The notes beneath the pieces are model-generated. The model searched no databases. It worked only from the letters and a program-made list of their open reading frames with translations, and had not been told where the DNA came from. 64,000 bases of DNA from an uncultured Gammaproteobacteria bacterium (GTDB taxonomy: Bacteria; Patescibacteriota; Microgenomatia; Levybacterales; UBA12049). Below, in pieces: positions 1 through 64,000 of the stretch. A program made the position numbers and the translations under genes. How positions within the stretch are numbered: the first letter of the stretch is position 1; the number at the start of each line of letters is the position of its first letter. The DNA lies in assembly GCA_964523705.1 (NCBI GenBank), contig CAZFYA010000003.1, positions 432 through 64,431 on the forward strand, in the 5' to 3' direction.

Positions 1-566
1 AATGCCGTTGCCGAGGCTACTGTAAAATGCGCGCCTGCGAGCAACAGAGCCATGGCGAAAAGCAACAAAAAAATATTTTTATACTTGCCATCGCCATTGC
101 TGAATACCTTAGATTTTTCCGTGCCGTTCCTGAAGACTAGGTAGTAGAAAAGAACACCTGTGATTATCAAGATTGCACCGTCAATGCGTGAAAAATGACC
201 GTTTAATCCCAGCACCACGGGGAGCAGTAAGAAAAAAGGATACAGACTGACATTTTTTAGTACCTTGCTTTCGATTTTTATTCCGCGACCGGATAGTAAA
301 ATCAAAAGTGCGAAAATAAGAGACAAGTCCGCGATGTTCGAACCGAACAACGTGCCGAGGCCGAATTCAGGAACGCCCTGAATCGCGGAATTTATCGAGA
401 TAATCGTTTCCGGCAGAATTGATATAAAGGCGACAACCACAAAACCGATAATGTAACGAGAAACGCTGAAGTGTTCCGCGAGTTTGGCGGAATATTTTGT
501 TGCCAAAGTAGCACCCTTAACGACAATGACCAACGAAATGATAAAAAGTAGTAAATTTTCAATCAT
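1..566 (-). CDS. Na+/Ca2+ exchanger (CaCA/YrbG family) membrane protein. The N-terminal part is present; the gene runs off the window start.
   Basis: Reverse translation from ATG (complement of 564-566) gives MIENLLLFIISLVIVVKGATLATK..., a polytopic hydrophobic protein with a GxSxPE-like alpha-repeat (ISILPET). No stop is reached before position 1. Confidence 0.55.
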   Translation of the reverse strand, partial: MIENLLLFIISLVIVVKGATLATKYSAKLAEHFSVSRYIIGFVVVAFISILPETIISINSAIQGVPEFGLGTLFGSNIADLSLIFALLILLSGRGIKIESKVLKNVSLYPFFLLLPVVLGLNGHFSRIDGAILIITGVLFYYLVFRNGTEKSKVFSNGDGKYKNIFLLLFAMALLLAGAHFTVASATA

Positions 567-568
567 AG

Positions 569-775
569 TTATTTCAATAAATCCTCGACGGAAACGCCAA
601 GTACCTTAGCTATTTTAGCAATCATTTGAACACCCGGCTTCTTTACAAAATCGCCCTCGATTTTGGCGAGAGTGGAATATTTAAGCTCGGCTTTCCGCGC
701 CAAGTCGTCTTGGCTTAAACCTTGTTTTGTCCTTAATTTTTTGATGTTTTCGCCTATAGTTGCCATACTATCCAA
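569..775 (-). CDS. XRE/Cro-CI family helix-turn-helix transcriptional regulator
   Basis: 68 aa. GENIKKLRTKQGLSQDDLARKAELKYSTLAKIEG is a canonical XRE HTH. Confidence 0.75.
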   Translation of the reverse strand: MDSMATIGENIKKLRTKQGLSQDDLARKAELKYSTLAKIEGDFVKKPGVQMIAKIAKVLGVSVEDLLK

Positions 776-953
776 ATTTTGATAACATAGAATTATGTTA
801 CAATCTTACTGTAAGATTATGATAACAAATTTTTTTATTTCTAACAAGAAAAGCCCGCTTTTGGCCTTACTGAATTCAAAACGGCTTGAATTTTCGGCAA
901 AAAACGGCTGGCGAGCCCGCGTAGCGGGCGAGCCAATGAGCTCATTTCCTAAC

Positions 954-1043
954 TGGCGGAGAGAGTGGGATTCGAACCCACGGTGACATTGCTGCCACGT
1001 TGGTTTTCAAAACCAATGCACTAGTCCACTATGCGATCTCTCC
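954..1043 (-). tRNA. tRNA-Ser (anticodon TGA), class II with long variable arm; CCA is encoded
   Basis: Reverse complement reads GGAGAGA-TC-GCA...TGC-A-TTGGT-TTTGAAA-ACCAA-(19 nt variable arm)-GTGGG-TTCGAAT-CCCAC-TCTCTCC-G-CCA. It has a 3-bp D stem with a long D loop, and a GGTTCGAATCC T arm. Confidence 0.85.
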
Positions 1044-1135
1044 CTAGCTTGCATATTATAACAAAAACTGACAAATTAAAAACTTGTATTACGATAAGCG
1101 ATGATATAAGATAAAGGAGGAGTTGCAAAGACGTT

Positions 1136-2125
1136 ATGGAAAAAAGAGTAAAATTTAAACCAGGTGATCAAAAGAGGTGGATAGAAAAGGTTATGAAAGC
1201 TTCTAGTCTTTCAATTAAGGAACTTGCTGCTGTTGCTAAAATACATCCGAGAAGCTTTCGAGACTGGAAAAATGAAAAACTAGCAATGTCATTTTTTGCC
1301 ATGAATTTATTTTGCAAAAAATTTAATATAGAACCTCCAGAGAGGAAGGAAGTTTTAATTAAAAGATGGCTTGAAGCGAGAAAAAAGAGAAATAGAATTG
1401 GGGGAATTGCGCGCTTTAAAAAATATGGAAATCCAGGAACAGAAGAAGGAAGAAAAAAAGGAGGATTGAATTCTATTAAAAAATTAAGAGAGAGTAGAAA
1501 GATCCCAATTGCTAAAATATACAATATCCCCTCCCGTTCAGTATCGTTAGCTGAATTTGTGGGTATTATGCTAGGAGACGGTGGTATTACTACTTCTCAG
1601 TGTACAATTACACTGAATTCAATATCGGACATTGATTATATAAGTTTCGTTTCGAATCTCGCTAATCAGCTTTTTGGAGAAAAACCAAAAACCTTCAAAA
1701 AGAGAGATTGCAATGCAGTTGTTCTTTATTATAACAGTGTTTTTCTAACCAGGTATTTTTGTTCAATTGGGCTTGTGGTTGGTAACAAAGTAAAACAACA
1801 AGTTGGAGTACCAGAGTGGATTACAACAAATCTTGAATATAAGATAGCCTGTTTAAGGGGACTAATGGATACTGATGGAGGAGTTTTTCTGCACAGATAT
1901 TTAGTTAATGGTAAAAAATATGTTTATAAAAAAATATCCTTTTCAAATAGATCATTGCCCCTACTCAATTTTGTTTACGAAACTTTATCTGAGTTGGGTT
2001 TTGCTCCTAAAATTATAAATAAAGTAGAAAACAAAAAGGTTTGGCTGTATAATGAAAGCGAGATTAATCGATACCTAAAGGAAATAGGTAGTAATAATAA
2101 ACGATTATTAAAATATGGAGGGTGA
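1136..2125 (+). CDS. Double-motif LAGLIDADG homing endonuclease with an N-terminal HTH-like DNA-binding region
   Basis: 329 aa. Two LAGLIDADG-type motifs: VGIMLGDGGI and LRGLMDTDGGV. AAGGAGG RBS at 1114-1120. The stop codon TGA lies inside the 5' acceptor stem of the downstream tRNA-Ser. Confidence 0.8.
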   Translation: MEKRVKFKPGDQKRWIEKVMKASSLSIKELAAVAKIHPRSFRDWKNEKLAMSFFAMNLFCKKFNIEPPERKEVLIKRWLEARKKRNRIGGIARFKKYGNPGTEEGRKKGGLNSIKKLRESRKIPIAKIYNIPSRSVSLAEFVGIMLGDGGITTSQCTITLNSISDIDYISFVSNLANQLFGEKPKTFKKRDCNAVVLYYNSVFLTRYFCSIGLVVGNKVKQQVGVPEWITTNLEYKIACLRGLMDTDGGVFLHRYLVNGKKYVYKKISFSNRSLPLLNFVYETLSELGFAPKIINKVENKKVWLYNESEINRYLKEIGSNNKRLLKYGG

Positions 2126-2203
2126 CTCAGCCGGTTACGAGACAGGTTTGCTAAACCTGCAGGGTGAATAACCCTGAGTGGGTTCGACTCCCACACCCTC
2201 CGC
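2117..2203 (+). tRNA. tRNA-Ser (anticodon GCT), class II; no CCA encoded
   Basis: GGAGGGT-GA-CTC-AGCCGGTTAC-GAG-A-CAGGT-TTGCTAA-ACCTG-CAGGGTGAATAACCCTGA-GTGGG-TTCGACT-CCCAC-ACCCTCC-G. It overlaps the last 9 nt of the LAGLIDADG ORF. Confidence 0.85.
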
Positions 2204-2214
2204 AAGGACAATAA

Positions 2215-2781
2215 CTAGAGGTTAATTTTGTAAAAATAAACCTTAGCTGGGGTATGCTCAAAAGAGCACATTTCTTCATTTGAAAGCTTTTCAAAATATT
2301 TTCTCATCGGCCTTAAAGAGTTTCCATGAGCGGAGATGAAAATAATATCATCTTTTTTCCAAGTAGGAATAAAATCATTTAAAAAAGCCATTACTCTTTT
2401 TTCAACGTCTTTTATACATTCTCCGTTAGGTGGGGGAACATCATATGATCTATGCCATAAGGCAAAATTTTTAGGATCAGCATCTCTAATATCATCCTTA
2501 TTTAATCCTGTTAAGTCTCCGTAATCTCTTTCTTTTATTCTTTCGTCTTCAACAATATCTACACTTTTATGATATTTATCTAAAACTAATTCTAAAGTAT
2601 GTTTTGAGCGTATTTGATCAGAAGTATATGCCTTGTTGACTTTAACATCTTTTAGCTTTTCTCCTATTTTTCTTGCCTCTTCCTCGCCTTCTAGGGTTAG
2701 GTCAACATCTCTAAATCCTGAAAAAGTATGATTTTTATTATCTGTTGTTTGTCCGTGTCTAAAGATATATATTTTTGCCAT
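2215..2781 (-). CDS. Histidine phosphatase family protein (phosphoglycerate mutase-like)
   Basis: N-terminal IYIFRHGQTTDN (RHG catalytic motif) and a downstream AHGNSLR motif. Confidence 0.7.
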   Translation of the reverse strand: MAKIYIFRHGQTTDNKNHTFSGFRDVDLTLEGEEEARKIGEKLKDVKVNKAYTSDQIRSKHTLELVLDKYHKSVDIVEDERIKERDYGDLTGLNKDDIRDADPKNFALWHRSYDVPPPNGECIKDVEKRVMAFLNDFIPTWKKDDIIFISAHGNSLRPMRKYFEKLSNEEMCSFEHTPAKVYFYKINL

Positions 2782-2828
2782 AAAAGTAGTATATAGTATT
2801 TAAGGAGTGGTATCCAGTATGGCGGTTT

Positions 2829-3194
2829 TGGTGGAGATGTCGAGTAGTGAACTCGAGTCCAAGAAATTTATTAAAAAACATTTACAAGCTTATTCGATTT
2901 TTAAGCTTCGCTTTATTCTTATCCAATCGAAAGGAAAAAATAAAGTTAAGATTAAATAAGTTCGATAAGGATATAATCAACTTCCTTATTATTTTCCAAA
3001 CTGTGTTTATGCCTATAAAATCCCGTTTGGAAAAGATTAAATAGACAGGCAATCTACTTAAGCGTATGCGTAAGCAAATTGACCACTAGAATATTGATTT
3101 CTAGCATTTATATTTTGACTAGGATTTAGCGACATTTAGTCATTGTCGGCTTGCAGTTTTTTAAAGTGCTTTCCTGTCGATGCAATGCATCCCC
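2829..3194 (-). ncRNA. ssrA: tmRNA (ssrA)
   Basis: The minus strand begins GGGGAUGCAUUGCAUCGACAGG and ends ...GGACUCGAGUUCACUACUCGACAUCUCCACCA. The acceptor GGGGAUG/CAUCUCC carries the G3:U70 Ala identity pair. Candidate tag reading frame is GCT AGA AAT CAA TAT TCT AGT GGT CAA TTT GCT TAC GCA TAC GCT TAA, giving (A)RNQYSSGQFAYAYA. It lies next to smpB. The plus-strand ORFs 2847-3044 and 3151-3435 in the track are spurious. Confidence 0.8.
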
Positions 3195-3230
3195 ATTAAG
3201 CGAGAATTATAGCACTGTGAGGCTAAAAAG

Positions 3231-3671
3231 TCAAATTTTGCCCCTTAACTCCTCCTCAACTTGTCTTTGTAAATCCTTTCTTTTTAGAGCTTCTTTTTTT
3301 TCAAATTTTCTCTTTCCCTTACCCAAGCCCAATTCAACTTTAATAAGACCACTTTTTGTGTACATGGAGATTGGCACAATAACTAAGTTTTCTCCTTCTG
3401 TTTTTGATTTTAAAGCAATTATTTCCTTTTTATGAAGCAAAAGCTTTCGACTTCTTGCCTGATCATAATCTTTAAGACTGGCATATTCATAAGGAAAAAC
3501 CTTAGCGTTGACCAAGTATGCCTCACTGCCTTGAATTTTTACAAAACTTCCGGTTAAATCGGCATGCCCTCCTTTAATTGCTTTTACTTCATATCCATAA
3601 AGATTAATTCCCGCTTCGATTCTATCTTTTAAAGAATAATCATAATTTGCTCGTTTATTAATAATTTTCAT
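3231..3671 (-). CDS. smpB: SsrA-binding protein SmpB
   Basis: 146 aa with typical SmpB sequence (NKRANYDY...GYEVKAIK...LLLHKKEI) and a basic C-terminal tail. Confidence 0.9.
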   Translation of the reverse strand: MKIINKRANYDYSLKDRIEAGINLYGYEVKAIKGGHADLTGSFVKIQGSEAYLVNAKVFPYEYASLKDYDQARSRKLLLHKKEIIALKSKTEGENLVIVPISMYTKSGLIKVELGLGKGKRKFEKKEALKRKDLQRQVEEELRGKI

Positions 3672-3733
3672 GGTTCGACTACGCTCACCACGTAGTATTC
3701 AAATAATACGTCAAAGAGGAAAAAAAGTAAAAT

Positions 3734-5542
3734 TTATTTTATTTCAATCTCGTAAATTTTATCAGAGGATAAAATAAGAATTTTTTTATTACCTTCTAAA
3801 ACCTCAAGCTCTTTAGCGCCTGATAAGATACTTGCAGAATATTGCTCTATGTAATTTCCTTCTTTATCAAAAACAACAATTCTTGAATTGCCGTTATCTA
3901 AAATGTAAACATTGTCTAAATCACTATTGGTGTAAATCTTACTTGGACTAGAAAAAGCGGAGTCAAGCCCAGTTAAGCTTAATCCGTCTGATTTACCCCT
4001 GGTAAACTTCAGAACAGTACCATCTGATAGAAGTATCCAAATTGAGCCATCAATTGCCATTGATTTAGCATCGGCTAAATCAGGTTCTGTATCAGTAAAA
4101 TAGTTTGCTTTTCCAAAGCCAGTTTGTCCTCCGACAAACTTAACAACTCCACCTTTTGCTTTTTCTAAAACATAAAGATTACTTAAATAGGGGACAACAC
4201 TTGCTACATTATCCCAATCGCCATCATTTTCGATTATTTCTTTGGTATTTTCTTTTCCTTTAGTTGTGGAATAAACACCATCTTTATCAATAGAATAAAT
4301 AGTGTCATCGCTTTGTCCAAAAGCAATTGCCTTTGATGATAGTACAAAGCTTAAAAACTCACTTTTTTCTTTTTCTATTTCTTTTGCCTCAACTGCATTT
4401 ACGCCTGAAGTTGAATTTATGGCATTTTCAACTTTTTCTAAAAGTTCAAGTAATTGTTTTTGTTCATTTGAGCCTTCATTAAACTTTTCAAGGTTTTCGT
4501 TAATTATTTCCTTAGATGAATTAAAACTATCTCTTGCTAAGTTTTGATTTAAGTCAATAAGACTTTGTCCCTCATCATATTTTTGAACAGCTTGCGGATA
4601 AACACCATCAAACATTGCCTTAACCTTTGCTTCATTTTGCTTTTTAACAGCCAAAAAGATACTGAAAACAAGAACAATCACAACAACTATGGCGATAAAA
4701 AGATACAATTTTTTTGAATGATTAAGTGATGGCTTTCTTAAATTAATTTTTCCAAAAAAATTTGTAAAAACTTGACTAATTCTACCTAAAACCCCATTGG
4801 ACGAAGAAGTTGTTTTAATTGGTGCTTCTTCTAAAACCTCTTCTTCTATGGTTTTATCCTCTTCTTTTTTCTCCTCTTTTTCATCAGCTTCTGCCAAAGG
4901 TTGCTTTTTAAAATTGATAATTATTGCCGCTGCTCCTCCTTGTTCATGTCCATGAACTGTTGGGGCAATAGATTCAACAACCTCATCCGGAGATAGGCTA
5001 TCCAGAGTTGAAACCAGTTTTTCTGATGGAATAATGTCTGAAAATTGTTTAGTTTCAAGAATTATTACATCGCTTTCTTTAACATAACCAGAGGCTGCTT
5101 TAATTGTGGTTTTTTCGTTCCCTGTTGACTGTAAAATTAAACCAAAATTACCATCTCTTTTTAAGTATATTTTTCCAACTCCTAAAACAAAAATATATAA
5201 AATATTTTTAATAAGAGCGGTTATTACAAAAGAGGCTTTAACATCTTCTGGAATTTTATGAGCAGTAATTAAAATGGCATTTTTGATTGAGTCTAAATCT
5301 TTTGACTCTAGGGCAAAGTATTCACTCTCCAGGGTATCTAATATGTTTTTTCCTAAAATTGCCAAAAAGTCCTTCTCTTCAATTTTTTCTTCTTCTTGTT
5401 CTTCTTTTTTTTCTTTTTCAAGAGAAAGTGCAGCAAAGAGGCTACCGGCATTATATGCCTGCGACCAGATATTGGGCGTAGGATTAGCAGCGATTTTAGC
5501 GAATTCTAAGTTTGATTCAGGCATTAATTTATAATATAACAA
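3734..5542 (-). CDS. Hypothetical membrane-anchored protein. It has an acidic N-terminal cytoplasmic region, a single TM helix, and a C-terminal extracytoplasmic beta-rich domain.
   Basis: 602 aa. TM segment LYLFIAIVVVIVLVFSIFLAV. No family recognised with confidence. Confidence 0.45.
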   Translation of the reverse strand: MLYYKLMPESNLEFAKIAANPTPNIWSQAYNAGSLFAALSLEKEKKEEQEEEKIEEKDFLAILGKNILDTLESEYFALESKDLDSIKNAILITAHKIPEDVKASFVITALIKNILYIFVLGVGKIYLKRDGNFGLILQSTGNEKTTIKAASGYVKESDVIILETKQFSDIIPSEKLVSTLDSLSPDEVVESIAPTVHGHEQGGAAAIIINFKKQPLAEADEKEEKKEEDKTIEEEVLEEAPIKTTSSSNGVLGRISQVFTNFFGKINLRKPSLNHSKKLYLFIAIVVVIVLVFSIFLAVKKQNEAKVKAMFDGVYPQAVQKYDEGQSLIDLNQNLARDSFNSSKEIINENLEKFNEGSNEQKQLLELLEKVENAINSTSGVNAVEAKEIEKEKSEFLSFVLSSKAIAFGQSDDTIYSIDKDGVYSTTKGKENTKEIIENDGDWDNVASVVPYLSNLYVLEKAKGGVVKFVGGQTGFGKANYFTDTEPDLADAKSMAIDGSIWILLSDGTVLKFTRGKSDGLSLTGLDSAFSSPSKIYTNSDLDNVYILDNGNSRIVVFDKEGNYIEQYSASILSGAKELEVLEGNKKILILSSDKIYEIEIK

Positions 5543-5765
5543 CTGCCAATAAGAAAAGCAAAACAGCTAAAATTACATTTATAAAAGAGATAAAAAGAAG
5601 TAAAAATGATACCTGGGATTGAGTAACAGTTCTATTCATTATTTGTACTCTTCTAGTAATTACAATAGACAAGACTACGTAAAACAAAATTAAAACAATT
5701 AAGCCGATTTTAATTAAAAAGAACGGATTTAAAAAAGGTAATAGTAAAAGTTCGTTATTCGGCAT
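5529..5765 (-). CDS. Small hydrophobic membrane protein
   Basis: 78 aa with two predicted TM helices. Start and stop overlap the flanking minus-strand genes, consistent with an operon. Confidence 0.35.
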   Translation of the reverse strand: MPNNELLLLPFLNPFFLIKIGLIVLILFYVVLSIVITRRVQIMNRTVTQSQVSFLLLFISFINVILAVLLFLLAVVIL

Positions 5766-6537
5766 GTACCCCTCCTATTAATATTTCTACTAAATTTACA
5801 ACTCTTTCAGGATTTGGTACACACATAAAACTAAAAGTTAAGGTTTTTCCGGCAGTTTCAACAAAGACATCTCCATAACCAAAAAATGAAGCAAAAAAGC
5901 CGGACTGAACATAGTTTACGTCTTCAATTAAATTAAGCTTAGTTATTGAAACGTGATGATAAATTATATCTTGAAAGTGAATATCAACAACCTTTTTATT
6001 AGTTATTAAGTCGGCATTGTAGTACCAGGTAACATAACTTATGAAAAGGTAGCAAAAAACTACCAAGTAATAGGCAAAAACCAAGATTATAGTTGTTTGG
6101 ATTGAAAACAAAAAACTTGAGAACATATTAGTGTAATGATATAGATAAATCAAAAAAAGCGGGAAAAATATTAAGATTATTCCAAATAAAATCCAGGGGA
6201 CATTAGTAACAAAATGTTTTCTTAAGATAAGTAAAATTTCCTCATCTGCGTCTTGTTCATGATATCTTAAGCCTTTTGGTTTTACTTTAAAATGACTAAA
6301 AGGACCAATTGGAGCAGCTATTATTGCATATTTACCTCTTTGCTTACTTCCCGGTAGGTGCAGGGCGGAAGCAATTAGTTCTTTTTTCTTACTTCCTTTT
6401 CTTAACTCATTAACAATTTCTTCACCATGAAGCATTACAGGATGTTCTTCTTCCCAAGTATACTTTCTTTCTTTTTTTCTTTCTTCCTCTTTTTCTTTGT
6501 TTTCCTTTTTATCGGCAGGTATAAAGATGTCAGGCAT
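5755..6537 (-). CDS. Membrane protein with a bacterial PH-like (YdbS/YdbT-type) domain
   Basis: 260 aa. A charged N-terminus, two TM helices (ILFGIILIFFPLFLIYLY and TTIILVFAYYLVVFCYLFI), then a soluble domain. Confidence 0.4.
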   Translation of the reverse strand: MPDIFIPADKKENKEKEEERKKERKYTWEEEHPVMLHGEEIVNELRKGSKKKELIASALHLPGSKQRGKYAIIAAPIGPFSHFKVKPKGLRYHEQDADEEILLILRKHFVTNVPWILFGIILIFFPLFLIYLYHYTNMFSSFLFSIQTTIILVFAYYLVVFCYLFISYVTWYYNADLITNKKVVDIHFQDIIYHHVSITKLNLIEDVNYVQSGFFASFFGYGDVFVETAGKTLTFSFMCVPNPERVVNLVEILIGGVHAE

Positions 6538-6578
6538 GTTTATTTTCTTTCTACATTATACAACTAAGAACCTGTAAT

Positions 6579-8336
6579 CTACATTCGTTCTACATTGTAA
6601 AGCGAATACATTCCACATGAAAGATCACTGTTTGGTTGACAAGTTGGTTTCAATTGGATGTTCCCAGGAGCTCTTAAGTTAAACATGTTTTTAAATTTTT
6701 GAGCATCAAGCGATATGCCATTTATATTAATTGTTCTTGAAATGCCATTATTTTCCCAGTTTACGCTAATTGAGCTTATTGATCCCAAAGGCGTTTTACC
6801 CCTTATTCTTATTTCCTCCTTTACTTTATCAGAAGACCATGTATCTGGGGTTGATTTATCAGTTTGGCTTAAGTGTGAAATAAGAGAATTGTCCATCTCC
6901 CAAAGAATATAGGCGTTTACAATATCAACTACCTCTTCCTCTTTAAGCCAAGCAGTGTTGTTGTATTCTTTACGATATCCCCAATCGCAATAAAACCAAG
7001 GCGAACTTTTGTCATATGCGCTGTTTTGCAACTGATCCATAGATTCAAAAGCCGATGCATCAGGTGCATTTTTAGTCCAAGGAGTATCATTCCATCCAAT
7101 TTGACCTGATTTTAAAGTAAATCCTCCATGAGTTGATGAGTACCAAGCAGTAATAGGATTGCCATTGTTAGTCATAACTTTTCCCTTAGTTTCTTCTACG
7201 GCATTGATCCACTCTTGGCTATTTAATTCTTTTTTAACAACTTGGCCAGATTGATTGGGAGGAATTGGTAATCTGCCATTTTCTGTTCTTGATAATGCAT
7301 ATGATCTTGCAGCAATTGCCTGTGCTTTTAATGCTTTTGAATCCCAACCAGAAGGCATTTCATATAAGTGTTTAAGGTATTCTTCAATGTTAAAAGACTC
7401 ATTATTAAAAGACTGTCCATATTCATTGGTGCCGTTTACAATAATGTTTATTGATGTATCATAATCTTGAATCGCAAAATTAGCATAATACGCATTTAAA
7501 ATTTCTTCATATCCTTGTCCTGCATCTGCCCTCCCTTTTGCCCCATATTGATTTAATCCTGTTCTATTGGGAACACCAAAACTAAAAAAACCAAACGCAG
7601 GGCTAAATCCAGGACTTTTACCTATGTCACTTGAGCATCCACCCAAAGATGTTACTGCAAGTTTTGGAACAGGTGCACTAGAAAACTTTTGAGCTAATAA
7701 CTCCTGTTGTTTTGCAGACAATTCTGCAATTTGGGTTGATAGCTGTGATTGATATGCTTTGGCTCCGCTAACTAATTCGTCTAATTTTGCAGATTGTTCG
7801 TCCAAGTCTGCTTTTGCTAAAGAAAGGCTTTTTTGCTCACTCTCAAGTTTTTGTTTTTTTGTTTCTAGGTCCTGAATGGTAATTGCAATATTAGTAATTA
7901 TTAATTTATCCTGGTCGGTTGCTGCTTTTTGGTAAGCCAGAAGTTGGGTAATATCAGAGGCTTTGGATGAGGAAAGAAAAATTAAAATAGGGGAGTAATA
8001 ATAACTTTTAATGTAATAATCATTAATTGCTTTGTATAAAATTTTTTCTTGTTTATCTAAGTCTTTATACCCTTCATCAATTTTTATTTTTTTGGATGCA
8101 ATATCTTTTTCAATTGTTAAAATCCTATTTTTGATATTATTGACTTGTTCTTTTAGAGCGTTCAGTTGATCCTCATGTGGTTTGGTTGCTTTAATTGATT
8201 GATCCAAGGCTGCTGTTAAATCACCGATTTGTTTATTTATATCATCTAATTCATCTGAAAAAGTTAAGCAAAGGTTGTTAAAAGAAAAAGACATCACTAA
8301 CAGAATAGAGAAAAATAAAAATAGGAGTTTTTTCAT
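6579..8336 (-). CDS. Secreted coiled-coil protein with a C-terminal SpoIID/LytB-type domain
   Basis: Signal peptide, a long Q/E/K-rich coiled coil, and a C-terminal region carrying the SpoIID hallmark ALKAQAIAARSYAL. Confidence 0.6.
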   Translation of the reverse strand: MKKLLFLFFSILLVMSFSFNNLCLTFSDELDDINKQIGDLTAALDQSIKATKPHEDQLNALKEQVNNIKNRILTIEKDIASKKIKIDEGYKDLDKQEKILYKAINDYYIKSYYYSPILIFLSSSKASDITQLLAYQKAATDQDKLIITNIAITIQDLETKKQKLESEQKSLSLAKADLDEQSAKLDELVSGAKAYQSQLSTQIAELSAKQQELLAQKFSSAPVPKLAVTSLGGCSSDIGKSPGFSPAFGFFSFGVPNRTGLNQYGAKGRADAGQGYEEILNAYYANFAIQDYDTSINIIVNGTNEYGQSFNNESFNIEEYLKHLYEMPSGWDSKALKAQAIAARSYALSRTENGRLPIPPNQSGQVVKKELNSQEWINAVEETKGKVMTNNGNPITAWYSSTHGGFTLKSGQIGWNDTPWTKNAPDASAFESMDQLQNSAYDKSSPWFYCDWGYRKEYNNTAWLKEEEVVDIVNAYILWEMDNSLISHLSQTDKSTPDTWSSDKVKEEIRIRGKTPLGSISSISVNWENNGISRTININGISLDAQKFKNMFNLRAPGNIQLKPTCQPNSDLSCGMYSLYNVERM

Positions 8337-8417
8337 GGTTATTTGATTATATCAGATAAAAAACAATCTATTGAAAAATGGAAATTTTCTGTTATACTTT
8401 GCTCAAAGGTTTTAACT

Positions 8418-9005
8418 ATGGAAGATATAGCTTTTCAGGAACCTTCTCAAACATTTACTGCCCCTAAAAAAAGAAACCCAAAACGTTTTGCTCTTTTAAT
8501 AGTTGCTATTATTATTGTCATAATTTTTTCCGTTCTTATTACCACTTCAAATCTTGGCAGGGAAAAAGAAGAAGCAACTACAACTACTTCTACAACAATA
8601 ACTCCAACTGAGACACCAACTCCAACAGAAGTTGAAGAAAATGAAGAGGAGAATGAAGAAGAAGAGGAGGATACACCAACTCCTAATCCAACATCAAACC
8701 CTATTGATAAAGAATCAGGGCTTGATAGAAGTAAATTATCAATTGAAATTCAAAACGGAAGTGGTGTAGCAGGGGTTGCCGGAGAGGCAAGTACAATTTT
8801 AAGAAACCTAGGATATAAAATTTTAACAACCGGAAATGCTGATAGTTTTGATTATGAAGATTTAACAATAAGAGTAAAAAGTAAAAGCAGTGATTTTTTA
8901 AGTCTTTTAGAATCGGATCTTGAAGAAAAATATACAATTGGAGAAACTTCATCTGATTTATCTTCGTCAACTTCAGCTGATGCATTAATTATTATTGGTA
9001 AATAA
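8418..9005 (+). CDS. LytR_C (LytR/CpsA/Psr C-terminal) domain membrane protein
   Basis: TM helix followed by a T/P/E low-complexity linker and a C-terminal SIEIQNGSGVAGVAGEASTILRNLGYKI...LTIRVKS domain. The start is moved to the ATG at 8418, behind a TTGAAA-17-TATACT promoter. The track start at 8343 is probably too early. Confidence 0.55.
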   Translation: MEDIAFQEPSQTFTAPKKRNPKRFALLIVAIIIVIIFSVLITTSNLGREKEEATTTTSTTITPTETPTPTEVEENEEENEEEEEDTPTPNPTSNPIDKESGLDRSKLSIEIQNGSGVAGVAGEASTILRNLGYKILTTGNADSFDYEDLTIRVKSKSSDFLSLLESDLEEKYTIGETSSDLSSSTSADALIIIGK

Positions 9006-9044
9006 AACTTGCTTAAAGTCTTCTAATAATTGTATAAATAGAGT

Positions 9045-10007
9045 ATGAAACACTTTGATGTTATTGCGGTTGGTAACGCCACGGTTGATGTTTTTTTATC
9101 AATTGATGATGAAAATAAACATATTAGATTAGATGAGAAAACAAAAGAAATATGTTTAAAACATGGAGATAAAATCCCAATAGATAGGATTCAATTTTCT
9201 ATTGGTGGAAATGCAGCTAATGTTTCAATAGGACTTAGTAGGCTTAGTTTAAAAACAGCAATTGTTGCTGAAATTGGACAGGATGAATTCTCCGAAAAAA
9301 TAACAAATACCTTAGATAAAGAGGGGGTAGATAATAATTTAGTTATAAAATCAGCAGGTGAGACTTCTCCGTTTTCAGCAATTGTAAGCTATAAAAAGGA
9401 GAGAACTATTTTTTCTGAAAACAGTGAAATGGAACATGATTTTAGTTTTAAAGATTACGAAACAGATTGGATATATTTAACATCGCTTAGTAAAAAATGG
9501 AAAAGTACATACGAAAAGACTTTGGAGTTTGCAAAAAAAACAGGAGCAAAAATTGTTTTTAATCCGGGAGTTCCGCAAGTTGATGCAGGAGAAAATCATA
9601 TCTCTAAAATCTTAGAAAACACACAGATTTTAATAGTTAATAAAGAAGAAGCAGCAAGGATTTTAGACAAAAAAATACCAACAGAAAAAGAAGAAATAAT
9701 AACTCTTTTAAAAGAGCTTAAGGCACAAGGACCTAAAATATCTGTAATTACAGACGGCAACAATGGATCTTATTCTATTGATGAAAATGAACAATATTTT
9801 TACCAGCCCATAAAAGATGCTTTAGTAGTAGAAAAAACCGGAGCAGGTGATGCATTTTCTGCAGCATTTTTAGCAGCAATTATTAATAGTAAATCAGTTA
9901 AAGAGGCACTTTTTTGGGGAACGATAAATGCAGCATCTGTTGTTGGAAAAGTCGGTTCTCAAAATAAACTTTTAAATAAAGAAGAAATAGAAAAAGAATT
10001 AAAATGA
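9045..10007 (+). CDS. PfkB-family carbohydrate kinase (ribokinase-like)
   Basis: GAGDAF anion-hole motif (TGAGDAFSAAFLAAI) and N-terminal GG motif region. Confidence 0.8.
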   Translation: MKHFDVIAVGNATVDVFLSIDDENKHIRLDEKTKEICLKHGDKIPIDRIQFSIGGNAANVSIGLSRLSLKTAIVAEIGQDEFSEKITNTLDKEGVDNNLVIKSAGETSPFSAIVSYKKERTIFSENSEMEHDFSFKDYETDWIYLTSLSKKWKSTYEKTLEFAKKTGAKIVFNPGVPQVDAGENHISKILENTQILIVNKEEAARILDKKIPTEKEEIITLLKELKAQGPKISVITDGNNGSYSIDENEQYFYQPIKDALVVEKTGAGDAFSAAFLAAIINSKSVKEALFWGTINAASVVGKVGSQNKLLNKEEIEKELK

Positions 10008-10930
10008 TAAATACTTTAAGTTTAGGATACAAAGAACCATTATATATTTTACCCTTTGATCATAGGGCTTCTTTTGAAAAAGGGATGTTTAATACAGAAA
10101 ATGATTTAAGTGATTTACAGAAAAAAGAAATAGTTGATGAAAAAAAAATGATTTATGAAGCATTTAAAAAAGCAATTTTAGAAAAAGTCCCAAAAGAATA
10201 CGCAGCAATTTTAGTTGATGAACAATATGGGGATGAAATTTTACAAGATGCTATAAAAAATGGTTTTAATGTATGTTTGACAACTGAAAAAAGTGGACAG
10301 GAAGAATTTGATTTTGAATACAATGAAAATTTTAGAGAGCATATTGAAAAATATAACCCAAAGTTTGTAAAAGCACTGGTTAGATATAATCCTCAAGGAG
10401 AAAGAGAAGTTAATAGTATTCAGGAAGAAAAATTAAAAACATTAAATGATTATTGCAGGGACAAGGGTTTTTGGTTTTTACTTGAAATTTTAATTCCACC
10501 AACAAAGGAACAACTAGAAAAAGTTAGCGGAAATCTTTTGGTATATGAAGAAACAATAAAACCGGATTTAACAATAGCAGCAATTGCCATGCTTAGAAAT
10601 GCAGGGATTAAGCCGGATGTTTTTAAACTTGAGGGTATGAATACAAGGAAAGATTATGAAAAAGTTGTTTTAGAAATAAAAAAAGATGGAGGAGAAAATG
10701 TTGGGATGGTAGTTTTAGGAAGAGGAGAAAGACAGGAGATGGTTGAAAAATGGATTATCGAAGCAGCAGGCGTTAGGGGAATTACTGGTTTTGCAATTGG
10801 CAGAACCATTTTTTGGCAAGCATTAGTTGATTTAAGAGAAGAAAGATTAACAAGAGAAGAGGTAGTGGATATAATTAGTAAAAATTACCAATATTTTTAT
10901 CAATTATTTATTGATAATAAAAACTTATGA
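10004..10930 (+). CDS. Conserved hypothetical protein, possibly a TIM-barrel aldolase-like (DUF2090-type) protein
   Basis: 308 aa. Start overlaps the kinase stop (ATGA). The PFDHRASF N-terminal motif is recalled from aldolase-like proteins that accompany PfkB kinases. Family assignment is uncertain. Confidence 0.35.
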   Translation: MINTLSLGYKEPLYILPFDHRASFEKGMFNTENDLSDLQKKEIVDEKKMIYEAFKKAILEKVPKEYAAILVDEQYGDEILQDAIKNGFNVCLTTEKSGQEEFDFEYNENFREHIEKYNPKFVKALVRYNPQGEREVNSIQEEKLKTLNDYCRDKGFWFLLEILIPPTKEQLEKVSGNLLVYEETIKPDLTIAAIAMLRNAGIKPDVFKLEGMNTRKDYEKVVLEIKKDGGENVGMVVLGRGERQEMVEKWIIEAAGVRGITGFAIGRTIFWQALVDLREERLTREEVVDIISKNYQYFYQLFIDNKNL

Positions 10931-11376
10931 AAATATATTTAGCAACAGATCATGCCGGTTTTGAATTAAAAGAGCACATTAAAAAATACTTATTAACTAA
11001 AAACTATCAAGTAGAAGACTTTGGTGCTTTTGAATTTAAAGCAGATGATGATTATCCTGATTTTATTGAAAAAGCAGCCAGAAAAGTAGCAGATGATAAA
11101 AATTCGCTTGGAATTATTTTTGGAAAATCAGGAGCAGGTGAGGCAATTGCGGCAAATAAAGTAAAAGGAATAAGAGCAGTTGTTGGTTTTAATAAGGAAA
11201 ATGTTGAGCTGGCAAAAAAACACAATAATGCCAATGTTTTATCTTTAGGTTCACAGTTTATGGATGTGAATTTAGCAGAAGACTTAGTAAGTTTGTTTCT
11301 AAACACTTCTTTTACAAATGAGAATCGGCACGTAAGAAGACTTGAAAAAATTAAAGCAATTGAGGATAAAAATTAA
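10927..11376 (+). CDS. rpiB: Ribose-5-phosphate isomerase B (RpiB/LacAB family)
   Basis: MKIYLATDHAGFELKEHIKKYL... is typical RpiB. Confidence 0.85.
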   Translation: MKIYLATDHAGFELKEHIKKYLLTKNYQVEDFGAFEFKADDDYPDFIEKAARKVADDKNSLGIIFGKSGAGEAIAANKVKGIRAVVGFNKENVELAKKHNNANVLSLGSQFMDVNLAEDLVSLFLNTSFTNENRHVRRLEKIKAIEDKN

Positions 11377-11379
11377 TTT

Positions 11380-12009
11380 ATGTTTGAAATTATCCCCGGA
11401 ATTTTAGAAAAAGATTGGGAATCAATTGAGGCAAAAATTAAACTTATTAAGCCTTTTTCAAAGACTGTTCAAGTTGATATTATTGACGGCAAATTTGCTC
11501 CAAATATTACCTTTTTAGATCCCAGTCCATTTAAAAAATACACAAATGATTTGTTTTTTGAAGTACAACTAATGACTAATGAACCAATTAAATACGTAGA
11601 AAGCTTTGCTAAAGCAGGTTTTAAAAGATTTATTGGTCAAATAGAGAAGATGTCATCTCAAAAAGAATTCATTGAATATGCTAAAAAATTTGGTGAAGTA
11701 GGCTTAGCAATTGATGCTGAAACTTTAATTGATGAAATCAATGTTGATTTAAATTCAGTGGATTGTATTACTTTAATGAGCGTTAAAGCAGGGTTTTCAG
11801 GACAGGCCTTTTTACCTCAAGTTTTAGATAAAATAAAAACAGTAAAACAACAAACAATAAAGCCAATTGAAATAGACGGTGGAGTAAATGAGAAAACCAT
11901 AAAACAACTTAAAGACTTAGGTGTTGAAAGATATATTGTAAACAGTGCCTTGTTTAATGCCAATGATATAGAAAATCAATATCAAAAACTACTAAAGCTT
12001 GTTTCTTAA
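11380..12009 (+). CDS. Ribulose-phosphate 3-epimerase-like protein
   Basis: IIDGKFAPNITF (compare DVMDGxFVPNxTFG) and C-terminal DGGVN...VNSALF. Confidence 0.6.
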   Translation: MFEIIPGILEKDWESIEAKIKLIKPFSKTVQVDIIDGKFAPNITFLDPSPFKKYTNDLFFEVQLMTNEPIKYVESFAKAGFKRFIGQIEKMSSQKEFIEYAKKFGEVGLAIDAETLIDEINVDLNSVDCITLMSVKAGFSGQAFLPQVLDKIKTVKQQTIKPIEIDGGVNEKTIKQLKDLGVERYIVNSALFNANDIENQYQKLLKLVS

Positions 12010-14273
12010 TTTATTGCAACAGGAGAAGCACTTGGAGTTGCGGTTAAATTACACTTTGCTAAATTTTCCGTTCCTTTTATAAAATACTCAACCTTTCCGT
12101 TACAAAGTTTGGTAATAATATTATTTGGCACACTTTGTTTTTCTGTTTCTTTATTTTGAATAAGGTTAGTCATTATTTTGTTCCAAATAGGAGCAGCGCC
12201 TGTAATACCGGAGGCAATGCCACTCATTGGTGTATTATCGTTATTACCAACCCAAACAGAAACCAAAATAGAGGGCGTATAGCCAATTGTCCAATTATCC
12301 CTTATGTTATTTGATGTTCCGGTTTTAACAGAAACTGTTTTTCCAGGGATATTAAGCGGTGAATTTGCTCCAAATTCAATTAACCTTGCCTTATTATCAG
12401 CTAGGATATCTGAAATTATAAAGGCAACTGCGCTGTCTAAAACCCTGGTTTTATTATTCCCTCCTTTTTCAAGAAGAAGGTTTCCTTTTGAGTCGGTAAT
12501 TTTTAAAATCGGATCAAGGTTTACTCTTTCCCCGCTGTTTGCTAAAGTGCCATAAGCTGTTGCAAGATCAGTCATTTTAACTTCAGCTGCCCCAAGCGTT
12601 ACAGCCAGTCCATAATCATCTGCTTCTTTCCAGGTGGTAATACCCATTTTTTTTGCCAAATCTACCATCGTCTCAATACCAATTTTATTTAATACTTTTA
12701 CAGCGGCAACATTTATAGAATTTCCAAGTGCATTTCTTAAGCTTATTTGTCCATGAAACTTTCCATCATAGTTAACCGGTGCATAGTCTTTGGCTCCGGG
12801 ATTTTTAAAAACAATTGGAGAATCATTTATAAGCGAAGCTGCTGTAAAACCGTTTGATAAAGCAGCACTGTAAGTAATTGCTTTAATGGTTGAGCCCGGT
12901 TGTCTTTGCGCTGTCGTAACATTAAAGTTGCCGCCCAATGGGTCGTTATAATCCTTACTGCCAACCATGGCTAAGATATCGCCGTTTTTAGGATTAGTGA
13001 CAAGCGCTGCACCATTGGTTAAATTATAGAAATAGTTATTGTTTACTTCTTCTCGAACAATCTCTTCAGCCATTTCTTGCGTTTCAAGATCAAGGCTGGT
13101 AAAGACATTTAGCCCACCCTTCTCAACAATAGGAAGTCCGTACTTTTTAATTAAAAAATCTTTAACATACATTACAAAATGAGGGGCTTTAATTGGTGTT
13201 TGATTAGGTAAAAAGACAAGTTCTTCTTTTTCTGCCTCGTCTTTTTCTTCTTTAGTAATCATTTTTAACTCTTGCATTCTGTTTAATACGTCAAGCTGTC
13301 TTTTTTTCCAAAGATTAGGATTATCTGCGTATGGAGAATAAACACTTGGTGCCTTTGGCATTCCTGCCAAAAAAGCTGATTCAGCAAGGGTTAAATTTTC
13401 TACTGATTTACCAAAATAGGTTTGCGAAGCTGCTTCAACTCCCCAAGCAGTACCACCATAAGGAACCTGATTAAAATACATCTGCAAAATCTGATCTTTG
13501 GTATATATCTGCTCAGACCAGAAAGCTAAAATTACTTCTTTTACCTTTCTTGTTAAAGTAACCTCAGAGGTTAAAAGCCCGGATTTAATTAACTGTTGAG
13601 TAATTGTTGATCCTCCTTGAAGCGATTCTCCTGAAAGATCGGCAATTGCCGCTCTTATGATAGCGGCAATATCAAAGCCCGGGTTTTTATAAAAATCTTT
13701 ATCTTCAATTGCAATAGTTGCATTTATTAAATCTTTTGGAATACTTGTAATTGGAACAATTGTTCGATTCTGATTAGCATAAATTTGGTATAAAAGCTTA
13801 CCGTTTCGATCGTAAATTTTTGTTGTTTGGGCAATTTCAGCTCCGTCCAAAAGCCTTGGGCTAGGAAGATTTTGTAAAAAAATTAAAAACAAAAGCGGGA
13901 TAAAAATTAAAATAAGTGAGGCAAAAACCCCAATTAAAAAATATTTAAATTTTGTAAAAAAGGGCAGTGGAAAAAGCTTGGCTTTTCTTTTTCTTTTAAA
14001 GAGATTAAGTCTAAATTTAGGAAGCTTTAAGTTTTTAAAAGGCTTAATCTTAAGTAGGGAAACCTTAATGGACATTTTTATTAAGTAAAAATATCTCTGT
14101 AATTTTTTTAATAAAACCTTTAGGTATTTACCAATAAATTTAATGAGTTTTAAGATTTTTTTAAAAAGAAATTCGGCAATGGATACTGGAATATCCAATA
14201 AAAAAAGCGTAAAATCCCCAATTTCAATTAAAACCTTAATAATTATAAAAATAATATAAACAAATACTTTCAT
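12006..14273 (-). CDS. Class A penicillin-binding protein (bifunctional transglycosylase/transpeptidase, PBP1A family)
   Basis: GT51 motifs (IAIEDKDFYKNPGFD, GGSTITQQL) and transpeptidase motifs (STIK, SxN, KTGT). It has an unusually long K-rich N-terminal extension before the TM anchor. The real start may be an internal Met. Confidence 0.85.
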   Translation of the reverse strand: MKVFVYIIFIIIKVLIEIGDFTLFLLDIPVSIAEFLFKKILKLIKFIGKYLKVLLKKLQRYFYLIKMSIKVSLLKIKPFKNLKLPKFRLNLFKRKRKAKLFPLPFFTKFKYFLIGVFASLILIFIPLLFLIFLQNLPSPRLLDGAEIAQTTKIYDRNGKLLYQIYANQNRTIVPITSIPKDLINATIAIEDKDFYKNPGFDIAAIIRAAIADLSGESLQGGSTITQQLIKSGLLTSEVTLTRKVKEVILAFWSEQIYTKDQILQMYFNQVPYGGTAWGVEAASQTYFGKSVENLTLAESAFLAGMPKAPSVYSPYADNPNLWKKRQLDVLNRMQELKMITKEEKDEAEKEELVFLPNQTPIKAPHFVMYVKDFLIKKYGLPIVEKGGLNVFTSLDLETQEMAEEIVREEVNNNYFYNLTNGAALVTNPKNGDILAMVGSKDYNDPLGGNFNVTTAQRQPGSTIKAITYSAALSNGFTAASLINDSPIVFKNPGAKDYAPVNYDGKFHGQISLRNALGNSINVAAVKVLNKIGIETMVDLAKKMGITTWKEADDYGLAVTLGAAEVKMTDLATAYGTLANSGERVNLDPILKITDSKGNLLLEKGGNNKTRVLDSAVAFIISDILADNKARLIEFGANSPLNIPGKTVSVKTGTSNNIRDNWTIGYTPSILVSVWVGNNDNTPMSGIASGITGAAPIWNKIMTNLIQNKETEKQSVPNNIITKLCNGKVEYFIKGTENLAKCNLTATPSASPVAIN

Positions 14274-14375
14274 ATCCTTTTAAAGGGGCAGTTATTAATA
14301 AAATAAATAAGTTCTAAGGGTAATGTTTAAGCTTGCTTTATTATACTATAGGTATTTCTTTTTTTAAAGAGCTTT

Positions 14376-16580
14376 TTAGGGTGTTGGACTAGGAGTGGGT
14401 GATGGATGAGGACAAGTTAAGCAATATTTATCTCCTGTTAAGTCAATTAAGACTTGGTGTTCTTTTGCTTCAAGATTATCGGTTTTTCCAGGCGGAGGAA
14501 GATCCTGTGTGTCTTTATCAACCCAGACCTCCTGCGTTTTAATAGTGGCATATTTTCCCTCAGTTCCTTTTATAAAATACTCAAAGCGCGTTACACAACC
14601 TTGGGGATTACTATCAGATGAGGCAAGTGCTCCTGACATTGAGCAAACGGATTTTTGAATAACATTTGATGGTCTTTGAATGGACTGGGGATCTTTTCCC
14701 AAAAGTAAGGTAGACATAATTCCGTTCCAAATGGGCGCAGCTCCTGTAACACCTGAAGCAAGCCCGCTCATTGGCGTATTATCATTGTTTCCAACCCAAG
14801 TTGTTACAACAAAAGAGGGAGTATAGCCAATTGTCCAGTTGTCCCTATAATCATTTGTGGTTCCTGTTTTAACAGATACAATTTGACCCGGAATTCTAAG
14901 TTCAGAATTTGGCCCAAAAGCAATCAGCCTTGCGTTATTATCAGCTAGGATGTCTGAAATTATAAAAGCAATCCCCTCGGGTAGTACTTTTTTTCCAAAA
15001 ATAGGGCTTTTTGGGGGTTGATATTCTTCAAGCACTTTTCCGTTTTTATCAACAACTTTTAAAATAGGGTGTAATCCTACTTTATAACCTGCATTTGCAA
15101 AAACACCAAATGCCTGTGTCATATCATACATAGTTACTTCTCCTCCACCTAGGGTTAAGGATAAACCGTAGTTATCAGGATTTTTAAAAGTAGTTATTCC
15201 CATTGCTGAAGCAGTAGAGATCATTGTTTTAAGTCCATTTGCCTTAAGCATCTTAACAGCTGGTATATTAAGCGATGAACCAAGGGCAATTCTCATTGAA
15301 ACAATACCATGAAATTTCCCATCATAGTTTACAGGGCAATAGTTTTTTCCTCCTTGATTTGGAAAACAGGTTTTTTGGTCAATAAAAGGAGTTGCTGCAG
15401 TATAACCATTTCCTAGTCCTGCAGCGTAATTTATTGGCTTTATTGAAGAACCTGGTTGTCTAAAAGCAAGGGAGACATTAACGTTTCCGTCAATTTCTGC
15501 ATCAAAATAGTCTTTGCTGCCAACCATTGCTAAAATTTCACCGGTTGCCGGGTTTGATACCATTGCAGCTCCATTTGAGACTCGATAGTTTTTTATTTTT
15601 TCAACTTCAGCTGCAACAGTTGCCTGGGCCATCTCCTGAATGTCTAAATCAAGACTGGTTGTAATTTTTAATCCTCCTTCTTCAACCACTCGCTCACCAT
15701 ATTTTTTAATTAAAAGATCTTTAACAAAAAGAGAAAAATGAGGCGCCTTAATAGAAGTAGAGAAGCGTTTATAATTAAGTGTTTCATTTTCTGCCTTCTC
15801 CTTTTGTTCTTTAGTGATATAGCCTTCTTCAAGCATTGCGTTTAGAACTTGTTTTTGTCTGCTAATTGCCAGCTCCGGATGAGAGCCAAAAGGAGAAAAA
15901 GTAGTTGGCGCTTCAGGAAGTCCTGCAAGCAGTGCCCCCTCAGCAATAGTTAAGTCTTTTGCTTTTTTACCAAAATAGGTTTGTGAGGCTGCTTCAATTC
16001 CATAGGCAGTCCCGCCATATGGTACCTGATTTAAATACATCTCCAAAATTTTATTTTTTGAATATAAAAATTCAGTTGCAAAAGCTAAAATTATTTCCTT
16101 TATTTTTCTTACTACTGTTCGCTCAGGTGTTAAAAGACTTGTTTTAACTAATTGCTGGGTTAAGGTTGATCCTCCTTGAAGTTCTTTATGAAAAACAATT
16201 GAATAAGCAGCTCTGGTCATTCCTCTTATATCAATTGCGCCATGACTATAAAAATTTCTATCCTCAATTGCAATTGTTGCCTGTTGTACGTGCTTTGGGA
16301 TTTGCGATAAGGAGATAAAGGTTTGGTCTTTTGATTGATAAATATTATATAAAAGCTTACCGTTTCGATCGAAAATTTGTGATGATTGAGGATTTGATGA
16401 GCTGGCTAATTTTGTTGGAAGAGGGAGGTCTTTTAAAATAAAAAAGTAAAAAGGGATTATAAAGATAATTAAAACCGCAACAGCCATTAAGATTATTTTC
16501 GTTATTTTTTTTGTTTTTTTAAACTTTTTCTTAATTACTTGCATAAGCCATATAATATCATTATCTTTATTTCGTGGCAA
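14376..16580 (-). CDS. Class A penicillin-binding protein (PBP1A family), tandem paralogue
   Basis: IAIEDRNFYSHGAIDIRG, GGSTLTQQL, SSIK, KTGTTND, and a C-terminal Cys/Pro-rich tail. Confidence 0.85.
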   Translation of the reverse strand: MPRNKDNDIIWLMQVIKKKFKKTKKITKIILMAVAVLIIFIIPFYFFILKDLPLPTKLASSSNPQSSQIFDRNGKLLYNIYQSKDQTFISLSQIPKHVQQATIAIEDRNFYSHGAIDIRGMTRAAYSIVFHKELQGGSTLTQQLVKTSLLTPERTVVRKIKEIILAFATEFLYSKNKILEMYLNQVPYGGTAYGIEAASQTYFGKKAKDLTIAEGALLAGLPEAPTTFSPFGSHPELAISRQKQVLNAMLEEGYITKEQKEKAENETLNYKRFSTSIKAPHFSLFVKDLLIKKYGERVVEEGGLKITTSLDLDIQEMAQATVAAEVEKIKNYRVSNGAAMVSNPATGEILAMVGSKDYFDAEIDGNVNVSLAFRQPGSSIKPINYAAGLGNGYTAATPFIDQKTCFPNQGGKNYCPVNYDGKFHGIVSMRIALGSSLNIPAVKMLKANGLKTMISTASAMGITTFKNPDNYGLSLTLGGGEVTMYDMTQAFGVFANAGYKVGLHPILKVVDKNGKVLEEYQPPKSPIFGKKVLPEGIAFIISDILADNNARLIAFGPNSELRIPGQIVSVKTGTTNDYRDNWTIGYTPSFVVTTWVGNNDNTPMSGLASGVTGAAPIWNGIMSTLLLGKDPQSIQRPSNVIQKSVCSMSGALASSDSNPQGCVTRFEYFIKGTEGKYATIKTQEVWVDKDTQDLPPPGKTDNLEAKEHQVLIDLTGDKYCLTCPHPSPTPSPTP

Positions 16581-16593
16581 TCGGTTATAAATA

Positions 16594-17625
16594 TTGTCTA
16601 TAATAGAATTAATGGATTTAAGCTCTTGTTTTTATTTAATTTCAAAATCAGGAATAAATTGGGTTGATGTTTTAATCCTATTTGTAATTATATTTTATGC
16701 AATTGAAGGATATGCAGCCTCATTCTGGGATGCTTTTTGTGATTTAGTAAGTTTTGTAATCGCCTTTTTTAGTGCGCTTCTTTTTTACTCAACCTTAGCA
16801 AAGTTAATTTTAAGTGTATTTAAAATTCCTCAAGGGTTTGCAAACGCAATTGGCTTTTTTCTAATTGCCTTTATTTTTGAAATAATTCTAATCTTTATTT
16901 TTCGATCAACAATTTGTAACTTTTTTAAAAAAGAAGATGAAGAAGGTTCTAATAAAGAATCATTATGGAAAATAGCAGGAATTATCCCTTCGGTAATATC
17001 AGGATTAATTTTAATTTCCTTTGTTTTAACAATAATTGTAAGTCTTCCGCTTTCTCTTTTTTTAAAACAAGCAGTGTCATCTTCATCCATTGGAAATCTT
17101 TTAGTTGCCAATACCCAAGGGTTATCAAAAGACATTAATCAAATTTTTGGGAAAGCAATAGATGATAGCTTAGCTTTTTTAACTATTGACCCTCAAAGTA
17201 AAAGAGTAGTAAGTTTAAATTTTAAAACTGATAAAATAGAAGCAGATCCTAACGCGGAGAATAAAATGCTTGATTTGATTAATTTTGAGAGAAAAAAGCT
17301 TAGCCTTTTAGAGCTTGAATTTTCTTACGATTTGCAAAAAACAGCCAGATTTCATTGCGAAGATATGTTAAAAAAGGGATACTTTTCTCACTACTCACTT
17401 GATGGTTATTCTCCTTTTGATAGAATGGCACAGTTTGATATTTATTATACTTATGCAGGAGAAAACTTAGCCTTTGCACCAAACACAGAGCTGGCAATGA
17501 AAGGATTAATGCAAAGCAAGGGGCATAGGGAAAATATTCTATCAAAGGATTTTAAAAAAGTTGGCATTGGAGTAATTGATGCTGGTATTTATGGGCAGAT
17601 GTATTGCCAGGAGTTTACTGATTAA
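16594..17625 (+). CDS. CvpA-family membrane domain fused to a C-terminal CAP/SCP (PR-1-like) domain
   Basis: N-terminal four-TM CvpA-like region, and a C-terminal GYFSHYSLDG...GENLAF...HRENIL region with CAP-domain signatures. Confidence 0.55.
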   Translation: MSIIELMDLSSCFYLISKSGINWVDVLILFVIIFYAIEGYAASFWDAFCDLVSFVIAFFSALLFYSTLAKLILSVFKIPQGFANAIGFFLIAFIFEIILIFIFRSTICNFFKKEDEEGSNKESLWKIAGIIPSVISGLILISFVLTIIVSLPLSLFLKQAVSSSSIGNLLVANTQGLSKDINQIFGKAIDDSLAFLTIDPQSKRVVSLNFKTDKIEADPNAENKMLDLINFERKKLSLLELEFSYDLQKTARFHCEDMLKKGYFSHYSLDGYSPFDRMAQFDIYYTYAGENLAFAPNTELAMKGLMQSKGHRENILSKDFKKVGIGVIDAGIYGQMYCQEFTD

Positions 17626-18651
17626 ATGAATAATTTTTTAACAATAGATAGTAATAAATGTAAAAACAAAGTTGTTTTTTTAAGACTGGATTTAGACGTT
17701 CCTCTTAAAAACAGAGAAATAGAAGATGATAATCGCTTAAAGACAAGCTTAAAAACAATTGAGTTTTTGCTTGATAATGCCAAAAAAATTATTATCTGTG
17801 GACATTTAGGAAGGCCAGTTGGTTTTGATGAAAACTTAAGTTTAAAACCAATTGCCAAATGGCTTAAAGACAAATTAAATATCCCATTTGATATACAAAA
17901 CGGAAAACTAGAAAGTTTTCCAGGTTTTAAATTAGGGGACAAGCTATTCTTGCTTGAAAATATCCGCTTTTTTAAAGAAGAAGAAAAAAATGACTTAGAG
18001 TTTGCTAGGAAATTAGCTAGTCTCTCCGACATTTATGTTAATAATGCCTTTGCTTCTTCTCATCGAAATCACGCTTCAATAGTAGGGATTACTAATTTTT
18101 TGCCCTCATTTGCCGGTTTTAGCTTAAAAGAAGAAATAGAAGCTTTAGAAAAAGTGCTTAAAGAACCTAAAAGACCTTTAATAATAGTAATCGGCGGAGC
18201 AAAAATTGAAACAAAACTCCCCTTAGTTAACAAAATGAAAAATTTTGCGGATTATACACTGGTTGGTGGAAAAATTGCTAAGGAATATCATAAAGATGAG
18301 CAAGACCAAAAAGTTATAGTAGCAAATTTAACTAGTGATGGAAGAGATATTTCAAAAGAAAGCCTTAATGATTTTATTAAGACCTTATCAACTGGTAAAA
18401 CAATAGTTTGGAACGGTCCGGTTGGAAAAGTAGAAGACAGTGATTGCGTTGACACAAGCCTTAAAATTGCAAAAGAAATAATTAATACAAATGCTTACAG
18501 TGTAATTGGCGGAGGAGATACAATAGATTTTGTTAAAAAAATGGGATTAATTAAAAAGTTTTCTTTTGTTTCAATGGGCGGGGGAGCAATGCTTTCTTTT
18601 TTAACAGGAGAAAGCTTGCCTGGAGTTGAGGCTTTAAAAAAACCCCATTGA
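17626..18651 (+). CDS. pgk: Phosphoglycerate kinase (short form)
   Basis: NNAFASSHRNHASIVGI and VIGGGDT... motifs. 341 aa, shorter than typical PGK. Confidence 0.85.
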   Translation: MNNFLTIDSNKCKNKVVFLRLDLDVPLKNREIEDDNRLKTSLKTIEFLLDNAKKIIICGHLGRPVGFDENLSLKPIAKWLKDKLNIPFDIQNGKLESFPGFKLGDKLFLLENIRFFKEEEKNDLEFARKLASLSDIYVNNAFASSHRNHASIVGITNFLPSFAGFSLKEEIEALEKVLKEPKRPLIIVIGGAKIETKLPLVNKMKNFADYTLVGGKIAKEYHKDEQDQKVIVANLTSDGRDISKESLNDFIKTLSTGKTIVWNGPVGKVEDSDCVDTSLKIAKEIINTNAYSVIGGGDTIDFVKKMGLIKKFSFVSMGGGAMLSFLTGESLPGVEALKKPH

Positions 18652-18688
18652 ACCTCAAGTTTTAAAAAGTTATACTACTTATATATTT

Positions 18689-19756
18689 ATGTTAAAAGTT
18701 GCAATTAACGGTTACGGAAGAATCGGAAGAGTTGTTCATAGAGTAATTTTAGAAAGATTTTCAGAAGATGTAGAATTAGTTGCTATAAATGCCGGTTCCT
18801 CAACGGATATTAAAGGTTGGATGTATCTTTTAAAGTATGATAGTGCTTATGGGCCAATTTTAACAATTGACATTAACTTTGAAGAAGCAGAAGAAAATCC
18901 TAAACTAAAAGATTTAATTGGATATTTAGTTATAGATAACAAAAAAATTCCAGTAATTTCCCAAAAAGATCCATCTCTTTTACCATGGAGTAATTTAGAC
19001 GTAGACGTTGTTATTGAGTCAACCGGTCATTTTACAACTAAGGAAAAATTAACTCCTCATTTAAACTCCGGTGCAAAAGCAGTTGTTTTATCAGCTCCTG
19101 CTAAAGGAGGAGATGTACCAACCTTTGTGCTTGGGGTTAATGCAAAAGACTATAAAGGAGAAAAAATAATTAGTAATGCTTCTTGTACAACAAATTGCGT
19201 TGCTCCAATTGCTAAGATTATGGTTGATAATTTTGGAGTAGAAAAAGCAATGATGACAACAATTCATAGTTTTACATCAGATCAGCGTCTTCAAGATGGG
19301 GGACACAAGGACTACAGGCGCGCAAGAGCAGCATCGTCTAATATTATTCCGACTTCAACAGGAGCAACAATAGCAGCAGCAGAAGTAATAACAGAATTAA
19401 AGCAAATTTTTAACGGCTTAGCGATTAGAGTCCCGGTGATTGTTGGGTCTTTGTCTGATTTCACCTTTGTTTTAAAAAAAGAAACTTCAGTTGATGAAGT
19501 GAATAGTGTTTTAACAAAAGAAGCTCAAAGCCCAAATTACCAAGGAATCTTAGCAGTTTCAAATGAACCATTAACCTCAACTGATATAATAGGGAATCCG
19601 TATTCAGCAGTTGTTGATTTATCATTAACACAGGTAATTGGTAATTTAGTAAAAGTAATTGGTTGGTATGATAATGAATATGGATATGCAAATAGACTAA
19701 TGGAAGAAGTATTGCTAGTTGGAAATACACTAAGTCAAAGCCTGCCTCAAGCATAA
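18689..19756 (+). CDS. gap: Glyceraldehyde-3-phosphate dehydrogenase
   Basis: INGYGRIGR NAD motif and SNASCTTNC active-site motif. Confidence 0.9.
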   Translation: MLKVAINGYGRIGRVVHRVILERFSEDVELVAINAGSSTDIKGWMYLLKYDSAYGPILTIDINFEEAEENPKLKDLIGYLVIDNKKIPVISQKDPSLLPWSNLDVDVVIESTGHFTTKEKLTPHLNSGAKAVVLSAPAKGGDVPTFVLGVNAKDYKGEKIISNASCTTNCVAPIAKIMVDNFGVEKAMMTTIHSFTSDQRLQDGGHKDYRRARAASSNIIPTSTGATIAAAEVITELKQIFNGLAIRVPVIVGSLSDFTFVLKKETSVDEVNSVLTKEAQSPNYQGILAVSNEPLTSTDIIGNPYSAVVDLSLTQVIGNLVKVIGWYDNEYGYANRLMEEVLLVGNTLSQSLPQA

Positions 19757-19759
19757 TAA

Positions 19760-20338
19760 ATGAAAAAACCAGTAGAAATTCCAAACATCAGAGTTATTAC
19801 TGTTTCAGGAAGAATTGCTTCTGGCGCAACAACCTTGGCAAAAAAACTTGCTGAAGAACTAAACTGGACACTTTTGGAAGGCGGAGATCTTTTTGAAAAA
19901 ATTCATAAAGAACTAAATTTAGATCAAGAAATGGTTGATAAAAGGCCTGATCATTTTGATTTAGAATACGAAGAAAAATTAAAGAAAATTTTTACTAAAG
20001 AAAAAAATATTGTTGTTCAAAGTCACTTAGCTGGCTTTGATGCACAAGGGATAAAGGGCGTTTTTAAAATACTTGTTGAATGTACTGAAAAAGACCTTGA
20101 TAAGCCAGAAATTAGAATTGACAGGCTTGTCAATAGAGATGGTGTTCCAATTGAAAAAGCAAAACAAGAGGTATTTGAGAGAGAAAAAAATCATTTAGAA
20201 AAATTCAGAAGGCTTTATGCAAAGGGAGATAAAAACTGGGTTTATTGGCAAAAAAAATATTACGACTTAATTATTAATACCTTTGATCACAATGCTAAAG
20301 AAGCTTTTGACCTTGCTCTTAAGGCAATTAACGTATAA
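19760..20338 (+). CDS. P-loop nucleotide/nucleoside kinase (cytidylate kinase-like)
   Basis: P-loop ITVSGRIASGATTLAKKL at the N-terminus. 192 aa. Confidence 0.5.
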   Translation: MKKPVEIPNIRVITVSGRIASGATTLAKKLAEELNWTLLEGGDLFEKIHKELNLDQEMVDKRPDHFDLEYEEKLKKIFTKEKNIVVQSHLAGFDAQGIKGVFKILVECTEKDLDKPEIRIDRLVNRDGVPIEKAKQEVFEREKNHLEKFRRLYAKGDKNWVYWQKKYYDLIINTFDHNAKEAFDLALKAINV

Positions 20339-20397
20339 AACTTTGACTTTAATTTTTGCTTGTAATATAATCCCCTTCCTTTAGAAAATAAAGCACT

Positions 20398-21225
20398 ATG
20401 CATGAGAGAAAATTTTGGCCATTTCCTATAAAGAGAAGAGCATCAACTAGTGATGTTGATGAGCCAACCAATATTAAGTCACAAGGACTAGAAATAAGAC
20501 ATGGGACAAAAAGATATCTCCCGGAAAGATCAGATTACGATCCGCTTCTAAGGGGAGAGGTAAGCAGCATAAGAGAGCTTGATCTAGAATCTGAAGAACC
20601 TGCAATTTACTTAGATTTGCTTCGTAGAAACAGCACCCATTTTACAGGTATTTTTACAGAAACAGAAGGTGATATTAAGCCAATAAAATTAAGAAAATTT
20701 AAAAGTTATTTAAGAAAAGCGAATAATCATCCAATTGTTGGTTTAAATAAATATGGGGAAAAAATTGGATACGCTGTTATTTCAGATGCTCCAGAAGGGC
20801 AAAGAGATAACTGGATTGAAAGATTGACAGTAATAGACGATTTACAAGGAGACTTAACACCTGCAAAAACAGGAAAAACTATGTTAAATCATGTTTTAGA
20901 TTATGCTTTTACGACAAAAGATTACCTAGAAAGAGAAAGAAATAAAATTGATGCAGCGGTAGTAATGTTTGTTCCAGGTTGGGAAAGAGCATATAATCTT
21001 TTTTTTAAAGACTCAAGATTTGAAGCAAGAATGGTGTTGCCCAAGCAAGCAGACGTATATATTCCTCCTGGAGTATTGTTAGATGAAGAGAAAGAGCCTT
21101 CATTGGAGGGAAGAATTATAACAAGACCAACTACCAGGTTTGAGACAATGCGTGATACTTGGGAAGTGGAATCCATGATAACAAGGGTAAAAAATGGTTC
21201 AAGCAAGAGGAAATTAGGAAGTTGA
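20398..21225 (+). CDS. Hypothetical protein, possibly GNAT-like acyltransferase fold
   Basis: 275 aa. Local GC is visibly higher than the neighbours. Weak GNAT-like motif (TGKTMLNHVLDYAF). The start is uncertain. Confidence 0.3.
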   Translation: MHERKFWPFPIKRRASTSDVDEPTNIKSQGLEIRHGTKRYLPERSDYDPLLRGEVSSIRELDLESEEPAIYLDLLRRNSTHFTGIFTETEGDIKPIKLRKFKSYLRKANNHPIVGLNKYGEKIGYAVISDAPEGQRDNWIERLTVIDDLQGDLTPAKTGKTMLNHVLDYAFTTKDYLERERNKIDAAVVMFVPGWERAYNLFFKDSRFEARMVLPKQADVYIPPGVLLDEEKEPSLEGRIITRPTTRFETMRDTWEVESMITRVKNGSSKRKLGS

Positions 21226-21277
21226 AATTACGATTGTAAAATGATAGAGTAAATATAATTTTAGTGCCCTTATTTTT

Positions 21278-22531
21278 ATGAAAGTATCAAGGGTAATGTC
21301 AAAAACCGTAGACCATGTTTCTCCAGAGACCTCGATAAAAGATGTTTCTAAAATTATTTTTGGTCGTGGAATAAACGGAGTACCTGTTTGTAAAGGTAAA
21401 AAAATAGTAGGTTTTATTACAGATAAAGATATTCTTTCTAAATTTTACCCTTCGATTCAAGAATTTGTCGAAGATCCTTTTCGCTCAAGCGATTTTGAAG
21501 CTATGGAAAAAAAAGTACCCGAGGTTTTCTCGTTAAAGGCAAAGAATGTCATGAGCTTATCACCTGTAATTGCAACGCCAGAGATGCCTTTGTTGAAAGC
21601 TCACTCATTAATGTTGGTTAATGAAATTGGAAGAATGCCTGTTGTTGATGAAAAAAATAATTTAATAGGCATGATTTCAAAAAGTGACATTTTTAGAGCA
21701 GCAGTTGGTGATAGGTTGCCTGTTGACACTCAAGAAGAATATCATGACTGGCTTTCTCGTCACTACGATTTATTTACAGACTGGGGAGAAAGATTGAAAA
21801 ACGAAATTCCAGATCTTGTTAATCTTTTTAAGAAAGAAAAAGTAAATACAATTATAGATATTGGTTGTGGGACAGGGGAGCATGATATCGCTTTGGTAAA
21901 AAAAGGATTTAAGGTGTTGGGATTAGAGAAAAGTAAGTCAATGTATGAAGCCGCTATTTATAAAAAAAATAAATTAAGAAAAGAAATTAAAAAAAGAGTA
22001 GATTTTGTAAATGGCGGTTATGAAAAATTATTAAATTTACAAAGAGAAAAATATGATGCCGCTATTTTTATGGGAAATGCGTTTCCTCACTTAGCCAATG
22101 AGTATAAAAAGGTTCTTAAATCAACGGTAAAAGCGCTTTCTCAAAAATCTTTAATTATTTTTCAAATAATAAACTTTGAAAAAGTTTTTAATGTAAAAAA
22201 TAGAATACTAGAGTTTAATTTTCCTAAATCTCCCAACAATGAAATTTATGAGCATGGATTTTTAGAGTTTTACGATCCTCCTAAAGAAGATAAATCAATG
22301 ATTACGTTAAATATGTTTATTTTTGATTTTGATGGTAAAGGATGGAACGATAGATCAAAAAACTCTACAAAAATTGCGTATTTAAAACAAAACGATATTA
22401 TTAAGCTTTTAAAAAAAGAGGGCTTTAAGAAAATTTCATTCTATGGTAGTATGTTTAGGAAATCGTTATTTGCAGGTCCATTTAAACCATTAGAGAGCGA
22501 TTGGTTAATTGTAGTAGCTAAAAAGAAATGA
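21278..22531 (+). CDS. CBS-pair domain fused to a class I SAM-dependent methyltransferase
   Basis: Two N-terminal CBS modules. Methyltransferase motif I IIDIGCGTGEHDIALVKKGFKVLGLEKS. Confidence 0.6.
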   Translation: MKVSRVMSKTVDHVSPETSIKDVSKIIFGRGINGVPVCKGKKIVGFITDKDILSKFYPSIQEFVEDPFRSSDFEAMEKKVPEVFSLKAKNVMSLSPVIATPEMPLLKAHSLMLVNEIGRMPVVDEKNNLIGMISKSDIFRAAVGDRLPVDTQEEYHDWLSRHYDLFTDWGERLKNEIPDLVNLFKKEKVNTIIDIGCGTGEHDIALVKKGFKVLGLEKSKSMYEAAIYKKNKLRKEIKKRVDFVNGGYEKLLNLQREKYDAAIFMGNAFPHLANEYKKVLKSTVKALSQKSLIIFQIINFEKVFNVKNRILEFNFPKSPNNEIYEHGFLEFYDPPKEDKSMITLNMFIFDFDGKGWNDRSKNSTKIAYLKQNDIIKLLKKEGFKKISFYGSMFRKSLFAGPFKPLESDWLIVVAKKK

Positions 22532-23088
22532 AGAAAACATTAATAACACTATTTATATTATTAGCTTTTTTATTTACTTTTAATGTCTCCTTTGCAGCCA
22601 ATGAAGTAATAGATAAGAGTTCATCTTCTGCGGAAAAGGAAACTGTTGATTATGAACTTGCCTATCCTGGAATTTTACCGGATCATCCTTTTTACATTGT
22701 TAAAGCAATAAGAGATGCAATTACCAGGTTTTTTATTTCAGATCCGTTTAAAAAGGCAGAGTTTGATCTTTTACAAGCAGATAAAAGACTAAACGCAGGA
22801 TACTACTTATTTTTAAAAGGAGAAACTCAAGAGAAAAAGGCAATTGAAACTATTTCTAAAGGAGAAAACTATTTTGATAACGCTATAAAAGAAGCAGTAG
22901 AAGCAGAAAAAGGGGGAATAGACATTAATGGATTTTGGGAAAAAATGTTTCTTTCAACAAAAAAACATCAAGAAATTCTAAATGAATTAATGGAAAAAGT
23001 TTCAAAAGAAAATAGTGTAAATCTTGAAAATGAGCTAAAAAGAGTCCAAAATTTTGAGGAAATGGTTGGTAAACTTAAGGCAGATTAA
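22528..23088 (+). CDS. Secreted hypothetical protein (DUF5667-like)
   Basis: Signal peptide MKKTLITLFILLAFLFTFNVSFA. The LPDHPFY motif is recalled from DUF5667 proteins. Confidence 0.4.
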   Translation: MKKTLITLFILLAFLFTFNVSFAANEVIDKSSSSAEKETVDYELAYPGILPDHPFYIVKAIRDAITRFFISDPFKKAEFDLLQADKRLNAGYYLFLKGETQEKKAIETISKGENYFDNAIKEAVEAEKGGIDINGFWEKMFLSTKKHQEILNELMEKVSKENSVNLENELKRVQNFEEMVGKLKAD

Positions 23089-23134
23089 AAAGAATTAATT
23101 TATTTTTTGTACATTTTTTTTACTCTTAAAAGTA

Positions 23135-23166
23135 AGACATATTTTTTAAAAATATGTCTTTTTTAA
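23135..23166 (+). terminator. Rho-independent terminator (AT-rich perfect palindrome plus T-run)
   Basis: AAGACATATTTTT / AAAAATATGTCTT followed by TTTT. Confidence 0.5.
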
Positions 23167-23247
23167 TCGTTTTTTTAAATTTTAAAAAACAACAGCAAAA
23201 TTGAGGCTAAAAATTGCCCTGATCAATTTTGATATATTAATTAATAG

Positions 23248-23298
23248 TTGACATAACAGATCTAGGGCTTTATGATTTTTTTGGCACTAGATATAGTG
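23248..23298 (+). promoter_or_regulatory. Sigma-70-type promoter (TTGACA-17-TATGAT) with an NrdR-box-like palindrome over the transcription start
   Basis: TTGACA at 23248-23253 and TATGAT at 23271-23276. CACTAGATATAGTG at 23285-23298 is one mismatch from a perfect palindrome, resembles NrdR operators, and lies 9 nt before the nrdR ATG. Confidence 0.5.
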
Positions 23299-23306
23299 TT
23301 TTTAAG

Positions 23307-23756
23307 ATGAAATGTCCATATTGCGGTAATCGAGAAACAGAGGTAGTTGAAACCAGAGTAAGCGAGGATTTTGACACTATACGAAGAAGAAGAGCATGTT
23401 TAAAGTGTGAAAAAAGATTTACAACTTACGAAAGAACGGAAAACATTACCTTAATTGTTATTAAAAAAGACGGTAGAAGAGAGCAGTTTAACAGAGAAAA
23501 ACTTAAAAATGGAATGATTCGATCTTGCGAAAAGACAAAAGTATCAATTGCAGATATAGAAAAAATAGCAGCAGAGATAGAACAAGAATTAAGAGGCGCA
23601 GATTCAGTAGAAGTAGAAAGTAAGAAAATTGGACAAATGGTAGCAACAAGGCTTAAGAAATTAGATAAAGTAGCATATATTAGATTTTCAAGCGTATTTA
23701 AAAGATTTGTAGACGTTGAAGACTTTGAAAAAGAAGTCAAAAGATTAATTAAATAA
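23307..23756 (+). CDS. nrdR: Transcriptional repressor NrdR
   Basis: MKCPYCGNRETEVVETRV...CLKCEKRFTTYE zinc ribbon plus ATP-cone. Confidence 0.9.
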   Translation: MKCPYCGNRETEVVETRVSEDFDTIRRRRACLKCEKRFTTYERTENITLIVIKKDGRREQFNREKLKNGMIRSCEKTKVSIADIEKIAAEIEQELRGADSVEVESKKIGQMVATRLKKLDKVAYIRFSSVFKRFVDVEDFEKEVKRLIK

Positions 23757-23759
23757 ATT

Positions 23760-26237
23760 ATGAAACTAGACGGTATCAGAGAAAAAGTTTTTCTAGACAG
23801 ATATTCATTAAAAAATAAAAAAGGAGCTCCTGTGGAGAAAACCCCCAATGAGATGTGGAAAAGAGTAGCAAAAGGAGTTGTAAAGGCTGAAAAAGCAAAT
23901 GTTAGAGCAAAGTGGCAAAAAAAATTCTATGATGCAATGCAGGATTTTAAATTTGTTCCGGGAGGAAGAATTTTAGCCGGAGCAGGAACAGGATATCAGG
24001 TAACTTTTTATAACTGTTTTGTTTTACCAAGCCCCAAAGACTCAAGAGATGGAATTTTAGAGAACTTAAAACATATGACTGAAATAATGGCAAGAGGAGG
24101 AGGAGCAGGAATCAATCTTTCATCACTTAGGCCAAGAGGGGCAAGGGTTAAGAAGGTAAATGGATTTTCTTCAGGTCCGATTAATTGGGCAGAGCTTTAT
24201 TCAATAACCACAAAAGACATTATTCAACAAGGTGGCTCAAGAAGAGGAGCATTAATGCTTATGCTTTGGGACTGGCATCCTAATATTGAAGAATTTATTA
24301 CCGTAAAGCAGGATTTAACTAAAATTACCGGAGCAAACCTTTCTGTTTGCGTATCCGATAAATTTATGGAGGCAGTTAGAAAAAATAGCAACTGGGACTT
24401 AGTTTTTCCAGATATTAATGATAAAGACTATGATGAAAAATGGGATGGAAGCCTTGAAAACTGGAAAGCCTTAAAGAAAAAAGTAAAAGTATATAAAACT
24501 GTTAAAGCAAGACATCTTTGGGATTTAATTTGTGAAGCCGCATGGAAATCTGCTGAGCCAGGAGTTGTTTTTATGGAAAGATATAACAAATGGTATAACA
24601 ACTGGTATTGGAATAGAGTAAATTGTACAAATCCATGTGGAGAAGAAGGCTTACCAGCTTGGGGAGTTTGTAATTTAAGCTCTTTGAATTTATCGGCCTT
24701 TGTAAAAGGGTACAGTGTAGACAAACCAGGGGAAATGGATTATAAATCCCTTGCTGAACATGCAAAGATTGGAGTTAGGCTTCAAGATAATGTAATAGAC
24801 CTTGATTCCTATGCTTTTCCTCAAATAAGAGAAATGCAGTTAAACGGAGAAAGAAGAATTGGCCTTGGAACAATGGGTCTTGGAGATGCATTAATAAAAA
24901 TGCATCTTCGCTACGGATCTAGCGATTCACTTAAGGTAATTGAGAAGATATTTAAAACAATTAGAGACGCAGCATATGAAGCATCAGCAGAGCTTGCCAA
25001 AGAAAAGGGTGCATTTCCAAAGTTTAATTCCTCAAAATATTTAAAAGGCTACTTTATTAAAAAACTACCAAAAGAAATAAGAGCAAAAATTAAAAAATAT
25101 GGAATTAGAAACTCGCTTCTTCTTCAAGAAGCACCAACCGGCTCAACCAGTCTTTTAGCAGGGGTTTCATCGGGAATTGAACCAATTTATGAATTTGAAT
25201 TTACAAGAAAAGATAGACTTGGAGAACACAAAATTTATCATCATTTATATGAAGAATGGAAAAACACTCATCCTTCGACAAGCTCAGGACAGGTCCAAGA
25301 AAAACCAGACTATTTTGTTTCAGCAAATGACTTAACACCTGAAGATCATGTAAAAGTTCAGGGTAAAATTCAAGAATATGTTGATGCTTCTATTTCAAAA
25401 ACAGTTAATGCACCAAAAGCCCATACAATTGATGATGTTAAAAGACTTTACATGCTGGCGTATAAAGAAGGTTGCAAAGGAATTGCCTATATGAGAGAAG
25501 GCTCAAGGGAAGGGGTTTTAGTTAGACAAGAAGATAAAAAAGAAGAAGTAAAAAAAGAAGCTACACAACCAATTGATACAAAACGCCCAATTACCCCAAG
25601 GCCGTATATGGTAGAAGGAGTAACATATCAAACCGAAACTCCGGTTGGAAAAACCTTTATTACCATCAATCATGATGATAATAAAGAACCATTTGAAATT
25701 TTTATTACAGTTGGGAAAAGTGGTTCAGACGTTGCTGCGATGGCAGATGCATTAGGTAGAATGTTGTCTTTGTTTTTAAGATCACGTGGACATTTATCTT
25801 CAAGGGAGAGAATAAAACAAATAATAGCACAGCTTATTGGAATTGGTGGTGCAAAAAGCGTTGGTTTTGGTGATAAAAGAGTAAGATCCTTGCCAGATGC
25901 GGTTGCTAAGGTTTTGGCTAAGCACTTTTCTTTTAGAGTAAATGGAATTGTTGAAGATAATCCAAAAGCTGCAAATGGACAAGTTAAAGCAAATGGAGTT
26001 ACTAATGGAATAACCAATGGGCATGTAAAGCCTTCACCTGTTTTAGAACCTCAAAAAGAAGAAGAAAAAGAGGTAGTTATGCTTAAGCAGTTAACAATTG
26101 AAAATCAAGAAGGACACTTAGCAACAGAAGGATTAGCAACAGGGCTTTTTGATATTTGTCCTGATTGTGGAAGTGGAAGCTTAGCTTATGAAGAAGGCTG
26201 TAGGAAATGCTACAGCTGTGGATATTCAGAATGTTAG
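23760..26237 (+). CDS. nrdJ: Class II (adenosylcobalamin-dependent) ribonucleotide reductase
   Basis: 825 aa with RNR catalytic-core motifs (NPCGE, ...). C-terminal Cys cluster CPDCGSG...CRKCYSCGYSEC. Confidence 0.85.
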   Translation: MKLDGIREKVFLDRYSLKNKKGAPVEKTPNEMWKRVAKGVVKAEKANVRAKWQKKFYDAMQDFKFVPGGRILAGAGTGYQVTFYNCFVLPSPKDSRDGILENLKHMTEIMARGGGAGINLSSLRPRGARVKKVNGFSSGPINWAELYSITTKDIIQQGGSRRGALMLMLWDWHPNIEEFITVKQDLTKITGANLSVCVSDKFMEAVRKNSNWDLVFPDINDKDYDEKWDGSLENWKALKKKVKVYKTVKARHLWDLICEAAWKSAEPGVVFMERYNKWYNNWYWNRVNCTNPCGEEGLPAWGVCNLSSLNLSAFVKGYSVDKPGEMDYKSLAEHAKIGVRLQDNVIDLDSYAFPQIREMQLNGERRIGLGTMGLGDALIKMHLRYGSSDSLKVIEKIFKTIRDAAYEASAELAKEKGAFPKFNSSKYLKGYFIKKLPKEIRAKIKKYGIRNSLLLQEAPTGSTSLLAGVSSGIEPIYEFEFTRKDRLGEHKIYHHLYEEWKNTHPSTSSGQVQEKPDYFVSANDLTPEDHVKVQGKIQEYVDASISKTVNAPKAHTIDDVKRLYMLAYKEGCKGIAYMREGSREGVLVRQEDKKEEVKKEATQPIDTKRPITPRPYMVEGVTYQTETPVGKTFITINHDDNKEPFEIFITVGKSGSDVAAMADALGRMLSLFLRSRGHLSSRERIKQIIAQLIGIGGAKSVGFGDKRVRSLPDAVAKVLAKHFSFRVNGIVEDNPKAANGQVKANGVTNGITNGHVKPSPVLEPQKEEEKEVVMLKQLTIENQEGHLATEGLATGLFDICPDCGSGSLAYEEGCRKCYSCGYSEC

Positions 26238-26307
26238 GTGTATAGGTAATTGCCGTGTAATTCGGCGACAGTGCCGCTACTGTTAAAGTCAGAAAACTAT
26301 ACACACC
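26237..26307 (+). promoter_or_regulatory. Structured RNA element with cobalamin-riboswitch-like core motifs (candidate minimal B12 aptamer)
   Basis: Outer helix GGTGTATAG...CTATACACACC encloses GTGTAATTCGGCGACAGTGCCGCTACTGT (compare GGUGAAAAUCCGG...CCCGCCACUGU) and AAGTCAGAAAAC (compare the B12 box AAGUCAGGAGAC). It is followed by a second hairpin CCTCTATATATTAAGTAGAGG. Confidence 0.35.
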
Positions 26308-26387
26308 TCTATATATTAAGTAGAGGATTTCCCGAGCAGGAATTTTTTTATAAATAAACCTTCTTGGGAAACAAGGAGGATTTTTTT

Positions 26388-26906
26388 ATGAAAAAAATAT
26401 ATACAAAAAGGGGAGATAAGGGCTTTACCTACCTTTTTAGCGGTAAAAAAGTAGCAAAAGACCACGCAAAAATACAAGTCTTAGGAAGTATTGATGAGCT
26501 AAATTCAATAATAGGGATAGCAATCTCTTTTTCAAAAGATAAAAAGATAAAGCAAGAATTAATTAATGTTCAAAAAGATTTATTTTTAATAGGAGGATGC
26601 TTAGCAGGATCAACACAGGGAGAAATAGGAACATTAAAAGAAAGAACAGAAAAAATTGAACAATTAATAGATAAATTATCAATTAAACTTCCTATATTAA
26701 CTCACTTTATACTTCCGGGAGGAGTAAAGGAAGCTTCATTGTTACACCTTGCAAGAACAATTTGCAGAAGAGCAGAGCGAAGTATTATAGCTTTTTCCAG
26801 AAGAGAAAAGATAAAAAAAGAAATACCCATTTATTTAAATAGGCTTTCAGACCTCCTTTTTATAATGGCGAGATATACAAACTTTAAATCGAAAAAAAGG
26901 AGGTAG
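26388..26906 (+). CDS. PduO-type ATP:cob(I)alamin adenosyltransferase
   Basis: MKKIYTKRGDKGFTYLFSGKKVAKDHAKIQVLGSIDELNS matches the PduO/MMAB N-terminus. AAGGAGGA RBS at 26372-26379. The track start at 26364 uses a TTG; the ATG at 26388 is preferred. Confidence 0.7.
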   Translation: MKKIYTKRGDKGFTYLFSGKKVAKDHAKIQVLGSIDELNSIIGIAISFSKDKKIKQELINVQKDLFLIGGCLAGSTQGEIGTLKERTEKIEQLIDKLSIKLPILTHFILPGGVKEASLLHLARTICRRAERSIIAFSRREKIKKEIPIYLNRLSDLLFIMARYTNFKSKKRR

Positions 26907-26920
26907 TCTGGAGAAAGTAA

Positions 26921-27970
26921 ATGAAAGAAGTTGTTGGTTCAAGCGCATTTAAAATAGAATATCAGCCACCAGTATTAGACAAAGAAATTAGAGAAGATGT
27001 TGTTTCCTATCTTTGGGAATATCGATTTTGTGGCCAAAAATATAATTACACTTTAGATTTTTCAAATGGGCAGATTCGCGATTGTCATAGAAGTGAGCCA
27101 ATGGGAATTAAGGCAAAAAGAGCAATAGAGGATAGAGAAAAAAAAGGGCTATTAACCAGAAGAGAAGAGGCGGAAGCTATAGGAATTAAAAGATTAGAAA
27201 ACAAATTGATGTTTAGTCGGGATAATTCATCGATTGTTTGGGCAAGTCCACCAGGATTAATAGAGGAGGGGTATGGAGACTATGGTTTTGTATACTTTGG
27301 GAAAGTAAAAAAAGAAGGAAAAGATAAAACGCTTGAAATGACTGCAATAAGAGTAGAAAATCCTTCAATAGATGACTTCAATAGTTTTTTTAAAGAGATA
27401 CTAGATGAAAACATTGATTTTAAAAACGCAGAAGATTTTATATCTTCTCCTGTAATAGTTAGTGAAGAAATCAGCGAAGAGTCAATAGAAAAAATTCTAA
27501 ATAAAGTATTTTTATATCAAGAAAGAAAAGGTGAAGGAGAATACTTTTCTAAAGTAAAAAGAAAACTAGAACCGTTAATAGATCAATTTATTCGCTTAGA
27601 AGGAGAAGGGAAATTAAAAGCATTTTATGCACTTGAAAATTACGCAATCTTACTTAAAGAAGAACATGAAACAGGATTTGAAAACGTACTTTATTTAAGA
27701 CAAAACAATGATCCAACCCTTGAACAGTTAATATCAATTCATGGACACAAACCACCAGTTGTTAGAGGAAGCTGTGGTAGTACAGGAAGTATAGAGAGCA
27801 ATAACCTTTTTAATACAACTTCGAGTTTAGACTTTTTGGAAAACGATAAATACGGATCAAGAAGTTTTACTTGTCCTAATTGTGGAATGGTTAATGTTAG
27901 ACCCGAAAACGAACTTATTTCTTGTTGTCAATATTGTGGCAGCAATGAGGTTTCTTGTTCCCACGCTTAG
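26921..27970 (+). CDS. Hypothetical protein with a C-terminal zinc ribbon
   Basis: 349 aa. C-terminal CPNCG...CCQYCG. No family recognised. Confidence 0.4.
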   Translation: MKEVVGSSAFKIEYQPPVLDKEIREDVVSYLWEYRFCGQKYNYTLDFSNGQIRDCHRSEPMGIKAKRAIEDREKKGLLTRREEAEAIGIKRLENKLMFSRDNSSIVWASPPGLIEEGYGDYGFVYFGKVKKEGKDKTLEMTAIRVENPSIDDFNSFFKEILDENIDFKNAEDFISSPVIVSEEISEESIEKILNKVFLYQERKGEGEYFSKVKRKLEPLIDQFIRLEGEGKLKAFYALENYAILLKEEHETGFENVLYLRQNNDPTLEQLISIHGHKPPVVRGSCGSTGSIESNNLFNTTSSLDFLENDKYGSRSFTCPNCGMVNVRPENELISCCQYCGSNEVSCSHA

Positions 27971-27991
27971 GTTTGTTTAAGCCCTTTTTTA

Positions 27992-28387
27992 ATGCTATTA
28001 TGTTTATATATGGACGACCAGCAAAAAAAGGGATTAAGTAAAGACCAGGACAATATTAACGTTAGCTTGCCTAATAAAGAAGTGGAGCCAGCTCCTGTTA
28101 CAGAATATGTAAAACCTTCGGAGTCGGAAATCACAATAGATAAAGAATTAGAAGAAACAAGAGTTAAAAAAACAGAGGAAACACCAAAACTTACAAAAGA
28201 GCATAAAGACTTAGGGATTGAACACACAGAGCAAATTGAGACACAACAAAAAAAGATAAATTTACCAATTCCTGAAGAAGAAGCAGAACAAATAGAAAAA
28301 AAAGAAAGCCCATCAAGTTCTATAAAATGGTTAGCCTTACTTGTAATTAAGGCTTTTAAAAAAATAAAAGTAGGAGATAATAAATGA
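27992..28387 (+). CDS. Small acidic hypothetical protein with a C-terminal hydrophobic segment
   Basis: 131 aa, E/K-rich, ends WLALLVIKAF. Its stop overlaps the next start. Confidence 0.3.
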   Translation: MLLCLYMDDQQKKGLSKDQDNINVSLPNKEVEPAPVTEYVKPSESEITIDKELEETRVKKTEETPKLTKEHKDLGIEHTEQIETQQKKINLPIPEEEAEQIEKKESPSSSIKWLALLVIKAFKKIKVGDNK

Positions 28388-30750
28388 GCTTAACAGACGC
28401 TTTAACAACCAGTAATTTATTAATGGGAATGATAATGTTTATTGCCTACTTGCTTTTAGTGGCAATTATCGCCTTTGTTCTATTTATAATTTTCTACACC
28501 CTTTTTCTCTTTTATAAAAATAGAAATAGGGAAAAAGAATCTTTAGACTCTGTTTTGCTTCAGGTTGCCCTACCAAGAGATAATGAGATAAAAATTGATG
28601 CTGCAGAACAGCTATTTTCTTCTCTTGCTTCAATAAAAAAGGGTGGATTTTTAAAACTTCAGCCACACATTTCTTTTGAAATAATTGGAATTCCAGGAGA
28701 TATTCGTTTTTATGTTCATGCACCGAACAATTTAAAAGATTTAGTAGAAAAACAAATCAACGGAGCTTATCCTGACGCAGAGATAAAAATAGTGGACGAG
28801 GAAAGCTTAAAAGAGGGCTTTATAATCGGAAACGAATATAATATTTTTTCAAAACAAGGAAAGGTTGCCTTTACTTCTTTAAAGCTTAAAACATCAAATT
28901 ATTATCCGATAAAAGTATATAAAGACCTAGCAGTTGATCCCTTATCTTCGATAACTTCAGTGCTTGCTAAAATGACCGAAGGAGAGGGAGCAGCCATTCA
29001 GGTAATAATAAGTCCGGCAAAAGATAAATGGAAGAAAATGGGAAGAGGTTTTCTTTCAAGAATTAAAAAAGGAGAAGCAAACCCGGAGACTGCTAAATAC
29101 TCCGCGGATTCAAAAGAATTAGAAGCAGTGGAGGGAAAAATATCAAAACCGGGCTTTGATACTGTGATTAGAATTGTTGTTTCATCAAGCACAACTGAAT
29201 CTGCTAATGCACACTTGGGAAATATTATGACCAGCTTTGGGCAATTTAGCGGCATAAATTCATTTACTAAAAACAAACACTTTTTTAAGGGCTTGTTTAT
29301 GAATGATTTTATTTACCGTTTTATGCCAATGCGAGGACAGTCATCTGTTTTAACAAGCGAGGAATTAGCAACTGTTTATCATTTTCCAAATAAAGCAATA
29401 ACAACTCCTCATATTCACTGGCTTAATTCAAAAAGAGCACCTGCTCCTGCAAAAATTCCAGTATCAGGACTTTTTCTTGGTAAAAGTACTTACAGGGGTT
29501 TATCAAAACCGGTATATATACAACAGGATGATAGAAGAAGACACATGTATGTTATTGGAAAAACAGGTGTTGGAAAATCAGAATTTTTAAAGGACATGAT
29601 TTTACAAGATATTAAAAATGGGGAAGGGGTTTGCTTTATTGATCCACACGATACTATTGATAAACTGCTTCCGCTTATTCCACCGGAGCGGGCAGAAGAC
29701 GTAATTCTTTTTGAGCCATCAGACACTGAAAGGCCAATGGGATTAAACATGCTTGAAGCTCAAACAGAAGATCAAAAACACTATGTTGTCTCATCAATAA
29801 TTGGCTTAATGTACAAGCTTTATGATCCTAATAAAACCGGAATTATTGGGCCAAGATTTGAACATGCAATTAGAAATGCAATGTTAACAGTAATGTCTGA
29901 ACCCGGAAATACTTTTGTTGAGGTGGTTAGGGCGTTAACTGATTCAAGTTTTGTTGAAGAACTTTTGCCAAAAGTACAAGACCCAATGGTAAGAAGGTAC
30001 TGGACAGATCAAATCGCCCAAACTTCAGATTTTCATAAATCAGAAGTCTTAGATTACATTGTTTCAAAATTTAGCAGATTCGTAAGTAATAAGATGATGA
30101 GAAATATTATTGGTCAATCTGATTCTGCTTTTAATTTTAGAAAAGCAATGGATGAGGGGAAAATTCTTCTAATCTCCTTATCTAAGGGGAGGATTGGGGA
30201 GGAAAATTCAAGCTTTTTAGGTCTTGTATTAGTGCCAAAAATCTTAGTTGCAGCTATGAGTAGACAAGATACACCGGAGGATAAGAGGCGTGATTTTTAT
30301 CTTTATGTTGATGAGTTTCAAAATTTTGCCACACCTGACTTTGCCCAAATCTTATCAGAGGCCAGGAAATACAGGCTTAATTTAATAGTTGCCAACCAAT
30401 TTATTGGCCAAATGGATGAGGAGGTTAAAAATGCTATTTTTGGAAATGTTGGGACACTAGTTTCTTTTAGGGTTGGAGTAACAGATGCTAATTACCTTCA
30501 GCATGAATACCAACCGGTATTTACTGAGGCAGATCTTATTAATGTTGACAGGTTTAATGCTTACATTAAAACAGTAGTTAATGGAGAACCGGTTCCGCCG
30601 TTCTCAATGGATTTAACGCGTGACATGGTAGAGGAAAAGAAACAAGAAAACCAAAGAGTAGCAGAGTTAATTAGAGAGCTTTCAAGGCTAAAATTCGGAA
30701 GAGATGCTCAAACCGTTGAAAAAGAAATTGCCCAAAGAGCAAGACTTTAA
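28384..30750 (+). CDS. VirD4/TraD-like type IV secretion coupling-protein ATPase (TraG/TraD family)
   Basis: Two N-terminal TM helices. Walker A VIGKTGVGKSEF, Walker B LYVDEFQNF, and LIVANQ... as in TraD/TrwB. Confidence 0.65.
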   Translation: MSLTDALTTSNLLMGMIMFIAYLLLVAIIAFVLFIIFYTLFLFYKNRNREKESLDSVLLQVALPRDNEIKIDAAEQLFSSLASIKKGGFLKLQPHISFEIIGIPGDIRFYVHAPNNLKDLVEKQINGAYPDAEIKIVDEESLKEGFIIGNEYNIFSKQGKVAFTSLKLKTSNYYPIKVYKDLAVDPLSSITSVLAKMTEGEGAAIQVIISPAKDKWKKMGRGFLSRIKKGEANPETAKYSADSKELEAVEGKISKPGFDTVIRIVVSSSTTESANAHLGNIMTSFGQFSGINSFTKNKHFFKGLFMNDFIYRFMPMRGQSSVLTSEELATVYHFPNKAITTPHIHWLNSKRAPAPAKIPVSGLFLGKSTYRGLSKPVYIQQDDRRRHMYVIGKTGVGKSEFLKDMILQDIKNGEGVCFIDPHDTIDKLLPLIPPERAEDVILFEPSDTERPMGLNMLEAQTEDQKHYVVSSIIGLMYKLYDPNKTGIIGPRFEHAIRNAMLTVMSEPGNTFVEVVRALTDSSFVEELLPKVQDPMVRRYWTDQIAQTSDFHKSEVLDYIVSKFSRFVSNKMMRNIIGQSDSAFNFRKAMDEGKILLISLSKGRIGEENSSFLGLVLVPKILVAAMSRQDTPEDKRRDFYLYVDEFQNFATPDFAQILSEARKYRLNLIVANQFIGQMDEEVKNAIFGNVGTLVSFRVGVTDANYLQHEYQPVFTEADLINVDRFNAYIKTVVNGEPVPPFSMDLTRDMVEEKKQENQRVAELIRELSRLKFGRDAQTVEKEIAQRARL

Positions 30751-30760
30751 CCCCTTTTGT

Positions 30761-30788
30761 TTGAAGATTAACAAAATCTTGGTATAAT
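30761..30788 (+). promoter_or_regulatory. Promoter for tRNA-Ile (TTGAAG-16-TATAAT)
   Basis: TTGAAG at 30761-30766 and TATAAT at 30783-30788, 14 nt before the tRNA 5' end. Confidence 0.45.
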
Positions 30789-30802
30789 TCAATAGTAATT
30801 TT

Positions 30803-30876
30803 GCTCCTGTAGCTCAGTGGCAGAGCGCTACTCTTATAAAGTAGATGTCCTTGGTTCGAATCCAAGCAGGAGCACA
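30803..30876 (+). tRNA. tRNA-Ile with anticodon TAT (UAU); no CCA encoded
   Basis: GCTCCTG-TA-GCTC-AGTGGC-AGAGC-G-CTACT-CTTATAA-AGTAG-ATGTC-CTTGG-TTCGAAT-CCAAG-CAGGAGC-A. Anticodon loop CTTATAA puts TAT at positions 34-36. Confidence 0.8.
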
Positions 30877-30878
30877 AT

Positions 30879-31739
30879 TTAAAGTTCTGTGAGAACTGAA
30901 GATTCTTTTCCCCTTTCAGGAACATATTGAAGATATCGCTCAGTTGTAGATAGTCTTTTATGTCCTAAAACCTTAGATAACATTACTAAAGAAATCCCAT
31001 GTTTTAAATGATGAGCAACAAAAGTATGTCTTAAATCATTAACTTTTGCTCCTTTAATTTCAGCTAATCTAAAATATCTTTCAACAGCAGTTCTAATATT
31101 TCTGATTAAAAATGGCTTTCCGGATTTTGTAATAAATAATGTTTCTTCAGTTGTTTTAGGTCTTACTTCCAGATATTTTTCTAAAGCATCTTTTGCTCTT
31201 TTATTAAGGGGGACCATTCTTTCCTCGTGTTTTTCAAAAGGAGCAATATATAGACTGTCTTTTTTAATATCTGAAAGTTTTAGGGCTGCCAATTCTCCAA
31301 TTCTAATACCGGTTTGAAGTAAAAGCTCAATAATGGCATACATTCTGGCATCATTTCTTGCAGCATCTCTTAATGCTCTGTATTCTGTTGGTGTTAAAAT
31401 TCTAGGTGGAGCAAGTTGATAAGTAGGGTGGGCAATTAAAAGCGATGGATCATCTGTAATATATTCATTTATTTTTAAAAACCTATAAAAAGTTCTGGTA
31501 GAGTTAATTTTTCTAGATACTGACTTTGGAGTATAACCCTCCTTGTTCATTTTTGCTAAAAAAGCCTCTAGGTCTTCTTTGGCTACATCATGAACATGAG
31601 CTTTTTTAAGCTCTTCAAGAAAAACTACAAGCTGATCAATATCTTTTCCGTAGGCAACTACGGTTGAGTTTGAATGCTTGTTATCCTGTAAATATTTTTT
31701 AAATCGCTCGTGGGCATCCCGAAGCTTAATTGGCGTCAT
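30879..31739 (-). CDS. XerC/XerD-family tyrosine site-specific recombinase
   Basis: 286 aa. C-terminal R...HxxR...LGHKRLSTTERYLQY with the catalytic Tyr. The N-terminal SAM-like domain is typical of Xer proteins. Confidence 0.75.
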   Translation of the reverse strand: MTPIKLRDAHERFKKYLQDNKHSNSTVVAYGKDIDQLVVFLEELKKAHVHDVAKEDLEAFLAKMNKEGYTPKSVSRKINSTRTFYRFLKINEYITDDPSLLIAHPTYQLAPPRILTPTEYRALRDAARNDARMYAIIELLLQTGIRIGELAALKLSDIKKDSLYIAPFEKHEERMVPLNKRAKDALEKYLEVRPKTTEETLFITKSGKPFLIRNIRTAVERYFRLAEIKGAKVNDLRHTFVAHHLKHGISLVMLSKVLGHKRLSTTERYLQYVPERGKESSVLTEL

Positions 31740-31834
31740 AATATTATCCTATAATATCACTAAAATTACCTATAGTCAAGAAGAAATATTTCGGTAAAAC
31801 CATAAAAAACATGCTATTATAGACAAAATGGCCT

Positions 31835-32176
31835 ATGAAAAAGATAGTTTTTATAATAACAGTAATAATTTTACTTCTAATAATTAATAACCTTTTGCGC
31901 TCAACCTTTGATTTATGGCATAAACAAGACCTTTTAACCAAGGCTCAAAAAGAGCTTATAAAAGAGCAACAATTAAATCAACAGCTTAAAGCAGAGCTAT
32001 CATTTGCTAAAACAAGGGAATTTATTGAAGAAGAGGCAAGAAATAAGCTGTTTATGGTAAGACCCGGAGAACAACCGGTTTTGATACCAGAAGAGCTACT
32101 TAAACCGTATTTATCAGTAGAACCAACTCCAGCAGTCCCAAATTATCAAAAGTGGCTTGATTTATTTACGAAGTAG
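31835..32176 (+). CDS. FtsB/DivIC-like septum formation initiator
   Basis: 113 aa. N-terminal TM helix, then a coiled coil (KAQKELIKEQQLNQQLKAEL), typical FtsB architecture. Confidence 0.5.
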   Translation: MKKIVFIITVIILLLIINNLLRSTFDLWHKQDLLTKAQKELIKEQQLNQQLKAELSFAKTREFIEEEARNKLFMVRPGEQPVLIPEELLKPYLSVEPTPAVPNYQKWLDLFTK

Positions 32177-32987
32177 TATTTGTTGTTAGAAACTCTAAAG
32201 TTCCCTCCCCAAAAAGACTTTTAGTAAAAACTGGTTTCTTTTTTAATTTACTAGAGTCAAGCTTCTCCGCCTTTCCTACAAAAACAAAGTCTAAAGAGTA
32301 TTCATCTTGTAATTCTTCTGCCATTTCCGTATCTGATTGGCTATCTCCAATAGCTACGATGTGTTCTGGTTTAATACCCCTTTCCTTTAACCAGTTAGCA
32401 ATTCTTCTTGCTCCTAAATGTTTTCCAACATGACTATTTTGTATATCAGTAGCAATTGTTGTTGGGTCAATCTTAAGATCAAGCGATTTAAACTCTTTTT
32501 GTTCTAGAATTTCTCTCATTTCTTCAACTAAAATATGTTGTTTTTTTGAATATTTTGCAATAGGGTGTCCATCAATCATTTCTGTTGAAATCATGGTTAA
32601 TTTACTTTCGTCGTAAAACATACAATCACTAAATTTGTCATTAATTAAGTTTCTTATGGCGTTTTGAAGGCTTTTAGGAGTACTAACATTTTTATCAACT
32701 TCAGTAACCCATTCTCCATTTTGAAAGAAAAGCCACGAACCTCCTTTTTCTCCAACAGCCAAGAAATTATCTAAATTTTCTTTATTTTTAACAGCTTTTT
32801 CTATTGGTTTAATAACCCTATCCATCATCCAAGATAGGGAACGACCGGTGTTTAAGGTAACAATATCCCCTTCATCTAATTTCTGAGCAATAGCCTCAAT
32901 TAAGCCTTCTTCCGTTACCTTTTTTTCAGCAGGGTTGGTTATAACTCCGTCAACGTCGAAAATATAACAGTATTTTGGGGTTGTCAT
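32166..32987 (-). CDS. HAD-superfamily hydrolase (Cof-like phosphatase)
   Basis: N-terminal FDVDGVITNP (DxDG motif I) and C-terminal GDSQSD (motif IV). Confidence 0.65.
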   Translation of the reverse strand: MTTPKYCYIFDVDGVITNPAEKKVTEEGLIEAIAQKLDEGDIVTLNTGRSLSWMMDRVIKPIEKAVKNKENLDNFLAVGEKGGSWLFFQNGEWVTEVDKNVSTPKSLQNAIRNLINDKFSDCMFYDESKLTMISTEMIDGHPIAKYSKKQHILVEEMREILEQKEFKSLDLKIDPTTIATDIQNSHVGKHLGARRIANWLKERGIKPEHIVAIGDSQSDTEMAEELQDEYSLDFVFVGKAEKLDSSKLKKKPVFTKSLFGEGTLEFLTTNTTS

Positions 32988-32999
32988 ATTAAAATAGAT

Positions 33000-33290
33000 A
33001 AAAATCTTTGTTGCGGGGCTAGGAGTTGCGCCTAGCCTATGAGATTATGCAATCTGTTTCTCTAATTACTTAGAGTGTCGGACTATATCATCATCCATTT
33101 TCTGGATGCTTGGCGTGTAGTCTCTACGGGATCTTTTTTTAGACTTCCCTCGGTATTGTCCTATCGAAATAGGATTTTACCGATATAGCCAAGTTCTCTT
33201 CTCATTATTGCTAATAAAAAGGGCCCATTTGAGCCTCATGTGCACTGTACACTACCCCGCACGTGAAAGCATTATAACAATTTAACTTTA
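33000..33290 (-). ncRNA. Group I intron-like ribozyme core (P3-P9), on the strand opposite to the adjacent LAGLIDADG ORF
   Basis: Minus-strand assignments, given as plus coordinates. P3 is CUUGGC (33188-33193) paired with GCCAAG (33109-33114). P4 is UCGGUA/UACCGA. P5 is UCCUAU/AUAGGA capped by a UUCG loop. P6 is GGGA...UCCC. P7 is AGACUA (complement of 33118-33123) paired with UAGUC (complement of 33081-33087). P8 is CAUCCA/UGGAUG. P9 is CUCUAA-GUAA-UUAGAG with a GNRA loop. P9.2 is GGCUAGG/CCUAGCC. The S-element-like string GAUAUAGUCC is present. Confidence 0.6.
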
Positions 33291-34052
33291 ATGGGTCAAC
33301 GTTTGACAAAAATAGAACAGGTAGCTATAGTATTAGTACTAATATATTTTGGCAGTTTGATTATGGCAAAATTTGAGCTTAGATTACGGGCACGAGAAAT
33401 GAGAAAAAAAGGAATTAGCGTCAAGGAAATTGCTAACACGTTGGGAATTTCGAAAAGCACAGCTAGTATTTGGGTTAGAGATGTAGTTCTGTCAATTAGT
33501 CAACTAGAGAAATTAAGACAAAAAAGCCTTGATGGAGCAGAGCGTGGGCGTTTAAAAAGTGCTTTAATGCAAAAAAATAGATGGATTAAAAAATTAGAAG
33601 CACATAAGCAAGCAGGAATAAAAACGATTGGTGATTTGGACAAGAGAGAATTTTTTATCGCTGGGCTTGCATTGTATTGGGCAGAGGGAAGTAAAAAAAG
33701 CAGATCTGTAGAATTTTGCAACTCAGATCCCAAGATGATCGTATTTTTAATACGTTGGCTTACGGAATGTTTTTCGATAGGGAAAGAAGAGCTTAGGTGT
33801 AACGTTGGAATAAATGAAATTCACAGGAAAAGAGAGAAAATTATTAATGAATACTGGTCAAATATTACAGGTATTCCATTAAGTCAATTTAGGAAAATAA
33901 TGTATAAAAAAGTTATAAATAAAAAAATCTATGAAAATTACGATAATTATTTTGGAACTCTTGCTGTCAGAGTAATGCAACCATCGAGATTTTATGCTAA
34001 AATCTTAGGGCTAATAGAAGGATTAGCATTTGCCAGCGTAGCTCAGGGGTAG
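33291..34052 (+). CDS. HTH plus single-motif LAGLIDADG homing endonuclease-like protein
   Basis: N-terminal HTH (ISVKEIANTLGISKSTASIWVRDV). LAGLIDADG motif FFIAGLALYWAEGSKK. A possible degenerate second motif GLIEGLAF lies at the extreme C-terminus. The stop codon lies inside the D loop of the downstream tRNA-Met. The real start may be the Met at 33363. Confidence 0.6.
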   Translation: MGQRLTKIEQVAIVLVLIYFGSLIMAKFELRLRAREMRKKGISVKEIANTLGISKSTASIWVRDVVLSISQLEKLRQKSLDGAERGRLKSALMQKNRWIKKLEAHKQAGIKTIGDLDKREFFIAGLALYWAEGSKKSRSVEFCNSDPKMIVFLIRWLTECFSIGKEELRCNVGINEIHRKREKIINEYWSNITGIPLSQFRKIMYKKVINKKIYENYDNYFGTLAVRVMQPSRFYAKILGLIEGLAFASVAQG

Positions 34053-34106
34053 AGCGGACGTTTCATAAGCGTCATGTCGCAGGTTCGAATCCTGCCGTTG
34101 GTACTA
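34032..34106 (+). tRNA. tRNA-Met (anticodon CAT), elongator-type; no CCA encoded
   Basis: GCCAGCG-TA-GCTC-AGGGGTA-GAGC-G-GACGT-TTCATAA-GCGTC-ATGTC-GCAGG-TTCGAAT-CCTGC-CGTTGGT-A. The acceptor stem has two G-U pairs and there is no GGG/CCC run in the anticodon stem, so it is not an initiator. It could alternatively be tRNA-Ile(LAU). Confidence 0.75.
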
Positions 34107-34131
34107 GTAAAATCAAAAATCTCCTTATTTT

Positions 34132-34920
34132 ATGAATAATCAACCAATCGGAATTTATGATTCAGGAGTCGGTGGTCTCTCGGTTTTAAAAGAGCTCAAA
34201 AAACTTTTGCCTAAGGAAAGTTTTGTTTATGTTGCGGATCAAAAATATGTTCCGTATGGTGGAAAAACAACTAAAGAACTTCATAGGTTATCCTCGGATA
34301 TGGTTAAGTTTTTACTTTCTAAAAGGGTTAAGATCGTTGTAGTTGCTTGTAATACCTCAACGGTTCATTCAATATCATATCTTCGCAAAAAGTTTAAATT
34401 ACCAATAATTGGTACAGTGCCAGTTATTAAAACACTGGTTAATATTACTAAAACTAAAAAAACGGCCGTATTTTCAACTCCTGCAACTGCAAGAAGTGCA
34501 TATCTCACGAGATTAATTAATAAATTTGCAAGAGGAATTAAAGTATATAAAGCAGGAGGAACAGGACTTGAAGATTTAATAGAAGAAGGAGATATTTATT
34601 CAGAAAAAATAAAAAAGATTTTAAAAAAACATCTTTTACCTTTAAAAGAAAAAGGAGTTGACACAATTGCTCTTGGTTGTACTCATTACCCATTTCTTAG
34701 AGATCAAATAGAAAAACTAGTGGGGGATAAAATGCAAATAGTTGATTCAGGTGGAGCTGTTGCTAGAAGAACTAAGGAGATATTAATAAAAAATAAGATC
34801 CTTGCAAACAAAAAGGACAAAGATTACTATTACACAACAGGAGATAAAAAGAAGTTTGAAATAGCCTTAAATAAGCTTTTAGGTAAAGAAAAAAGGAAGG
34901 TAGAGTATTTAGAGTTATGA
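34132..34920 (+). CDS. murI: Glutamate racemase
   Basis: IGIYDSGVGGLSV...VVACNT...GCTHYP motifs. Confidence 0.85.
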   Translation: MNNQPIGIYDSGVGGLSVLKELKKLLPKESFVYVADQKYVPYGGKTTKELHRLSSDMVKFLLSKRVKIVVVACNTSTVHSISYLRKKFKLPIIGTVPVIKTLVNITKTKKTAVFSTPATARSAYLTRLINKFARGIKVYKAGGTGLEDLIEEGDIYSEKIKKILKKHLLPLKEKGVDTIALGCTHYPFLRDQIEKLVGDKMQIVDSGGAVARRTKEILIKNKILANKKDKDYYYTTGDKKKFEIALNKLLGKEKRKVEYLEL

Positions 34921-36212
34921 AAATAGACTTCAAAAATAAAAAAATAGCGGTTATAGGAAAGGGAATAGAGGGAGAGGCAAGTTTTAGATTTTTTAAAAAG
35001 GTTGGTGCAAGTGTTGATATTTTAGATAAAAACCAGGGAGAAGACTATCTTAGAAACCTTGATGATTATGACTTAATTGTCAGAAGCCCTGGAGTTAAAC
35101 ATTCTTTATTAAAAGTAAATAAAGATAAAATAACTTCTCAAACAAAACTTTTTTTTGATTTTTGCCCTGGTGAAATAATTGGAATTACCGGAACAAAAGG
35201 AAAGGGGACAACTACCTCTTTAATATATGAAATTCTTAAAAAACAAGGTATTGATGCATATTTAGTTGGGAACATTGGAAAGCCCCCACTTGATATATTG
35301 GACAAATTAACTCCTCAATCAAAAGTGGTATTTGAATTGTCTAGTTTTCAACTTTTGGACCTAGATAAGAGTCCGCATATTGCAGTTTTATTAATGGTAA
35401 CAAGTGAGCACTTGGATTACCATAAAAATTTAGAAGAATATATTGAGGCAAAAAGAAATATTTTAAAATTTCAAAGCGAGAAAGACTTTGCAATAATAAA
35501 CAGGGACTATCCATCAGCTAATGAAGCAGATATTCTAACTAAGGGTAAGATTTTTCAAATATCAACGGAGCAGGATGTTTTAGAAAACGGAGCATTTATT
35601 AAAGATAATGCCATTTGGTATAAAAGGGACGGTGAAGAGGAATTTGTTTGTGAAACTTCTCAAGTTTTACTTCCCGGAAAACACAATTTAGAAAATGTAT
35701 TACCGGCAATTATAGTTTCAAAAATCTATAACACTTCAAATGAAACAATAATTTCTACTTTGGAAAACTTTAAAGGACTTGAGCATAGGCTTGAATTAGC
35801 AAGGGAAATAGGGGGAGTAAAATATTATGATGATTCCTTCTCAACCATTCCAGAAACTGCAATCGCAGCAATTAATGCTTTTGATTCACCAGAGATTTTA
35901 ATCCTGGGGGGATCTGGTAAAAAAAGCGATTTTAAAACTTTAGGAAAAATAATTTCTGAAAATAAAAATATAAAAGCAATTATTGGCATTGGTGAGGAGT
36001 GGAAAAGAATAAAACAAGAGATTTCCGATCCGAACCACAGAATGATTATTGTTGAAGGAGCAAAAAACATGCAGCAAATTGTCTTAGCAGCTTCAAAAAT
36101 AGCAAAAGCAGGAGATGTAGTACTTCTAAGCCCTGCTTGTGCCAGTTTCGGCATGTTTAAAAACTACAAAGACAGAGGTGATCAGTTTAAAAAAGAGGTA
36201 GGAAAGTTATAG
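34917..36212 (+). CDS. murD: UDP-N-acetylmuramoylalanine--D-glutamate ligase
   Basis: Mur ligase P-loop IIGITGTKGKGTT and N-terminal Rossmann fold. Start overlaps the murI stop. Confidence 0.85.
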   Translation: MKIDFKNKKIAVIGKGIEGEASFRFFKKVGASVDILDKNQGEDYLRNLDDYDLIVRSPGVKHSLLKVNKDKITSQTKLFFDFCPGEIIGITGTKGKGTTTSLIYEILKKQGIDAYLVGNIGKPPLDILDKLTPQSKVVFELSSFQLLDLDKSPHIAVLLMVTSEHLDYHKNLEEYIEAKRNILKFQSEKDFAIINRDYPSANEADILTKGKIFQISTEQDVLENGAFIKDNAIWYKRDGEEEFVCETSQVLLPGKHNLENVLPAIIVSKIYNTSNETIISTLENFKGLEHRLELAREIGGVKYYDDSFSTIPETAIAAINAFDSPEILILGGSGKKSDFKTLGKIISENKNIKAIIGIGEEWKRIKQEISDPNHRMIIVEGAKNMQQIVLAASKIAKAGDVVLLSPACASFGMFKNYKDRGDQFKKEVGKL

Positions 36213-36218
36213 AACCTA

Positions 36219-37388
36219 ATGTTTAAGTTTGAAATTCTTCATAAAGATAAAAAAACCAAGGCAAGAGTTGGAAAAATACACACAAAAAGGGGAGTAATAG
36301 ATACTCCAATGTTTACTCCGGTTGGTACGAAAGCTACAGTTAAGACATTAACGCCAAAAGACTTAAAAGAAATTGGAGTGCAATTATTTTTTGGTAATAC
36401 TTATCACTTGCATCTTCAACCAGGGGAGGACCTAATTAATAAATTTGGTGGCGTTTCAAAATTTATGGGATGGGAGGGGCCTGTAATTACCGATAGCGGA
36501 GGATTTCAAGTTTTTTCCCTAGCCAGAACAAAAAAATTTAGAGGCCCAAATAAAGAAGAGATCCCAATGTTAGTTAAAATTACTAATGAAAAAGTAGAGT
36601 TTCGCTCTCACTTAGATGGGAGCTTACATATTTTTTCACCTGAAGAATCAATAAAAATACAACACAAATTAGGAGCAGATTTAATTCTTTGTTTTGATGA
36701 TTGTCCACCACATCCTTTAACAGAAGAAAAAGTAAAACTAGCAGTTAACAGAACTCATAAATGGGCAAAAAAATGTCTTGATTATCATAAAAAGAGTAAT
36801 AAAAAGGGACAAGCGCTATATGGAATAACTCAAGGAGGAGTATATAAAGATTTAAGGGAGAAGTCGGCAAGATATATTAATAGTCTTTCTTTTGATGGAA
36901 TTGCTATTGGCGGAGTAGCAGTTGGTGAAAGCAAAACTGAAATGTTAAATGTTTTAGATTGGTCAATGCCACATTTATCTGAAGAAAAACCAAAACACCT
37001 CTTGGGAGTAGGCGAAGTAGATGACTTTTTTGAAATTATTGAGCGTGGAATTGACACTTTTGATTGTGTTATTCCAACCAGACTTGGTCGAACCGGTTTT
37101 ATTTTTGTATCACCACCTGAGGGAAATATTAAAAACAGATTCAGAATTGATATTCAAAAAGCAAAATGGCAAAGCTCAAAGGTACCACTTGATAAAAATT
37201 GTAATTGTTATGTTTGTCAAAATTTTACCAGGGGATATATTCACCATTTATTTAAAGCAAAGGAACTTTTAGCATATAGACTTGCAACTTATCATAACCT
37301 TTATTTTTTAATAAGTTTAACAAAAAAAATTAGGGAAGCAATTTTGAAGGATAAATTCTTAAAGCTTAAAAAAGAATGGCTGGTGTGA
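36219..37388 (+). CDS. tgt: Queuine tRNA-ribosyltransferase
   Basis: TPMFTPVGT, substrate-pocket residues, and zinc site CNCYVCQNFTRGYIHHL. Confidence 0.85.
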   Translation: MFKFEILHKDKKTKARVGKIHTKRGVIDTPMFTPVGTKATVKTLTPKDLKEIGVQLFFGNTYHLHLQPGEDLINKFGGVSKFMGWEGPVITDSGGFQVFSLARTKKFRGPNKEEIPMLVKITNEKVEFRSHLDGSLHIFSPEESIKIQHKLGADLILCFDDCPPHPLTEEKVKLAVNRTHKWAKKCLDYHKKSNKKGQALYGITQGGVYKDLREKSARYINSLSFDGIAIGGVAVGESKTEMLNVLDWSMPHLSEEKPKHLLGVGEVDDFFEIIERGIDTFDCVIPTRLGRTGFIFVSPPEGNIKNRFRIDIQKAKWQSSKVPLDKNCNCYVCQNFTRGYIHHLFKAKELLAYRLATYHNLYFLISLTKKIREAILKDKFLKLKKEWLV

Positions 37389-37401
37389 TAAACTAAATAC
37401 A

Positions 37402-38400
37402 ATGAAAACAGTTTTTTCAGGGCTTCAACCAACTGGTAATATGCACATCGGAAATTACATTGGTGCAATAAAACAGTGGGTTAAGCTTCAGGATGAAAGA
37501 GATGCAATTTATTGCATTGTTGATCTTCATGCAATAACAGTGTATCAAGACCCAAAAGTCTTAAAAGAAAAAATTCTTGATACGGCCGCATTATATATTG
37601 CTTGTGGACTAGATCCTAAAAAAGCAAAGCTTTTTGTTCAATCTGATAATCCAGACCATCCATATTTAGCTTGGATTTTAAACACGATAACTCCTCTTGG
37701 TCAATTAGAAAGGATGACTCAGTTTAAAGAAAAGACAGCGAAACACCAGGAAAATGTAGGCCTTTTTGATTATCCGGTTTTACAGGCAGCAGATATTTTG
37801 TTGTATCAAACAGATGAAGTGCCGGTTGGCGATGATCAAAAGCAACACATTGAATTAGCAAGAGATTTAGCTGAAAAATTCAACAGTAAATTTGGGCAAA
37901 CATTCAAATTGCCAGAACCTCTAATTCAAAAACCCTTCGGATCCGCTCAGGGCCAAGGGCAGGCAAGAATTATGAGTCTTCAAAATCCAACAGCTAAGAT
38001 GAGTAAGTCTGATGTTGATCCAATGGGAGTAATTAATCTTTTAGACACAAAAGATGAGATTTTTGAAAAAGTTAAAAAGGCAGTAACTGATTCCGGTTCA
38101 AAAATTTCCCGCGATAAAGCTTCGGAAGGGCTATCTAATCTTTTAACAATTTATTCTGCATTTAAAAATCAGGGGTTAGACAAAACCTACGACGACGTAG
38201 AAGGGAAGTCTTATGGAGAATTCAAAACTAAATTAGCAGATCTTTTAATTGAAAATTTAACACCAATTCAAAAAAATTATAAAGAAGTTAGAAGTGATGA
38301 GGATTATCTACGTAACGTTTTAAAACAGGGTTTAGAAAATGTTAAAGAAAAGTCCTCAAAGACAATAGAAGAAGTAAAAGAAAAAGTAGGACTTGGCTAG
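37402..38400 (+). CDS. trpS: Tryptophan--tRNA ligase
   Basis: FSGLQPTGNMHIGNY (HIGH-class motif) and KMSKS. Confidence 0.9.
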   Translation: MKTVFSGLQPTGNMHIGNYIGAIKQWVKLQDERDAIYCIVDLHAITVYQDPKVLKEKILDTAALYIACGLDPKKAKLFVQSDNPDHPYLAWILNTITPLGQLERMTQFKEKTAKHQENVGLFDYPVLQAADILLYQTDEVPVGDDQKQHIELARDLAEKFNSKFGQTFKLPEPLIQKPFGSAQGQGQARIMSLQNPTAKMSKSDVDPMGVINLLDTKDEIFEKVKKAVTDSGSKISRDKASEGLSNLLTIYSAFKNQGLDKTYDDVEGKSYGEFKTKLADLLIENLTPIQKNYKEVRSDEDYLRNVLKQGLENVKEKSSKTIEEVKEKVGLG

Positions 38401-38433
38401 AAAACTAGCCTCTCCTGTGCTATACTGACCACC

Positions 38434-40281
38434 ATGCCAAACAAAAGAATAAAAAGGTTTAAGATTATAAAACCAAAGCCTAAATTCTCCTGGAAAAACT
38501 TAATTGTTTATGGTTTTTTGGCAGTTTTTTTATGGTTTATAATCCTTGGCATTACTCAACCAACTGGAAGCATTAGCGAAGATGCAAAACAAGTACCTCT
38601 TTCTCAAGTAATAACAGAAGTTAAAAAGGAAAATGTAAAACAAATTGAAGTATCAGGAAACAAGATTACCGCAATTCAAAAGAATGATGAAGCAATTGAG
38701 GCATATAAAGAGCCGGGAGCCAATCTTTATCAGATTTTTAAAGACTCTGGAGTATCTTTAGAAAAAACAAAAGTTGATGTAAAAGATGATACGGCAATGA
38801 ACAATTGGATAACCATTTTATCTTCAGTTCTTCCGATTTTATTAATGGTTGCTTTTTTCTATTTTATCTTTCGTCAGGCAAGGGGAGCGCAGGAAAGCGT
38901 ATTTTCCTTTGGACAATCAAAAGCAAAGTTATTTAATAAAGGAATTCAAAGGATTACCTTTAATGATGTTGCAGGAGTAGATGAGGCAAAACAGGAATTA
39001 TCAGAAGTTGTAGATTTTCTTAAAAACCCCGGTAAATACAAGGCAATTGGAGCAAGGACACCAAAAGGAGTATTAATGATTGGTCCTTCAGGTACAGGAA
39101 AGACCTTGCTTGCCAGAGCAACTGCCGGTGAGGCAAATGTACCATTTTTCTCAATGGCAGGTTCAGAATTTATGGAGATGTTGGTTGGAGTTGGCGCATC
39201 AAGAGTTAGAGATTTATTTAACACTGCTAAAAAAGCTCAACCGGCAATTATCTTCATTGATGAAATAGATGCGATTGGAAGACAAAGAGGAGCAGGCCTT
39301 ATGGGAGGACATGATGAAAGGGAACAAACCTTAAATCAGATATTGGTAGAAATGGATGGGTTTTCACCAAACGAACAACTAATTGTAATTGCAGCAACTA
39401 ACAGACCCGATGTATTAGATCCGGCCTTAATTAGACCCGGAAGATTTGACAGAAGAGTTGCTCTAGATATGCCAGACGTTGAGGGGAGAAAAGCTATTCT
39501 TCAAATTCATGCTAAAGGAAAACCGTTCACAAATGATGTTAATTGGGAAAAAATTGCTAAAAGAACAGTTGGTTTTTCAGGAGCAGATATTGAAAATATG
39601 TTAAATGAAGCAGCTATTTTAGCGGCAAGACTGTCTAAGAAAGCAATTGACACAAAAGATATAGAAGAAGCAGCAACCAAGGTTAAATTGGGACCGGAGA
39701 AGAAAAGACTTCAAACAGAAGAAGATAGAAAAATGACTGCATACCACGAGGCAGGACACGCTTTAGTTTCTTGGAGTATGCCCCACACTGATCCGGTACA
39801 TAGAATTTCAATTGTTTCAAGAGGGGTGTCTTTGGGTCATACAATGCTTGAACCAACAGAGCATATTCATCAAACAAAAACTTATCTTTTAGAACAAATT
39901 GCCGTAATGCTTGGAGGCAGGGCAGCTGAAGGGTTGATTTTTAAAGAAATGACAACCGGTGCAGCTGATGATATTGCTAAGGCAACTCAAGTTGCCAGAA
40001 CAATGGTTGTTGAATTTGGAATGAGTGAATTAGGGCCAGTTAACTTAGACGGAGATAAAAAACTAATTTATGAACAAAGTACTATTTCTCCCGATATGGC
40101 TTCAAAAATAGATGCAGAAGTTAAAAGAATTATTGATACTGCATTTAAGAACGCAACAGCTGTTCTTTCAAAAGCAAAACCAAGATTAGATAAGTTAGCA
40201 GAAGAACTTCTTAAAAAAGAAACTCTTGAGTCAGAAGAATTTGAGGCCATAGTTAATCCTAAAAAAACCGCTAAAAAATAA
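38434..40281 (+). CDS. ftsH: ATP-dependent zinc metalloprotease FtsH
   Basis: AAA Walker [12 protein letters not shown] region, HEAGH zinc motif, and N-terminal TM anchor. Confidence 0.9.
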
Positions 40282-40283
40282 TC

Positions 40284-41960
40284 ATGAAAAAAAGACTTAA
40301 ACTAATATTAATTAGTCTTATTTTGCTCTTTTTGTCAACTTCTCCTGTTTTTGCTTCATCTGAATCAATCCAAAATTTTTATACAGAAATTACAGCTCAC
40401 AAAGATGGAAGTTTAGACATAGTCGAGAACATAAAATATGATTTTTCAACTAATCAAAAGCATGGTATTTTTAGAAATATCCCTTTAATAAATACGGTTG
40501 AGGGTGTATCAAGAAAAATTGATATACAAGTAATTAAAGTTTTAAGAAATGGAGCAGAAGAAAGATATGTGGTGTCTAATAGCAAAAATGCTTTAAATTT
40601 AAAAATTGGTAAGGCAGAAGAGACAATTTCCTCAATTCAAGACTATACTATTTCTTATAAGGTCGCAAATGCAATTGGTAATTTTGATGACCATGATGAA
40701 ATATATTGGAACGTAACGGGAAATGAATGGGGTGTTCCAATTTCTAATGCTACTGCATCCGTAAAAGCTGATTTTGAAACAACAATTACAAAAGCAACAT
40801 GTTTTACGGGAGTGGTAAACAGCAAGGATAAAAACTGTAGTTTTCAAAAAGAAAATGATGTAGAGTTTTTCCAGGCGGAATCAATGCTTAACAGTGGGGA
40901 GGGGTTAACTATTGTTGCTGCTTTTCCTCCTAATACTTTTCCCAAGAGTAAAATTGAAGTTTCTCCAGCTCAAATTTCCTCAAAAACAGCAACAATAATT
41001 GCTATTATTTCTTTTGTTTTGATAGTCCTTTATTACATAATCCTTCCGTATTTTATCCTTCGTTGGTATTTAAAAAGAAGACATAAGTCCCGTTTTGGAA
41101 AACCTGCTGTTAATTTTGATATTCCAAAAGACAAGAACAAAAAAAGACTACTCCCGGCAGAAGCAGGAGTTATGGACACAGCAAGGCTTGACAGGGATGA
41201 TGTAATTGCCACGATTTTTGATTTAGCAATTAGAAAATATCTTGTTATTGAGCAAACTAAAAAGAAGAAAAACTTTTTAGGCCTTGGTGGCAAAGAAGAA
41301 TTTACAATAAAGAAAAAAAAGGATTATAAAGACCTAACTACCTTTGAAAAAACCTTACTTGATAGGCTCTTTAAAGATGGAAATTCAATAAAATTAAGCT
41401 CATTATCAAGTGATTTTTACAAAACATTTAGTGCTTTACAGACAAATATTTTCTCTCTTCTTATTAAAAAAGGTTTTTATAAAGAAAATCCAAAAAACAA
41501 AAAAGCACTGTATTTATCATTGGGGCTTGTTGCCATCTTTTTCTTTTTAAACCTCCCTTTGGCTTTTGTTCTTTTTTGGATGTTTAAATCATATAACGGC
41601 AGAACAGATTTAGGTGATGAAGCGGATTTTAGAATTGACGGGCTTAAACTTTTTCTAAGTAGTATGAGTAGGGAGCATAAGTGGTATGCAAATGAGTTAG
41701 CCCTAGTTGAAAAGATGATTCCATATTCAATTGCGCTTGGCTATATTGATAAGTTTATGGAGCAATTAAAAATTTCTTATCCTGATTATAATCCAAGCTG
41801 GTATAAAGGAAACCTTGCCTTTTATGCGGCTTCTAATACTATGTTTAAGTCAATGAATACTAGTGTTTTAACAAATGCTCCTTCAAGATCAAGTGGTTTT
41901 TCCTCTGGTGGAGGTTTTTCAAGTGGTGGTTCAGGTGGAGGAGGAGGCGGAAGCTGGTAA
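40284..41960 (+). CDS. DUF2207-family membrane protein with a Gly/Ser-rich C-terminal tail
   Basis: Signal peptide, a large exo domain, several TM helices, and a C-terminal SGFSSGGGFSSGGSGGGGGGSW. Confidence 0.5.
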   Translation: MKKRLKLILISLILLFLSTSPVFASSESIQNFYTEITAHKDGSLDIVENIKYDFSTNQKHGIFRNIPLINTVEGVSRKIDIQVIKVLRNGAEERYVVSNSKNALNLKIGKAEETISSIQDYTISYKVANAIGNFDDHDEIYWNVTGNEWGVPISNATASVKADFETTITKATCFTGVVNSKDKNCSFQKENDVEFFQAESMLNSGEGLTIVAAFPPNTFPKSKIEVSPAQISSKTATIIAIISFVLIVLYYIILPYFILRWYLKRRHKSRFGKPAVNFDIPKDKNKKRLLPAEAGVMDTARLDRDDVIATIFDLAIRKYLVIEQTKKKKNFLGLGGKEEFTIKKKKDYKDLTTFEKTLLDRLFKDGNSIKLSSLSSDFYKTFSALQTNIFSLLIKKGFYKENPKNKKALYLSLGLVAIFFFLNLPLAFVLFWMFKSYNGRTDLGDEADFRIDGLKLFLSSMSREHKWYANELALVEKMIPYSIALGYIDKFMEQLKISYPDYNPSWYKGNLAFYAASNTMFKSMNTSVLTNAPSRSSGFSSGGGFSSGGSGGGGGGSW

Positions 41961-42002
41961 TTTTTGCTTGACAAAAAAGAAGTTTAAGTAGACAATAATT
42001 TT

Positions 42003-42611
42003 ATGGAAAAGTTTTCAATTAAAGAAGCAGTCAGATTTGGGTTTAAGATAGCGATAAAAAACGTTCTTTTTTTCCTTGGAATTTTTGTTATTACAATTTT
42101 TATTTCAGGCATCAGTGGTTCTCTCCAAAACAGTCTTGAAGAACAAGCTCTTCTTGCTTTTATAGTTTCTTTTATTTTCTGGGTCATTTCAGAAATAATT
42201 GGTATGGGAATTTTAAGAATTAACCTTAAGTTTGTAGATAAGAAAAAACCAGGTTATAAAGACCTTTTTGTTCTTAATTGGAAAGCGATTTTTAATTATA
42301 TTGCTTCTGTAGTTTTAGTAGGTTTAATAGTTCTAATTGGTTTTATCCTACTTATTATACCCGGAATTTACCTTGCGCTTAGACTTCAATATGCTGGTTT
42401 TCTAGTTGTTGATAAAAACCTTACTGCCATAAAGGCAATTAAAAAAAGCTGGGCAATAACCAAGAATCATGCTTGGCATTTATTTGTCTTAGTCCTTGCC
42501 CTAATTGGAATAAATATTGTAGGTCTTTTAGTACTTGTGATTGGTCTTTTGGTCACAGTTCCTTTGTCAATGGTAGCTACAGCTTTTGTCTTTAGAAAGC
42601 TCTCCTCATAA
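42003..42611 (+). CDS. Hypothetical polytopic membrane protein
   Basis: 202 aa with four or five predicted TM helices. Confidence 0.4.
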   Translation: MEKFSIKEAVRFGFKIAIKNVLFFLGIFVITIFISGISGSLQNSLEEQALLAFIVSFIFWVISEIIGMGILRINLKFVDKKKPGYKDLFVLNWKAIFNYIASVVLVGLIVLIGFILLIIPGIYLALRLQYAGFLVVDKNLTAIKAIKKSWAITKNHAWHLFVLVLALIGINIVGLLVLVIGLLVTVPLSMVATAFVFRKLSS

Positions 42612-42640
42612 AAAAGGCTTTAAAATGCTATAATTTCCAT

Positions 42641-43600
42641 ATGCAAAAACTTATTCTTATTGATGGAAACGCAATACTACATCGCGCTTTTCATGCTCTA
42701 CCACCTCTTAATAATAAAAAGGGACAACAAACAAATGCGGTTTATGGGTTTTTTAGTATGCTTTTTAAAATAATAACTGATTTAAATCCAGAATATTTAG
42801 CAGTCTGTTTTGATCGGCCAAAACCCACCTTTAGAAAAGAGTTGTACGTTGGTTATCAGGCAAAAAGACCAAAAATGGATGATGACTTGGTTCCACAAAT
42901 TAAACTTGTTCACAAAGGATTAAAAAAAGCCAATATCCAAGTTTTTGAAATTGACGGCTATGAAGCAGATGATTTAATTGGGACAATTTCTACTCAAGCA
43001 GTAAAAAATAAAAAAGAGAATCTTCAAGTTATTATACTCTCAGGAGACAGAGATTTATTGCAATTAGTAAATCACAAGGTAAAAGTTTTAGCTCCAATAA
43101 TTGGCATGACAAAAATGATTTTATTTGATGAAGAAAAGGTAAAGGAAAAATATCATCTTAAGCCAATTCAAATTATTGATTACAAAGCGTTGGTTGGGGA
43201 CTCATCAGATAATTATCCAGGTGTACAAGGAGTGGGACCAAAAACTGCAAGCGAACTATTAAAAAAATATGAAACCTTTGAAAATCTATACAAGCACTTA
43301 GGCGAACTTCCTGAAAAAATATCTATAAAACTTGCTCAAGATGCAGAGCAGGCAGCTTTATGTTTAAAACTAGCAACCATAGTTAATAATGCTCCGTTAA
43401 AATTAAAACTTGATGATGCAAGCTTGATAAAATTAAATAAAGAAAAGCTTATTCAGTTTTTCAAAACAATGGGTTTTAAAAGCTTAATTAATAGAATAAT
43501 CAATAAGAAGGAAGAGAAGTTGAGCGAAGCCGCGTCAGACGCGGCGAAAGCGAAATCCGCCTCTGGCGGAAAAAACAGTCAACAATTAGGATTGATATGA
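42641..43600 (+). CDS. 5'-3' exonuclease (Pol I N-terminal / FEN-like domain only)
   Basis: LILIDGNAILHRAFHALPPL...GYEADDLIGT..., helix-hairpin-helix region. The C-terminal 30 aa are low-complexity and overlap GC-rich hairpins. Confidence 0.8.
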   Translation: MQKLILIDGNAILHRAFHALPPLNNKKGQQTNAVYGFFSMLFKIITDLNPEYLAVCFDRPKPTFRKELYVGYQAKRPKMDDDLVPQIKLVHKGLKKANIQVFEIDGYEADDLIGTISTQAVKNKKENLQVIILSGDRDLLQLVNHKVKVLAPIIGMTKMILFDEEKVKEKYHLKPIQIIDYKALVGDSSDNYPGVQGVGPKTASELLKKYETFENLYKHLGELPEKISIKLAQDAEQAALCLKLATIVNNAPLKLKLDDASLIKLNKEKLIQFFKTMGFKSLINRIINKKEEKLSEAASDAAKAKSASGGKNSQQLGLI

Positions 43601-44694
43601 AAATAGCTTTAGTTCACGATTATATTAAAGAATATGGCGGGGCAGAGAGAGTGCTTGAGGCCTTACACGAAATATATCCTGATGCACCGATATATACTTC
43701 GCTTTTTCTCCCACAATTCTTGGGACCGCATAGGAAACGCTTTGAAGAGATGGATATTCGACCTTCTTTTTTACAACAACTTCCAATTAAAGATAAATTA
43801 ATAAGCCCTATTAGGCTTATTGCACCGATGGTTTTTAAAAGCTTTGATTTATCAAAGTTTGACTTAATTATAGTTTCAGCAACCGGAGCATATTCTCCTA
43901 ATTTAATAAAAAAAAGTGGCGCAATTCAGGTTTGTTATTGTCATACACCGCCAAGATACCTTTACGGTTTTGCAACAGCCAGAGAGTGGAAGAAAAACCC
44001 ACTTTTTAAAATACTTGGAGAGGGGGCAAATCACTTTTTAAGGCTTTCGGATTTCAAATCAGCTAAAAATGTAGACTATTTTATTGCCAACTCTAAAAAT
44101 GTTCAAAGACGTATTAATAAATTCTATAGAAAAGAGGCAGTTGTAATTTATCCGCCCGTAGACATTTCAAATACAAAATACAAAATACTAAATACTAAAT
44201 ACTATTTGGCTGGAGGAAGATTGGCAAGGCCAAAGCATATTGATTTAATTGTTAAAACATTTACGAAAAATAAACTGCCACTTAAGATATTTGGTAAAGC
44301 CTTTGCCGGATATGGGGAAGAGTTAAAAGCAATTGCTGGTAAAAATATTAATTTTTTAGGGGAAATAACAGATTTAGAAAAAGAAGTTTTAATGAGCAAA
44401 GCAAAAGCCTTTGTTTTTGCCTCAGAAGATGAAGACTTTGGTATAACACCGGTTGAAGCAACAGCAGCAGCAACTCCTGTTATTGCATATAGCTCAGGTG
44501 GGGTTTTAGAATCTGTAATTGAGGGTAAAACCGGTATATTTTTCAATGAATTAACAACAGAAAGCTTAGATGAAGCTATTAAAAAACTTGAAAAAGTAAA
44601 ATTTAATAAAGAAGAAATGTTTAATCATGCTCAAAAGTTTAGTAAAGAGCGCTTTAAAAAAGAAATAAAGAAATATATACAAAGCTTAACTTAA
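43597..44694 (+). CDS. Glycosyltransferase family 4
   Basis: C-terminal EDFGITPVEA and GGVLESV motifs of GT4/GT-B enzymes. Confidence 0.75.
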   Translation: MKIALVHDYIKEYGGAERVLEALHEIYPDAPIYTSLFLPQFLGPHRKRFEEMDIRPSFLQQLPIKDKLISPIRLIAPMVFKSFDLSKFDLIIVSATGAYSPNLIKKSGAIQVCYCHTPPRYLYGFATAREWKKNPLFKILGEGANHFLRLSDFKSAKNVDYFIANSKNVQRRINKFYRKEAVVIYPPVDISNTKYKILNTKYYLAGGRLARPKHIDLIVKTFTKNKLPLKIFGKAFAGYGEELKAIAGKNINFLGEITDLEKEVLMSKAKAFVFASEDEDFGITPVEATAAATPVIAYSSGGVLESVIEGKTGIFFNELTTESLDEAIKKLEKVKFNKEEMFNHAQKFSKERFKKEIKKYIQSLT

Positions 44695-44695
44695 T

Positions 44696-45559
44696 ATGCC
44701 AGAACTTCCGGAAGTAGAAACACTAAAACTAGGTCTTCAAAAATATATCATAGGTAAAAAAATCTTAGATATTGAAGTAAAAGTTGCAAAGCTTTTTCAA
44801 GGAGATAAAAAAAATATAATTGGTGCAAAAATAACAGGGGTAAAAAGAATAGGAAAGGGATTAATAATTGAACTTGATAATAAATTTTGTCTTGCAATTC
44901 ATTTAAAAATGACCGGACAAATGATTTATCAGGGAAAAGAAACAAAGGGAATTGTACTTTCTAAAAAAACAGGAGGAGATTTACCTTCAAAATACAGCCA
45001 TGTAATTTTTACACTTAGTAATAATGCCAAATTATACTTTAATGATCTTCGAAAGTTCGGTTGGATTAGGGTTTTAAAAAGAAATGAGGCTGAAAAACTA
45101 CCTCTTTTTAGCGAAATGGGACCTGAACCATATGAAAAAACCGATTTAAAAAGAGAAAAGCTAACCCTTGAAAAATTTAAAGATATCCTTAGTAAGAGCA
45201 ATTTAGCAATAAAAGTACTTTTAATGGATCAGAAACGAATAGGAGGTATTGGAAATATTTATGCTAATGAAGCCTTATTTATTGCAGGGATTAATCCTAA
45301 AAGAAAAGCAAAGGAGCTAACAAATAAAGAAACAGAAAAACTTTTTAAGGCAATTTTTACTGTAATAAAAAAAGGAATAAAGTATGGTGGATCATCAGAT
45401 GAGAATTTTATTAATGTTTTAGGGCAGGAAGGCAAGTATCAACAGCATTTTTTAGTCTATAACAGAAAGGGACAAAATTGTGTTCAATGTGGCGAAAAGA
45501 TATTGAAAATAAGGCTTGGCCAAAGAGGCACATATTACTGCAAAGCTTGTCAAAAATAA
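44696..45559 (+). CDS. mutM: Formamidopyrimidine-DNA glycosylase
   Basis: MPELPEVETLK (catalytic Pro2/Glu3), H2TH, and C-terminal zinc finger CVQCG...CKACQK. Confidence 0.85.
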   Translation: MPELPEVETLKLGLQKYIIGKKILDIEVKVAKLFQGDKKNIIGAKITGVKRIGKGLIIELDNKFCLAIHLKMTGQMIYQGKETKGIVLSKKTGGDLPSKYSHVIFTLSNNAKLYFNDLRKFGWIRVLKRNEAEKLPLFSEMGPEPYEKTDLKREKLTLEKFKDILSKSNLAIKVLLMDQKRIGGIGNIYANEALFIAGINPKRKAKELTNKETEKLFKAIFTVIKKGIKYGGSSDENFINVLGQEGKYQQHFLVYNRKGQNCVQCGEKILKIRLGQRGTYYCKACQK

Positions 45560-45597
45560 GCATTGATTTATTTTTCGTAGTGTGTTAACATCAACTT

Positions 45598-45626
45598 CTA
45601 GCAACCTAAAAAATTGCTAGTTTTTT
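45598..45626 (+). terminator. Rho-independent terminator after mutM
   Basis: CTAGCAA-cctaaaaaa-TTGCTAG followed by TTTTTT. Confidence 0.55.
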
Positions 45627-46331
45627 ATGTCTAACGGATATAAAGAAAAAATTGTAATCTCAGTAGGGGGATCATTGATTGTCCCCAACGGAGGAATTGA
45701 TTCAGATTTTTTATCTGGATTAAATAGATTTATAAGAGAACAACTGGCGAAAAATAAGCACCGCCAGTTTTTTTTAATCACAGGTGGGGGAAAAACAACA
45801 AGACATTATCAAATGGCAGCAAGAGACGTAATTGGTAAGAATTTAACAGATAATGATTTAGACTGGTTAGGAATTCATGCTACAAGGTTAAATGCCCATT
45901 TAGTAAGAACAATTTTCAGAGATATTGCTCATTCACATTTAATTGATGATTATGATTACATTAGAAAAGCTAAAGAACCGGTAGTTATTGGGTCGGGCTG
46001 GAAGCCTGGATGGTCAACGGATTATGATGCAGTTTTAGTTTGTGAAGATTACGGAGCAAAAGAAATTATAAACTTAAGTAATTTAGAAAAAGTATACAAT
46101 AAAGATCCTAAGAAATATAAAGATGCAAAGCCATTAGATAAAATTTCTTGGCCAGAATTTAAAAAACTAGTTGGTGACAAATGGACTCCTGGTTTAAATG
46201 CTCCTTTTGATCCAATTGCTTCTAAAAAAGCAGAGGAATTAGGAGTAAGAGTAGCTTTTCTTGGCAAAGACTTTAAGAATCTTAAAAATTACCTTGCAGG
46301 AGAGAAGTTTGTTGGTACGATTATCGAATAA
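45627..46331 (+). CDS. Amino-acid-kinase family protein, probably archaeal-type UMP kinase
   Basis: KIVISVGGSLIVP...FFLITGGG... fold of carbamate/UMP kinases. 234 aa. Confidence 0.5.
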   Translation: MSNGYKEKIVISVGGSLIVPNGGIDSDFLSGLNRFIREQLAKNKHRQFFLITGGGKTTRHYQMAARDVIGKNLTDNDLDWLGIHATRLNAHLVRTIFRDIAHSHLIDDYDYIRKAKEPVVIGSGWKPGWSTDYDAVLVCEDYGAKEIINLSNLEKVYNKDPKKYKDAKPLDKISWPEFKKLVGDKWTPGLNAPFDPIASKKAEELGVRVAFLGKDFKNLKNYLAGEKFVGTIIE

Positions 46332-46368
46332 ATTAAATTGAAAAAAACCTCTTAAAAATGTAAAATGC

Positions 46369-47448
46369 TTGTTAATGTTTCTTAAAAACCTCAAACTTAC
46401 TAATTTTAGAAATTATAACAAAATTGAGATTAAATTTAATCCTAAGACTACTATAATTATTGGCCCAAACACTTTTGGTAAAACAAATCTTTTAGAAAGT
46501 ATTTATCTTTTGTCTACCGGAAAAAGCTTTAGAGCTGAAAAAGACATTCAAATGATTAGCTTTGGTGAGAATATTGCCAGAGTAACAGGAGAAGTAGGAG
46601 ATACTAAGCTTGAGGTGGTGCTTAGTAATGGTTTAACAAAGAATAATGGGTTTTTAAAAAAGCTTTTAGTTAATGGAATACCCAAGAGAAGAGTGGATTT
46701 TGCAGCTAATCTTACAACAGTTTTATTTTCTCCTGAAGACTTAGACATTATTGTTGATTCACCCTCACTTAGAAGAAGGTTTTTGGATAATGTTTTAGAG
46801 CAAGTAGATAAGGAATACAGACTCTCTTTAATTTCCTTTACAAAAGCCTTAAGACAAAGAAATGCGCTTTTAGAAAAGGCAAGAGAAACCCATTCGATGT
46901 GCTCAGGGCAAGCGGGAAGAAGAAATGAGAAGCAGTTTGAATATTGGGACAATATTTTAATTGAAAACGGTAATAAAATAACTGAAAAACGTCAAAATTT
47001 TATTGAATTCGTAAACAAAGAAGAAAGAGAAATATTTGATTTTGTAATGTATTATGATAAAAGCATAATTTCAAAAGAAAGACTTTTGCAATATAAAGAA
47101 GCTGAATTAGCTTCAGGAATAACATTAGTTGGTCCACATAGAGATGATTTCTCTCTTTCCATGTTTGATGATGAAAAAAGAACAACTCATGATATAAAAC
47201 TATTTGGCTCAAGAGGACAACAACGCTTGGCGATTTTACAGCTTAAGCTTTTGGAATTATTATATATTGAAAAAAACTTAGGCTATCGTCCCGTGCTACT
47301 TCTTGATGACATTTTTTCAGAACTTGATGAGGAGCACATAAATTTAGTATTAGAAATTATTGACAAACAACAAACAATTATCACAACAACACATAAGGAA
47401 TTTATTCCAAAAAACATTTTAGCTAAAATACAAGTATTAAAGCTTTAG
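46369..47448 (+). CDS. recF: DNA replication and repair protein RecF
   Basis: LKLTNFRNYNKIEIKFNPKTTIIIGPNTFGKTNLLESIYLLSTGKSFR (Walker A), plus signature and Walker B regions. Confidence 0.85.
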   Translation: MLMFLKNLKLTNFRNYNKIEIKFNPKTTIIIGPNTFGKTNLLESIYLLSTGKSFRAEKDIQMISFGENIARVTGEVGDTKLEVVLSNGLTKNNGFLKKLLVNGIPKRRVDFAANLTTVLFSPEDLDIIVDSPSLRRRFLDNVLEQVDKEYRLSLISFTKALRQRNALLEKARETHSMCSGQAGRRNEKQFEYWDNILIENGNKITEKRQNFIEFVNKEEREIFDFVMYYDKSIISKERLLQYKEAELASGITLVGPHRDDFSLSMFDDEKRTTHDIKLFGSRGQQRLAILQLKLLELLYIEKNLGYRPVLLLDDIFSELDEEHINLVLEIIDKQQTIITTTHKEFIPKNILAKIQVLKL

Positions 47449-47450
47449 AA

Positions 47451-48275
47451 ATGAATAAATTTGACTTAAAAACACTTAGTAAAATTTATAAACCAAGTTT
47501 AACTTCTCATAAAGGGCAAAATGGGAAATTAATGATTATTGGAGGATCAAAGCTTTTTCACGCAGCCTCTCTTTGGTCTTTAAAAGTTGCATCCAGAATT
47601 GTAGATATGGTTTTTTACTCTTCAGTTCCGGAAAACAATAGGATTATTCAAAAAGAAAAAGAGGAATTTAGAGACGGTATTATTATTCCAAGAGGAAAAA
47701 TAGATAATTACATTAATGAAGCAGATTGTATTTTAATCGGTCCTGGCTTACCAAGGGAAGAGGGTAAAGAAGAGGGAGACGACGATACAAAAGATTTAAC
47801 TCAAGGCTTACTTAAAAAATATCCTGATAAAAAATGGGTTATCGATGGAGGGAGTCTTCAAGTAATTACTCCTGAAGATATTCCTCAAACAGCTATAATT
47901 ACACCTCATAAAAAGGAATTTAAAACTCTTTTTAATCTTGAGCCAACAGTTGAAAATACAAAAGAGGTTTTAAAAAAGTATCAATTTACAATTCTTTTAA
48001 AAGGGGAAAAAGATATTGTTTGCGGCAATAAAGAATGTGCCTTTATAGAAGGAGGAAATCCTGGTATGACAAAAGGAGGAACAGGAGATGTTTTAGCAGG
48101 ATTAGTTTCAGCGCTTTATTGTAAAAATGAAGCCTTTTTATCAGCTTCTGTTGCCAGTTATATAAATAAAAGAGCAGGAGACAGGCTGTTTAAAAAGGTG
48201 GGAACATATTTTAACGCTTCTGATTTAGCAGATGAAATACCTTTGGTAATGAAAGAGTGTTTATTTGACAAATAA
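47451..48275 (+). CDS. ADP-dependent NAD(P)H-hydrate dehydratase (YjeF C-terminal domain)
   Basis: GGNPGMTKGGTGDVLAGLVSAL motif. Confidence 0.7.
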   Translation: MNKFDLKTLSKIYKPSLTSHKGQNGKLMIIGGSKLFHAASLWSLKVASRIVDMVFYSSVPENNRIIQKEKEEFRDGIIIPRGKIDNYINEADCILIGPGLPREEGKEEGDDDTKDLTQGLLKKYPDKKWVIDGGSLQVITPEDIPQTAIITPHKKEFKTLFNLEPTVENTKEVLKKYQFTILLKGEKDIVCGNKECAFIEGGNPGMTKGGTGDVLAGLVSALYCKNEAFLSASVASYINKRAGDRLFKKVGTYFNASDLADEIPLVMKECLFDK

Positions 48276-48301
48276 AATATTTTTCTTATAATAACTCTTT
48301 T

Positions 48302-48484
48302 ATGAGAGGAAAAGAAAGTGAGATTCGAGTTATTAAATCACCAGGAGGATATTGTGTTAAAAACCCTGATCTAGATATTGCGCGACTGGAAGCACATTTA
48401 GATTTTTATGAGACAATCATGAGTGAAGCTCCTAATAAGACAAATCCGGTAATAAGAAAAGGTCTTCGTCTTAGAAAGAAATAA
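48302..48484 (+). CDS. Small protein, candidate FicA/VbhA-like antitoxin
   Basis: 60 aa, located immediately upstream of Fic. Contains TIMSEA, which fits the inhibitory motif (S/T)xxxE(G/N) except for the last position. Confidence 0.3.
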   Translation: MRGKESEIRVIKSPGGYCVKNPDLDIARLEAHLDFYETIMSEAPNKTNPVIRKGLRLRKK

Positions 48485-48523
48485 CTTGCATTTTTTCGGG
48501 AAATATGCGTTAATTAGTATCTA

Positions 48524-49582
48524 ATGTTTCAACCAACATTTGTTATTACTAATAAAATCCTTAAAAACATTGGTCAAATTGAAGCCTCTAAAGAAGTAAT
48601 TGATCATGCTCCTCTTCTTCCATATTTTGAAAAAGAATTTCAAAAAGACGCAATTATTAGAACCGTGCATTTTGGAACTCATATTGAAGGGAATGAACTT
48701 AATTTATCCCAAGCAGAAAAAGTTTTAGAAGGGAAAGAAATTTCAGCAAGAGAAAGGGATATTCAAGAAATTATTAATTACAGAAAAGTAATTGAATACA
48801 TTGGAAAAATTCAAAAAACCTCTGAAAAAGAAGGCAAGTTTAAATTAACAGAAGAAACTGTAAAAGAAATGCACAAAATTACAGTTGAGAAAATTTTAGA
48901 TGATGAGAAAAGTGGAGAATATAGAAAAACACAAGTTGTTGTTAAAAACAGTTTAACAGGAGAGGTAACTTTTAGGCCGCCAAGAGCAGTTGCTGTTCAG
49001 TTTCAAATAAAGGATTTGCTTGATTTTGTAAACAAAACAAGTGATATTCACCCAATTTTAAAAAGCGGGATTGTGCATTACGAATTAGTTAGAATTCATC
49101 CCTTTTTGGATGGAAACGGAAGGGTAGCAAGAGCCTTATCAATGTTAATCTTGTTTCTTGAAGATTATGATATTAGAAGATTTTTTTCTTTAGAAGAATA
49201 TTTTGATTCAAATGCCACAGATTATTACGATGCACTGCAAAGCGTTGAAAAGGGAAAGGGAGATTTAACTAAGTGGCTTGAGTATTTTACCCTAGGTTTG
49301 GCAATTGAACTTTCAAAAATTAAAGATAAGGTAGAGAAAATATCAGTTGATGTTAAGTTAAAAGAAAAGCTTGGTGGAAAGCCAATAATGCTATCTGATA
49401 GGCAACTTAAAATTATTGAATATATTCAAAAAACAGGTTATCTTCAAAACAAAGCATTTGAGCAGCTTTTTCCAATGGTTTCAGAAGACACGGTTTTAAA
49501 TGAATTAAAACCGCTTTTAAAACACAAGATTATAAAAAAACAGGGAGTAACTAAATCGGCAAGGTATATAATGTCTAAATAA
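48524..49582 (+). CDS. Fic/DOC family protein with intact Fic motif and C-terminal winged-helix domain
   Basis: HPFLDGNGRVARAL matches HPFx(D/E)GNGRxxR fully. Confidence 0.8.
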   Translation: MFQPTFVITNKILKNIGQIEASKEVIDHAPLLPYFEKEFQKDAIIRTVHFGTHIEGNELNLSQAEKVLEGKEISARERDIQEIINYRKVIEYIGKIQKTSEKEGKFKLTEETVKEMHKITVEKILDDEKSGEYRKTQVVVKNSLTGEVTFRPPRAVAVQFQIKDLLDFVNKTSDIHPILKSGIVHYELVRIHPFLDGNGRVARALSMLILFLEDYDIRRFFSLEEYFDSNATDYYDALQSVEKGKGDLTKWLEYFTLGLAIELSKIKDKVEKISVDVKLKEKLGGKPIMLSDRQLKIIEYIQKTGYLQNKAFEQLFPMVSEDTVLNELKPLLKHKIIKKQGVTKSARYIMSK

Positions 49583-49586
49583 CAAT

Positions 49587-51308
49587 ATGCATTTTAAAGA
49601 ATTAACTTCATATTTTGAAAAACTTGAAAAAACCTCTTCAAGGCTTGCCTTAATTGATATCTTATCCTCTCTTTTTAAAAAAGCAAAGGTTGAGGAAATT
49701 GATAAAATAACCTATTTAATTCAGGGCAGAATTGCTCCGTTTTTTGAAGAAATAGAAATTGGTATGGCTGAAAAAACCGTTGCTTCATCTATTGCTATTG
49801 CCTTTAACTTAAAAAGAGAAGACGTGTTAAAAAAGTTTAATAGCTTAGGTGATATGGGAAAAGCAGTTGAAGAGCTGTCTTTGGTAAAAACAAGTTCTAA
49901 AATAACTATAGATGAGGTATTTAATATTCTTTTGCAAATTGCAAACACAAAAGGAGAGGGAACAGTTGAAAAAAGACAAAATCTTTTAGCAAGTCTTTTA
50001 AAACAAGTAGATAAACTATCTGCAAAATATATTGTTAGAATCCCACTTGGTAATTTAAGACTTGGAATTGGAGACCCAACTGTTTTAGACGGACTGGCTA
50101 AGGCAATACTGGGGGATAAGAGTAAAAGAAAACTTTTAGAAGGAGCATATAACAGAACTTCAGATCTTGGTTTAATTGCAAAAACATTAAAAGAAAAAGG
50201 TTTAGCTTCGGTTGAGAAATTAGATATTCAAGTTGGAAAACCAATTAGATCTGAGCTTTGTGAAAGGCTTCCAAATCCTAAAAAAGCAATTGAAAAGATG
50301 GAAAAAGCTGATGCTCAGTATAAATACGATGGATTTAGGGTGCAGATTCATAAAGATAACAATAATGTCTATATGTTTTCAAGAAATCTTGAGAACATGA
50401 CTCATATGTTTCCAGAACTAATTGAAGCAACCTTAAAACAGATTAAAGCAAAAACAGCAATATTAGATACAGAAGCGCTTGCATATAATATTGAATCTGA
50501 AGAGTTTTTACCATTTCAAGAAACTACTAAACGAAGAAGAAAGCACCAAGTTTCAGAAATGTCTAAAAAGCTTCCGCTTAAAGCATTTGTTTTTGACATT
50601 TTATATAAAAACGGAAAGTCTTTAATTGATGAGCCGCTTTTTAAAAGACTTGAAGTTCTTAAAAAAACAATTGTTGAAGATGATATTTTAATTCCAACTA
50701 AAAACCAAGTAGTTGATGATGATAAAACATTATCCCTTCTTTTAGAAGATGCAATATCTAAAGGACTTGAGGGTTTGGTAATTAAAAAAATTGACAGTAA
50801 ATATGAAGCAGGGGGAAGAAATTTTAATTGGGTAAAGCTAAAAAGGCATTCATCAGGAGAACTTAAAGACACAATAGACTGCGTTATTTTAGGCTATATA
50901 GTTGGAAAAGGAAAAAGAACCGCTTTTGGAGCAGGGGCACTGTTGGTTGGTGTTTATGATGAGAAAAAAGATGAATTTGTTACTGTTTCAAAGATTGGAA
51001 CAGGACTAACAGACGAGGAATGGAAGGAAATCCACAAACGCGCAGATAAAATTAAGGTTGATAAAAAACCGGCAAGAGTAAACTCCTTAATTACCCCCTC
51101 TGTTTGGATAAGCCCTGAAATTGTAATAGAAGTTTTAGCAGATGAGATAACCAGATCTCCTGTTCATACGGCCGGAAAAACAGAAAAAGAAGCAGGATAT
51201 GCACTAAGATTTCCAAGACTTGTTAGTTTTAGAGGAAATGATAAAAAAGCAGAAGATGCAACAACAGTTAAAGAATTAATATCAATGTATAAAGAGCAGG
51301 GAAAATAA
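49587..51308 (+). CDS. ATP-dependent DNA ligase
   Basis: KYDGFRVQIH (KxDG adenylation motif I), then motifs III-VI and an OB domain. 573 aa. Confidence 0.8.
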   Translation: MHFKELTSYFEKLEKTSSRLALIDILSSLFKKAKVEEIDKITYLIQGRIAPFFEEIEIGMAEKTVASSIAIAFNLKREDVLKKFNSLGDMGKAVEELSLVKTSSKITIDEVFNILLQIANTKGEGTVEKRQNLLASLLKQVDKLSAKYIVRIPLGNLRLGIGDPTVLDGLAKAILGDKSKRKLLEGAYNRTSDLGLIAKTLKEKGLASVEKLDIQVGKPIRSELCERLPNPKKAIEKMEKADAQYKYDGFRVQIHKDNNNVYMFSRNLENMTHMFPELIEATLKQIKAKTAILDTEALAYNIESEEFLPFQETTKRRRKHQVSEMSKKLPLKAFVFDILYKNGKSLIDEPLFKRLEVLKKTIVEDDILIPTKNQVVDDDKTLSLLLEDAISKGLEGLVIKKIDSKYEAGGRNFNWVKLKRHSSGELKDTIDCVILGYIVGKGKRTAFGAGALLVGVYDEKKDEFVTVSKIGTGLTDEEWKEIHKRADKIKVDKKPARVNSLITPSVWISPEIVIEVLADEITRSPVHTAGKTEKEAGYALRFPRLVSFRGNDKKAEDATTVKELISMYKEQGK

Positions 51309-51311
51309 CTA

Positions 51312-52673
51312 ATGGAATACATTACAGACCTTCATTTTCATTCTAAGTACTCAAGAGCAGTAAGTAGGGACATGACTCTTCCAATAATTTCTATGTGGGC
51401 AAAGAAAAAAGGAATTGATATTTTATCAACTACTGATTGGACCCATCCCCTGTGGTTCAGAGAAATAAAAGAGCAATTAGAAGAAGAAAAAAAAGGACTT
51501 TTTAAGTTAAAAAAATCCTTTACTCAAGAAAATGGAAGAGAGGATATCTTATTTATTCTCTCAACTGAAATCTCAAGTATTTATTCACAAGGGGGAAGTG
51601 TAAGAAGAATTCATAATTTAATATTTTCACCAAGTTTTGAAGTAGCAGAAAAGATAAATAGAGAATTTATAAGAAGAGGAACAAATCTCTCATCAGATGG
51701 GAGGCCAATTACAGGACTCACCTCAATTCAGGTAATGGAATTAATAAAATCGGTTGATAAAAACACATTTTTAATCCCTTGTCATATCTGGACTCCCTGG
51801 TTTTCCATGTATGGATCAAAATCCGGTTTTGACTCAATTGAAGAGTGTTTTGGGGAGTATAAAAATGAAATTTATGCTATTGAAACAGGTCTTTCAAGTG
51901 ATCCGTTTATGAATTGGCAAATAAAAGAATTAGAGGATAAAACAATAGTTTCCTTCTCAGATGCTCATTCTCCTCCCAAACTTGGAAGAGAGGCAACTGT
52001 TTTAAAAACTTCTACAAATAAAATTTCTTATGATGATATTATTAAGGCTTTTAAAAAAGATAAGACCACAGATTTAAAAGTATCCTACACAATTGAGTTT
52101 TATCCGGAGGAGGGAAAATATCATTTTACAGGGCATCGAAACTGTAAAGTGATTCAATCTCCAAAGGAAACAAAAAAGAATGGTTATTTATGTCCGGTTT
52201 GCAAAAGACCATTAACCTTGGGAGTAATGCATAGGGCTGAAGTTTTAGCAAAAGAAGGCACTGATTTTACCAATGAAACAGTAAAATATAATAAAGATGG
52301 CATTAAATGGGTTATAGACCCCTCAAAAAAACACCCCCCATATATAAAATTAGTTCCTTTAATAGAGATTGTTGCCGAGAGTATTGGTTCAACTGTGAAT
52401 AGTCAAAAAAGTAAAGATTTATACGAAAGTTTGTGTAGCAAATTTAATTCTGAACTTAATGTATTATTAAGAGTTAAAAAAGAGGATGTTTTAAAAGTTG
52501 CTTCTGAAAAAGTCGCGGAGGGAATTGAAAAGGTAAGAGAAGGAGAAATCGTAATCAGGCCAGGGTTTGATGGTGAATATGGGATTGTTAAGATTTGGAA
52601 TGAGGACACGGGAAAAAAAGAAAAAAATAAAAAAGAACAAGAGAAAAAGGCTCAGCTTGGTCTTGACTTTTAA
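51312..52673 (+). CDS. PHP-domain metal-dependent phosphoesterase, possibly endonuclease Q-like
   Basis: N-terminal DLHFHSKYS PHP motif. CPVCKRP zinc-finger-like segment. 453 aa. The EndoQ assignment is from memory of its architecture only. Confidence 0.4.
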   Translation: MEYITDLHFHSKYSRAVSRDMTLPIISMWAKKKGIDILSTTDWTHPLWFREIKEQLEEEKKGLFKLKKSFTQENGREDILFILSTEISSIYSQGGSVRRIHNLIFSPSFEVAEKINREFIRRGTNLSSDGRPITGLTSIQVMELIKSVDKNTFLIPCHIWTPWFSMYGSKSGFDSIEECFGEYKNEIYAIETGLSSDPFMNWQIKELEDKTIVSFSDAHSPPKLGREATVLKTSTNKISYDDIIKAFKKDKTTDLKVSYTIEFYPEEGKYHFTGHRNCKVIQSPKETKKNGYLCPVCKRPLTLGVMHRAEVLAKEGTDFTNETVKYNKDGIKWVIDPSKKHPPYIKLVPLIEIVAESIGSTVNSQKSKDLYESLCSKFNSELNVLLRVKKEDVLKVASEKVAEGIEKVREGEIVIRPGFDGEYGIVKIWNEDTGKKEKNKKEQEKKAQLGLDF

Positions 52674-52720
52674 AATGAGCTAACTTAGGATTAAATTAGG
52701 TTAAGTTTTAAAAAAAGGAG

Positions 52721-53176
52721 GTGATAAAAACGGCAGAAAAGAAAACTTCAGTAAATTCCATTATTACTTCAATGGGGCAATTATATGCAAAGCTCCCATC
52801 ACTTCCAAAAAATGTCAATGACTTTATAGTTGTGGTAGTACCATGGCTAGCTTTGATCTTTGGTATTTTAAGAGTTTTAGGATCGCTTTCTGCATTTGGC
52901 GTTTCAGTTGTTGCATCTCCTTTGGTAGCATTAGGCGGTGGTTTTAATGCAGCTACAGGATTAATTGTTGCAACCTTAATTGGCCTTGTAGCAAGTGTAT
53001 TGGAAATAATCGCTTTTCCAGGACTTTTAAATCGAAAAATGTCAGGTTGGGTATTTCTTTTTTGGGTTGAAATCCTTGGAATATTATCAGCAGTAATTAC
53101 GCTCTCAGGATTTGGAGTAATAATGGCTTTAATTTGGTTTTATTTCTTATTCCAAATAAAACCTTATTACAAATAA
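52721..53176 (+). CDS. Small hydrophobic membrane protein
   Basis: 151 aa with three or four TM helices. Confidence 0.4.
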   Translation: MIKTAEKKTSVNSIITSMGQLYAKLPSLPKNVNDFIVVVVPWLALIFGILRVLGSLSAFGVSVVASPLVALGGGFNAATGLIVATLIGLVASVLEIIAFPGLLNRKMSGWVFLFWVEILGILSAVITLSGFGVIMALIWFYFLFQIKPYYK

Positions 53177-53198
53177 GGTTAAAGTTTTTATAATTAAA

Positions 53199-53236
53199 AA
53201 AGAGCCGGTTTTTTAACTTGGCTCTTTTGTTTTTTT
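53199..53236 (+). terminator. Rho-independent terminator
   Basis: AAGAGCC...GGCTCTT stem followed by TTTGTTTTTTT. Confidence 0.45.
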
Positions 53237-53257
53237 AAAGTAGTATAATAGGAGCAA

Positions 53258-53881
53258 ATGTTTGGGGGAAGAGAAGAGGCAGGTTTAAAACTTGCTAAAA
53301 AACTTGAAAAAAAAGTAAAAGATAAAAATACAATTATTCTTTCACTTACCAGGGGAGGAGTGGTTGTTGGTAAAATAATTTCTACTTATCTTAATTTTCC
53401 GCAAGATATTTTAGTACTTAAAAAAGTAGGAGACCCAAAAAATAAAGAGCTGGCAATTGGAGTAGTAGGGCCAAAAAATACTGTTGTCTGGAATGAAGAC
53501 ATTTTAAGTTACTTAAACTTAAGCGAGAAAGAAAAAAATAAATTAAAAAAAGTAAAGGAAAGAGAAAGAGAAAAACAAGAAGCATTTTTTAGAAAAGGTA
53601 ATAGTAGTTTAGTGCTTAAAAATAAGACAGTAATATTAGTAGATGATGGAGTTGCAACCGGAGCAACTGTTCTTTGTGCGCAAAAATATTTAAAGAAAGA
53701 AAAAGTTAAAAGGTTAATATTAGCTGTTCCAGTGATTGCTAAAGATACATTAAATTATATTAATAAATACTTTGATAGTGTTGTCTATTTAAAAAAAGCC
53801 AAAGAGTTTTTTGCAGTTGGCCAATTTTATAGAAGCTTTCCTCAAATAACCAATGAACAAGTTATTGATTTAATGTTATAA
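53258..53881 (+). CDS. Type I phosphoribosyltransferase-family protein
   Basis: PRPP-binding motif VILVDDGVATGATV. Confidence 0.6.
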   Translation: MFGGREEAGLKLAKKLEKKVKDKNTIILSLTRGGVVVGKIISTYLNFPQDILVLKKVGDPKNKELAIGVVGPKNTVVWNEDILSYLNLSEKEKNKLKKVKEREREKQEAFFRKGNSSLVLKNKTVILVDDGVATGATVLCAQKYLKKEKVKRLILAVPVIAKDTLNYINKYFDSVVYLKKAKEFFAVGQFYRSFPQITNEQVIDLML

Positions 53882-53894
53882 TTTATTATATTAA

Positions 53895-54524
53895 ATGAAG
53901 TTAATCGTCGGACTTGGAAACCCCGGAGAAAAATATGAAAAAACCCGCCATAATCTTGGTTTTATGGTAATAGATAAATTTTTAAAAGAGTTTTTAAGAG
54001 GCGGAGAAAATCATTGGGAAAAAAAGACAAAATTTAAAAGTGAAATTGCAGAAATTGAATGGCAAAGACAAAAACCACTTAATAATAGCTTGTCTGAGAA
54101 AATAATTTTGGCAAAACCATTAACTTTTATGAATTTATCAGGACATGCAATTTCCTCAATCTCGTCATATTATAAAATTAAAACAACTGATATTTGGATA
54201 ATTCATGATGATATTGATTTAAACCTTGGTGCGTTAAAAATTAGAATAGGGGGCGCATCAGCAGGACATAAAGGCGTTGAGTCAATTATAAAATCGCTTA
54301 AAACAGATAGATTCTGGAGATTTAGACTTGGAGTTGGCCACCCATTAAATAAGGAAAAAAACAGAAAATCAAAATTAATGTTAGTTGATCAATATGTTTT
54401 AAAAGATTTTGGGCGAGGTGAGGGAGGAAAACTAAAAGACATTATTAAAAAGGCGGTAAAAGCCTTAGAAAACGGACTTGAGATTGGACTTGATAAAACC
54501 ATGAACAAATTTAATGCAAAATAA
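53895..54524 (+). CDS. pth: Peptidyl-tRNA hydrolase
   Basis: MKLIVGLGNPGEKYEKTRHNLGF... canonical Pth N-terminus; HDD region. Confidence 0.85.
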   Translation: MKLIVGLGNPGEKYEKTRHNLGFMVIDKFLKEFLRGGENHWEKKTKFKSEIAEIEWQRQKPLNNSLSEKIILAKPLTFMNLSGHAISSISSYYKIKTTDIWIIHDDIDLNLGALKIRIGGASAGHKGVESIIKSLKTDRFWRFRLGVGHPLNKEKNRKSKLMLVDQYVLKDFGRGEGGKLKDIIKKAVKALENGLEIGLDKTMNKFNAK

Positions 54525-54793
54525 TGAAATCAGTAAAACAAATACTTAAAAACTTTAATCCGGTAGAAGATAAATACATTTCTCGTGAGTTTCAATCATT
54601 TGGAATTCATCTTGCAGAAGAATTAGATGACTATAAACATAGAAGTTTATATATTAAACTTGCAAAAACCCATCATCGCTCTCTTCTTGAGAAGGCCCTA
54701 TCTTTTGTATCAGATAGTAATGCCAGAAATAAAGTGGCACTTTTTATGTGGAAACTAAAGGAATTAAAAAAAGAAACAAAAGTTAAAAAATAA
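54524..54793 (+). CDS. Hypothetical small basic protein
   Basis: 89 aa, no recognisable motif. Coupled to pth (ATGA overlap). Confidence 0.3.
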   Translation: MKSVKQILKNFNPVEDKYISREFQSFGIHLAEELDDYKHRSLYIKLAKTHHRSLLEKALSFVSDSNARNKVALFMWKLKELKKETKVKK

Positions 54794-54794
54794 C

Positions 54795-55067
54795 ATGACA
54801 GTTCATTTATTAATTTCAGGATTTGTACAAAGAGTAGGATATAGACAGTTTGTTAAAAAGGAAGCAATCAAGCTTGGTTTAACCGGCTGGGTTAAAAATT
54901 TACCTGATAGAAGAGTAGAAATTCAAGCAGTAGGCTTAAAAGAAAACTTACAGGAATTAATAAATAGGTGTAAAAAAGGACCCTTTTTAGCAAAAATAAA
55001 AGAAATAAAGGAAGATTGGTTTGAAAAAGATGATAGTTATAAAGACTTTGTGGTTTTACTTGAGTAG
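54795..55067 (+). CDS. acyP: Acylphosphatase
   Basis: VHLLISGFVQRVGYRQFV...GWVKNLPDRRVEI matches acylphosphatase signatures. Confidence 0.8.
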   Translation: MTVHLLISGFVQRVGYRQFVKKEAIKLGLTGWVKNLPDRRVEIQAVGLKENLQELINRCKKGPFLAKIKEIKEDWFEKDDSYKDFVVLLE

Positions 55068-55071
55068 TAAA

Positions 55072-55794
55072 TTATTTTTCAATAAATACCATAAGTAAAG
55101 CTAATAAAACTCCTGCTAAAAAAGCAAACGTTGAATGTTTTTTTTCATGCTCTCTGGTTTCTGGTAAAAGATGAGAGGCTGAAACATATACTAATACACC
55201 AACTACAAAACCCAAAGCTAGTCCTAAAACTGAACTATTCAAGTTCTTTACAAAAGGATAGGCTACAAATGCTCCTATTGGGGTGGTTAAAGCAGCAACA
55301 AAAAAAGCGTAAAGCATTGCTTTCTTTCTTTTAATGCCACCCTTTACTAAAACAGAAAATGTAATTATCCCCTCGGCTAATTCGTGTATCACAAGTCCAA
55401 TTCCTGCTAATAAACCTACTGCAACGCTTACACTAAATGTTACCGTGTAAATTACACCATCTAAAAATGAATGTATTCCTATTCCCTCAACAGCAGTGAT
55501 TCCAAAAGCCAGTTCTTTTTGTTTGCTTCTGTATTTTATAAATTTATTACTAAAAAACATAAACAAAAAACCAACTAAAGCGGCAAAACCGGCATATTCG
55601 GTTTTCTCTATAGCTTCGGGGAAGGCAAGTATTAAGGGAGATGAGATTAAAACACCTGCAGCAAAACACATAAAGTATTCTTTTGTTTTTTCTGCCCATT
55701 TACTGTTCTTAAAGATGATAAAAATGCCAATAGTATTAACTACTGCTGCGCTTAGAGCAAAAATTGTAATCCAGGAAAAAGTGCTAAGTTGCAT
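55072..55794 (-). CDS. ZIP-family divalent metal transporter (ZupT-like)
   Basis: HELAEGIITF metal-binding motif in TM IV/V; eight TM helices. Confidence 0.7.
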   Translation of the reverse strand: MQLSTFSWITIFALSAAVVNTIGIFIIFKNSKWAEKTKEYFMCFAAGVLISSPLILAFPEAIEKTEYAGFAALVGFLFMFFSNKFIKYRSKQKELAFGITAVEGIGIHSFLDGVIYTVTFSVSVAVGLLAGIGLVIHELAEGIITFSVLVKGGIKRKKAMLYAFFVAALTTPIGAFVAYPFVKNLNSSVLGLALGFVVGVLVYVSASHLLPETREHEKKHSTFAFLAGVLLALLMVFIEK

Positions 55795-55920
55795 AAATTA
55801 TAAAAAATTATTTCAGATTTTGATTATACAATATTTATTATGCTTTTGTCTTGGATATTTTACTTTTTAATTTTTGATAAAGACTTAAAGCTTAAAATGT
55901 TATGTTATAATTAAAGATCG

Positions 55921-56685
55921 ATGAATTTAAACGAAGTATTTATTCCCTTTTTATTAACACTAATTGCCGGTTTATCAACAGTTCTTGGTAGTTTTATTTT
56001 TCTTTTTAAAAATTTTTGTCAAAGAAGATTTCTTGGTTTTTTCCTAGGACTATCTGCAGGGGTAATGATTTACCTTTCTTTTGTTGAGCTTCTTCCTTTT
56101 GCAATTGAGAACATGGGATTTCTAAAAGGCAATATTTTCTTTTTTATAGGAATTTTATTAATGGCGCTTATTGATTTTTTTATTCCACATAACTATTTAA
56201 AAGAAAAGGCATGCAAAGGGCAGGGAGTAATTGATAGTAAATTATTATCAGTAGGAACAGTAGTTGCCCTAGGTCTTATTATCCATAATTTCCCAGAAGG
56301 AATGGCAGTTTTTTTAGGTTCGTTTGCTGATATAAAACTGGGACTTTTACTTGCCTTAGCAATTGCTGTTCATAATATTCCGGAGGGAATTGCGGTTTCT
56401 GCTCCAATTTATCATGCTACAGGAAGCAAGATAAGAGCAATAAAGTATGCTTTTATTGCCGGAATAGCAGAGCCATTAGGAGCAATTATTGCTTTTCTTT
56501 TTTTAAGACCGTATTTTAACCAGGGAATTCTTGCGTTGGTGTTTGCTCTTGCTGCCGGTATTATGGTTTATATTAGCTTTGACGAATTACTACCTGCATG
56601 TTTTAGAGATAAGAACGCACACCACGTAATTTCAGGAATAGTTATAGGAATGATAATTGTTGCCTTTAGTCTTCTTTTTCTTTAA
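55921..56685 (+). CDS. ZIP-family divalent metal transporter (ZupT-like)
   Basis: HNFPEGMAVF and HNIPEGIAVS motifs. Confidence 0.75.
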   Translation: MNLNEVFIPFLLTLIAGLSTVLGSFIFLFKNFCQRRFLGFFLGLSAGVMIYLSFVELLPFAIENMGFLKGNIFFFIGILLMALIDFFIPHNYLKEKACKGQGVIDSKLLSVGTVVALGLIIHNFPEGMAVFLGSFADIKLGLLLALAIAVHNIPEGIAVSAPIYHATGSKIRAIKYAFIAGIAEPLGAIIAFLFLRPYFNQGILALVFALAAGIMVYISFDELLPACFRDKNAHHVISGIVIGMIIVAFSLLFL

Positions 56686-56766
56686 TTAAGATAAGCTTGA
56701 CAAAAACACCCCTTAATGTTATTATGAATAAGTATTCAATACTTAATAAAAGGAGGTGAAAGAAAT

Positions 56767-57009
56767 ATGCCAAGATTTGATGGAACAGGACCAATGGGAC
56801 AAGGACCTATGACAGGTAAGGGCTTTGGGCCATGTGGAATGGGACTAGGTTGGAGAAAAAGATTTGGTGCAGGTAGAGGTATGGGAAGATACTTTCGCTG
56901 GAATTGGCCAAATACTGCTGAAGACCAAAAAAAAGCTCTTGCAGAATATAAACAAGCATTAAAAGAAGAGCTTGAAGATGTCGAAAAAGAAGAAGAAGAG
57001 TTAAAATAA
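56767..57009 (+). CDS. DUF5320-like Gly/Met/Pro-rich small protein
   Basis: MPRFDGTGPMGQGPMTGKGFGPCGMGLGWRKRFG..., which I recall as the conserved partner of DUF134 genes. Confidence 0.45.
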   Translation: MPRFDGTGPMGQGPMTGKGFGPCGMGLGWRKRFGAGRGMGRYFRWNWPNTAEDQKKALAEYKQALKEELEDVEKEEEELK

Positions 57010-57010
57010 T

Positions 57011-57292
57011 ATGTCAAGACCAAGACTATTTCGAAAGTTATGCTTTAATCCAAGTGTAATATATTTTAAACCACAAGGAATTCCCTTAAGGGAACTTGAA
57101 GAGGTAATTATATTGCCTGATGAGATTGAGGCACTAAAGCTTTACGAAGTTGATGAGCTTGAACAAACAAAAGCAGCAAAACAGATGAAAATATCACAAC
57201 CTACCTTTGCCAGGCTTTTGGGGAGTGCGAGTAAAAAAATTGCCAATGCAATAATAAACGGTAAGGCAATTAGAATAGAAAAGACTAAATAA
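57011..57292 (+). CDS. DUF134/UPF0251-family predicted DNA-binding protein
   Basis: 93 aa; HTH at ELEQTKAAKQMKISQPTFARLL. Confidence 0.5.
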   Translation: MSRPRLFRKLCFNPSVIYFKPQGIPLRELEEVIILPDEIEALKLYEVDELEQTKAAKQMKISQPTFARLLGSASKKIANAIINGKAIRIEKTK

Positions 57293-58428
57293 TGAGACAA
57301 AAATTTTCCAATTTAAAGCTTAAACATTTCTTATTAACAATAATATTGTTAGTTTCTTTTTTTGTTTTATTTAAAGAAAATGTTTTTGCGCAAAATTTAG
57401 CCAGTGCTCCTAAAGAAGAGATTTTAGAAGCAAAAATAGAAAAAATCTTAGAGGAAAAACAAATTATCCCAGAAGGTTCAAAAGATACTCAACTTTATCA
57501 AAAGCTAGAGCTTTTAGTAACTAAGGGTTCTTTAAAAAACGAAAAAATTATTGTTGAAAATGGAAATCTTCCTGTTGCCAATAGCCTTAAATATGAAGTT
57601 AATGATAAAGTAATAGTGACTTTTACCAAGGATCTTAAAGGCAATGATGTATTCTACATAACAGACTACATAAGGCGTGATTCTCTGCTTTTTCTATTTT
57701 TAATTTTTGTAATTTTAGCAATAGTTGTTGCCAGAAAACGCGGTCTTGCTTCGCTTATTGGCATGGCTTTTTCATTTTTAGTAATCTTTTTATTTATTTT
57801 GCCAATGATTTCATCGGGAAATAGTCCGGTAGAAATTGCTATACTTGGTTCTTTGGTAATTATTCCGGTTACTTTTCTTCTTTCACATGGGATAAACAAA
57901 AAAACAATGGTTGCAATTATTGGTACAATTATTGCTTTAATAATTACCGGCATTTTAGCAAGTATTTTTGTTGAAGGAGCAAAATTAACCGGTTTTGCTT
58001 CAGAAGAGGCAAGCTTTTTATCAGTTGCAAAACAAGGTGTGATAAATATAAAAAACTTGCTTTTAGCAGGAATAATTATTGGCCTACTTGGTATTTTAGA
58101 TGACATTACTATTTCTCAATCAGCAATTGTTTTCCAGCTTAAAGAAACCGATAAAAAATTAAAAGTTTCAGAGCTTTACAAAAAGGCAATGAACGTAGGG
58201 CAGGACCATATATCCTCAATGATTAATACACTTGTTTTAGTTTATACAGGGGCAAGTCTTTCTTTATTTCTTCTTTTTATTGATAATCCGCGTCCTTTTC
58301 TAGAAGTAATTAATTATGAAATTATTGCAGATCAAATAATTAGAGTTTTAATTGGTAGCATAGGATTAATATTAGCTGTGCCGATTACAACTTTTATTGC
58401 AGCACTTGTTGCAGATCATAATAGTTGA
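57292..58428 (+). CDS. YibE/F-family membrane protein
   Basis: N-terminal signal/anchor, an exo domain, then six or seven TM helices typical of YibE/F. Confidence 0.55.
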   Translation: MRQKFSNLKLKHFLLTIILLVSFFVLFKENVFAQNLASAPKEEILEAKIEKILEEKQIIPEGSKDTQLYQKLELLVTKGSLKNEKIIVENGNLPVANSLKYEVNDKVIVTFTKDLKGNDVFYITDYIRRDSLLFLFLIFVILAIVVARKRGLASLIGMAFSFLVIFLFILPMISSGNSPVEIAILGSLVIIPVTFLLSHGINKKTMVAIIGTIIALIITGILASIFVEGAKLTGFASEEASFLSVAKQGVINIKNLLLAGIIIGLLGILDDITISQSAIVFQLKETDKKLKVSELYKKAMNVGQDHISSMINTLVLVYTGASLSLFLLFIDNPRPFLEVINYEIIADQIIRVLIGSIGLILAVPITTFIAALVADHNS

Positions 58429-58517
58429 ACTAGCAAAATATTTTAAAAATTATTATTTGAACCCTTTTTATATTTTTGCTAAAATTTTAAACTGTGGAGA
58501 AATAGGGAGGTGAGAGG

Positions 58518-58796
58518 ATGAAAGTTTTAAAAATTGGAGCAATTTGGTGTAACATCTGTAATGTTATGCGACCTCGTTTTGAGGAAATTGAAAAAGAAAA
58601 TCCTTGGCTTAAGACAGAATATTTTGACTTTGATAAAGACAAAGAGGTTTTAAAGAAACATAATTTAGAAAGTGAAAGCCAAAAATTACCAATTTTTATC
58701 TTTTTGGATAAAGATAATAAGGAAATTTTACGTTTAAGAGGAGAAGTAGAAAAACAAGAGATAGTAAAATTAATTAACGAATACAAGGATAAATAA
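58518..58796 (+). CDS. Small thioredoxin-fold protein with a non-canonical WCNIC active-site motif
   Basis: 92 aa. KIGAIWCNICNVMRP sits where thioredoxins carry WCGPC. Confidence 0.45.
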   Translation: MKVLKIGAIWCNICNVMRPRFEEIEKENPWLKTEYFDFDKDKEVLKKHNLESESQKLPIFIFLDKDNKEILRLRGEVEKQEIVKLINEYKDK

Positions 58797-58798
58797 TT

Positions 58799-59986
58799 AT
58801 GTTAAAAAAAGTCTTTAAATACTTATTTTTATTGATGTTTTTTTTGCTTTTAGCAAGACCGGCAATGGCAAAAGAGGCAACTCTTCATTTTTTTTGGTCT
58901 TATGGATGCCCGCACTGTGCAAAAGAAAAAGCGTTTTTGGATACTTTAAAAGAAAAATATCCTAAGTTAATTGTTAATGAATATGAAGTTTCCTCAAATC
59001 CTCAAAATTTAGAAATTTTACAAAAAACAGGAGAAAGATTACAGGCTGATACTTCAGGAGTTCCGTTTACTGTTATTGGCGAGGAGTATCTTATCGGCTA
59101 TTTAAATGATCAAACAACAGGAAAGGAAATAGAAGAGAAAGTTAAATGCGCAATAGATAATGGATGTAGTGATTTGGTTTCCAATTTAACTCCTGAAGAG
59201 AAGGCTAGTGAAGTAGAAAAAGTGGAAAAAGAGACGTCTAAGATCTTAAGTGTTCCTGTTTTTGGCGAGGTAGATTTAAAGAGTTTTTCATTGCCGCTTT
59301 TAACAGTAGTTTTAGCACTTTTAGATGGATTTAATCCATGTGCTATGTGGACGCTATTATTTTTGATTAGTCTTCTTTTGGGAATGCAAGACAAAAGGCG
59401 AATGTGGACCTTGGGGATTGCTTTTATTGCTTCTTCTGCTCTTGTATATTTTCTTTTTCTTGCCGCTTGGCTTAATCTATTTCTCTTTTTAGGATTTATT
59501 ATTTGGGTAAGAATACTAATTGGTTTAGTTGCTTTAGGCGCCGGTGGGTATTATTTAAGAGATTATGTTGTCAACAAACAAGGAGGATGTAATGTTATGG
59601 GTAATGAAAACAGACAAAAAACATTTGCCAGAATAAGAAATATTGCTCAAAATCGTTCGTTCATTTTAGCAATTTTTGGCATTATTTTACTTGCATTTGC
59701 TGTAAACTTGGTTGAGTTGATTTGTTCTGCGGGACTGCCGGCAATTTATACCAATGTTTTAAGCTTATCAAACCTTGCTTCTTGGCAATATTATCTTTAT
59801 CTTCTTTTATATATTTTTATCTTTATGCTTGATGACTTATTTATTTTCTTTACAGCCATGATTACGCTTCAGGTAGTTGGAATACAAAGCAAATACTCCA
59901 GATTTTCTCATCTAATCGGCGGATTCTTAATGCTTGTTATTGGTTTTCTTCTTCTATTTAAACCCGAGTGGTTGATGTTTGGATAA
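58799..59986 (+). CDS. Secreted thioredoxin-like domain (CPHC) fused to a polytopic membrane domain with conserved cysteines (DsbD/CcdA-like)
   Basis: Signal peptide, then WSYGCPHCAKEKAF. C-terminal TM region with DGFNPCAMW and ELICSAGLP cysteines. Confidence 0.45.
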   Translation: MLKKVFKYLFLLMFFLLLARPAMAKEATLHFFWSYGCPHCAKEKAFLDTLKEKYPKLIVNEYEVSSNPQNLEILQKTGERLQADTSGVPFTVIGEEYLIGYLNDQTTGKEIEEKVKCAIDNGCSDLVSNLTPEEKASEVEKVEKETSKILSVPVFGEVDLKSFSLPLLTVVLALLDGFNPCAMWTLLFLISLLLGMQDKRRMWTLGIAFIASSALVYFLFLAAWLNLFLFLGFIIWVRILIGLVALGAGGYYLRDYVVNKQGGCNVMGNENRQKTFARIRNIAQNRSFILAIFGIILLAFAVNLVELICSAGLPAIYTNVLSLSNLASWQYYLYLLLYIFIFMLDDLFIFFTAMITLQVVGIQSKYSRFSHLIGGFLMLVIGFLLLFKPEWLMFG

Positions 59987-59991
59987 GTGGT

Positions 59992-60975
59992 TTATTCGCA
60001 ACTTGCTGAAGCGCCTTCTACTGATACAGTTTCTGTTTCTGAAAAAGAACTAGCCATCTCATCCTTAGATAATTCTTTATTGCAAAACTCTGCCTTTGTT
60101 TTTGAACCACAACAAACTATTTGTTTTATTGCATCTGCAACCCTACCGCCAAAATCAAATTCAGAAACCGTCTCTTTATTGTTAAGCACTAGAGTAGGAG
60201 AGCCGGTAACGTTAAATTTAGCGGCTAAATCAAAGTCAGCCTTAGCATATTTTAATCCCTTATTGCTATCAGTCATACACGTATTTAACGTTGCTTGATT
60301 AACGCCTACTTGATTTAAACAAGTTTGTGATAGACCTTCTGCTTTCATGTAGCAAGAAAGATATGGCCAGAATTTATCTTTTTGCTCTTCTCTTATACAA
60401 ATTTGTCTTAAGTTTTCCTGAGCTTCTTCATCGCCATGCATAGAAGTTATTTTTCCGTCCTCAATACTTCCCATGTATTTAACACTTAAATTATTGGCAA
60501 TTTCCGGAAGCTCTGATATTGTTTTGTTATACAATCTTTGCATCTGAAGTCCAAAAGGACAATTAGAAACTACAAATGCCATTAAATCCGGTTTATCTGT
60601 TTTAGTTAATTCTTCACAGGATGCTTTTTTTGTGGTAGTGGTTGTTGATGCTTTTAATTCTTCCAGTTCTATACCTGATGTAAAGAGAATTTTTCCATCC
60701 TTTGAAATAAAAGAAGTATACTCTTGAGCCTGTTCCCCTTCACCAATGCTTAATTTGAATTCATATACGCCGCTTTTTTCCTTTACCTCTCCAATAGTAA
60801 ATTTGGTTTCAGGATTATTAATTGCCAGTTTTACTGCTTCTGGAATTGTTTTTTCCTTAATTTCATTAATTTTTGAGTTTGAAGTAATTCTTGGAATTAA
60901 AATTGCCAAAACAATGATTAATGCAATTAAAATGTATATTTTTTTTCTGGAGCCTTTAATTTCCTTTTTTGCCAT
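59992..60975 (-). CDS. Secreted DsbA-like thioredoxin-fold protein with a degenerate active site
   Basis: Signal/anchor, then AFVVSNCPFGLQMQRLY where DsbA proteins carry CPHC. Cys-rich C-terminus. Confidence 0.45.
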   Translation of the reverse strand: MAKKEIKGSRKKIYILIALIIVLAILIPRITSNSKINEIKEKTIPEAVKLAINNPETKFTIGEVKEKSGVYEFKLSIGEGEQAQEYTSFISKDGKILFTSGIELEELKASTTTTTKKASCEELTKTDKPDLMAFVVSNCPFGLQMQRLYNKTISELPEIANNLSVKYMGSIEDGKITSMHGDEEAQENLRQICIREEQKDKFWPYLSCYMKAEGLSQTCLNQVGVNQATLNTCMTDSNKGLKYAKADFDLAAKFNVTGSPTLVLNNKETVSEFDFGGRVADAIKQIVCCGSKTKAEFCNKELSKDEMASSFSETETVSVEGASASCE

Positions 60976-61033
60976 GTTGGTATTCTATCTTTTTTTTAAA
61001 AAGTTTGTCAATAAGTAAAAATTATTAATTTAA

Positions 61034-62083
61034 ATGATTGAAAAATCTATTTTAACTTATATAATAATAGTAATGGCAAAAATAGTTTTTTTCGAAATAG
61101 AAAAGTGGGAAGAGGAGTTAGTTAAAAAAGCCTTATCTGAACATCAGTTAGTTTTTACAGAAGAAAAACTAGAGCCAAGAACTTTTGAAAAATATAAAGA
61201 CGCGGAAATTGTATCCCCATTTATTTATTCAGATATAAATAGGCAAGTATTAAGTAATCTATCAAATCTTAAATATATTGCCACTCGTTCTGTTGGGTTT
61301 GATCATATTGATACTAATTTTGCTAAAGAAAAGGGAATTGTTGTTTCAAATATCCCGCGCTATGGAGGAGATACGGTTGCAGAGCATACCTTTGCTTTAA
61401 TTTTAGCAATTTCAAGAAAACTAATCCCCTCAATTGAGCGAGCAAAAAAGGGCGATTTCAGTTCAGATGGATTAACTGGCTTTGATCTTTTTGGCAAAAC
61501 CTTAGGTGTTATTGGAGCAGGGCATATCGGAAAAAAAGTAATAGAAATTGCTAAATGCTTTGGAATGAAAATTTTAATTTATTCAAGAACCAAAGATGAA
61601 AAATTAGCAAATGATGAAAAAATAACCTATGCAGAAACTCTAGATGAGCTTTTGGGAAATTCAGATATTATTACTCTTCATGTACCTCATACAAAAGAAA
61701 CAGAACACATAATAAACATGGGCAATTTAGATAAATTTAAAAAAGGTTGTATTTTAATTAATACTGCACGGGGTATTTTAATTGAGACACAAGCAATTTT
61801 AGAAGGTATTAAAAAGGGAGTTTTCTCAGCTGTTGGATTAGATGTTTTAGAAGAAGAAAGACCTCTTAAAGAAGAAAGAGAGCTTTTAACTACTGACTTT
61901 TTAAAATTATGCGGAGAAGATACAAAAAACGAACTTTTAAATCATATTTTACTAACCAGAGAGGAAGTAATTATTACTCCTCATAATGCCTTTAACAGTA
62001 AAGAAGCCTTAGCGCAAATAATTGATGCTACTATTTTAAATATTAAAAATTATCTTTCAGGACAACCTCAAAATGTAGTTTAG
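61034..62083 (+). CDS. D-isomer-specific 2-hydroxyacid dehydrogenase
   Basis: NAD-binding GVIGAGHIGKKV and the catalytic R/E/H triad region. Confidence 0.8.
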   Translation: MIEKSILTYIIIVMAKIVFFEIEKWEEELVKKALSEHQLVFTEEKLEPRTFEKYKDAEIVSPFIYSDINRQVLSNLSNLKYIATRSVGFDHIDTNFAKEKGIVVSNIPRYGGDTVAEHTFALILAISRKLIPSIERAKKGDFSSDGLTGFDLFGKTLGVIGAGHIGKKVIEIAKCFGMKILIYSRTKDEKLANDEKITYAETLDELLGNSDIITLHVPHTKETEHIINMGNLDKFKKGCILINTARGILIETQAILEGIKKGVFSAVGLDVLEEERPLKEERELLTTDFLKLCGEDTKNELLNHILLTREEVIITPHNAFNSKEALAQIIDATILNIKNYLSGQPQNVV

Positions 62084-62134
62084 TCATTTCTATTGCATGA
62101 TTTTTAAGTTATGATAAGATAGGAAAATTAAAAA

Positions 62135-63712
62135 ATGAGTAATTCAAATTTTTCTCCAGTTGTTCGAGCTTTGCTTAAAGAGTTTGAAAAAGGAGAAGTA
62201 GCATCAATAAGTGATAAAAAAATCAGTGTTAATCCAATAGTTTCTAAAGTTGCGCATCTTTATGAGAAACTTCGAAACGTAATGGACTACAGAGACGAAG
62301 AAGTAATTTTAAGAGCAGCAATTGAGAGAATTCTAAAAAGAAGATTTCTTCTTGGTGGAAGTGGTAAAACAATAGCAGCGCCTTTGGTAAGGGAATTAGT
62401 CTGGGCAAGATACTTTGCAGATGAAAGCCTCTCCGAGTCTATTGTTGAAAAAATTGAAAAAGAAATAGACCTTTTTTTAAATTTAAGAGAGCAAATATTA
62501 AAAAAACATAAAAGCATAAAAGAAAAAACCGTTAACGAATGGATTTACCAGCTTATGTCCTCAACAATTGCTCATGTGTTAGGAGCAATGAAAAGAAAAG
62601 AGAAGATGACCAACTTCATGTTTGAAACGATTAAAAATAACATCACTATTGCTGATGATACGGATCAGGTAAGAGATATTCAGGTATTTATAGCTGTTCA
62701 TAAAAGTTTTGCCAAAGATGATTTAGCGCTTCTAAGATATCATTTATTTAGACAATATTTTGGAGAGATTAACCAAACAAACATAAATAAAGTAGGAGAT
62801 AATTTTTTAGATTGTTATAAAGAAATTCAGCATCAGCTTCATTATCCCTGTAAGGATAAAATTTTAAATTATGTTAAGGATAAAACAGCAGTATTTTTTA
62901 TTCTTGAAGACCTTTTAAATTTGGAAAACGGAAGAATAGGAGTGCTTTATGAAAATGAAAATGAGCTAAGAAGTATTATTAACGACATATGTGAAACAAG
63001 ATATAAAGGGATTGCGGCAAGAGTAAGAAGAGGAATAGTAAGGAGTGTTATTTTTATTCTTTTAACAAAAGCTTTTTTTGCTATTGCGGTTGAAGCAACC
63101 TTTGAAAGAATTTTTTACGGAGCAATAATTTGGGGAGCATTAATAGTAAATATTGTAACACCGCCTGCTTTAATGGCTTTGATGGGTCTTTTTATCAAAC
63201 CCCCGGGTCAGGATAATACAGATAGAATATACTATTATATAAGGGCTATTTTTGTAAACAATCAATTAAAATTTGCTAAGCCATTAGTGGTTAAGAAAAA
63301 TCCTCCTAAAACAAAACCACTGGAAAGTTTTCTTTTTACCCTTCTTTGGCTTGTTACTTTTGTTGTTATTTTTGGCGTAATTGTTCTTTTGCTTATGAAA
63401 ATTAATTTTAATCTTTTAAGTATCGGAGTCTTTATTTTCTTTTTAGCAATTGCTTCATTTCTTGCTTATAGAATTAATCAATCTGCAAAAATATATTTAA
63501 TTGAACCAAGGAAAAATATCACGACTCCAATTGTTGATTTTATGTTTATCCCTGTTGTTAGAGTAGGAAGATATTTAACAACCGGAGTATCTCAAATTAA
63601 TATCTTTATTTTTATCTTTGATTACATAATTGAAATGCCGTTTAAAGGAATATCAGCCTTTTTGGAACAGTGGTTTTTGTTTCTTCAGTCAAAAAGAGAA
63701 GAATTAGAATAA
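62135..63712 (+). CDS. Hypothetical membrane protein
   Basis: 525 aa. Soluble N-terminal half, then about six TM helices. Confidence 0.4.
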   Translation: MSNSNFSPVVRALLKEFEKGEVASISDKKISVNPIVSKVAHLYEKLRNVMDYRDEEVILRAAIERILKRRFLLGGSGKTIAAPLVRELVWARYFADESLSESIVEKIEKEIDLFLNLREQILKKHKSIKEKTVNEWIYQLMSSTIAHVLGAMKRKEKMTNFMFETIKNNITIADDTDQVRDIQVFIAVHKSFAKDDLALLRYHLFRQYFGEINQTNINKVGDNFLDCYKEIQHQLHYPCKDKILNYVKDKTAVFFILEDLLNLENGRIGVLYENENELRSIINDICETRYKGIAARVRRGIVRSVIFILLTKAFFAIAVEATFERIFYGAIIWGALIVNIVTPPALMALMGLFIKPPGQDNTDRIYYYIRAIFVNNQLKFAKPLVVKKNPPKTKPLESFLFTLLWLVTFVVIFGVIVLLLMKINFNLLSIGVFIFFLAIASFLAYRINQSAKIYLIEPRKNITTPIVDFMFIPVVRVGRYLTTGVSQINIFIFIFDYIIEMPFKGISAFLEQWFLFLQSKREELE

Positions 63713-63726
63713 TTTTTTAAAAAATC

Positions 63727-63755
63727 CTTGACACAATTTTTTTTTGTTGATACAG
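63727..63755 (+). promoter_or_regulatory. Promoter for trxA (TTGACA-17-TACAGT)
   Basis: TTGACA at 63727-63732 and TACAGT at 63750-63755. Confidence 0.4.
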
Positions 63756-63772
63756 TAGATAGGTAAAATTTT

Positions 63773-64000
63773 ATGGCACATACTTTTACAGACGAAAATT
63801 TTAAAAAAGAAGTTTTAGATTCAAAAGAGCCTGTTTTAGTTGATTTTTGGGCAGAGTGGTGTGGTCCATGCAGAGCGGTTGGTCCAATTATTGATGAGTT
63901 AGCAGAAGAATACAAAGGAAAATTAAAGGTTGGAAAAGTTAGTGTTGATGAAAACGGAGGTACTGCATCCTCATTTCAAATAATGAGCATTCCTTCTGTT
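63773..64000 (+). CDS. trxA: Thioredoxin, 3'-truncated by the window end
   Basis: [53 protein letters not shown] carries canonical WCGPC. Confidence 0.85.

Follow-up and report, generated by a model that had tools for sequence, protein, structure and literature searches.

A compact IC3-like group I intron in a probable initiator tRNA(CAU) gene of a Microgenomatia bacterium

Group I introns at position 33/34 of Met(CAU) tRNA genes have been reported in the Patescibacteria genomes GCA_001029755.1 (Microgenomatia) and GCA_013426185.1 (Nakagawa et al. 2026, mSystems, PMC13011429, Table 1), in a survey of 95 complete genomes (PMC13011429). One of these published examples was miscalled Leu(CAA) by ARAGORN, and 33/34 is also the published insertion site of tRNA-fMet introns (PMC13011429). 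Those of Cyanobacteria and Bacteroidota have a length of at least about 300 nt, and a PD-(D/E)XK endonuclease gene is present in some of them (PMC13011429). The entries of Table S5 consulted here include two Bacteroidota tRNA-fMet examples, and tRNA-Arg(UCU) introns at 34/35 in Bacteroidota and Bacillota (PMC13011429).

The intron analysed here lies on the minus strand of the window, by which we mean the whole stretch of 64,000 nucleotides under study, and it is an ordinary member of the kind already described in Patescibacteria (PMC13011429). It shares with the published Met(CAU) 33/34 introns the phylum, the class, the anticodon and the insertion site, as well as the ARAGORN miscall as Leu(CAA) and the lack of an endonuclease gene within the intron. 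The published examples are labelled 'Met' rather than 'fMet', whereas in the family described here the acceptor stem, the mismatch at 1:72 in 22 of 42 homologues and synteny point to an initiator. No Patescibacteria tRNA intron has been reported as class IC (PMC13011429), whereas the family of the window intron matches IC3-labelled introns best.

The classical tRNA-fMet introns of Cyanobacteria and other phyla have the same arrangement of exon GGCU, intron ending in G, and exon CAUAA, with a U-G wobble in P1. Their cores are related to that of the window intron, scoring 42–50 bits against the HMM of its family. However, the window intron has only 182 nt and no ORF, its host tRNA is without the three anticodon-stem G-C pairs, and L065, the one relative found with an endonuclease gene in its intron, encodes a LAGLIDADG protein, not a PD-(D/E)XK enzyme.

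The compact IC3 intron of Azoarcus tRNA-Ile is a further likeness. Compact IC3 tRNA introns resemble the window intron in length (about 180–210 nt), in the simple P5 hairpin, in the lack of P7.1/P7.2, in the GNRA tetraloops on P2 and P9, and in the core strings UAUAUCGGUGAA, CAAUACCGAGG, CCGUAGAGACUACACG and GAUAUAGUCC. They differ in host tRNA and insertion site, which is 34/35 or 36/37 in them and 33/34 here. The HMM of the window-intron family scored seven IC3-labelled introns at 37–62 bits and the IB2 and IA1 examples at 18 bits. Its best outside match, at 61.8 bits, was a Bacteroidota tRNA-Arg(UCU) intron among the consulted entries of Table S5 (PMC13011429). By these HMM scores the family resembles IC3 introns, and the compact architecture of the window intron may be of this kind: the 3′ strand of P3 abuts P8, and P5 is a simple hairpin.

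The ribozyme core and the interrupted tRNA(CAU) gene

The initial annotation had recognized an ordered set of group I helices on the minus strand, and the covariance-model search bore this out. RF00028 (Rfam) matched 33059–33241 (minus strand) over the full model (1–253) with 81.6 bits (gathering score, 50) and an E value of 3.3e-19. The same model scored 68.6–81.3 bits at the same position in four related loci. The minimum-free-energy fold of the intron gave z = −6.4, and none of 200 shuffles equalled the native sequence.

The intron occupies 33050..33231 on the minus strand, as do all of its elements, begins with CAAAUGGGCC and ends with GAUUG, the terminal G being at 33050. The internal guide sequence AUGGGCC (33222..33228) can be read in two parts: GGCC pairs with exon GGCU to form P1, in which the U-G wobble marks the splice site, and AUG complements the CAU anticodon in the 3′ exon to form P10. 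The P2 hairpin (33198..33221) carries a GCAA (GNRA) tetraloop, and 10 out of its 10 pairs show compensatory changes among homologues. P3 (33193–33188 with 33114–33109, spanning 33109..33193) encloses P4 (33183–33178 with 33155–33150), the simple hairpin P5 with a UUCG loop (33174–33159), P6 (33149–33128) and the 5′ strand of P7, GACUA (33122–33118). The P8 hairpin (33108–33092) opens the region 33060..33108 and is followed by J8/7, by the 3′ strand of P7, UAGUC (33085–33081), and by the P9 hairpin with a GUAA loop (33075–33060). The helices from P3 (CUUGGC/GCCAAG) to P9 had all been proposed by eye, and they agree with both the Rfam alignment and the minimum-free-energy fold. The string GAUAUAGUCC, proposed at the guanosine-binding site, is present at 33089–33080 and fits the same alignment and fold.

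Among 42 distinct homologues, the whole intron structure was 83% paired, compared with 34–53% in slid controls, and the helices showed double changes in 326 cells compared with 113 in shuffles. Compensatory changes were found in P3 (97% paired; 5 of 6 pairs), in P4 (98.8% paired) and in P9 (98% paired; 5 of 6 pairs). P7 was 99.5% paired and nearly invariant. Of the covariation that had been expected of P3 and P7, that of P3 was found. P1 was paired in 99.4% of cells and kept the U-G wobble of the 5′ splice site in 42 of 42 sequences; P10 was paired in 93.7% of cells. Since P1, P10 and P7 are nearly invariant, they give no covariation evidence; the exon side of P1 and P10 is invariant in the 42 sequences, and hence the guide–exon pairing does not covary. 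The last intron base was G in all 42, and the first was C, U or A.

The exons had not been obvious by eye. Our analysis showed that each is one half of a tRNA(CAU) gene with initiator-like features (33011..33261, minus strand; 251 nt with the intron), which was found by ARAGORN with introns allowed and which does not encode CCA. The 5′ exon (33232..33261, 30 nt) reads UGCGGGG UA GUGUACAGUGCAC A UGAGG CU, its last base being U33. The 3′ exon (33011..33049, 39 nt) reads CAUAA UCUCA UAGG CUAGG CGCAACU CCUAG CCCCGCA A and includes the CAU anticodon as well as the T arm. The intron is thus inserted in the anticodon loop between U33 and C34 (tRNA positions 33/34), and G30, G31, C32 and U33 of the anticodon arm also serve as the P1 strand. 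Two further 3′ hairpins of the initial annotation are reassigned by these boundaries: its 'P9.2' (GGCUAGG/CCUAGCC) corresponds to the T arm in the 3′ exon (33035–33019), and its 'P9.1' (AGAUU/AAUCU) straddles the 3′ splice site.

The exact exon boundaries come from intron-less alleles at the same genomic position (L011, L079, L027, L036 and L044), in which GAGGCU|CAUAAUCUCA is contiguous. The comparison of related loci that the initial annotation had proposed thus identifies the inserted segment, as the two kinds of allele differ by the intron at GGCU|CAU. The 5′ junction was placed after GGCU because the first intron base varies, being U or A in some homologues. Across the intron-bearing homologues, the cloverleaf of the joined exons was paired in 97.4% of cells, with compensatory changes in 12 of 21 pairs, including 3 of the 5 anticodon-stem pairs that span the intron.

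With introns allowed, ARAGORN recovered the interrupted cloverleaf from the window sequence and from four relatives. In the window it did so at -ps90 or -ps85, misplacing the intron and so calling Leu(CAA), and the split tRNA was not found at the default threshold. We reset the intron boundaries by group I rules and the intron-less alleles. For the intron-less orthologues in this genomic position, the default settings of ARAGORN yield a tRNA-Met(cat) call. The loops of the window tRNA are atypical, with a D loop ACAGU, which has no GG, and a T loop CGCAACU. In the homologues, a D-loop GG goes with Y55 and AG with G55, with no exceptions (41/41). This perfect covariation of the odd loops indicates selection on the folded tRNA.

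The atypical loops and the relaxed ARAGORN threshold could also be those of a tRNA pseudogene, or the intron could be a decaying remnant, as the initial annotation had considered; one relative, L062, appears from its assembly to have a shortened intron without P4–P6 and without half of P3 and P7. However, the core in the window is complete, and the catalytic core and both splice-site signals, the terminal G and the U-G wobble, are kept in the 42 homologues, whose ribozyme and tRNA helices show compensatory changes. The covariation of the loops likewise speaks against a pseudogene. Another suggestion had been an intron in the 5′-UTR of the HAD gene, or near its start codon, which would assemble the HAD ribosome-binding site and start codon on splicing. 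The tRNA 3′ end is only 23 nt from the HAD start. However, the intron does not abut the start codon as had been thought, since it ends at 33050 and the 39-nt exon and these 23 nt come before the HAD ATG. Moreover, in L004–L006 another gene lies between the tRNA and HAD. The joined exons are tRNA halves, with a cloverleaf covarying across the intron, and not an mRNA leader; therefore this is not a 5′-UTR or start-codon intron of the HAD gene. A remnant, a pseudogene and a HAD leader intron all seem to us extremely improbable. We have high confidence that a tRNA(CAU) gene, most likely that of the initiator tRNA-fMet, occupies 33261–33011 (minus strand) and is cut at U33/C34 by a 182-nt, ORF-less, IC3-like group I intron.

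A promoter-like site (33271..33299, minus strand; TTGACC-17-TATAAT with a TG extension, 11/12 consensus matches) stops 9 nt before tRNA position 1, and TGnTATAAT is found at equal distance upstream of the tRNA in L001 and L003. The tRNA(CAU) gene would be transcribed from this sigma-70-type promoter of its own (33299–33271), and the intron RNA would fold into P1–P10. AUGGGCC would pair with the 5′ exon end GGCU, placing the U-G wobble at the cleavage site, and after the first step the guide sequence would pair with the CAU anticodon in the 3′ exon. The window intron is thus predicted from its sequence to splice itself by two transesterifications, involving first exogenous guanosine and then the terminal G (33050). 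The product would be a 69-nt tRNA with the anticodon loop CUCAUAA, to which CCA would be added afterwards.

Initiator or elongator identity of the interrupted tRNA

The interrupted tRNA(CAU) is most likely the initiator tRNA-fMet, as judged from its acceptor stem, its homologues and its surroundings. The acceptor stem and discriminator are N-GCGGGG/CCCCGC-A-A and the anticodon is CAU in all sequences. This acceptor stem and discriminator match the E. coli initiator pattern CGCGGGG...CCCCGCAA, which speaks against an elongator reading.

The same intron and tRNA could nevertheless belong to an elongator tRNA-Met or a tRNA-Ile2, and several features lean that way. The Patescibacteria examples have been assigned as 'Met (CAU) 33/34' by Nakagawa et al. 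(PMC13011429). The window copy itself has a U1-A72 pair. Its anticodon stem contains A29-U41, G30-C40 and G31-U39, the last of these in 41/42 homologues, and so lacks the three consecutive G-C pairs (29–31:39–41) of initiators. Position 11:24 is U-A, as in elongators, in 41/42, instead of the purine 11 : pyrimidine 24 (A11:U24) of initiators.

However, at 1:72 a mismatch (CxA or AxA) is present in 22 of the 42 homologues and U-A in the other 20, while G-C is present in none. A separate elongator-type tRNA-Met is the partner tRNA in every locus examined, and within the 64-kb window no second initiator-like acceptor stem was found. Parcubacteria loci have canonical-looking, textbook initiators at the equivalent place beside the same protein (e.g. 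L043). As for tRNA-Ile2, the window has a tRNA-Ile(UAU) at 30803, which makes a lysidine tRNA-Ile2 unnecessary. Therefore, we regard the elongator and tRNA-Ile2 readings as unlikely, and we retain the initiator as the preferred identity.

The neighbouring 229-aa protein gene and elongator tRNA-Met

On the plus strand, a gene for a 229-aa protein (33363..34052), which has an HTH at the N terminus and a C-terminal domain resembling the LAGLIDADG fold, runs into an elongator-type tRNA-Met(CAU) gene (34032..34104, plus strand). The latter was found by ARAGORN and by the Rfam tRNA model (65.3 bits), and it has canonical D and T loops and an acceptor stem closed by G1-U72. The overlap noticed in the initial annotation is real: the last 6 codons and the stop of the ORF lie inside this tRNA gene, the TAG (34050–34052) closing an overlap of 21 nt at the end of the D loop. 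The start had been placed at 33291. The most likely start is ATG 33363, because the homologues have 227–234 aa and a near-consensus promoter-like site (TTGACA-17-TATAGT; 11/12 consensus matches; conserved in L001) lies at 33303..33331 on the plus strand. This site stands back to back with that of the split tRNA (33271..33299, minus strand). The idea that the back-to-back −35 boxes (GGTCAAcgtTTGACA) form an operator palindrome was dropped, since the distance between them differs in L001 and L003.

The initial annotation had called the ORF a LAGLIDADG homing-endonuclease gene. Our searches did not confirm this, as the Pfam LAGLIDADG models PF00961, PF03161 and PF14528 gave no match to the 229-aa ORF, nor did Pfam LAGLIDADG match its C-terminal 139 aa or 26 family members at E ≤ 10. 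The ORF in the L065 intron, used as a positive control, matched PF14528 (1.9e-6) and PF00961 (5.4e-6). Searches of the 229-aa ORF against Pfam, NCBIfam and PHROGs matched the HTH only, and those against PDB by sequence and profile gave only HTH noise. Foldseek found nothing in PDB at E ≤ 0.001, and HTH only among viral structures. The LAGLIDADG resemblance is at the level of the fold only. WhiA (DUF199), a transcription factor of degenerate LAGLIDADG domains and an HTH, offers a comparison. However, the 229-aa ORF has no sequence similarity to WhiA, one LAGLIDADG-like domain rather than two, and an N-terminal rather than C-terminal HTH; it also keeps an invariant E-G at the motif position and always adjoins tRNA(CAU) genes.

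A further possibility is that this protein serves the intron, either as a free-standing homing endonuclease acting on intron-less alleles or as a splicing maturase. 'Collaborative homing' has been described for free-standing endonucleases of phages, and LAGLIDADG proteins can act as maturases. In most Microgenomates loci the coding region of the protein and the intron-bearing gene are about 100 nt apart, and the invariant E-G of its family stands at the end of the motif helix; E108 is invariant. However, the protein is also kept, with 37–60% identity, beside the intron-less alleles L011, L079 and L027, where a maturase would have no substrate. The intron-less junctions are identical to the spliced product, so that an endonuclease active on this target would cleave the genome that encodes it. 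The protein is kept as well in Parcubacteria loci where no intron was found, and hhalign found no relation between its family and the LAGLIDADG protein of the L065 intron, which is genuinely intron-encoded in the P6 loop on the same strand. A role in homing or splicing thus appears very unlikely.

Nor is the gene an antisense insertion in the intron periphery, as had been suggested, since it is encoded on the other strand, and its start lies 102 nt past the 5′ end of the tRNA gene, on the far side of the promoter of the tRNA itself. In 286 species genomes its family accompanies tRNA(CAU) genes, and it is syntenic in Patescibacteria with or without the intron. At least 20 species genomes have it next to a tRNA allele that lacks the intron, and the intron is present in 42 of 80 species genomes bearing the family protein. 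The 229-aa gene, like the elongator tRNA-Met, is a conserved neighbour of the split tRNA and not a component of the intron.

A more speculative reading, which we hold to be rather improbable, is that the protein is a domesticated homing-endonuclease relative acting on the flanking pair of Met-tRNA genes. It might regulate transcription of the initiator or elongator tRNA, or there might be a coupling between processing of tRNA-Met and expression of the protein. The ORF reaches the tRNA without a stop codon in most Microgenomates, so that a co-transcript cut by RNase P would become a non-stop mRNA, a substrate of tmRNA. The same reading adds that, if the split gene is the sole copy, more than half of the species would rely on a ribozyme splicing the initiator tRNA for every initiation of translation.

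Significance for Microgenomates tRNA annotation and translation

The finding is mainly a correction and a point of annotation. Because standard tRNA finders miss the gene or misname it Leu(CAA), metagenome-assembled genomes of Microgenomates can appear to lack an initiator tRNA. The comparative set, with 42 distinct introns, intron-less alleles, one LAGLIDADG-bearing and one truncated variant, could seed models of bacterial tRNA introns. Across this set an unusual elbow contact covaries between G18:U55 and A18:G55. The HTH/LAGLIDADG-fold family beside tRNA(CAU) genes is uncharacterised and worth a separate study. Should the interrupted gene be the only one for an initiator, protein synthesis in these reduced-genome bacteria would at each round require self-splicing by a ribozyme, which may provide a control point at the RNA level.

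The group I ribozyme and its tRNA exons

Our search with the Rfam group I intron model RF00028 gave a match over the whole model on the minus strand at 33241-33059 (81.6 bits, gathering score 50, E 3.3e-19), the sole non-tRNA Rfam match in the region. It lies in the spacer separating the HAD hydrolase gene (32166-32987, minus strand) from a plus-strand ORF. This covariance-model check bore out the minus-strand ribozyme proposed in the initial annotation. P3, P4, P5, P6, P7, P8 and P9 were all found, consistent with the Rfam alignment and the minimum-free-energy fold, and so was the string GAUAUAGUCC in the ribozyme. The fold of the excised intron had a free energy of −54.8 kcal/mol (z = −6.4).

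On the minus strand the intron is flanked on its 5′ side by UGCGGGG-UA-GUGUACAGUGCAC-A-UGAGG-CU and on its 3′ side by CAUAA-UCUCA-UAGG-CUAGG-CGCAACU-CCUAG-CCCCGCA-A. When joined, these exons form a 69-nt cloverleaf with the anticodon loop CUCAUAA. The group I rules, namely a U preceding the 5′ splice site and G as the final intron base, set exon 1 at 33261-33232, the intron at 33231-33050 (182 nt) and exon 2 at 33049-33011, all on the minus strand. This puts the insertion after tRNA position 33 and before position 34, with CAU as the anticodon. A candidate tRNA promoter of near-consensus sequence (TG-extended TTGACC-17-TATAAT, 33299-33271, minus strand) ends 9 nt ahead of tRNA position 1. ARAGORN detected the split tRNA only with introns allowed and a relaxed threshold, and labelled it Leu(CAA) because it placed the intron by the archaeal/eukaryal convention.

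The structural observation in the initial annotation was largely right, while its exons, its role for the ORF and two of its hairpins were not. The real exons are the tRNA halves. Between the intron and the HAD start lie a 39-nt exon and 23 further bases, so the two do not meet. The hairpin named P9.2 is the T arm of the tRNA rather than intron, and that named P9.1 forms across the splice site, between the final intron bases and the anticodon stem. A genuine and intact group I intron interrupts an initiator-like tRNA(CAU) gene here.

Comparative analysis of the intron and the tRNA

More than 431 relatives of the protein encoded by the plus-strand ORF were found, with the conserved context XerC-like recombinase, DivIC, HAD, gap, flanking protein, MurI and MurD. 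In four related loci the gap contains the same intron, as identified by Rfam. With one genome scanned per GTDB species, protein relatives were present in 286 genomes, all from Patescibacteria, and 80 loci were examined with an nhmmer profile of tRNA plus intron. This revealed 40 complete intron-bearing genes and, in addition, one with an inserted ORF (locus L065) and one truncated (locus L062). Most intron-bearing tRNA genes are oriented divergently from the protein gene, 85-115 nt upstream of it. In the 42 distinct intron-bearing sequences the intron measured 176-266 nt, its first base was C, U or A, and its last base was always G. In five loci (L011, L079, L027, L036 and L044) the same tRNA occupies the same place with no intron, and GAGGCU-CAUAAUCUCA is contiguous, which fixes the insertion site. 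These intron-less alleles are nested among close intron-bearing relatives, which indicates sporadic loss or gain of the intron.

In the intron, the guide sequence AUGGGCC complements the junction of the ligated exons, GGCU|CAU. Among the distinct intron-bearing sequences P1 was paired in 99.4% of cells, with the U-G wobble in 42 of 42 sequences, and P10 in 93.7% of cells; since the exon side is invariant, this is evidence of conservation and not of covariation. Over the whole ribozyme, 83% of cells were paired against 34-53% with slid partners, and double changes were found in 326 cells against 113 in shuffles. P3 (97%), P4 (98.8%) and P9 (98%) were paired with many compensatory changes. Of the P3/P7 covariation proposed as a check, P3 thus gave the expected signal, and P7 is near-invariant and so carries none. 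The lower values of P2, P5 and P8 (74-79%) arise because MAFFT aligns their variable lengths poorly. In the tRNA cloverleaf spanning the intron, 97.4% of cells were paired, and 12 of the 21 pairs showed compensatory changes.

In L062 (2177-2366, plus strand; Amesbacteria GW2011_GWA1_47_20), about 120 nt of intron are left in an initiator-like tRNA gene. P6 is missing as a whole, together with the 5′ strand of P7 and the 3′ half of each of P5, P4 and P3. Either the intron is dead or the assembly is wrong here.

Identity of the split tRNA

The window tRNA has an odd D loop without GG (33248-33244, minus strand) and the T loop CGCAACU (33030-33024, minus strand). Decay of the gene was considered and ruled out, because D-loop and T-loop types covary without exception in 41 sequences: GG accompanies N-Y55-C56 in 19, and AG accompanies N-G55-C56 in 22. 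As judged from these sequences, the pattern indicates a putative covarying elbow contact, which looks like a swap of G18:U55 to A18:G55; the window tRNA has the A18/G55 form.

We consider the split tRNA(CAU) quite probably an initiator. Its acceptor N-GCGGGG/CCCCGC-A with discriminator A follows the E. coli initiator pattern. Position 1:72 was CxA or AxA in 22 homologues, U-A in 20, including the window copy, and never G-C. Each locus examined also had its own elongator-type tRNA-Met, in which the acceptor stem is closed and the loops are canonical, and in Parcubacteria loci such as L043 the tRNA beside the same protein is a textbook-looking initiator. A tRNA-Ile with anticodon UAU lies near the locus (window 30803-30875; likewise in L001, L048 and L052). 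This argues against the split gene being a lysidine tRNA-Ile2, and suggests that these genomes decode AUA without a lysidine-modified tRNA-Ile2(CAU). Against an initiator, the anticodon stem holds only G30-C40 and G31-U39 of the three G-C pairs, 11:24 is U-A, and the examples of Nakagawa et al. carry the label 'Met' (PMC13011429).

The flanking protein, intron-borne endonucleases and known introns

The flanking protein family (227-234 aa) has an N-terminal HTH and a probable LAGLIDADG-fold domain without a Pfam model. Homologue lengths and promoter positions, including a near-consensus candidate ORF promoter (TTGACA-17-TATAGT, 33303-33331, plus strand, towards the ORF), place the ORF start most likely at ATG 33363 instead of 33291. 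In Pfam, NCBIfam and PHROGs the ORF matched through the HTH alone, and none of the LAGLIDADG models matched the ORF, the C-terminal domain by itself or a single one of 26 relatives, even at E <= 10. The helix REFFIAGLALYWAEG terminates in an invariant E-G. A LAGLIDADG fold is therefore probable, and the label of homing endonuclease unproven. The ORF lies outside both the intron and the tRNA gene, and is kept beside intron-less alleles and in lineages with no intron found, which argues against an intron-tied homing or maturase role.

Upstream it almost always has an initiator-like tRNA(CAU), which may be on either strand and may have the intron or lack it, and downstream an elongator tRNA-Met. 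In Parcubacteria one strand carries tRNA-fMet, ORF, tRNA-Met and tRNA-Asp in this order. As noted initially, the stop codon (34050-34052) lies 21 nt inside tRNA-Met(CAU) (34032-34104). Protein conservation ends at GLIEGL, just ahead of the tRNA-Met start, and the variable C-terminal tails are translated tRNA sequence. Most close (Microgenomates) relatives have no stop before tRNA-Met, the stop being 9-79 nt inside it; in more distant relatives it precedes the tRNA by 3-40 nt. Were ORF and tRNA to share a transcript, its cleavage by RNase P would leave a non-stop mRNA. The window has a tmRNA gene at 2829-3194.

The arrangement expected initially was found in L065, whose intron, of the same tRNA(CAU) 33/34 type, carries a 168-aa ORF in the P6 loop (L065:598-1101, minus strand, same strand as the tRNA; contig JBBTTM010000086.1). 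This ORF contains LAWLAGIIDGEGCF and scored above the cut-offs of PF14528 (E 1.9e-6) and PF00961 (E 5.4e-6); no sequence relation to the flanking protein was found. It gives the intron a possible means of movement. The genes that Nakagawa et al. reported were of the PD-(D/E)XK type in tRNA-fMet introns and of the HNH type in tRNA-Asn introns of Patescibacteria; LAGLIDADG genes they reported in neither (PMC13011429). In L004 (3180-3620), L005 and L006, an 81-aa GIY-YIG ORF (PF01541) on the tRNA strand separates the intron-bearing tRNA gene, at its 3′ end, from the HAD gene and lies outside the intron. Elsewhere in the window, Rfam identified an AdoCbl-II cobalamin riboswitch (26228-26307, plus strand; 50.8 bits, gathering score 36.5).

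The tRNA-fMet 33/34 position is a classical group I site (PMC13011429), and tRNA introns had earlier been found to occur frequently in metagenome assemblies from unnamed phyla (Williams 2020, bioRxiv 10.1101/2020.01.27.920355). 'Met (CAU) 33/34' introns were described by Nakagawa et al. (2026) from two complete genomes of Patescibacteria, of which one belongs to Microgenomatia; one of these two tRNAs was miscalled Leu(CAA) by ARAGORN, as was the window tRNA (PMC13011429). Against the part of their Table S5 that was compared, our intron-family HMM scored 37-62 bits with IC3-labelled tRNA introns, the best being a Bacteroidota tRNA-Arg(UCU) intron, and 18 bits with IB2 and IA1 examples. This preference, as far as that part of the source goes, conflicts with their report that none of the Patescibacteria tRNA introns is classed IC (PMC13011429). 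The window intron belongs to an already described kind. If the split tRNA is the sole initiator, all translation initiation would depend on splicing by the predicted ribozyme.
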